A stretch of DNA of 64,000 nt from Octopus vulgaris (taxonomy: Eukaryota): the NCBI GenBank assembly GCA_951406725.2, contig OX597831.1, positions 16,988,001 to 17,052,000 on the forward strand, in the 5' to 3' direction. Within the stretch, counting starts at the first letter, position 1. The number at the start of each line of letters is the position of its first letter. Of the stretch, positions 1-64,000 are shown in pieces. Below the pieces are notes generated by a model. That model saw nothing but the letters and a program-made list of their open reading frames with translations. It was not told where the DNA came from and did no database searches. A program made the position numbers and the translations under genes.

Positions 1-12832: not shown

Positions 12833-14023
12833 ACGTGTGTGTTTGTGTATATTATATACGTGAATATGTATATACGATAATCACGCAGCATAATTTAGAT
12901 CTCTGTCGCTAATTCTTTTCAGAAAAAAATTGAAAACTTATAACATTTTGGAAGAAGACTGGTCTCTAGCTACGTTTTGGCATAAACAAGTTGAGATTTG
13001 GTCCAGTAGAAAAAAAGATGTTTGCATTAAAATTAGTATCAACGTTCTATCAACGTTAGTACGTAAAGGCTCTAGTCACGTTTAGTTCTAAATAACAGTT
13101 TTTAATTTGAAAGCAACATATGTTCATCTTAGTTTAAATGATAGCAAAAAGCATGAGGAATTTCATAGTTTTGGTTCCATGCAACGAAAATTGGTATAAA
13201 AATTGTGAGGTAAACTGTCACGAATAAAATATAAGACAGAATATTGAATTTAAGTATAATTAATATTTTTCTATTTTAAAAACAAACTATATTTTAATTA
13301 ATCTTAAGTGATAGAGCACAGGTCGAGAAATGTCAGGGTTTCAATTTCATGCAATGAAGTTTTAAAATAATAATATTTATGAGTGATTGTTTCTCAAATT
13401 GGAGGGTGATAATATGGTTCTTTAAGTTTGTATGAACATAGTTCTATGTCACCGGCATCATTGAAATAAGGAAAACAATATATCAACGACATTGCTAATT
13501 TACAATTAGATTAATTGCGTCTTCTGTATCAATCAAGCCAATTATTTGATGTAAACACAGTCCTGTAATATCAGAGGAGGAACATAATCGTAGTAGTTTA
13601 CATTGACAGGAATTTCACAGTTTTTAAGATTTTCCAAATAATAATTCAACTACAGTCCTAGTTGAATAATATACTTAAGCCCGAAATTTACTCACTCAGA
13701 GCTTTGCGGCTGATTCAGGTCTTAAGCAAATTGAAAACTGTAAACATTATGGAAGTGGACTGGTCCCTGTAAGTAACGTCACCAAAATAGTTTAGATCTA
13801 AATACCTTCTTTTTTATTTTAACAGCAACATCTTAGCTTACATCATAGGAAATTTCATAGTTTTGCACCAATGCAACATAAATTTGGTCAAAAGTTTGTG
13901 AGCTAAAATATCATGAAAAAATATAAGGCAAGAAATCGGATCTAAGTATGATTACCCAAAACTTTATTTTGCTTTAATTTAGGAGCTATTTCATTATAAT
14001 TCCAATGCCTTCAGAGAAATTTC

Positions 14024-14083
<60 letters not shown>

Positions 14084-14519
14084 GCGTGTGTGTTTATAAT
14101 GTTCATATAATACATAAATACACAGTAGAATTTGCAATTAATCTATGTGTCAAACATTTCATTATTCTGAAAGCAAATTTCTACTAAAAATTTAATTAGC
14201 GACCTAATCCCAAACGAACTATTTCACTCTACACAATGACAGATAAGTGCCGTGATATGTATGGTCGGAAATAGAGGACAGATGAATGGATGGGGGCCAG
14301 AGGATGAGTGACGAAAACAGTAATAATGAAAGGATAATGTTTTCTGTACTTTAATTTGCATTAAGGAAAACATTATCTGATTAGTTTGAATCCATATTAA
14401 AGTTTGCAGTGCAGCAAATTCCCCTTTATTGCATCTCGTTCCCTAATATGGATTTACTAATAATTCATATTTCTCTTTTTGATGAATTAACAAATCTACA
14501 ACTGTATGTATATATATAT

Positions 14520-15360
14520 ATATCACCTTGATCACCTTGACCGAACAGTCCGTCAGGCGTCCATTTGACACCGCTGGTCACAGCACGCTGTCTACTCCTC
14601 CCTGGATCGCGCCTTTCCCATCCATGTGATCCCAACCGTCCTCCTGAAATCCTAACTCCACCGTCGTGGAGGTCTTCCGGCTGGTTTTTCCGCTCACGCG
14701 GGAACCACTCGATAACAGCATGCGTCCATCGATTATCGGTGAGCCGGGCGACGTGTCCAGACCATCTATATTTCCTGCGGGTATACTCTGCGATGACATC
14801 TCTCACGCCGGACTTCTTTCTGATCATCTTGCTACTTATGTGCTCTCTCAACGAGATACCAAGCATTGACCTTTCCATGGCTCTTTGAGCCGTTACCAGT
14901 TTTTGCTCTTCTCTCTTTGTGGTAGCCCATGTTTCACTACCATATAACATTGCAGGCAGAACAGAACTGTTAATGAGGTTGGCGCGGATGGTCCCGTCCA
15001 ACCTTCCCTTGAGCACATCCCTTATGCCATTGAACGCCTTCCATCCGGCCCTTACTCTCCGTGATATCTCTTTTTTGATATCCCGGCACATATTTACTTC
15101 CTGTCCCAGGTAGACATATTCCCTCATCTTGAGACCTACTGCAGAACTTTTGATGTTGAGCTCCGTCAGCATGGTCTGAAGCTGATCCGTGTTTTCAGCG
15201 ACGAGTACGATGTCGTCAGCGAAACGGAGATGGGTGAGGAGCTCGCCATTGATGTTGACACAACCTTGCCAGTCGATGCCTCTGATGATCTGTTCGAGAC
15301 GTGCCGTGAAAACTTTTGGGGAGAATGTTTCTCCTTGCTTCACTCCCTTCTCGGGAGTGA
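14520..15360 (-). mobile_element. RTE-clade LINE 3' fragment
   Basis: [33 protein letters not shown]...RWT. A short internal deletion near 15124 is evident by comparison with 30431-30752. Confidence 0.9.
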
Positions 15361-16102
15361 AGCAAGAAGATATATATGTATATGTATGTATGTGTGTGTG
15401 CGTGCGTGTGTGTATGTGTGTGTGCCTGTGTGCTTGTGTGTTTGTATGTGTGTGTGGGTGAATGTGTAATTCTATATGGATGTATATATATATATATACG
15501 TATATACACTTTTCCAGTGGATGAACTTACGCACGTTATCGTGCCTTCTCTTGTAATGCTTTTGGACCAGTAACTTAAAGTATTTTACAATATGAGATCG
15601 CTTCGTTTCTGCTGCCAATTATCCTACAAAGGGGCGATACGCTACTTTTACCTTTTTGAAACTTGGTGTAATTAATCCGCCGCAGACCTTGTTCCTGGAG
15701 CTGCATATCACTGCATCGTTTCAGTTCACTTTCGCTTAGTATTGTCCTTGTCTTTTCCTTCGATTTCTTTGAGGCACTGCCCATGCTGTAGTTTCATTTT
15801 CCAGTTGTTTAATTTTTTTCCTTCACTTTGTTTCTTAAATATTGTTGTGAGGACGGGAGTAAGCATCGCATTTTCGGTAGGTATTAAATTGTTCATTCTA
15901 ACACCGGTAAGCAAGGATTCACTCTATGTTTGATGAACCATCCTTGAGTGTTCTTAACGTATATGTTTATGTTCTTATGTATATACGTGTGTGTGTGTGT
16001 ATTCATCTAGTCTATCCGGTTGTAAATGGGAAACTCTGAAACGGAAAAGTGTTGCGAATTAGAATTCTAAACGCATTCATTCGCAATATATTCGAATGCG
16101 TC

Positions 16103-16330
16103 GAGCTGGCAGAGACGTTAGCGCGCCTGGCGAAATGCTTAGCGGTATTTCGTCTATCGTTACATTCTGAGTTCACATTCCGCCGAGGACGACTTTGCTT
16201 TTCATGCTTTCGGTGTCAATAAATAAAGTACCAGTTTCGCACTGGGGTCGATGTAATCGACTTAATCCCTTTGTCTGTCCTTGCCCGTCCTCTCTATGTT
16301 TAGCTCCTTGTAGATAGTAAATAAATAAAT
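16103..16330 (+). mobile_element. SINE-like family (gagctggcagaaacgttagc...); other copies at 49899-50110 (+), 53800-54020 (-), 42490-42670 (-), 35730-35890 (+)
   Basis: Multiple near-identical dispersed copies in the window, with a B-box-like gagttcaaattcc. Confidence 0.8.
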
Positions 16331-17821
16331 ATATTCTTGCATAGTCGAACAACTATATATCATCCCCTTCTTTTCACAGCGTTAGCTGTGCTCTTTACAT
16401 TACGGCCCTGAAATATGGCATACATATTCATCACTCATTTTTGTCTCATTGTGTATTTATATTTATCGTCTCAATACGAAATATTGTAGCAAATATCAGT
16501 GATGGCTATGATTTCTGTAGAAACAACCCTAACGACAGTGAACAGAGTAGAATAGCAAGTGTAGAAAGCCAGAAAGAAAATTAAGAAATTCTCTACCTCT
16601 ACAATATTGCCGGAGAATAGGGGACACAAGTTAAACTAACCGATGAGTGAGAAATAAATTTAGTTGTATGAATCCTTATAACATCGAAAATGATGCTGTG
16701 AAGCGAGTTACTTGACGCACACATATCGTGCTGCTGAGTATCACGCAAAGCCCCAGTAAGAAACAGTAATTGGAAAGGAAGCTGTGATATTGGGAAATTT
16801 ACCCAAATTATCAACAGAAATACAATGGCAATAAGAATATTATGAATATTGTAAATATAACAACTATAATACGTGATCAGCTTACCAATAGCAACGACAA
16901 GAGAAATTATAATACACAGTCTCCATGTTTCGCTAACATCCTCTTACAGAATGTTCCCCCACACTTCCCCGAAACCCGAATACAATATCAAATCATATCT
17001 AGAATATTTGAAATATGCAATGGATATATCATAGCAAGCTTTTCTATATGAAAAATAACTTATTAAAATGCTTTTAAATAACGTATCTGGATAATTTGTT
17101 GTGATAATATCATCATAAATAATTTTGCATGTCTCTAATATATTTAAATTAATATTATCACAGCTGGCACTGAGTTTGACACGAGTAACAACGATGAAAT
17201 ATTGTAGAGTTATACTACACCTTGTTCGTAAGTAATGTGTAAATTATTCCATGAATTATTTCAAGCGTAATATATTCTTCTTCTTTCGAAATATATATAC
17301 ATACATACATATGTTTGTGTGTGTCTCTGTGTGTTTGTGTGCGTGAATGTGTATGTTTATATATGTATATCCGTGTGCGTGTGTGAGGGATGTATCTGTA
17401 TATGTGTCTATCACACATATAGTTATCTATAGTGTAATGAATATTCTGAAAAGAAGACTTATAAAATATTTGAGTGATTTTACTTTCAAACGGCTAAATC
17501 ATAAACTTTTACAACTCTTGTTTCCTATTTTGTAGTTTAGCGAAAAAAAGGAGAAAAGAATGACATGGTGGAGCTGTCTCGTACAAATCAGAATATATAA
17601 AGAAGCGTTTCTTCCAATTCTATTGAAATATATAAACAATACCCGCCAAAGTAATGCATTATATTGCAAGCTATGTTAATTTGTCCAGTATTTAAAATAT
17701 ATGTACTTTATAGTACATTATTAAAATTAACAGTGATGTTATAGTACATAACTGAATATCTTTATATAGTATGATTGTGCCAGATAGATTATTCTTTAAC
17801 TCCGTCTCCCATGTATTATTA

Positions 17822-17891
<70 letters not shown>

Positions 17892-17892
17892 C

Positions 17893-18640
17893 ATTCAGCA
17901 GTTTTATTTTTATAGCGTGCTTTCACTTCACTACCGAGCGCAGCTCTGTGTGCCTTGGGTATGTGCTGTGATTTGTTGTGATGCACTGATGGTTATTGTA
18001 TGGAAAGTGCTCGGCATAGGATGTGTGCAGTGCCTAGTAGTGCAATTTTCTGTATGTTATATGTGTTTGTAAGCCCTGGTGTTTTTGTTATGTATCTGTC
18101 TGAATATTCTTTTTCATGCCTAATGCACCTTCTTTGAAAGGGATTCTTTCTACTTTAGATTCCACATTATGGTTACCTCTCTTTCCAGGTCTTTGTATTT
18201 TGAGAGTTTCTCCATTTCTCTTAGAGAAACGTTGTCATCTACCGCTTTTGGCACATCAATTAGAAAGCATTTATTTCCTTCATGATCTCTGACAACTACA
18301 TCTGGCCTGTTGGTCTTAATTTCTCTATCTGTGTGTATCGGCATATCCCAGAGAATGGTTGCTTTCTCGTTTTCTGTGACCCTTTCTGGTGTGTGCCTAT
18401 ACCATCTTTTTTTCTGTTCTTATTCAATAATGTTGGCATAGCTTCCAATGTATGTAGGTTCCAACTTTGTCATGTCTGTGAATATATTCCTTCTTAGCCA
18501 GGATTGGGCAGCTAGAGATAATATGAGTTATTGTTTCTTGTCCATCTCCACATATTCTGCAGTTACTTGTTATATTTCTTTTCATTACATGTTTTTGGTA
18601 ATTTCTGTTGAGGAGGCTTTTGTCTTGTGCTGCAATTAAA
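17893..18640 (-). mobile_element. 5'-truncated R4/Dong family A copy
   Basis: MPIHTDREIKTNRPDVVVRD...KLSKYKDL; same 3'UTR as other family A copies. Confidence 0.9.
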
Positions 18641-18641
18641 A

Positions 18642-18722
<81 letters not shown>

Positions 18723-18756
18723 ATTATTATTATTATTATTATTATTATCATTATTA

Positions 18757-18814
<58 letters not shown>

Positions 18815-18815
18815 G

Positions 18816-18877
<62 letters not shown>

Positions 18878-19124
18878 CAGTATTATCATTATTATTATTA
18901 ATATTATTATCATTATTATTATTGTTATTATTATTACTATTATTATTATTACTATTATTATTGTTGTTTTCGTTGTTGTTATAATTATTATTATTATCAT
19001 TATTATCATCAGTATTATCATTATTATCATCATTATTATTAGTATTATGATCATTATTATTATTATTATTGTTGTTTTTATTATTATTATTATTATAATT
19101 ATTATTATTAGTATTATTATTATT
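18642..19124. repeat. Long degenerate (TTA)n tract; the window has many other (TTA)n, (TA)n, (CA)n and (GAA)n microsatellites
   Basis: Directly visible; these tracts generate the poly-I/Y/L/K pseudo-ORFs. Confidence 0.95.
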
Positions 19125-20380
19125 CTATGTTTGACTTTTGCTTTACGTCTGTACAAGTTGGCTCCAAGTCTCACCCAGAGACCTCAAGAGACAACAGGTT
19201 GGAAGTTCACGTTATTGTTATGCCTAGTGTGCCATATTTTTTTTTGGCGTTGTACTAGTGAATGTCTAATACATAAATTTTAAAAAAAAGTTTGTTTTAA
19301 ACCTTGGGATTACATAGAGAGTATTTTGCGTAGGATATGAGCGGTTCCCATGAGCACTATATTTTGAATTTCTGCCATTTGGGGGTTTCCTGGTATCTGA
19401 GTAAGGTAGCAATCAGCCCTTTTTGCTATCATTCCCAGGGCACCTATAACAACTTGTGTTGTTCTAGTCTTCATGTTCCACATTTTGCTGATTTCTATTT
19501 CAAGATCTTTATATTTGCTCAGTTTTTGGTAGGTCTTGACTGATACGTTTATATCGATTGGGACAGTCATATCAATGAGGAGGAATGTTCTTTGTCTGAA
19601 GTCTTTCGATATGATGTCTGGCCTATTTGCATCTATCTTTCTGTCAGTTTGAATTGGGAAGTTCCAGAGGAGTGAGATGTGGTCATTTTCAAGCACTGGA
19701 GGTGGATTGTGTTCCCACCAGTTTTTTTCATGGGGCAAATCCAGGTTTTTGCAAATTACCCAGTGAATATATTGTACAGCTCTATCATGCCTGTTGAGGT
19801 ACTCTGTAGGCGCTAGAAGACTGCATTTGGAGACAACATGATCAATGGTTTCATTTTTTTGTCGGCATACACGACATGTTGGGCTACTGCCGTTCTTTAA
19901 TATGTTGGCCTGGTAGCTTCTTGTTGGTAGGCATTGATCTTGAGCTGCTATGATAAACCCTTGTGTTTCAGATTTTGAGCCATTGATGTCTCAGGGTTTT
20001 GTCAATATCTGCATTATTCGCTCTCTTTGGGTATTTACCATATACAGGTTTTTCTTGCCAATTATTATTCAGAATATCTAAGGCCGCAGTTTTGGCACGG
20101 GTTTTCATGCGCCTAGCTTTTTCTGGGCTTGTTTCTAGTATGTCTAATTCCGAAAGTTGTTGTATTCGGAATTCACTTAGATATTCCATTGCCTGTTTTG
20201 TTACTGAGTATGATGCTTTCTTGTTGTCATGTTTTGAGACAAGTTTTAACGTCTCGACCTCAGACTTTTTCAGGTAGGTGTCTAGACCAATTGTAGCAAT
20301 CTACATTGTTATTGCCATTTGCAAAAGACCACGGCCTCCCTGTTTTCTTGGTAGATAAAATCGTTCTTTGTCTGCCTTAA
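19125..20380 (-). mobile_element. 5'-truncated R4/Dong family B copy
   Basis: WNFPIQTDRKIDANRPDII...LIDMTVP...KLSKYKDL...MGTAHILRK; distinct 3'UTR ending in (TAA)n. Confidence 0.9.
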
Positions 20381-20396
20381 TATTATTATCATTATT

Positions 20397-23300
20397 ATTC
20401 AGTAGTTTTATTTTTATAGCGTGCTTTCACTACACTACCGAGCGCAGCTCTGTGTGCCTTGGGTATGTGCTGTGATTTGTTGTGATGCTCTGATGGTTAT
20501 TGTATGGAAGGTGTTCTGCGTAGGATGCGTGCAGTGCCTAGTAGTGCAATTTTCTGTATGCTATATGTGTTTGGAAGTCCCGGTGTTTTTGTTATGTATT
20601 TGTCTGAATATTTTTTTATCATGCCTAATGCACCTACTATGATAGGAATTGTTTCTGTTTTCAGATTCCACATTCTAGTTACCTCTATTTCCAGGTCTTT
20701 GTATTTTGAGAGTTTCTCCATTTCTTTTAGAGACGCATTGTCATCAGCCGGTATTGATACATCAATTAGAAAGCATTTATTTCCTTCATGATCTCTGACA
20801 ACGCCTTAATTTCTCTATCTGTGTGTATCGGCATATCCCAGAGTATGGTTGCTTTCTCGTTTTCTGTGACCTTTTCTAGTGTGTGCCTGTACCATCTTTT
20901 TCTGTTGTTATTCCATAATGTTGGTATAGCTTCCAATGTATGTAGGTTCCAACTCTGTCATGTCTGTGAATATATTCCTTCTTAGCCAAGCCTGGGCAGC
21001 TAAATATAATATGATTTATTGTTTCTTGTCCATCTCCACATATTCTGCAGGTACTTGTAATATTTCTTTTCATTACATGTTTTTGGTAATTTCTGGTGGG
21101 GAGGCTTTGGTCTTGTGATGCAATTAAAAATCCCTCTGTTTCTGCGTTGAGTCCTGAGCTTCTCAACCATTGCTGGGATTTTTCCTTGTCTATTTCTTTT
21201 ACGTTTAGTTTAGTCCAGTATTTACCATGAAGGGACTTTTCTTGCCATCGTTTTATCATGGTTCGGTGCAGTTCCATTTTTAGTTTGGATTTCATTTGTT
21301 TTATAGCTTTTGTTGTTTCTTCATCTTCTTCTTCTTCTTCATGTTTATTAGGTGGTATGTTTTCTTGTTTGTATTTGTCAGCTTCCTTAAATACTGAGAA
21401 CAGTTTTTTGTTTTGCTCGTGTTTTTTTTCCGCTATCTGGATCAGTTTTCCTTCCTTCTTAAGTAGATATTTTTGCAGTCCTATGGTGGTTATTTTATAG
21501 TAGATTTCCAGCTTTATAAGGCCTCTACCACTTTCTATACGTTGCATATAAAGTCTTTCTATGTCAGATTTTGGGTGTTGCATCCTAGATCCTGTCATTA
21601 TTTTTCTTGTTTTCCTATCTATTTTACTCAGTTCATTTTGTGTCCAGTTAAGTATATCGTAGCTGTAACTTATAACTGGGACAGCTAAAATGTTGATACC
21701 TATTATCTTGTTTTTAGCATTGAGCTCTGTATTTAGTATTGATCTGACTCGTCTCTCACCTTCTTTTTTCATTTTCTCTTTGATTTGTGTGTGTTGTGTC
21801 TTATCTAGTTCATGGATTCCTAAGTATTTGTAAGTTTGGCTTTGGTCTAATTCTTTTATTTCACTGGTTTTATCTAGTGTGATGTTGTTACTCTTAAGTA
21901 GTTTTCCTCTTTTCAGGGTTACTTTGGCGCAATTTTCTAATCCAAATTTCATATCTATTTCTTTGGTAAATCCATGAACTGTCTTTAATAGTGTTTCTAG
22001 CTGTTTGTCATTTGCAGCGTATAGTTTTAGGTCATCCATATATAAAAGGTGGCTGATCGTTTTGCCGTAACATTTATATCCGCATCCAGTTCTAGTTAGC
22101 ATATCAGATAGAGGTGACAGTGCCAAGCAGAAAAGGAGTGGAGAGAACGTGTCTCCCTGGAATATTCCTCTTCTAATGGGGATGTCTTTGGTTTTCATGA
22201 GTCCCTCTTTTGTTTGGAGGTGTAGGGCTGTTTGCCATTTATTCATAGAGTGCTCTATGAATTTTATGATTGTTTGTGCTACTTTGTTAATGGCTAGTGT
22301 ATCGAGGATCCATGTGTGGGGGATGCTATCAAACGCCTTTTTATAGTCAATCCAGGCCATACTGAGGCCTTTCTTCTTTCTGTGGCTGTCTTCAGTTATG
22401 GCTTTATTAATCATTAGTTGATCTTTACAGCCATATGAGCCTTTGCGGCATCCTTTCTGCTCTTCTGGGAACAGTTTGTTTTCGTCCAGGTGCTTGTTCA
22501 GCCTTTGTGATATCAAAGCAGTAAATGCCTTGAACATAGTAGGGAGGCAGTTTATTGGTCTGTAGTTTTCTGGTTTTTCTGTTTCATTTGATTTGGGAAT
22601 TAAGATGGTTTTCCCCTTCGTGAGCCATTCAGGCATTATCTCTGGCTCTGCTAGTACATTGTTAAGGTTTTCAGCCAGCTTTTTGTGCATTCCTGTCAGA
22701 TATTTCAACCAGAAGTTGGGGATCTTGTCATGCCCAGGTGCCTTCCAGTTGCTTAGTTTTTGCAGTGCCTGGGTGACCTCTTCAGTTGTTATGGGGGTCC
22801 AAAGTTGTTCAGATGCCGAGTTAGTTATTCTGATACTCCTTTATTTTGGTGGTTCGTTCGCCGACCATATTTCTCTCCAGAATTCTTCCAATTCTTCTGC
22901 CGTTGGTGCTGCAGTGACTTCTATTTTATTTTTTCCCAGATCTTGGTAGAACATTTTGGGGTTAGAATTGAACTTTTTGTTTTATTCAAAGAAGCGTTGG
23001 CGTTTCTCGTACCGGCGGATCCTTTGTGCTTTGGCAAGGATATCTTGCTTCAGCTTTTCTTTTATTTCAGGCAAATCTTTCTCTGTGATGTTATATTTGC
23101 GGAGTATTTTTGTTCTCTTTTTGTTGCTCAGTAGCGTTGATTGTTTGCTGATTTCATTAAGAATCGACAGGTCTTTTCTAATTTCTTTTTATTTTGCTTT
23201 GGATGTTATTTATCCACAGGGTTTTTTTGGGTGGTGGTACTCCTGTTTGGGCGGGTTTGGGTGAGTATCCAGCTTCTTTTGTGGCTGCAGTGGCTGCTGC

Positions 23301-24355
23301 GTATAATAGGTTATTTAGCTCAGTGATATCACTTTTTTTTATTCAGTGGCTATCAGTTCAGTGACGGCTAGGTTTATGCTGTTTATAATAGGTGTTGTTA
23401 TTTTGTTTATTTTGATTCTTGGGATGTATGGTCGGTGGTCCATTTTGAGTTCTGTGGTTTTCAGTTCTTTGATTATTTTATTTTTTATATTATCATAATC
23501 ATTAGGCTCCCCTTCCTTGTTTACATCGTGTTTGTTGGGAATGTTGCGCTTGTCTTCGTGTTTTACAGTTTCAGTGTTTATATTATTGGGCATTGTTGTG
23601 TGGCTTCTATCTACATTTTCCTGGTGTATGTTTTCTTTTAGGTGTTCTATTCTATTTCTGATATTTCTTTTTGTGTTGAGAATGTATCTTCGTACGTTAG
23701 CTAATTTACTAGGGTTCATTGCTGTATCCAAGTCTATATCTCTATTATTTTCCTTCCATATTTTATATGTATGTGTTGTTGTATTTTCATTTTTTGGGTA
23801 GAGTACTGCTGTGAAGTATGCGTGTAAGATAGAAATGTATTCCTCACGTGTCCATTTACGTCTTTTGGGTTTTATTTGCGGGACATGAGGTACAACGTCT
23901 GTCCCATTATTTTGACGGTCGTCATTTTCGTAGGGTACCGGTCCGTTTATTTCTGTTGTCACATTATTTCGCACGTGTAGTTTTTCGTACATTTTTTTGT
24001 TGTAAGTTTAATGTACGTACCGCTCGATTGTTATTCTTGGGTTGAATAGTATCGGTGGCATTTAATTTCTTCGTAGTTCCTTTGTACATGGTGTTTGGGG
24101 TCGGAGATGATCGTGATGTTCCACGCATGTTTACATGTGTTGCGTTAGAGGTGGAGATGATATCGAGTCAAAATATATCATTTCGTTTCGAAAATAGTAA
24201 TAAATTTCAATTAGTATTACTTACTCGGATACAGTCCAATTCTTTGTTAGTAAAACTTTGGCTCCATAGGATGTCCTTGTTTTCGATGTTTGTGGATAGA
24301 TTTCGGAGCTCTGAATTTTCCTTCTTACATCTTACACGTCCCCGGTGTTCTCTCC

Positions 24356-24356
<1 letters not shown>
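20397..24356 (-). mobile_element. Near full-length R4/Dong-type non-LTR retrotransposon with restriction-like endonuclease (family A), frameshifted
   Basis: N-terminal KRRKWTREEY region; RT motifs (AWIDYKKAFDS, GIFQGDTFSPLLF, LYMDDLK); CCHC knuckle CRICGDGQETINHIIFSC; RHD; KLSKYKDL and LGTARILRR tail. Flanked by (TTA)n, the target established for Dong. Confidence 0.92.
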
Positions 24357-24427
<71 letters not shown>

Positions 24428-24679
24428 CTTCTGGTCGCATTAATGATTCCGGGCATGTTTCTACGAAAAATTCAAGAATTGTTCTGCTCACTTCGAGTAT
24501 ATTTTTAGGAAAACAAAGTATGGTATGATGTTTTAATTGTTTATAGTTGTATTTGGAGAAATACTGTATCAATACATCCAATCCCATACAACGATAGATT
24601 TGTTTCTTATAGAACGGACTCGATTTTTCTTTGAAGCAATTTATAATTTGAAAATAAATATCATACATATATAGAAGAT

Positions 24680-27600
24680 TCCGGTGAGAAACCAGAAGAT
24701 TCAGGTGAGAAACCTGCTCGGGAATTAAACCCAAGTGCAAGTGCTCCTACCAGCACCAAAATCCAAATCCAAAATCATGGAGATGAAGGAGCCAAAGGTG
24801 AAATAAAAGGAGGAAAACTAAAAGAAAATCAAAAGATGAAACAGCCAAAGAATGAAAAACTAAAACACAAACAAAACCAAAATATGAAACAGCCATGTAT
24901 AGAAGCAAATCTGACTATCCATGTACCAAAAGGGATAGAAACAGACAGTGCACACGTGTTGTGTAAATTCTACTTGAAATGTGTCTGGTGGCATGGAGAG
25001 GAAGGTGTAGGCTGCCGTTTTGCACATCAAAGACCCTGCCACATAAACACGAAACAGGTCAGAAACCAACTACCAATAGGAAAACGAATGGACCACGCAC
25101 CACCTGCCCCAAAACGGAGGTACCCAGATATAATGCGTGCTACAAACCGACAAAATGTTATTGAAAGGGCAGCTGCTGAACAAGAATCTTTTTTGTGCAT
25201 GGCACAAAAGATTGTACAGCATCTAAACCTGGCTCCATAAAAATCAAACTCGCCGATGGGACTATCCACAATACACAAGACCGCCACAGCAAATAGAACC
25301 AAGGTGGACAACGCCGGCAACAGAATGCACCTCACCTCGATGTTCCTACTTAACATCAGAGGACTGCTAACACTCAGTAATAGGACAAAAATCCCGTTCT
25401 TTAGAGACTTTGTGGCATGCAATCAAGCCTTATGCATAGCACGTACGGAAACACACCTGAAACCGGACATAGCAGATGCGGAAATACACATACCACGGTA
25501 TGTGGTACTACGGACATACAGAAAAGAAAGGAGTCATGTAGGAGTTGCTATGTACATCCGTGAGGACCTCACACCTCAGGTCATTTGTCATACACAAATT
25601 CGGTGTGTGACACACTAATTCTACATATTAGGCAGCTTGGTGTAGTTCTGTGTGCTACATATCGCCCTCCGGATGCCCCAAGCCATTTAGGCAAGTTTGA
25701 AGATTGCCTTATAAAAATAGAAGTCTAATCACATTAGAACAACACATAAGTGTACTTCTTATGGGAGACTTCTATCTACCCAATGTCAGATGGCCCGAGG
25801 GCCTTTCTCTCCAAGGAATGACTCGATGTGAACAAGGACAGGCGAGGTCCCTCCTGAACCTCATCAACAGTGTACATGGAGCAAGTTATATTCCAACCAA
25901 CCAGGGCAGGTAACATATTGGATCTCTGCTTCACAAATAATATGGATATTATAAATAATGTGAAAGTGACACCGACACTACTCTCGGATCACAGCATGGC
26001 AGAGCTGATCATGTACGGGCCAAAGGAAAGCATGGAAATGCAGCCTACAAGAAACTCTCAGAACCTTTCCAGCTTGAACTTCCATAAGTAAACTGGAAAC
26101 AAATTGAGAAAGAGATCCTCAAACAAAACTGGCTTGAATGTCTATCCTCGCTATACATCGACATGAAACATCAATAATTCATGTATGTAATGCAAGCCAT
26201 ATGCTACAAATGTGTCCCAGAGAGAAAGGCCACTTTACACAAGAGCAAAATCCCAAGAGAGAGGAAAATTCTAATGAGACGGCGTAGAAAATTTTCAAAT
26301 CGCCTAAACAAACTGTTGGAAATTGAAAAATGTTTGAAACTCTCCCTAGAAAAAGAAAGAGCAGACAAAGAAGCCTGGGCTATAGACAACATACAATCTA
26401 ACCCCATAGCTTTCTACAAGTGTACCAAAGAAACAGCTACGGTGCACTGTAGGATAGGGCCACTCCTTGAAAATGATGGCACACTCACAGGAAATCCAAT
26501 GAGGTTAAGTGAAATTCTAAATGAGCAATTCAAGAGTATTTTCACTCAACCCCAAGGGCATTTTCAATCAGCAATCCAACTGACTTCTTTACCACTGCAG
26601 ATATAAAATCAGAGGCAACAATGATTGATTACATCAATATAAAGGAAGACGATGTAATAAAGGCTATAGATGAAATGAAAACAAACTCAGCTACTGGCCC
26701 CGATGGATTCCCAGCAATTCTTCTAAAAGTATGTAAGAGAGTCCTAGCAAGACCACTGCAGTTCCTCTTTCAGAGCTTCCTGGCAACTGGCAAACTTCCA
26801 AGAAAACTGAAGGAAGGTAAAATATGCCCTATTCATAAAGGAGGTAGCAGAGCGGAGGCCAATAACTACAGACCTATCTCTCTGACCTCACACATCAGCA
26901 AGGTCATTGAACGAATAGTCAGAAGGAAACTAATCACCTTCCTTGAAGAAAATGACTTGCTGCCTGACACCCAACATGGTTTCCGGCAAGGAAGAAGCTG
27001 CTTAACTCAGCTCCCACAACACTTTGACTGGGTGCTGAAACGACTGCTCAACCACTCAAATGTTGAAGTCATATATCTCGACTTTGCAAAGGCCTTTGAT
27101 AAAGTCGATCATGGAATGATATGTCACAAACTGCGTGATCTTGGCATAGTAGGAAATTTGGGAGAGTGGCTTCATGACTTTCTGAAGGATAGAAGTCAGG
27201 TGGTAGTAGCCAATGGGGCCACTTCCATTAACACGAAAATAGTGAGCGGTGTTCCGCAAGGCACTGTTCTGTGACCACTACTGTTCATAATGGCCCTCTC
27301 TAACAGGCCCTCATCCACGCAGAGAGTCACGGTCACAAGTTATGCAGATGATACAAGAGGCACAATTAGTGCGAGACCTCGGTATTTAAATGAGGGCTGA
27401 TGCAACCTTTCATGTGCATGCTGCTAATTTGGCAATGAAATGTAGGCGGCTGACCGGATGGATTCTTAGAATCTTTAGAACAAGAGACCAGGAAACCATG
27501 ATGGTCCTTTGGAGGACACTTATCCTAAGCCACTTTGACTATAGCTCTGAGCTATGGTCACCATCCAGTGTCAAGTTATTCACAGAAATGGAGGCGATCC

Positions 27601-28157
27601 AACGAAGCTACTCAAAGAAGATAGCCTCTGCGCAGCGTATAAGCTACTGGGAAAGACTCAAGAGATTGCAACTCTATTCCTAAGAGCGTAGACTAGTGAG
27701 ATATGCCATAATATACATCTGGAAGATCCTAGAAGGACTTGTCCCAAACTTTGGTATCGAGAGTTACACAAATGCCAGAACTAGGCGCCACTGCATAGTG
27801 CCAAGGACTCCAAATTTGCCATCAAGATGTTGGACAAGATACTGTGATAGCCTGTGCTTCCGAGGCCCACAGCTCTTCAATATCCTCCCGAAGAACCTAA
27901 GAGACCTGCATGGGGTGGATGCAGATGTCTTTAAAATGGAACTGGATCTCTTCTTGTCAGGTGTCCCTGATGAACCAACTTCACGGCAGGAGCTGCAGAT
28001 GATGGCATCTGCATCGAACTCTCTCATGCACAAGATGGCAATTGGTAAAAAGCATTCATGAAGTAAAATCATGTAGCAACAGCAAATGGCGGTGCCGCAG
28101 CACGGACACAGCTTGTGAGCTGAAACTAAATAAATAAAAAAATAACAAAATAAAAAT
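24680..28157 (+). mobile_element. CR1/Jockey-group LINE (ORF1 CCCH finger, APE endonuclease, RT), degenerate with internal deletion
   Basis: CKFYLK...GCRFAH; LLNIRGL, TETHL, MGDF, LDLCFTN, SDH (APE); NYRPISLTS, YLDFAKAFDKVDH, GVPQGTVL, YADDT (RT); A-rich tail at ~28128-28157. Lies in intron 4 of pseudogene B. Confidence 0.9.
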
Positions 28158-28852
28158 ATTATTTCACATTTAGTTAAGCATGAAAATGATTAAATTGTAT
28201 CTAACGTGAATGCGTCTATCGATTGAAAATATCAATAAGATTTTATAAGGCAATTAAAAATAAAATCTAATTGCTTGTTCATTCAATTAGGTTCAGTTAT
28301 TTTGTGATCGCATTGCAAATCCAGGAAAGAAGTTGGAATGAACTAAAGTAACGTCATGAAAATTAATGTAATATATACTGACAGTACTTTATTTGTTAAT
28401 CTGGCGAAGTTCTCGAAAAACCAATAAATGCATGCAGTAAAATTAGAAAACGAACTCAACACCATACTTTCTCTCTCTCTCTCTTCTAGCTGATGAGCAT
28501 GCTAAACAGCATGCTGCTTCTTCGCCCCATCTCGAGACATCACATATCCTAAAATTGGTTCTAATAACTCCGGGTGATTTTAAGAATATGAATAAATGTG
28601 TTTCGGTTTCATGCTTGCTATTGTTTCTTGCTTGTGCAACGCTTGCAATATTTAAATCTTAATTGAAAACATGGAGAAATTTGAGAAACCCTGCATGCGA
28701 TACATTTTCGTTGAAATATCCCTTTAATAAAACTATAATTTCACTGTGATATTGCTGTTGATTTTTAATTTTTATATCGATGGCAAGAATTGCCTACAAG
28801 GAAAGATTACAGCAGCAGGAAAATAATACTGTAATACACGTCTATGAACTGA

Positions 28853-29000
28853 TCTATTATATAAAATCCTTTCGGTCTGCCTGTGTGTGTGTCTTCTAGG
28901 ACCTCAGGCACCCCCCATCCGATTGCACTCAAATTTGATAAGTAGATACCGACGGTATCAGGGCGTGTATAAGTCTTGAAAAAATTACAAAAATCCATTC
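28853..29000 (+). mobile_element. Possible Helitron-type non-autonomous 5' end
   Basis: Begins a|TCTATTATATAAAA followed by GT-rich sequence and ccgattgcactcaaatttg, a common Helitron 5' layout; 3' end not identified. Confidence 0.35.
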
Positions 29001-29759
29001 AAGGTGAGAATGCGATCGATAAAGCCGTGGGAACGTGCATTTGTGAATTCGTTTTTCTTGGAATAGAAAAAAGTCTATCATTTTTTCTACTTTTGCTGGT
29101 GTCTCAAATTTAGGTTAAATCAGTGTTTCTCAAAGGGGAGGCCTATGGAAAGGTCGGACAAGATGTTTTGAGAAAGTTTGGTTTAAATATTTGACAACTC
29201 AGCACCGTCCATTGGACGGGGGGAGGAGTGCATTTTGCCCGCAATATATATGTTAAATTATATACAGAATATTGTTTCTATAGAGCTGCGTTGACCTAAG
29301 AGCAGATCTATATTAATACTAGTGCAGTAGAATAAAGTGTGCATGCAATAATTATTCATGTATACATCCATATGTCTACGCAGAGCTGCACAATCGTTTG
29401 TATCAAGTATTATTTATGTTATTTATAGCAGTTTTAAAGTTTACATGTATGAATACACACACACACACACATGCATAAACACATGTATGCATATATGTGT
29501 ATGTATATATATCGAGAGAAACATAACGCAGGACTATTGTGCCTTATTATCCGTTTCTTTTATGGAGTAATAGAAATCTGGTGTAAATAGCTGAAAATAA
29601 ATCTCATTGAAATCGCTTAACGCGCCGGCGTGTTTCTAGAATTTTCTGTTCATAGTAATTCCCAAATAATACTGTTAGTACATTATCTAAAATACTGATG
29701 CTGATATTTATATGTGAACCCACATACACATATATGCACACCTCTATACCAATAGACGA

Positions 29760-29795
<36 letters not shown>

Positions 29796-30153
29796 CGATA
29801 ATTATCGCTATGGACTCTGTGTGGGCAGTCATCTAAAAGTTTTTGTTCATCTGGATGCTGACATATGTTCCTTGTTTTTCCTGATGAGAAGGCGGCATAA
29901 TGCACCCCTTATTCCTTCGAAATTAGGAATATGCAGCCTTCGAAACATATGTCGAGAATAAAGGAATTTTGTTAAATCGTCGTTCAACTCCATTCTTTCA
30001 TTTGTTTGTATTAAAAAAAACACACATATTTCCACACGAAAGCACGTGATCTCTGCCCTTTGCATGTACTTCAACTGTGTTTTTCTGACGTGAATTTGGT
30101 ACCCAGGTATCGGTTAACCGAATTATCCATACTAAGATAATTCATGCAACTAC

Positions 30154-30241
<88 letters not shown>

Positions 30242-30297
30242 GAAATGAGGTAATCATTTCTTCTAATATATAATACCTGTACATTAACTCCAAACCT

Positions 30298-30401
<104 letters not shown>

Positions 30402-30430
30402 TACATGTATGTATGTATGTATGTATGTAT

Positions 30431-30752
30431 GTCTCGAGCAGATCTTCAGAGGCATCGACTGGCAAGGCAGTATCGACATCAATGGCGAGCTCCTCACCCA
30501 CCTCCGTTTCGCTGACGACATCGTACTCATCGCTGAAACCACGTATAACCTTCAGACCATGCTGACGGAGCTCGACATCAAAAGCCCTGCAGTAGGTCTC
30601 ATGATGAACCGCATGAAAACGAAGTTCCAACATGTGGAATGGTTATTGGCAGTGATGAAATATAGGAATTAAAGGAATATGTCTACCTGGGACAGGAAGT
30701 GAATATGTGCCGAGATACCGAAAAAGGGATCTCACGGACAGTAAGTGCCGCA
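30431..30752 (+). mobile_element. RTE LINE fragment (same family as 14520-15360)
   Basis: [35 protein letters not shown]. Confidence 0.85.
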
Positions 30753-31080
30753 TAGAATTTACCCAACATGGACCATTATGTTGATCCCACGTAAAATTGA
30801 TACGTTTAATCCGATTTCGTCACGCTTGCCAAATTTATCACTTATGTTCCACAGATTGTTTTACACTCTTTAGATATTTTTACTGATGGCGTAATATGGA
30901 GTAATGTGGCTTCTAGTGTCAGAGGTCTGGAAAAATCTTGTACTTTGCGAAGTAAGAGTCAGAACTTGATAGTCTCCCTTACACAGCAATCATAAAAATG
31001 TTTCATCCCGGCAACAAGATGCTCTGCAAAAATATCCATGCATACATCAAAGACAGGAACTATGTCAGCCTACGTACAAA

Positions 31081-31210
31081 GACGATACAATCGGACGCAT
31101 CAACACAGTTCACATCCTGATCTCCGAACGTATCCATCTGCGGCACTTAGTTCATGCCATTAAGGGACCAACCTCTTTCGACGGCCTACGTGCATTGGAC
31201 GGCCACGTTT
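31081..31210 (+). mobile_element. Helitron Rep/helicase fragment
   Basis: Translates DDTIGRINTVHILISERIHLRHLVHAIKGPTSFDGLRALDGHV, matching the Helitron IGR...ERYxLRxLL...GPTSFxxLRxxDG motif. Confidence 0.75.
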
Positions 31211-31312
31211 CGAATTAAATGTTTTAATTACTGCCAGTGAGGAATAAAATTAATTTATACATACATAAAAGACACAAATTTGTGTGTGTGTGTTTGTTTG
31301 TTTACATGACGT

Positions 31313-31365
<53 letters not shown>

Positions 31366-31764
31366 GTGTGTGTGTGTGTGTGTGAGTGTGTGCGTGCGTG
31401 CGTGCGTGCAATTGTTTATGGGACTTTGTGTGTTTTCTCATAATACGTACAGGATTTTCTAATTTGCAGAGAAGGGAACACTTACTGGAGATATGATGAC
31501 CGAGGAGCAATCCCTCGTGGCAGAATATGAGTAGTAATTTCTTTGATCCCACTGAATCTGTCACATTTTCCCCGCTATTTCTAGCGTAATAAAATGATAT
31601 ACTTTGCCAGAAAAAAATATAACAATATGTCTCGTGAGGAAGAAGTAGTCGTTTAAATATATTTTATAGGTTATGAAAATTACATAAATATAATACATGA
31701 ATTTGTCACGTAATAAAATGGAAAAGTCACTTATGTTCGGTGACTAATAACTCCCTGCCACTGT

Positions 31765-31868
31765 CACGGCTTTTCTACAAATACAGTATACAGAATATAT
31801 CTTCATTCATTTCTCCATCGAGTGAATGTTTCACTTCTTAACTACGTTGTTATTTTATGTAAGTAGAT
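31765..31868 (+). promoter_or_regulatory. Putative core promoter and non-coding exon 1 of paralog C
   Basis: Block cggcttttct...ttcattcatttctccatc...ttcacttcttaac...|gtaagt (donor 31859) is conserved in D (46981-47080) and E (60731-60840). The TATA position is degenerate in C (tacaaata). Confidence 0.5.
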
Positions 31869-32844
31869 ATAATTTCGTCACGTTCTTTGAACACTTACTG
31901 CACTAACACATGCAAACACAAAGATATACGCTCTCACATACACAAACCCATATACCCATGCACACTTATATACATATAGGCACACATGTATGTATACACA
32001 AATATCTCGTTTTGGCAACTAACTCGCCTTCGATTTGCTGTTCTTTTCCTGTGCCTTTCTCTTTGTTTCTTCTATTGGAAACATTACACACTCATATATG
32101 TTCATATGAGCATGTTCTTATATTCTTACAACATACGTTCAATCTTTCAGGGATCTCTATAGGTACTCATGCGTGCATAACTTATTTCTGATCACTATAT
32201 TGAATTCATGTAATATTATTTCCATCATCTGTTCTTCTTCATGTACAAAAATAAACATGGTTGTAAGTCATAGAATTGACAAAGTGTAGTTTTCTTAACT
32301 CTTGAACTCTACTTCTCGTTGCACCAGCTGCTGTTTAATCTTCCGTTGTCTTCCCTATAATTAAGAAATATTACAGTCTTCTAAAATATTACTGGTAGTC
32401 TTAAATTATTATTCAATGAGATATTTATTTAGTCCCGTTTAAGCAACATTTATACAGTGGTAGAAATTTGCCCCTAAGAATTCCTCTGTATGTCTTTCAC
32501 ATATTTCATCTGGCATATTTCATTGATGTGTATTATTTCAGCCGAGTGAGTAACATTCCCTGTTCCGGACCAGTGAATTGAGGAGCGAAACATCGCAGCA
32601 AAGCATCTACTTACCTATCTGCAAACACAAAATTACCTCAGGAATCCTGCGACAAGCGTTCCTGGAAGGTATTCAAAACTTTGGCAATCTGCGATAAATT
32701 TTTGGCACTAAATCCCGTGTAACATACTGCTGAATATACTCATACATCTGTGTTTCGAACCAACACAAGTGACCAACAACACGGGGCAAATAAATCATAT
32801 TAGTTCTACTGACTTGACGCAAGATTTTATACAGAAAATATTTT

Positions 32845-33002
32845 AGATTATTTACATTGTTTACAAATGACGGATATTTGTCCACTTCTTGTTTGTTGTT
32901 AGGAGAATGTTTCGGCTGATATACCACCCAGCCTTCGTCTTGGGGAAATTTCGAACCTGGGCTTTGATTCCTAAGGTATATTTCGATGTTGTTGTTGCTG
33001 TG

Positions 33003-33071
<69 letters not shown>

Positions 33072-33265
33072 ATCATGCTTATTATTATTCAGGTCTCTGC
33101 CAGGAATTGAACTTCGAATCTTGGTGTTAGAAGCACACGCTCTTAACCACTACGCCATATGCCAAATAGCATATGACGTTGTGGTTCAAAGCGCGGGCTA
33201 CTAGCACCAAGGTTCCGAGTTCGATTTCAGGCAGGGACCTGAATAATAATAATCATGATTATAAT

Positions 33266-33355
<90 letters not shown>

Positions 33356-33639
33356 AAGAAGAAGAAGAAAAAGAAAAATAAAAAAAGAGGAAGAAGAAGA
33401 AGAAGAAGAAGAAGAAGAAGAAGAAGAAGAAGAAGAACAACAACAACAACAACAACAACAACATCGAAAAATACATTAGGAATGAGAACCCAGGTTCGAA
33501 ATTTCCCCAAGACACCTGATGAAGGCTGGGTGGTATATCAGCCGAAACATAGTGCTAACAACAAGCAAAAGTGGACAAATATCCGTCAATTGTAAACAAT
33601 GTAATTAACGTACATAATTCCTCATCTCTTAAATATAGA
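32845..33639. mobile_element. Head-to-head inverted tRNA-derived SINE with microsatellite middle and hammerhead-bearing tail, with TSD
   Basis: Symmetry centre 33164-33167. Both arms have A box (TGGCGTAGTGG / TGACGTTGTGG) and B box (GTTCAATTC / GTTCGATTT), then (AAT)n and a shared tail. TSD acagaaaatatttt (32831-32844) / acaggaaaatatttt (33640-33654); single-copy empty site in paralog D at ~48235-48248. Confidence 0.85.
33511..33556 (+). ncRNA. Minimal hammerhead ribozyme motif in SINE tail
   Basis: gacac-CTGATGA-a-ggctg(ggtggtatat)cagcc-GAAAC-ata-gtgct. Core and stem II are intact; stems I and III are degenerate. The left-arm copy has lost 7 nt spanning the core. Confidence 0.65.
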
Positions 33640-34195
33640 ACAGGAAAATATTTTGCTACTGAACAATTGAGGAATGAGTGGGCGAACACGCAGTGATGAG
33701 AGCAGAATAGAAATTGTAGAAAGTCAGAATGGACATTTAGGAATAAGCGATTAGAATGCTCGCACTCATAATGGAGGGAAAATTCCAGAAAGTAACAACA
33801 CCATACAACTGTAACAATAATATTATATACATAAACTCATAACAATTTGAAGTTCACAACAACAATTGCAACAAGATTAGAAATTATAATACACAATGCT
33901 ACAGGTTTCGATCTCATTCCTCTCCTCAAAGATTCCAAACACGGCACTCCCAATTCAAATTAAAATCATATTTAGAATATTTGAAGTTTTCAATGTATTT
34001 TTCTATGTAAGATTTTCCATATTAGAAATATTTTATAAAAATGCATTTGAATAGTGTACCTGAATATTTGTTTCAACATTTAAGACAATAGTAATAAAAT
34101 TTGTTTGTATTCAATTCAAAGGAGTCACGCCATTAAGAATTTCGAACGACTCTAGGATATTTCAATTGGAACTGAGAATGACTCGTGTAACAACG

Positions 34196-37100
34196 ATGAA
34201 ATATTGTTTATGTATTCTTCTCTTTGTTCGTAAGTAACGTGAAATGTCATTCATAAATTATTTTATGCACAATATATGATTCCGTTCTCTTCTTTCTCTC
34301 AATATAAGTGTGTAATTATATATAATTATAAATATATATGTGTTTGTATGTGTTATTGTGTGTGGGAGTATGTCTGTGCATGTATATGTGTGTGTGTGTA
34401 TGTGTGTATTTGTGTGGTTGGGCGAGTGTGTATATTTGTATATCACAAATACTATCGTCATCTCCGCCTAAGCGAAGACGGAGTTGTCTTGGCGGGATTT
34501 GCGCTCTCTAAGTGCTTTTGTTCATATTTTAATGAATAATCTGGGAAGAGAAGTTATAAAAGTTGTCATTTATTTCTTCTTTTTCTTTTGTAGATCATAA
34601 ACGTTTCGGTCTCTCTTTGCTAGTTTTTTTTTGTATAATGAAAAAATGCAATTTTCAAACTAATTTTGTGGCACTAAAAAAATTGCAAATTCAACCCAAA
34701 ACGAACTTTAAATAGAATCATCCTTCAAAGTTATAACCCTAGGCGAATGTATGGCTATGTTTTCAAAAAACTTCCTCTGCATTAACATGGTGGAAGATTG
34801 GGAAACACTACGTCGTATCGTGGTTCAGTTCCCTCTATTACATCAAGAGACCGGTGAATAAAATTGGAGATAGTGGAAAATGAAACAAACCTATTTTACA
34901 CATATGTATCTGTGTGCCTTTCCCATAGTACAGATTCAGCGACCAGCTTACATATTGTCTGCTGGTTCATTGGAAGCACCATAATTTAGTGTTTCTGAAA
35001 TATAGACACATCACATGAGTGCCATGTAGGAATGTATTTGTTGTGCTATACCCACAAATCCAATACCAAAGTAACGACGATTCTCCAATGAGTGAAATAA
35101 ATACAACGATAAAAAATATGTCCAGAGAATAAATTATAACATCTTTAATTTACAGATGTTGCAGTATCAGAATTACGTGAATATTGCTACGAATTGGGAA
35201 AGAAATATTGCTATAATGGTATGAGATGGTATCCTATACCAACTCATAAAAACGACACATACTATTGCAAGTATGTTCGATTCTTTATAAAGAAAATTTT
35301 TCACATTTTTAAAAATTGAATTTATAAATGTATATATTTATCCTGATCGAAAAATGCATTGTAAATAAACAACGAGGGATAAAGGACGTCTGCTGTACTG
35401 AGCGTAAAACCAATGGGAGGGAGACAATTAAGGTCCCTAATTCATCATCAGTTATGAACCAAAACACAGCGAAGTATTCACTCTCATCGTTAATGTAGCG
35501 AAACTGAGAAATAACGCTTTGGTCGGTAACTGATGACGAATTAGGGGCGCTCTGTTCGTATCCTCCGTCCGGATGTACACTCAGTGCAAGTATATGTTAC
35601 TATGCGTCGTTTATTTGCAATGCGTTTTTCCATCTATTTAATGACGATGCGCAAAGAAATAACGAGTTTTATTAGAAGTAAGATTATATATATATTCATA
35701 TCTACCTGCTATTTATGTATTTAAGGCAAGGAGCTGAGTGAATCTTTAGCACACTTGGCAAAAAAGCTTATCATTTCGTCCGTCTTCACAATCGTAGAGC
35801 ACATTCTGTCGACTGCGACTTTGTCTTTTATCTTCTCTGGGTCAAAATAATAATTACCACCTGAACACTGATGTGGATGTAATCAACTCTCAATCAACAT
35901 ATTCCAAACTATTTAATGATCCATTCAATCTTAGATCCACTTCTAGCGATAATTTGTTTACAGAGTTTTAGTCCAGACTGTTGAAACCAAAAGAAGCCAG
36001 GCAAGGATTTTGTTTACGACAACAAATTTTCATCTCACCTGTATTCGAATACAGCAATTAGCGGGTAGGAACATTTAACCCGATTAAAAATTACAGACCT
36101 GCAAATTCTTCTGTAAACATATCGATGTAATATAAATAATAGCTTAATGTATTGGCTCAAGGTCAGGAATTCCTATGCTACCAAATCTCACCGATTACAT
36201 TGACGACGGGACATGAACTGAAAGAGCAGATATCATGTTGATCTTCACATCCTTGAACCTCTGAAAGTAGAAAGCCAGACGAAATATTACTATGCAAATA
36301 TTTCCAAAGCTCGAATAATCCTACAAGTACATCACCATTAGATAAATATGACAAATATTTCCTCTTACTTGAGGCACGACGCCTAAAGCTTGGGGGGGGG
36401 GCTAATGGATTATATCGACTGAGTGTTCAAATGATAATTTTGTTTCGACTTCGGATGGATGAAATATACAGTTTAACTCAGGACGTAAAACGACGAAAAG
36501 GCTGCTGAGCATTTTGTCCAGCGTGCAAACAATTGTACCAGCACGTGACCTTCAATTTGAAGTTATTGAATTAACACCATGGGATTGAATAAATAATCCG
36601 TAAGTAAACCATGCACAATGATACCAACTATATTAGAATATGTCATATCAAATGTATGACTTCGATATCGTGTTATTAAAAGTAAATAACTGCTATTTTA
36701 CATTAGATACGTTAAACAATATGCATAGAATATTATTCCATGGCATATATTATAATTTTATTGCCAAATTTATTTTTTCTCTTAGTCGAATAAATATGTT
36801 CCATAGCTGTTTTAAAGGAAAGTTCGAGGAGTGCACTAACTTATTCGACAACATATTTTACAAGGAAAAATGTGGTAAGATATTTTCATTACATATTGTA
36901 GTATTACAAGAAATAATGTTTCAAAGGATCAAACACATACAATCGTTATTTTGCACTTAATTTTATTACCTAATATTCCCGTGAACAACTATTTTTATTG
37001 AATGGAACTACTATCGGCAATAAAATGGGTTTTTTTAATGTTATACTTATCAGTTAACAATTCTCGTTCCCTTAAGCATAATTATAATCACTGTCTATAT

Positions 37101-37483
37101 TGCTAGTATGTATGAATATTGTATGTGATTGTAGGTATTTATAATGTTATGAGCAATAAAATATAAATTTGTTAAATTGAATCAATGGTTAAATAGTAAC
37201 TTTTGTTAATTTGCAAATCCATAGTAGTTGAGAATGTACCCAATTGAGGACAGGGAACTTAAAATAATAAATACTTACATTTCTTTCTTTTTACATGACG
37301 GTTTTATTAACAGTCGTTGGAAAGCCCATAAATATAAACCAAAAAATAAAACAAAGTAAATATGCACCGTATTTTCTGTTTATTCTAGGTGATGTAATGG
37401 CTAAACAGAATGCTCCTCCTTCCTTCCGCCTTCAGTCAACATGGCTCCTATCGTTGTTTCTAATAATATCGGTATTGCTGTGA
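34196..37483 (+). CDS. Paralog C (intact): 110-aa small Cys-rich protein with signal peptide and GPI-like tail; coding exons 34196-34229, 35156-35270, 36786-36874, 37389-37483
   Basis: All introns are GT..AG with compatible phases (1,2,1); 34+115+89+95=333 nt with no internal stop. Translation: MKYCLCILLFVHVAVSELREYCYELGKKYCYNGMRWYPIPTHKNDTYYCNRINMFHSCFKGKFEECTNLFDNIFYKEKCGDVMAKQNAPPSFRLQSTWLLSLFLIISVLL*. AATAAA at 37535-37540. An in-frame upstream ATG at 34178 would add MTRVTT. Exon phases are conserved in the other copies. Confidence 0.88.
35349..35630. mobile_element. MITE-like imperfect fold-back element in intron 3 of C
   Basis: aaaaatgcattgtaaataaac ... gtttatttgcaatgcgttttt and inner ccctaattcatcatcagtta ... 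taactgatgacgaattaggg; partly deleted homolog at ~50748-50920. Confidence 0.65.
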
Positions 37484-38344
37484 TGGAATGACGCCCCAGC
37501 TTATGCTTATGTATTTCGCGTAAGAATATTCACAAATAAAAACTGATTTCAAATTCTGTATAGTTTGTTGCTTGTACATCGTAACAATTACTTAAATTGC
37601 AGTTGAAATGTGGAGGAATCTGAGAAACACATGTTCTAAATTATCCTTCAATAACTTTACACAAAAATTATAATTTCAGAGTAATATTGATGTAACGTCA
37701 TACTATCAGAATGATATTTATATAACCGGCACGGACATTTAGTCCGAAACACAGGCTAAATTAACAATGAAGTAATATTCTGACGTACGTCTAAGAATTA
37801 AAACTATATTTATAAGGATTCACCATGATGCATCGCTAGCCATTACATATTCTATATTTTCTCCCCTTGTTTCTTTCTGCGGAAGAGCGTAGGCTCGAAC
37901 AGTTAAAGACTTCTTCACTTCCCGAGCGCTAAACTAATAAAACTATTTGTTGTCTACACCATCTGTCGTTGTCTGTTGTCTTTTGTAATCCTCCCCTATA
38001 CATTATATATATATATATATATATAGATTGTTGCATTAACCCACCAAAAGTTCTATAATTACACTGTTGTAGTTGTATAATATATATATGCAATATATAT
38101 TCATGTTGAAATATATACACTTAAATCTGTACACTCATTCATGGAAATATATCTATGAGGTATTATTTGTTTTATTTTAAGTAGTTTTTCGGATGTTGAA
38201 GTGAGATAAACATTAACTAAAAATATTTCAATGCTCATAAACTTCAATTAGCGCTTTCATACGTTCATAGAAATCAGCAGATTCTAGATGCATTTCATTG
38301 ACAGCTGACCTCCTGACAACTGTAGTGAAATGACTGACTTCTTC

Positions 38345-38960
38345 CAGTGGCTGTCACAACTGCCCAAACAATAATGGACTCTGGAATTTGATGTAGTTGT
38401 TCGAGTTTAACTTTAAAAGAACAACATACATTCGAAAATCGGTCCTTCTGTTAGTTCACTGTGTTCTATGTCAAATTCCTTTCCATCAGTAAATACTATG
38501 CTGCACTGCGTGCCTTCAGCGATCTCATCCAGGATAAGGGGACTTTTCACAAGTTCCATGGATTCATAAACTTGCGTTGGCTGTTATCGGCGGATCATCA
38601 TGTTGGGAGGAGGTATGAGATACTCGACTGCAGCAATCAATGTATCAACGGTCGTTTTATTTGTATGTCGTCAATGAAATTTCTGAAGGGATTACGATGA
38701 TTTCGCCGTATAGTTTCTCTTGTACGTTTGATAAATTGAGCGTTTTGGGCTCAAATATTAAGCCCTGTCCTGGTCGATCAGTGGTGAGAACCAATCTCTT
38801 GGAATTTTTTGACAATGTTCCAGACTCTTGTTAGATAAATGGTAACTTTCTTTGCTATAGCTGTATTGCGTTCACCTTCTTTGTGAAGGGTTATAATTGT
38901 ACCTCGAGCTAATGGCATGATCCAACTGAGAAATCTGAGCTTCTTTCGTCTGCCTGAAAA
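38345..38960 (-). mobile_element. Tc1-like transposase remnant
   Basis: Minus strand near 38770-38910 reads RGTIITLHKEGERNTAIAKKV...VWNIVKKFQE, then a frameshifted DRPGQG (HTH plus GRPR-like linker). Confidence 0.6.
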
Positions 38961-39839
38961 AATTCACAATCAGTTTTTATAATGATGTATAGTTATCTTA
39001 TCACATATATTAATACGAGTCACGCTTTACACTTATTTGTAAATTAATGTATATGCATGTGTGGAGCTATTCACATCTGCCATTTGCATGATAGCTACAA
39101 AGGAGATGTTTAAATAAATATTTATTTTTCTTGAAGTTCTAACCCAAATCAACGTTGGTCAAATCTGTGATTAATCCGGTCAAATGTAATAGACCCTATA
39201 TATCTGTGTTGTTCTATTACAGTGCCTGTGTTATATTATCATTATCTCATACATGTAAATTTATTATAACATCCACACAAAGTTATTTTTGCGGAAATTG
39301 TGCCACTAGAATAGTATCCTAAATGTTGATATTAAAATACAGAAATGTTACTGAATAAACATTTTCTCAATTCATTTGAAATGCATTTACTTCAACACAG
39401 ATGTTGTTACTACATAAATCCCAGTGTTTGTGTGTGTACAGGGCAGGAAAATTGATAACCAGGATGTTTACTTTGTAAATCTTCTGAATTTGAATTCATT
39501 GTGAAATATAAAATCAACAGGAAATAAAACCAATAATGGGCTTGTTTAATCAATTGTTTTTTTTTAAATAAAAAAAAAAACGCCTTACACAAATATATGT
39601 GAACTTGAGAATCGCAGAATTTATACATCAAAATATGGAATCATGGTAGCGGGATATGTCCTATGCCGATAGCGTTTTTTGTTGGGAAGATATATATCGA
39701 AAGCTGCTTGAATGTATACAAAAATCATTCTGTATACCATAGCACCTATAATAATATTAGGGAGAAGCTTGGGAGCAGAAGGACAGAAAAGTGGCTTCCA
39801 CAGAAAAGAGATCAATCGACGCCAATCAACTATATATAC

Positions 39840-39920
<81 letters not shown>

Positions 39921-40374
39921 GGTGAAAACAGATTAGAGATCTATACAAATCAAACTTACAAAGATCTAATTTATGAGAGAATTTACTAAAAAGAACAATT
40001 TATGAAGGAATTTACTAACACTGTTTTCAAAAATTATATAAAGGAAATAATACAGTTTCAAAGGTATCTGATCTCATCTAACATCTTTAAAAATTCATTA
40101 AAAAAAACATCAACTAAAAGCAGTATATCATCTAACTGTGTCTGAAGATATTTTGTTGACCCATAGACTAAAGGTAAAGTAACATTACCTGAAAATTCTA
40201 TAAATTATTACTGATATTTGGTAAGATGAGATACATTGAGACCGCTGATATTTACTTTGTATTGTTTGATAAGGAAAAGATAAACAAAATCATCATATTA
40301 ACATCGCGAAACACAACAATATCTGTTTTAACACGCGTCTTCATATCAAGAAACTTGGAACACAAATTCCTAAA

Positions 40375-40427
<53 letters not shown>

Positions 40428-40488
40428 ACCTGTGTGTGTGCACGTTTGCCTGTGTATGTCTATGTATGTATGTATGTATGTATGTATG

Positions 40489-40563
<75 letters not shown>

Positions 40564-41669
40564 ACACTCATACATTTAGACGTAGACAACTAATAAAGAA
40601 TTCAACAACAGTAAGACAACAGTATGCCATATCTCTAGGAATGTGAATTAGAATACGAACTTAAAATATGAAATGCTTCTTATAATTTTGAGAGGCAACG
40701 TACATTCCGAGGCTCAGCGTTAAACGAATTCTCTTTATTAGACATATTTCATGTTCTCTCCTCCTTGCACTGCTACTGAAGTAGTACACGATCTACTGCC
40801 TATAAAGATGGAATGATTACAACGTGGCAAGGGAGTAGCATCATGAACGAGCCTTCCACACTCTTCCTGGCATTTCATTCGTCTTTCAATTTTGTGCTCT
40901 TTTGCCACCGAAATCGATTTCGCTCTTCATTTGAAGGTCCACAAGATATGTACCAATTGGACACTGACGTTGATATCATAGAAGTTATCCGCTGGACTTG
41001 TGCTAAAATTTGAATGCAATATATGGAGTAAATTTCTGTGAATAGTACATGTTTTTCTCATTATCAGTCTCACAGCGAATGACACGCGAGGAATACAAAC
41101 ATCATCTTCTCTTCAAAGCACATTTTGAACACATCAAGTATCATTGAACGATCTCCTCCCGAGAGTATTAAGTATGTTGTCTAAAGTTTATAAAATATAT
41201 GTGTGCAGGTATGTGTGTGTGTGTATGTGTGCGTATAACTTCAGTTAGATTCAGCAACATCCACTCCCTCACACACACACACATATATATATATGTATAT
41301 ATGTATATAGACTAGAAAAGTTACAATAATTGTCTTTATATATAACTCCTTTAATATAGCAAATGGCTCTGACGAGGCTATCATCTATTCTCTTTGGTTT
41401 TCAATTTCATCTATAGAGCAATTGATTAAATCCATCTAGAACGATTACAGGAAAAATCAGTAAGTCAAATTTATATGCGATGATCATGGTTTCAACTTAC
41501 TCGTTAGATATCTCTGTGTAAAATCAGTATTTCTGAAGCCTGTACACCGATTTACAGATATAGAAATATGATGACCAACAATTTTGGAGCCTAGTAGTCA
41601 AAGTAAAATTGTAGACTGGTAGGGATCAAGTACATATATACAGATATATATATATATGTATATATATAC

Positions 41670-41718
<49 letters not shown>

Positions 41719-41759
41719 CACACACACATATATATATATATATTTATATATGTATGTAT

Positions 41760-42053
41760 AAGTAAAATAATTAAGATTCGTAGGAAATAGGTTCTTAAGT
41801 TGAGGCACCAAAAATTAATGAGGTATTATCCGTACAATTTCAAAATAAGATCAATAAAGTCGAAATAGGTCACATGATATCCAGAGGTGATTCAGTACGA
41901 CTGTTTCAACCGGCTCCATTTAATTGAACAATGCAATCTTTGCAGCAATTTCAATGCAGAGCTATCGTCAGCTGCATAAATAAATACAATTAATTTAAAC
42001 AGTCGGACACATTTGTATAATATTACTTAAAGTCTATAACTAGGAAAGTAGAC

Positions 42054-42055
<2 letters not shown>
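41760..42055 (-). mobile_element. Penelope pLTR-like segment between (TA)n tracts with hammerhead-like core
   Basis: Minus strand: CTGACGA-tagctc...gagccgtt-GAAAC-a-GTC at ~41897-41971, with an elongated stem II. Confidence 0.5.
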
Positions 42056-42145
<90 letters not shown>

Positions 42146-43145
42146 GTAAGGTGGGAAACGTATTACCGCAGAACCTCCACTGAATCTAAAAGTATTTCTT
42201 ATCTTTTGTATTTATTACCTTTTCACACAGGTAGCTCTCAATTTTCGTACATTTGAAAATACGTCATCACCCTCGAAAATTAAAAGAAATTTAGTCAATT
42301 CGTTATGCTTTGTCACTCTTGGTCAAATTATAATTATTAGTATTCAAAGTAGGCTGGTAATTAAAATTTAGTTAATATTTGCCTCATGTATCAAAGAGGT
42401 TACATCATGTGTCTGTGTATATATGTGAGTCTGTATGTGCGTGTTTGTGTGTGTGTCTACGTTGGTTTCAATGGACAACAAGATCGGGGCAGGGGATCAG
42501 TCGATAGAATCGACCTCACTGCTCAGCTGCTACTTTGTTTATCAACCTCATAATGTTTAATGGCAAAGCTGGCCAAGGCGGAATTTGAACCCAGGACTGA
42601 ATGACGGGCGGAATACCAATGATAATTCCGTCCAGCTTGCTAAAGATTCAGAAAGCTCACCTCTTTAGTGTCTATTTATATTAATAACTTACATGCCAAA
42701 GTGGAACTTGGACTAATAAACAAATCAACCCCCAACATTTTATATATCCACATTTCCAAATGCATGGGAAAGACTTTTATCTAGTGCGAAACGATAACTC
42801 TTTAATAAGTGCAAGATGATAACTGCATTCTCCATGATGACGTTAAAAATCACCCAGGTCCTGCGACACAATGTTACATTTCCAAATTGAAGTCACATAT
42901 TGGAAGGATTTGAACCTCATTATCAAATACTTTAAATAATTTTATTTTCTGTGAGTCTAGTATAATGGAATTAATAATGTGATTGAAATCTTAATCTTCT
43001 ATTCGTTCTGATAATACACCGTTTCTGAACCGCGTTACGTTTTTCAGTGTTAAACATACCTCAAACAATCACAATTATGCTTATTAAAGTACTTGAAGGA
43101 ATAGATTTGGCTCTATATGTGTGCATGTATTTACGTGTGTGTATA

Positions 43146-43260
<115 letters not shown>

Positions 43261-43289
43261 AAGGGTGAAAAGGAACACACGAGTTGATA

Positions 43290-44723
43290 TATATGAAAAA
43301 ACAAGTCAAGATAGAAAATGCTAAAAAATTTTGATAAAGAACATTTCAGAACCGGTTTCGGTCATTTTGAGACCTTTTCAACTGTAACGATTAAATAATT
43401 AAATTTAGAAAAATTAGAAGAAAAGTTTTTTAAAGGAATATTTGTATAGTGTTCAAATATAAGTGGCATTTTGCCTTTCTCTGTCTCCCTTGTTTGCACT
43501 TGTGGGTTCGAGGTCGTTGTGAATTCTTGGTAGGGTAGAAGAAGAAGGAGGTTGATGAGGAGAGGAAGGGGAAAATTTGGGAGTGCCTTGATTGTCGTAT
43601 TTTGAATGGTCAGTGACGGCTAGCAGTTGCAGTTCAATTCAGGAGAATATTTCTACGGGAAGGTTTGTTTATGGAATTTGCGTAGGTGTTATACTAAAAA
43701 GCATTAGTGATAAAGTTAAGAGGTAGAAGGTGGAACAGAAGAAGAAGAAGAAAAAGAAGAAGATGACGATGTTGATGATGATGATGATGATGATGAAGAA
43801 GAAGAAGAAGAAGAAGAAGAAGAAGAAGGAGAAGTTGATGATGATGGTGATGATGATGACGACGATGATGATGATAATGATGATGATGAAGAAGAGAAAA
43901 AAGAAGGGAGAATATGAATGAGTGGAAGTAGTGAGGTGTTGTATGACTTAAAGTTATAGCTATGATTGGGGCTGATTTGTAATGGATTCTTTGGAATGTA
44001 ATATTTGCGTGTGTATATGCGTTATTCTAAAGCTGAGGTTTATAAATCGTTTGACGTAGACCCGTTAAGAAGTGGCCTGTATTTTGTAATAAAGAGAGTT
44101 TCTTTACTTATTCGTTGTCTCGAGGTTATATCGTCCCTAAATTGGTAGAGGGGGAAAATACTTAAGTCTGGTGTGTTGGCTGAAAGCTATTTTTCTGTTT
44201 TGGGGAATTTTTAATCGGGATCTGTGCACGGCCATTCTTTTGCGCAAACTATTTTTTGTTTGGCCTATGTACTGCGCTTGACACCCAGAGCAGGTTAGTG
44301 TGTATACCAGGTTCTCTGAAGCACATGTGAAGTTGCTTTTCACTGTAAACCGTTGTCCCTGTTTGAAGGAGAACTCTGATCCCTCAATTAGATAATCGCA
44401 TATCCCGCAATTGGGTCTTCCACATATTTTTTACTGTCGGCATCTGTGTTGAAGAGTGTATTCGGGCCTGTGTTAGGAGACTTACCCCTCCTAAAAAAGA
44501 CCACAGAATGAACTCAATCCTCCAAACACACACGATCATAAAAAGCAAGAGACAGCCTAAATCTATGAAAAGTCTCCTATACAAATATTCCTTTAAAGAA
44601 CTTTTCTTTTAATTTTTCTAAATTTAATTATTTAATCCTTACAGTTGAAAAGGTCTCAAAATGGCCGAAACCGGTACTGAAATGTTCTTTATAAAATTAT
44701 TTTAGCATTTTCAATCTTGACTT

Positions 44724-44727
<4 letters not shown>
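43290..44727 (-). mobile_element. Penelope-like element (GIY-YIG) with inverted pLTRs and a 5' inversion
   Basis: FTCASENLVYTLTCSGCQAQYIGQTKNSLRKRMAVHR; 43300-43449 is inverted at 44577-44727; hammerhead-like cag-TTGAAAA-ggtc(tcaaaat)ggcc-GAAACCGGTA-ctg at 44642-44679. Confidence 0.88.
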
Positions 44728-44774
<47 letters not shown>

Positions 44775-44985
44775 GTAATGTACATGCATATATATAATCA
44801 TATATATATGTATGTATATGTAAATGCATATATATATATATATATATTTATAATAAGATTAGCTCGTATACGAGTGGGTATATATTTGTAAAAAATGAAG
44901 TTTGAAAATGCTGCTATATTAGACAAATTTTAATTTAACATGTTTCGGTTCTTGAATTAACGAACCTTATTAAAAAAATGTTTTT

Positions 44986-45282
44986 ATATATAATAAAGAG
45001 AGTCCATGCTATATGTTTAAAGAGTATGATGTAATAGTTCATAATTGTGACATACTTTCAATAGAGTCAAATATAAATAATTCATATATAATAAAGTGAG
45101 TCCATGCTATATGTTTAAAGAGTATGATGTAATAGTTCATAATTGTGACATACTTTCAATAGAGTCAAATATAAATAATTCATATATAATAAAGAGATTC
45201 CATGCTATGTGTTTAAAGAGTATGATGTAGCAGTTCATAATTGTGACATACATTCAATAGAGTCAAATATAAAAAAAATTCA
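44986..45282. repeat. 98-bp tandem repeat x3
   Basis: taataaag(a/t)gagtccatgctat... recurs at 44991, 45089 and 45187; units are nearly identical with no spacers. Confidence 0.9.
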
Positions 45283-45460
45283 TGTTCTTGTATTCCAATG
45301 GGAGCAACAGTAATGATTTTTGTTTGGTGTCTGCTGGTATAATCTTGGTAAATTTTGTGATTGTTGGATTTATATCAGCTCAGCTAAGCTGTGGTCACTT
45401 GCACTGTCCACTGACGTCATATAGTTCCAAACCAATCAAAACCAACGAATATAGTGAAAA

Positions 45461-45770
45461 GACTCCTAACTGTATCCTGTTAAGAAACCAACCTAGCGGA
45501 ACGACAAGTTTGCCCACGGTAGAAACACGTCATCATTTTTTTGACGAATCGAAATTAGATCTGACCCATGACTATATCCTGTTAGGTGGCTAGCCCAGCA
45601 GAAAGAGTAGTTTGACCACGGAAGTAAAACGTCATCAATGTTTTGACGAATCAGAATCGGGTCTGACCCATAGCTGTATCGTGTGAGGAAACCGACCAAG
45701 CAGGGTGACAATAGCTTGACCACTGAGGTAACACGTCATCAATATTTTGACGAGTCAGAATTAGATCTGC
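45461..45770. repeat. Diverged 102-104-bp tandem repeat x3
   Basis: acgtcatca...ttttgacga.tc...tctg recurs at 45527, 45629 and 45733. Confidence 0.8.
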
Positions 45771-45854
45771 TCGCAGAGAAAGAAATCTTTTTATAAATTT
45801 TTCCTTCCCTAAGACATATCACTGTCAGCGTGAGTGACTGTTTAAGGATCTGAG

Positions 45855-45885
<31 letters not shown>

Positions 45886-46980
45886 CTCTTTTACTATTTT
45901 ACTCCTACATTATTCAGCCATTTGGTTGCGGCCATGCTGGAGCGCCGCTTTTAGTCGACCACAGCTCTTATTATTCGTAAGCGTAGCATGTATTCTATCT
46001 TTTCAGTTCTCCAACCGCTAAGTTACGGAGAATAAACACACCAGCATTGGTTGTCAGGCGAGGATGGGAGACAAACGCACACGCACATAAATACATACAC
46101 ACTTACACACACCCACATATATATGTTTGTGTGTCAGTCTGTTTTCCTCACCATCGCTTGACAACCAATGCTGGCTTGCTCACGTCCCTGTAACTTAGTT
46201 GTTCGTCAAAAGAGGTCGACAGAATAAGTATAACACTTACAAGCGATATGTGATGGGGTCGATTTGTTCGACTAGAGACGTGCTCTAGAATGGTCCCAGT
46301 TAAATGAGTTAAACGATTAAAAGAATACAATGGAAGAATACTATCTCCATTTCATACCTGCATACATAGCTACATAAAATAACTATTGAAACAAAAGGCA
46401 ACATAGAAACAATTCTTGCCCATTCCATCATTTGATATTAAATTTCGAAAACCTTATATTGGGACAGCCACAGTCCCAATATTCATGTTTTGAATATCAG
46501 AAAAATTGGTAACAGCAGTTAAGTCTTTGAAATTTTGAAAACAAAAAATTCCAAACGTATTCCTGTACGTTTCTAACATTCCTGAATAAAATTACTGTAT
46601 ACATACATCAAACCCACATGTGAGTGTGTGTGTGCGTGTCTGAGTGTGTCTGTGTTAGCATATTACGTACAGGTTATTCTACTTTGCTGAGAAGGGAACA
46701 ATTAAGGGAGAATTGAGTTTTCAGGAAGACACCTGAATATGATTAGTAATTGGCTTTACCCACCAGAATCTTAACCAACACTTCCACAATATTTCTACCC
46801 TAATACAATGTTATACTTTGCTAGAATAAACCATGGCCTTAGGTCTCTTGAGGAAGAAGCAGCAGGTTAATTATATCGTATAGATTATGAATATCGCATA
46901 AATATAATTCTTGACAATGGCACGTAATAAAATGTAAGTTTCACTTATGTTGTGAGACATAAAAACAAAGTTGGGGCTTC

Positions 46981-47080
46981 GCGGCTTTTCTATATATAAG
47001 GGGTACAGAATATATGTTCATCCACTGCTGCATCGGGTGAACGCTTCACTTCTTAACGTTCTTCTTCGTATAGGTAGATA
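46981..47080 (+). promoter_or_regulatory. Putative TATA promoter and non-coding exon 1 of paralog D
   Basis: gcggcttttcTATATATAAG at 46981-47000 is followed by a block homologous to C and E exon 1. E has TATATAAAA at the same position (60819-60827, minus strand) and a gtgagt donor. Confidence 0.5.
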
Positions 47081-47178
47081 TAACTTCATTCTGTTCATTG
47101 AACTCTTAGTGCGCTAACACACGAACACTCACAGGCACACAGACACACACACACACACACACACTAAGCAACACAGAA

Positions 47179-47234
<56 letters not shown>

Positions 47235-47450
47235 TCTCTTTTACTCTTTACTCTTTTACTTGTTTCAGTCATTTGACTGTGGCCATGGTGGAGCAGCGCC
47301 TTTAGTCGAAGAAATCGACCCCAGGACTTACTCTTCGTAAGCCTAGTACTCATTCTATCAGTCTGTTTTGCCGAACCGCTAAGTTACGGGGACATAAACA
47401 CACCAGCATCGGTTGTCAAGCGTGGTTGGGGTGGATAAACACAGACATAC
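47235..47450. mobile_element. Second SINE-like family; other copies at 45885-46075, 46130-46330 (opposite strand), 61970-62150, 62370-62510
   Basis: Recurrent cagtcatttgactg.ggccatgctggagc.ccgcctttagtcga...ccgctaagttacggggac.taaacacaccagc. Confidence 0.8.
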
Positions 47451-47452
47451 AA

Positions 47453-47522
<70 letters not shown>

Positions 47523-48460
47523 GTATATGCATATACACATGTATATATATATATACATATACACTCATATATATATAAATATATATACACAAATATCTCA
47601 CTTTTGTATTACCACGTTCTCGCTGTGGTGTATTGTTCATTTCCTTTGCCTTTTTATTAATTACATACACACACACCACACACACACACACACATCTGTT
47701 CATATAAGCATGCTCTTATATTCTTGCGACGTATGTTCAGTCTTTCAGGGATGTGTGTTAAAGTAATTATGACCGCTATATCGCATTCGCGTGATATTCT
47801 CTTATCTTATTCGTTTATGTGTACTAGTTCAGATGAGTGAATATCATCTCCTGTTCCTGACCAGTGAATTGATGACCAAAACATCGGTGCAAATCACCCA
47901 CTTCCCTGACAGAATTTGCAGACATAAAATTACCTCAGGAATTCTGCGACAAGCGCCCCTGTAGAGTATTTAGCAATCGGCGGTAAATTATAGGCACTAA
48001 ATCCCAGAGTAACATATTGCTGAATAGACTCGTACATCTGTTTCGAACCAACAATACGTGAATATCCGTCAATTATCCGGGGCAAATGAATCATATTAGT
48101 TTTTAACATAAATAAAAATGTAAGTTATTAGTCAATAACATTTGATAAGAAATAATAAGAGAACAACTTGGAAGCTTGTAAGAGTAAGATGTGAAGATGA
48201 TTGATCAAACAACTGGTTTGACGCAGAATTTCATACGGAAAATATTTTTATACTAAACGATAGAGGAAGGAGTGGGCCAAGAGCAGAAAAAATGTAGAAT
48301 GTCAGAGAGAAGATTTAGGAATTAGTGTACTGAAGAAACAGCATTTAGAACTCAAGCTCTGAACATGGAACGAACGTTCTAGACATTAAGAGCACATGCG
48401 ACTGTAAAATGAATATTATAAACATAACCCTAACCCTAACCCTCAAACGCAGCAACAGCG

Positions 48461-48600
48461 GGGGCGCAATGGCCCAATGGTTAGGGCAACGGATTCGCGG
48501 TTGGAGGATCGCGGTTTCGATTCCAAGACCGGGCGTTGCGTGTTTTTATTGAGCGAAATCACCCAAAGGTGCTCGAGGCTCCCGCAAGGGAGGAACCGGA
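48461..48600 (+). mobile_element. tRNA-derived SINE head, preceded by (TAACCC)3 at 48426-48443
   Basis: A box TGGCCCAATGG, B box GTTTCGATTCC; absent from the paralogous intron of C. Confidence 0.65.
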
Positions 48601-48989
48601 GAGCAACTGGTGTTTCGAATTGTATTAATGATTCTGCCGATCTATCAACATATTCCAAATTAGCAGCAACAAGAAGAGAGATTATAATACACCCTGCTCG
48701 AGGTTTCGATCTCATCCACTTCCTCAAAGTTTCCACACAAGATGACCGCAATACAAATTAAAATATTATTTAGAATATGTGAAGTCTTCAATGAGAAATA
48801 TTTTACAAAAATACATTTAAATAGAATACCTGAATATTTGTTTCGACATATAAAACAACAGTATCAAAATTTGTATGTATTAATTTCAAGAGAGTCGAAT
48901 TTATGTCACACTATTAAGAATTTCGCGCCACTAATATATTTCGAATTTAATTTCAACAGTTGGAACTGAGAATGACTCGCGTAACAATG

Positions 48990-52797
<3,808 letters not shown>

Positions 52798-53126
52798 TTG
52801 AATGCCGTCTCAGCTGATGCTTAAGGATTTCTTGTAAGAATATTCATCAATAAAAATTTATTCCAAATCCTGAATAGATTCTTGTTGCAAAACGTAACAA
52901 AAATTTTAATTTCAGTTGAAATGTGGAGTAATCTGTGAAACACTACATGAACTAAATTATTCTTCTAATATCTGTAAAATTATACTTTCAGTGAATTATT
53001 GCTGTAATATCATACTTTAGTTTGAAATATATGTAAATGTCACAGAGTATACGTCCGAAACTAAAGGTTAGAATGACAACGAAATCATATAATGGCGTAT
53101 GTATTTGAATAAAAAAAAATATTAGG

Positions 53127-53194
<68 letters not shown>

Positions 53195-53257
53195 TTGTTT
53201 CCATACAGTTGCATTTCCCCACCAAAGTGTTTATGATTAAACGGTTATAGTTGTATA

Positions 53258-53320
<63 letters not shown>

Positions 53321-53325
53321 TATAT

Positions 53326-53374
<49 letters not shown>

Positions 53375-53463
53375 ATTCATGTTTGAATGTATACACTTAC
53401 ATATATACATTTATACATGCAACAATGTCTATGATTGTTACATCAATTATATTTGTTGGTTAT

Positions 53464-53536
<73 letters not shown>

Positions 53537-54029
53537 CTATGTATGTATATATGTAGATACTTTACTTAAATTGATTTCTAATTTCGAATTATTTTTAATA
53601 TTAAAATGTTTTTCAATCAGCGCTTTCGAGCGTTTGTAGTAATCGTTAGATTTCAACTTGTATTTAACTGAAAGTTGAGCTCTTGAACAATGTAGTGAAA
53701 TGACTGATGTCTTCCGTTTGCTAACTTCTAGAAAGCCTGCAACTATTTGAATTTTTGACATGCGCTTTTGAGAAATAATCATGCAGCTTAAAGGTCACAG
53801 CTTCTTATTCCTTTATTGGCCACAAGGGACAAAAGGAGATAAAGAAGGACAGACAAAGGGATTAAGTCGATTACACCGATTCCAGTACGTAACTGATACT
53901 TAATTTATCGACGCCGAAAGCATGAACGGCAAAGTCGACCCCGGCGGAATTTGAACTCAGAGCGTAACCGCTAAAACATTTCGCCCGGCGCGCAAAAATT
54001 TCTGCCAACTCACCGCCTTAAACGTCACG

Positions 54030-55130
54030 GTTTGACTAGCGTACCGATATTACTTGCATACATCTCGCCTTTATTTAACCTTTGTTGCTTTCTGTTTACA
54101 TTCAAATTTAGTCGGTTTTGGTTGTTTGTATTTGCGTTCGTGGGAGTCTTCTGAAAATTTTACATATTTATATCTTAAAATATGTTTTAATCCACGTCAT
54201 TAAATAGTTCATATATTGTTTTCACTATTTTTAGTTCGAACGGGTTTGAAGATTGTAATAAGATGATTTTCTTAAGGCTTCCTTCCAACCTCACTTTTAG
54301 ATTGGAGAAAGAAAAACAAATTAGCATTATCTGGCCACATCTTTCTGTATGTTCGCTTAATGGAATTTGGCGAATATTGGCCTTTCGTTTTTGTTGACCG
54401 TTGACACGTGAACGTTTCCATAATGCAATAAATGTCTCACCTGTATATAGTTTCTCGCAATTCGGGGATTTAATTAAATAGATAAAATTTCTACTTTTGC
54501 AATTCAAGTCTACATTTGCGAATATTTGTCAATTTTTTTTGTAATCGATCTACCAATGCGCATGTATATTCAAGGTCCTGATCACTTATCATTACACTGG
54601 ATATTGTGAATGTTTTATACTATTTCTTCATGTTGCATTTTACATTTGTTAATAGATTCTTTAGCTTATGTGGTTTCCTTTTCTTAAGACAAATATCTGA
54701 TTAGAGATTCTGTTTTTTTTAAAATGTCATCTTGCTTCATAATTGGCGTATTTGATTTGATTCTATTAAAAACATTACGGTGGTGCAGATTGTGTGTTAC
54801 TAGAAATGGTATTGTGTTCCGTCTTGCTCGCGTTAATCTATGTTCTATATTCCTTCGTTTAATCTTTGCTTTCTATTTTCTATAATTATGGGAGACTATT
54901 CTTTCTCGAACAGAAATCCTTTGAGTTCTGTATTACATATCGCAGTATTGAGTGGACACATTGCACCCACATAGCTATGCCTCGAATTTGGCGGGCGTTT
55001 TGTCCGTTTAAAGGAATGTATTGTTTTCGTGGTTGAAGCTGACCGCGTGACTTATTTAGGTTTGCTGCGTCTAGTATGGTGCGGATGACTTCAGTATATT
55101 TCACGAAAGAAACTGGGAGCATGACTAGAC
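54030..55130 (-). mobile_element. Old Penelope-like element remnant
   Basis: NCKSRNFIYLIKSPNCEKLYTGET...LWKRSRVN (GIY-YIG-like) in ORF 54187-54507. Confidence 0.7.
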
Positions 55131-55450
55131 AGTGGTTACTTGAACGATGTGGAGGACAGGCTGGATGAGCTACAATGGGTCTTATTTGAAGGTATTTCGG
55201 TTGTAGTAGTTTTATGTATTCACTACTTTGCTGTTATAGGGCTTTGTATTTCTGTTGTCTTATGGTTGCTATGTAAACCATTGAAGTTGCTGGTTTCGAA
55301 TCAAAATTGATTTTGTAGAGACATTCAAAAGGAGTGAGGGCGTGAAAATGTTTTAAGACAGACTAAATAACTGATGTAAACCAGAAGCTAATTGGTAAAA
55401 ATTATGTTGGAACCTATACCAGCAATATCAAACCTCTTGTGTTATATATA

Positions 55451-55490
<40 letters not shown>

Positions 55491-55795
55491 TGGATCAAAA
55501 CACCAAAATTACAGGGAAATAGTCAATTTAGTATTAAATCAAATTTCCCAATATAAATATAGAATGCTTATAAATTAAAGAAAATACATTATTATGCAAT
55601 TCCAACAATGATAGACGTAAATTATACCATATAGAAAACATAAAATATATGGTAAATACTATTAATAACTTTCAAAATATATAATTTTCTTCATGGTATT
55701 GAAATATCCTTCCAAAATAGCGGTTATATCTTACCTGTAATTTCCATAACAAGCGAAAAAAAGATTTAAATGCCTTCAATAAACGTTCGCTCTCG

Positions 55796-55835
<40 letters not shown>

Positions 55836-55888
55836 TAATAATAATAATAATGATAATAATAATGATAATTATAATAATAATAATAATG

Positions 55889-55927
<39 letters not shown>

Positions 55928-55981
55928 GTAATAATAATAGTAATAATAGTAATAATAATAATAAAACTGATAATAATAATG

Positions 55982-56044
<63 letters not shown>

Positions 56045-56046
<2 letters not shown>

Positions 56047-59000
56047 CAAAAAACAAAAAAAATCCAAGCCGTAAGGATGCATAATAACACACGACAAACA
56101 GCAAGACAAAACACAACAGACAAACATACGAACGTGAAAAAAAGGGACAAATAGAAAACCTGGAAACAACGAAGGGGAGGCTAATGATTATGATAATATA
56201 AAAAGTAGAATAATTAAAGAACTGAAAACCACAGAGCTCAAAATGGACCACCGACCATACCTCCGAAACATGAAAATAGACGAAACAACAACACCAATTA
56301 TAAACAACATAAGCCTAGCCGTCACGGAACTAATAGCCACTGAAACAAAACGCGATATCACTGAGCTAAATGACTTAGTATACGCAGCAGCCACTGCAGC
56401 CACAAAAGAAGCTAGATACTCATGCAAACCCTTCGAAACAGGAGTACCACCACCCAAACAAACCCTGTGGATAAATAACATCCAAAACAAAATACAAAAA
56501 ATGAGAAAAGATATGTCGATTCTTATTGAAATCAGTAGACAATCAACAAAACTTGGCAACAAAAAGAAAACATAAATACTCCGCAAATACAACATCTCAG
56601 CGAAAGATTTGCCTGAGATAAAAGAAAAGCTGAAGCAAGATATGCATGCCAAAGCACAAAGGATCCGCCAGTACGAGAAACGCGAACGCTTCTTTAACAA
56701 AACAAACTGTTCAAATCCAATCCCAAAAAGTTCTACCACGAACTTGGCAAGAATAAAATAGAAGTCACTGCAGCACCAACGGCAGAAGAAGTGGAAGAAT
56801 TCTGGAAAAGAATATGGTCGGCATATGAACAACCAAAAAAAAAGAGTATTAAAACAACAAACATAGCATTTGAGCAACTTTAGACATCCATAACAACTGA
56901 AGAGGTCACCCAGGCACTGCAAAGACTACGCAACTGGACGGAACCTGGGCATGACAAGATACCCAAATTCTGGTTGAAATATCTAACAGGAATGCAAAAA
57001 GGAGCTGGCTGAAAACTTTAACAACATACTAGCAGAGCCAGAGACAATGCCTGAATGGCTCATGAAGGGGAAAACTATCTTAATTCCCAAATCAAATGAG
57101 ACAGCAAAACCAGAAAACTACAGACCTAAAACCTGCCTCCCTACAATGTACAAGGCATTTACTGCAGTGATATTGCAAAGATTAAAAAAGCACCTGGACG
57201 ACAACAAATTGTTTCCAGAAGAGCAGAGAGGATGCCGCAAAGTCTCATGTGGCTGTAAAGATCAACTAATGATTAATAAAGCCATAACTGAAGACAGCCA
57301 CAGAAAGAAGAAAGGCCTCGGTATGGCATGGATCGACTACAAAAAAGCCGTTTGATAGCATCCCCCAGACATGGATCCTCGAAACACTAGCCATTAACAA
57401 AGTAGCACCAACAATCATAAAATTCATAGAGCACTCTATGAATAAATGGCAAACAGTGCTACACCACCAAACAAAAGAGGGACTCATGAAAACCAAAGAC
57501 ATCCCCATTAGAAGAGGAATATTCCAGGGAGACACGCTCTCTCCACTCCTTTTCTGCTTGGCACTGTCACCTCTATCTGATATGCTAAATAGAACTGGAT
57601 GCGGATATAAATGTTACGGCAAAACGATCAGCCGCTTTTTATATATGGATGACCTAAAACTATACGCTACAAATGACAAACAGCTGGAAACACTATTAAA
57701 GACAGTTCATGGATTTACCAAAGAAATAGATATGAAATCTGGATTAGAAAAATGCGCCAAAGTAACCCTGAAAAGAGGAAAACTAGTTGAGAGTAGCAAC
57801 ATCACACTAGATAAAACCAATGAAATAAAAGAATTAGACCAAAGCCAAACTTACAAATACTTAGGAATCCATGAACAAGATAAGACACAACACACACAAA
57901 TGAAAGAGAATATAAAAAAAGAATACTAATAACGAGTTAGATCAATAACAAAAACAGAACTCAATGCTAAAAACAAGATAATAGGTATCAACACTTTAGC
58001 CGCCCCAGTTATAAGTTATAGTTACAATATCCTTAACTGGACGTCAAATGAACTAACCAAAATTGATAGGAAAACAAGAAAAACAATGACAGAATATAGG
58101 ATGCATCACCCAAAATCTGACATGGAATGACTACATATAAAATGTTTGAAGGTGGGACAGGCCTTATACAGCTGGAAAACTACCATAAAATTACCACCAT
58201 AGGACTGGAAAAATACCTACTTCAGAAGCAAGGTAAACTGATACAAATAGCGTCAAAAGACGAGCAAAAAAAATAACCTAACAAATATTAAGAAGAAGAA
58301 GAGGAAGGAGGAGGAGGGGAAGGAGGAGGAGGAGAAGGATGAGGAAGAAAAGGAGGAGAAAAAGAAGAAGGAGAAGAAAAAAGAAGAAGGAGAAGAAGAA
58401 GAAGAAGAAGAAGAAGAAGAAGAAGAAGAAGAAGAAGAAGAAGAAGAAGAAGAAGAAGAAGAAAATAACACATCAAAAGCTATAAAGCAAATGCAATCAA
58501 AGCTAAAACTAGAACAGCAAAGAACAATGATAAAACGATGGCAAGAAAAAACCCTTCATGTCAAGTACTGGACTAAGCTAAATGGAAAAGAAATGGACAA
58601 AGAAAAATCACAGCAATGGTTGAGAAACTCAGGACGCAAAGCAGAGCAGAGGGATTTTTAATTGCAGTACAAGACCAAAGCCTCCCCACCAGAAATTTCA
58701 AAAACATGTAATGAAATGAAATATATGAGTAACCGCTGAATATGTGGAGATGGACAAGAAACAATAAATCATTTTATCTTTGGCTGCCCGGCCCTGCCTA
58801 AGAAGGAATATATTCACAGACACGACAGAGTTGGGACCTATATACACTTGAAGCTATGCAAAAATTATGGAATAACAACAGAAAAAAGATGGTATAGGCA
58901 CACACCAGAAAAGGTCACAGAAAACGAAACAGCAGCCATACTCTGGGATATGGCGATACACACAGATTGAGAAATTAAGGCCAATAGACCAGATATAGTT

Positions 59001-59400
59001 GTCAGAGATCATGAAGAAAAAAATGCTTTCTAATTGATGTATCAATACCAGCAGATGACAACGTGCCTCTAAAAGAAATGGAGAAACTTTCAAAATATAA
59101 AGACCTGGAAATAGAGGTAACCAGAATGTGGAATCTAAAAACAGAAACAATTCCTATCGTAGTAGGTGCATTAGGTATATTTAAAAATAATCAAACAAAT
59201 ACATAACAAAAACACCAGGACTTACAAACACATATAACACACAGAAACTTGCACTACTGGGCACTGCACACACCCTACGCAGAACACTTTCCATACAATA
59301 ACCATCAGAGCATCACAACAAATCACAAAACTTTCCGAAGTCACACAGAGCTGCGCTCGGAATTGAAGCGAATGTACGCTATAAAAATAAAAATAAGAAC
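56045..59400 (+). mobile_element. Second long copy of the R4/Dong-type family A element, degenerate, with internal (GAA)n expansion
   Basis: ORFs 56243-56575, 57047-57355 and 57438-57929 are nearly identical to the 20397-24356 copy; it starts after (TAA)n and has the same 3'UTR (cacacagagctgcgctcgg). Confidence 0.92.
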
Positions 59401-60153
59401 AATAATAAAATTAATAGGGTCTAAAACTCCAAACTTACAGGGATAAATTGAATTTAGTATGAAATGAGAACCGCTATGTTGGAATATATGTGTATGAGAG
59501 TGTGTGTAAATTTAAACACACTCATACACACACATATATTGCAAGAATGGGAGAAATGTCTTATATATTATACATAAAATATTTCATGAAAATATTACAC
59601 GCTGCTTAGGAACTCAAAGGAGAATACATATGCAATATTTAATCGTTGTTACTCGAATGATGCTCAATTCCAACTGTTATAATATTAATTGAAATATATT
59701 AGAGAGGCGCGAAAGTCTTAATAGTATGACGAATTTTATTACTTTTCCTTCATAAGCTGGTTCAAGAAATGTTACACGTAGTCTTAATGAATCTTTATAA
59801 AATATTTCTCATGTCGTAAATATTATCCTGATACGCACTCAGAAGATTTCAAATATTCTAAATATGACTTTATTTAGTACTTAAGTTGTCATGTGTAGAA
59901 ATTGACGAAGAGTATAAGTTCTAAACCCGTAGCATTGTTTATTATAATATCAAGCCTTTTTGCTGTTGTTGAGGTGATGTTCATATTGTTTTGTTGTTAT
60001 GTTTATAATATGCTTGTTACATTTGTATGTATTGTAAATTTCTGGAAGTTTCGTTCAGATACAGGGCTATGCATTCTAATTTCTGTTTGTTCAATACACT
60101 AATTCCTAAATCTTATTTCTGATTAGCTGCAATTTCCATTCTTCTCTTTGCCA

Positions 60154-60631
60154 CCCTGAAACTCGAGACAGTGTGAATCATGAGTTGAAGACGGGAAGGA
60201 CGGCTTCCCTTTGCAAATACTGATAGGGCACAGAAAGTGTGTCTATAGCCAGCTGGAGGAGGTGTCCTCCTGGGGCTACAAACTACCGTAGCATCCACCC
60301 TTAGGGGTTAGCCATATTCAAATGGCAAATATACGTCATGATGTGTTGCTTCTACTGTTTATAACTCGCTCTGAGATTTATCATTGTTTGATTTCACTTT
60401 CTCAATATCAGTGTCAATCGATACTGGAAAAAGTATATGTATTTGTGAAGGGAACCGACTTCTCCTCGACAACTATGATTGTCATACGCCGATGACGGGT
60501 CAATGCCCTGAAACTCGAGTCCGTGTGTATCATGAGTTGAAGAAGGGAAGGTGTCCTCCTGGGGCTACAAGCTACAGTAGCATCCACCCTTAGGGGTTAG
60601 CCATATTCAAATGGCAAATATACGTCACGAT
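60154..60631 (+). mobile_element. Partial tandem repeat (period 352 bp) containing a hammerhead; retrozyme/pLTR-like
   Basis: ccctgaaactcgag...ggcaaatatacgtca.gat occurs at 60154 and 60506; non-coding; inserted in intron 1 of pseudogene E. Confidence 0.75.
60483..60527 (+). ncRNA. Minimal type-I hammerhead ribozyme motif
   Basis: catacg-CCGATGA-c-gggt(caat)gccc-t-GAAAC-tcga-GTC-cgtgtg: 6-bp stem I, stem II, palindromic ACTCGAGT stem III, GUC site; U4C core variant. Confidence 0.78.
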
Positions 60632-61210
60632 ATATATACATATATATTTATGGGTCTGCCTACCGCTCCATGTATGTGTCTGTGAATGTGTGTCCTTTAG
60701 CGCAACGTTAAAAAAATGGTAAGAATTTATATCTACTCACTTATGATAAGAAGAACGTTAAAATTTGAAGCGTTCACGTTCAGCTGATGGAGAAGTGGAT
60801 GAACATAGATTTCCTACATTTTATATAAAGAAAAGCCGCGCAGGAGGAGGGCGGTTTTATGTCACATAACAGAAACGAATATTCCATTTTGTTACCTGGC
60901 AATTCTATGTATTGTATTTATGTAATTTTTATAATCTATGAAATATATTTGACCACCTGTTTCTTCCACAAGAGACACCAGGTTTAGTTCTATTCGGACA
61001 TTGTATAAATTTGTGGTAGGGTAGAAATATCGGGGAAGTATTAGCTGATTCTGCGGGATAAATAAAATTACTCGTCATATTGTGACCTGAGGATGTATTC
61101 CTGAAAAAATATATCTCCGGTAATTGTTCCCTTGTCAAGAAAAGTAGAAAATTCCATACATAATATTAGAAAATATACACACACACGCGCGCACAAGCGA
61201 ACAACACTCA

Positions 61211-61254
<44 letters not shown>

Positions 61255-61875
61255 TTTTATATGTCTACGTATACAGATACTTTATTTCACTAAAAAAATT
61301 CGAATTTTAAAATGTATAAGAATACTTTTGGATATTTCATTTTAAATTTTTTAAAGACTTAACCGCTTTCACAATATTTTCTGATTAAAGCCCGATATTT
61401 GGGTTGTTTCAATTTCACGACACCCATTTCTGCAGTAATCAAAGTAACATTGTTAGACTCCTCTGCCAACATAATTTCTATGTAGTATGTTAACCGGATT
61501 GATAATCCCTCAGTATTTCTTCAAAGCGCGCGTGTGTGTGTGTGTTTGTTTAAAGAAGTCAGATTGGAACAAGCAATTATGCTATGGACTTCATGACATA
61601 GAGGGGGAGAACAGAAAATGTGTGAATGGCCACAACAATTGAAGCTGCAGGTATTCTGGAACACTAATTATTGCAGATTTTAAAGGTAGAAAGTGCGAGG
61701 AAGTTTCCCGCAAAGGGAATAGAACCAATAATCAAAATACTTTAAATACTGACGAATTTATACAAAATCGTGCACAGACATACCATTGATAAATCTTGTG
61801 ATACACACATATAGGACACACACATATCTATATAACTGAAGGAACTTCATCGTATATGTATATGTGTGTATATAC

Positions 61876-61956
<81 letters not shown>

Positions 61957-62168
61957 TATATTCTTTTATACTTTTATTTATTTTAGTCATTTGACAGCTC
62001 AATGCTGGAACACCCCTTTAGTCGGACAAATCGACCCTGTCACTTATTCTTTGTAGGCGTAGTACCTATTGTATGGTATATTTTCCTAAGCCACTAAGTT
62101 ACGATGATTTAAACATGGCAATATTAGTTGCAAACCGATGGTACGGTGTCAAACACACACACACAGAA

Positions 62169-62204
<36 letters not shown>

Positions 62205-63219
62205 GGTGAGCCCCTTTGAGTTTTGTTTACAAAATCCATTTGCAGGCTTTATTCACCCCGTGACCTTAATAGAAAACTCTTCCCCGTATTGTCGCGCAGT
62301 GGAGCTCAAACTGGGAACATGCCATTTGGAACCAAGCTTCTTATCACACATTCTTTTTTTTGTTTCCATCATTTGACTACGGTCATGTTAGAGCAATCGA
62401 CCCCAAGAATTATCATTTGTAAACCTTGTACTTATTCGATATTTCTCTTTCCCTCAATCGCTAACTAACGGGGACGTAAACATACCAGCACCTGTTTTCA
62501 AGCGATGGTTGGGACAGGCTGACACAATGACTCACGTACATAAATTCACACACAAACACAAGCATTCAGACATACACGCACATATACGGCACGTTTCTTT
62601 CCTTTTCCCTCTACCAAAGCACCTCTCTCTCTTCACACTTGCGTTTCATTTAACTTTCTGGACAGTAGTAGCCCTCGCCGTAGGGATAAGTATATAACTA
62701 ATACAAAACTACGATCTACCTATGTTTCTCCTAACGCAGTGTACTCCATTCTACCTCTCATCATTTGTCCAACTTTGAAAATGCTAGCATCCTTTTCCCC
62801 TTACTATAGATTACTATCTAACCGTTCCCTCCTATCCTGCATTTACCTAAGAAATATCGGATCGCATTGCAATTAAATAGATTCATTTAGATCTCTCCTG
62901 CGTCTCTGTATGTAAGGAATGACAAAAGCAATCATTGTTCAGGATGTTTTATTCCACTACGATGTATATTGAATGTATTTCAATTTATCCCTCTCTCACC
63001 GATGATGGAATACGCAGCATATGATGTCTTCGCTCGGCAAGATTTTCAGGTCTTTGGGATATCGAAGAAACTGCTGTCAGAGGCTATATCTACCATTTAT
63101 TATTTGGCTAATTATACTTAAATATCATTGTCAAGTCTGGTCAAATTGTCGCTTCTTCTAAATACTTTAACATGGGCGCACACACACATACACGCACTCT
63201 CTCTTTCTCACATAATCAC

Positions 63220-63259
<40 letters not shown>

Positions 63260-63900
63260 GTACTCACACATACACACAAACGGACACATATAAATGATCA
63301 CACACATACACCTACGTATGCCTGCTTGTGTATGGGAGCTTTTGATATATGTACGTCATACTTAGCACATTGACAGAGAGGCAATTAATTTTAATTGTTA
63401 TTACAAACCTAATTCCTCCAGACAATGAATAACAGCTGCATATTCAAAATTTATTGCACTTTAATGAAGCAAACATCTGTTTCATGATATGTAAATCTAA
63501 AAGTAAAAGCATTACGAAATAGAGTGCTTCATCATAAATTCAGTGTTTCTAATCCCAATTTTGTATTCGCTATTAAGATTCAATTTCATAAACTTGCCGT
63601 CAAAAAGAGGCAAATAGTTTTTACTTACCAGAATATCATACGTTTTGATTACCAGAAAAAAAGGGAAATATCTACAACCTTATTTGCAAGAAAATAAGAT
63701 TTTTTCTCAGAACTCATTTCCATAAAATAAGCAATATACTACTTAAATGCACACACACGCAATGTTGATGGAAGCTGCAGAAAACTATATAAATGCAAAA
63801 CTGATACTAATGGATCGCATCCTACCCAAGACTTGAAACCTCTATGTATACGCGTGGAAAACTCTTCATTGTGTATATATTATATATGTATATATATAAT

Positions 63901-63963
<63 letters not shown>

Positions 63964-64000
63964 ACTAACTTCGGAAGCGTTATGTGTGTATGTATATATA

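What the first reader, a model, noticed from the sequence alone, without database searches (positions are those of the whole stretch)
35156..37483. Paralog C resembles vertebrate neuritin/CPG15 in Cys spacing and motif
Seen: C contains MRWYP...YCNRINMFHSCFKGKFEEC...KCG plus a GPI-like tail. From recalled knowledge, neuritin (NRN1) is a small 6-Cys GPI-anchored neurotrophic protein with MANYP...VCTYWEDFHSCTVTALTDC...LCG. It has the same C-x8-C-x7-C spacing, an identical FHSC and a terminal CG, but the other loops differ in length. Inference: a distant neuritin-like (or DUF19-like helical) fold expanded in this invertebrate, which would matter for neural wiring if the host is a cephalopod. Convergence on a short motif is possible, and FHSC is not conserved in A or D.
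Basis: inference. Interest (0 to 1): 0.75.

Follow-up and report, generated by a model that had tools for sequence, protein, structure and literature searches.

The report
Fast-evolving octopus six-cysteine surface proteins
This gene belongs to a small, unstudied octopus gene cluster encoding tiny six-cysteine proteins that are predicted to be helical and lipid-anchored at the cell surface and that change unusually fast, so they likely recognise a variable partner; the resemblance to the vertebrate nerve-growth factor neuritin is partly chance and at best a distant, unproven kinship.

Summary
Gene C is real. Three uncharacterized O. bimaculoides genes (LOC128249851-853) have the same design and support the splicing. 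The family is predicted all-helical (low confidence) and evolves fast: against paralog D, exons 2+3 differ more than non-coding DNA (0.34 vs 0.24, p=0.005) while both frames stay open.

The neuritin claim is only partly supported. However, the H and S of FHSC, and the terminal CG, occur in only 1 of 7 family members. Pfam gives no NRN1 hit for full-length homologues; its best hit for the trimmed domain is RGM_N (E=0.043, weak). In favour: neuritin is the best named family in one language-model search (0.84, a lead only), and the YP motif and the Phe before Cys4 are family-conserved.

Verdict: a lineage-expanded, diversifying surface-protein family. Common ancestry with neuritin is about 35% likely; a neuritin-like neural role about 10%. 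No expression evidence was obtained.

The parts
34178..34229 (+).
   Evidence: matches the N-terminus of O. bimaculoides P0007 (79% over 19 aa); more conserved than non-coding DNA against D (5 of 52 differ)
35156..35270 (+). Gene C coding exon 2: end of signal peptide, Cys1, Cys2, MxxYP loop, Cys3; ends at a phase-2 donor in the codon after Cys3
   Evidence: junction supported by RefSeq homologues
36786..36874 (+). Gene C coding exon 3 (89 nt, same length in A, C and D): Cys4 (FHSC), Cys5, Cys6; phase-1 donor
   Evidence: predicted helical alone
37389..37483 (+). Gene C coding exon 4: spacer, hydrophobic GPI-type tail, stop TGA
48972..52797 (+). Paralog D, intact 120-aa model (exons 48972-49023, 50591-50690, 52118-52206, 52676-52797); Cys5 replaced by Tyr
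5030..5627 (+). Paralog A, last two exons only (5030-5118, 5560-5627); its tail lacks the hydrophobic run (5 of last 16)
17176..28660 (+). Paralog B, broken: exon 2 frame-shifted with a GC donor, exon 3 without its AG acceptor and 1 nt short, LINE-like insertions in the introns; end coordinate approximate
59528..61251 (-). Remnant E: upstream block and decayed signal exon on the minus strand, followed by LINE-like sequence

Best explanation
Gene C is one member of a tandem octopus gene family whose product is predicted to be a small, GPI-anchored, all-helical, disulfide-tied surface protein, and it likely works as a recognition ligand whose exposed faces change quickly to track a variable partner. 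Shown: four-exon structure, 6 Cys, signal exon, hydrophobic tail, tandem copies with births and deaths, homologues in O. bimaculoides, and faster change in the mature exons than in neighbouring non-coding DNA. Predicted: four helices, signal and tail cleavage, GPI attachment, three disulfides (Cys5-Cys6 pairing is inferred only from D losing Cys5 and the broken B losing Cys6). Inferred: having no cytoplasmic part, it would act in trans or through a co-receptor, as neuritin and RGMs do. A fixed core (five Cys, YP, D-x-Y-C-N-R, aromatic positions) holds the fold while surface residues turn over. The partner (microbe, gamete or another cell) is not identified. The cysteine lattice may descend from the same ancient helical domain as neuritin or RGM-N, but this is not established.
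For: Gene models. Homologues LOC128249851/852/853 on a contig of the same length, all uncharacterized; C is 51-55% identical to P0005/P0007/P0008. Mature domains are only 34-57% identical across the 10 pairs of 5 intact proteins, with 12 invariant positions. C vs D: exons 2+3 differ at 64 of 189 aligned columns against 546 of 2237 non-coding (Fisher p=0.005), and 0 of 205 overlapping non-coding windows reach the exon rate. Non-synonymous sites alone, about 53 of 148, also exceed non-coding (p=0.003). AlphaFold2 on a 9-row alignment led by the P0007 domain gives helices 4-20, 28-44, 46-57 and 62-66 (pLDDT 64, pTM 0.38). The nearest Atlas clusters are two unnamed mollusc clusters (0.93 and 0.92).
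Against: Synonymous sites in the mature domain are just as diverged (about 11 of 29; dN/dS about 0.9), so relaxed constraint is not excluded, and positive selection appears only against the non-coding baseline. The five exon differences shown in three related DNA runs (4 non-synonymous, 1 synonymous) are too few to discriminate, and only 40 of 75 difference rows were displayed. GPI anchoring rests on hydropathy only, and the proline after the likeliest attachment residue is atypical (own knowledge). A and P0009 lack the tail. The structure model is of a homologue and of low confidence. No partner or tissue is known.
Confidence: 0.55

Rival explanations
1. The family is a true remote homologue of neuritin (common descent of the helical six-cysteine domain), whatever it does now.
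For: Same layout (signal peptide, 6 Cys, GPI-type tail) and same x8/x7 spacing. YP in the Cys2-Cys3 loop in 5 of 5 intact members, with Met three residues before in 4 of 5, like neuritin MANYP. Phe three residues before Cys4 in 6 of 7 and an aromatic residue eight after Cys5 in 6 of 7, both also in neuritin (by eye). Neuritin PF15056 is the best named Atlas family for P0007, and 10 of its 10 best named hits share that family or clan. C's second intron is phase 2 in the codon right after Cys3; I recall the same for NRN1, unverified.
Against: No NRN1 row in any Pfam scan of four full-length homologues or the trimmed domain (filters drop most matches above E 0.1). Atlas score 0.84 and 147 shared features are below the tool's bars (0.9; 170), and a third of shuffled proteins reach a first hit of 0.8 or ten of ten. 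No usable named feature hit for P0005 17-80, and no neuritin among the 10 structure rows shown. By hand, Cys3-Cys5 gives 6 identities in 18 columns, three of them Cys; two of the other three (H, S) are private to C.
Confidence: 0.35
2. It is a functional neuritin equivalent: an activity-regulated neurotrophic or wiring factor of the octopus nervous system.
For: The layout is like neuritin and RGM, both GPI-anchored neural proteins (PMC12715718, PMC10084454; passages).
Against: Neuritin is 96% conserved between mouse and human (PMC11578584, passage), and its mature part differs at only two positions among several mammals (PMC10123642, Fig. S1 legend). This family is about 50% identical within one genus and shows gene birth and death.
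Confidence: 0.1
3. The domain is closer to the RGM N-terminal domain or to DUF1397-type invertebrate helical cysteine domains than to neuritin.
For: RGM_N recurs weakly: E=0.25 (P0007, P0008), 1.6 (P0009) and 0.043 (trimmed domain, 27 residues on 27 profile positions over Cys3-Cys5). DUF1397 gives E=0.024 for P0009 over Cys1-Cys5.
Against: All are far below the curated cut-offs and rank among clearly unrelated families. P0005 hits neither. No RGM chain appears in PDB sequence or Foldseek searches. There is no RGM C-terminal domain.
Confidence: 0.15
4. C and D are recently relaxed or dying copies, and the fast change is decay.
For: dN/dS about 0.9 in the mature domain; B and E are dead, A has lost its tail and D has lost Cys5.
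Against: Open frames, intact splice sites and 3 of 3 in-frame indels (joint neutral chance about 7e-6). The signal exon is conserved (p=0.013). Orthologous DNA in three runs shows no stop or indel in exons 2-3 among the rows displayed. RefSeq models exist in O. bimaculoides.
Confidence: 0.12

Closest known systems
O. bimaculoides LOC128249851, LOC128249852, LOC128249853 (XP_052830350-355; uncharacterized)
   Same: Same family: signal peptide, spacing 7-16-8-7-12, YP, Y-C-N-R, and a hydrophobic tail in two of the three.
   Different: Only 41-52% identical to C in the mature domain; no FHSC; the five-protein tree resolves no one-to-one orthology.
Neuritin/CPG15 (NRN1, Pfam PF15056)
   Same: Small, signal peptide, GPI, six Cys, x8 and x7 spacing, MxxYP loop, Phe before Cys4; best named Atlas family for one homologue.
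   Different: Three of five spacings differ (the last loop is 12 vs 27); no Pfam hit; highly conserved in vertebrates, whereas this family is a fast-changing tandem array; FHSC and CG are not family characters here.
RGM N-terminal domain (Pfam PF06535)
   Same: Weak match without length difference over Cys3-Cys5; RGMs are GPI-anchored (PMC10084454, passage).
   Different: Not significant; RGMs carry a second, self-cleaving domain that is absent here.
DUF1397 (PF07165) and DUF19 (PF01579)
   Same: Small extracellular cysteine-rich invertebrate domains (description recalled); DUF1397 E=0.024 for one homologue.
   Different: DUF19 never appeared in a scan; DUF1397 appeared in 1 of 4 full-length homologues and below its cut-off.

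Membership tests
Neuritin (PF15056) | Match to the NRN1 profile | tested here: not met
   No row at E<=10 for P0005, P0007, P0008, P0009 or the trimmed domain; the spliced C itself was not scanned, only its exons and an X read-through, which have little power
Neuritin (PF15056) | Signal peptide plus C-terminal GPI signal on a small protein | tested here: met
   Hydropathy and tail composition only; no GPI predictor or experiment
Neuritin (PF15056) | Six cysteines spaced 9-24-8-7-27 | tested here: inconclusive
   C has 7-18-8-7-12: two of five intervals match
Neuritin (PF15056) | FHSC-type motif as a family character | tested here: not met
   H and S in 1 of 7, F in 6 of 7
Neuritin (PF15056) | Same fold and disulfide pairing | not testable with these tools
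   No AlphaFold DB library; no neuritin row in PDB searches or Atlas structure rows; the model output gives no disulfides; VIA-align was busy throughout
Neuritin (PF15056) | Shared intron positions | not testable with these tools
   C: phase 1 / phase 2 after Cys3 / phase 1; NRN1 exon boundaries not found in print; the match is recalled only
Neuritin (PF15056) | Strong conservation and neuronal, activity-regulated expression | tested here: not met
   Conservation not met (vs PMC11578584); expression could not be tested
RGM | RGM_N profile match above cut-off plus RGM_C domain | tested here: not met
   Best 14.5 bits against a cut-off of 24.2; the protein is too short for RGM_C
DUF19 | Match to PF01579 | tested here: not met
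   No row

The most novel reading that the evidence does not exclude
These genes are molluscan relatives of neuritin by common descent, so the neuritin domain predates vertebrates and may share a superfamily with RGM-N. Octopuses have turned it into a tandem, rapidly diversifying set of GPI-anchored recognition ligands, possibly cell-identity tags.
Probability: 0.35. Interest if true: 0.7.

Novelty: new variant of a known kind. Interest (0 to 1): 0.42.

Why it matters
The family is annotated only as uncharacterized, and the searches for neuritin with octopus, DUF19 or mollusc found no paper describing it. A compact surface protein that keeps its cysteine core while its exons outpace non-coding DNA is a good candidate for recognition of microbes, gametes or cells in cephalopods. 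If kinship with neuritin held, it would give that vertebrate factor an invertebrate history and a natural set of variants for mapping its binding face. As it stands, the neuritin link is a lead and not a result.

Tried and rejected
No whole genome was held.

Single-exon searches found nothing in the word index, Pfam, PDB sequences, or with an X read-through of intron 2. One search shows that such fragments cannot even detect paralog D at database scale (E 130-9300), so these blanks are not evidence.

Of the 5 hits, three (P0003, P0004, P0006) were dropped as repeat-driven chance matches: long repetitive proteins, one of them MAR-domain.

RNA: no RNA holder was listed. Five guessed-RNA contig runs (X4-X7, X16) showed no splice joint among the joints displayed; this is no evidence either way.

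Foldseek against the PDB gave 0 of 25 rows at E<=0.001. PDB profile searches gave only weak TPR-like, CD72, C3a and CLR rows, rejected as generic helical matches. VIA-align never ran. An internal repeat between exons 2 and 3 was not supported (probability 0.3%). The five-protein tree was unresolved.

A direct scored alignment of C with neuritin was not run; that comparison is by eye.

Papers seen: passages only of PMC12715718, PMC12877949, PMC10123642 (plus its supplement, where the alignment is a picture and only the legend was readable), PMC3724992, PMC13070893, PMC6031618, PMC11578584, PMC12411623 and PMC10084454. PMC2828060 and PMC20143 were not held.

Full report
Observation. The three exons 35156-35270, 36786-36874 and 37389-37483 have AG acceptors and GT donors and splice into one open frame. 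A fourth exon upstream, 34178-34229, supplies the start codon and signal peptide. The product is 116 aa with mature cysteines at 28, 36, 55, 64, 72 and 85. Both ends are hydrophobic, and no charged residues follow the tail, which is the pattern of a GPI signal; this is a prediction from composition only.

Surroundings. The window holds five copies. D (48972-52797) is intact, 120 aa, and has Tyr in place of Cys5. A shows only its last two exons and has lost the hydrophobic tail. B has a frame-shifted exon 2, a GC donor and a lost acceptor. E is a minus-strand remnant. This is a birth-and-death array with LINE-like insertions.

Relatives. Searches with single exons failed, and one search shows they lacked power. 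A profile of exon 2 from C and D against 1.84 billion representatives returned 5 proteins. Three were dropped as long repetitive chance hits. Two were full-length homologues, O. bimaculoides LOC128249852 and LOC128249853. A second search added LOC128249851, 3 hits among 1713 candidates. All are uncharacterized. They contain the same junction peptides and so support the gene model. Outside Octopus, the only sign of relatives is two unnamed mollusc clusters in the ESM Atlas (0.93 and 0.92), a lead without alignment.

Evolution. In global alignments of three collinear C/D segments, exons 2+3 differ at 64 of 189 columns and non-coding DNA at 546 of 2237 (p=0.005), while the signal exon differs at 5 of 52. 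All three exon indels are multiples of three. A rough neutral model gives 7e-6 for survival of both frames. Non-synonymous divergence exceeds the non-coding rate (p=0.003). However, synonymous sites in the mature domain are equally diverged (about 11 of 29, dN/dS about 0.9), so positive selection is suggested, not proven. Three related DNA runs differ from C at five displayed exon 2-3 sites, four of them changing the residue and one keeping Cys5. That is too few to test, and 35 of 75 rows were hidden. Mature domains of the five intact proteins are 34-57% identical, with 12 invariant positions.

Structure. AlphaFold2 on the P0007 domain with a 9-row alignment predicts four helices at low confidence (pLDDT 64, pTM 0.38); C's exon 3 alone is one helix. 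Foldseek found no PDB match at E<=0.001. The Atlas's own model of P0005 matched only generic helical bundles at TM 0.52-0.61 by query, none of them neuritin among the 10 rows shown. Disulfides were not reported.

The neuritin question. PMC12411623 prints mouse neuritin 28-115, and PMC10123642 gives numbered peptides. In a fast-changing protein these are probably chance. The x8/x7 lattice is not diagnostic either. RGM_N matches the same stretch, 27 residues on 27 positions, at E=0.043, while NRN1 and DUF19 appear in no scan.

What remains for kinship. Family-conserved features do match neuritin by eye: YP in 5 of 5 with a preceding Met in 4 of 5, Phe before Cys4 in 6 of 7, and an aromatic residue after Cys5 in 6 of 7. 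Neuritin was the best named family in the Atlas feature search for P0007 (0.84). That score is below the tool's own bars, may reflect the shared signal-and-tail layout, and was not reproduced with the trimmed P0005 domain. C's second intron falls at phase 2 directly after Cys3. I recall the same position in NRN1, but searches and passages did not confirm it, so it is a lead. I put common descent at about 35%.

Mechanism. The most likely working is a lipid-anchored helical ligand without a cytoplasmic part, acting in trans or through a co-receptor. Its disulfide core is fixed and its surface turns over quickly, as expected for binding a variable partner. The gene structure and rates are shown; fold, anchor and disulfides are predicted; partner and tissue are inferred and unknown. 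A conserved neurotrophic role is unlikely (about 10%), since neuritin is 96% conserved between mouse and human (PMC11578584, passage). Earlier unchecked notes on this genome describe an octopus and several other fast-evolving surface families; they are context, not support.

Verdict. A real, undescribed, fast-evolving octopus surface-protein family that works at most like neuritin in layout and fails the profile test for membership. Searches for neuritin with octopus, DUF19 or mollusc found no paper on it. The library lacks most subscription papers, and the neuritin alignment in the PMC10123642 supplement was a picture that could not be read. Interest 0.42.

Noticed in passing
window 31427-32005, 46647-47220, 61251-60707 (minus): A ~570-bp non-coding block about 70% alike precedes C, D and E; it contains a TATA-like site and a GT donor-like site and may be the promoter and an untranslated first exon.
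   Followed up: no
window 5030-5627: Paralog A is the most divergent copy and ends without a hydrophobic tail, so it may be secreted or dead; no upstream exons were found in the window.
   Followed up: partly
window 52118-52206 and 24434-24522: D lacks Cys5 and broken B lacks Cys6, hinting at a Cys5-Cys6 bond; D would have a free cysteine that could form dimers.
   Followed up: partly
window 22840-20879 (minus), 15526-14468 (minus), 57288-57926: Long open frames with a reverse-transcriptase-type motif, i.e. LINE-like insertions; the longest (654 codons) lies inside paralog B.
   Followed up: no
window about 12340-12770: A near-perfect inverted duplication with arms of roughly 200 bp, seen by eye; possibly an assembly artefact.
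   Followed up: no
records 2 and 18 on window 34166-34268: Contigs of runs X1 and X2 match the signal exon with 13 differences over about 100 bases: another paralog's signal exon in those organisms.
   Followed up: no
P0009 (LOC128249851): Its RefSeq C-terminus is unlike the family tail and not hydrophobic at the end; a secreted form or a mis-predicted last exon.
   Followed up: no
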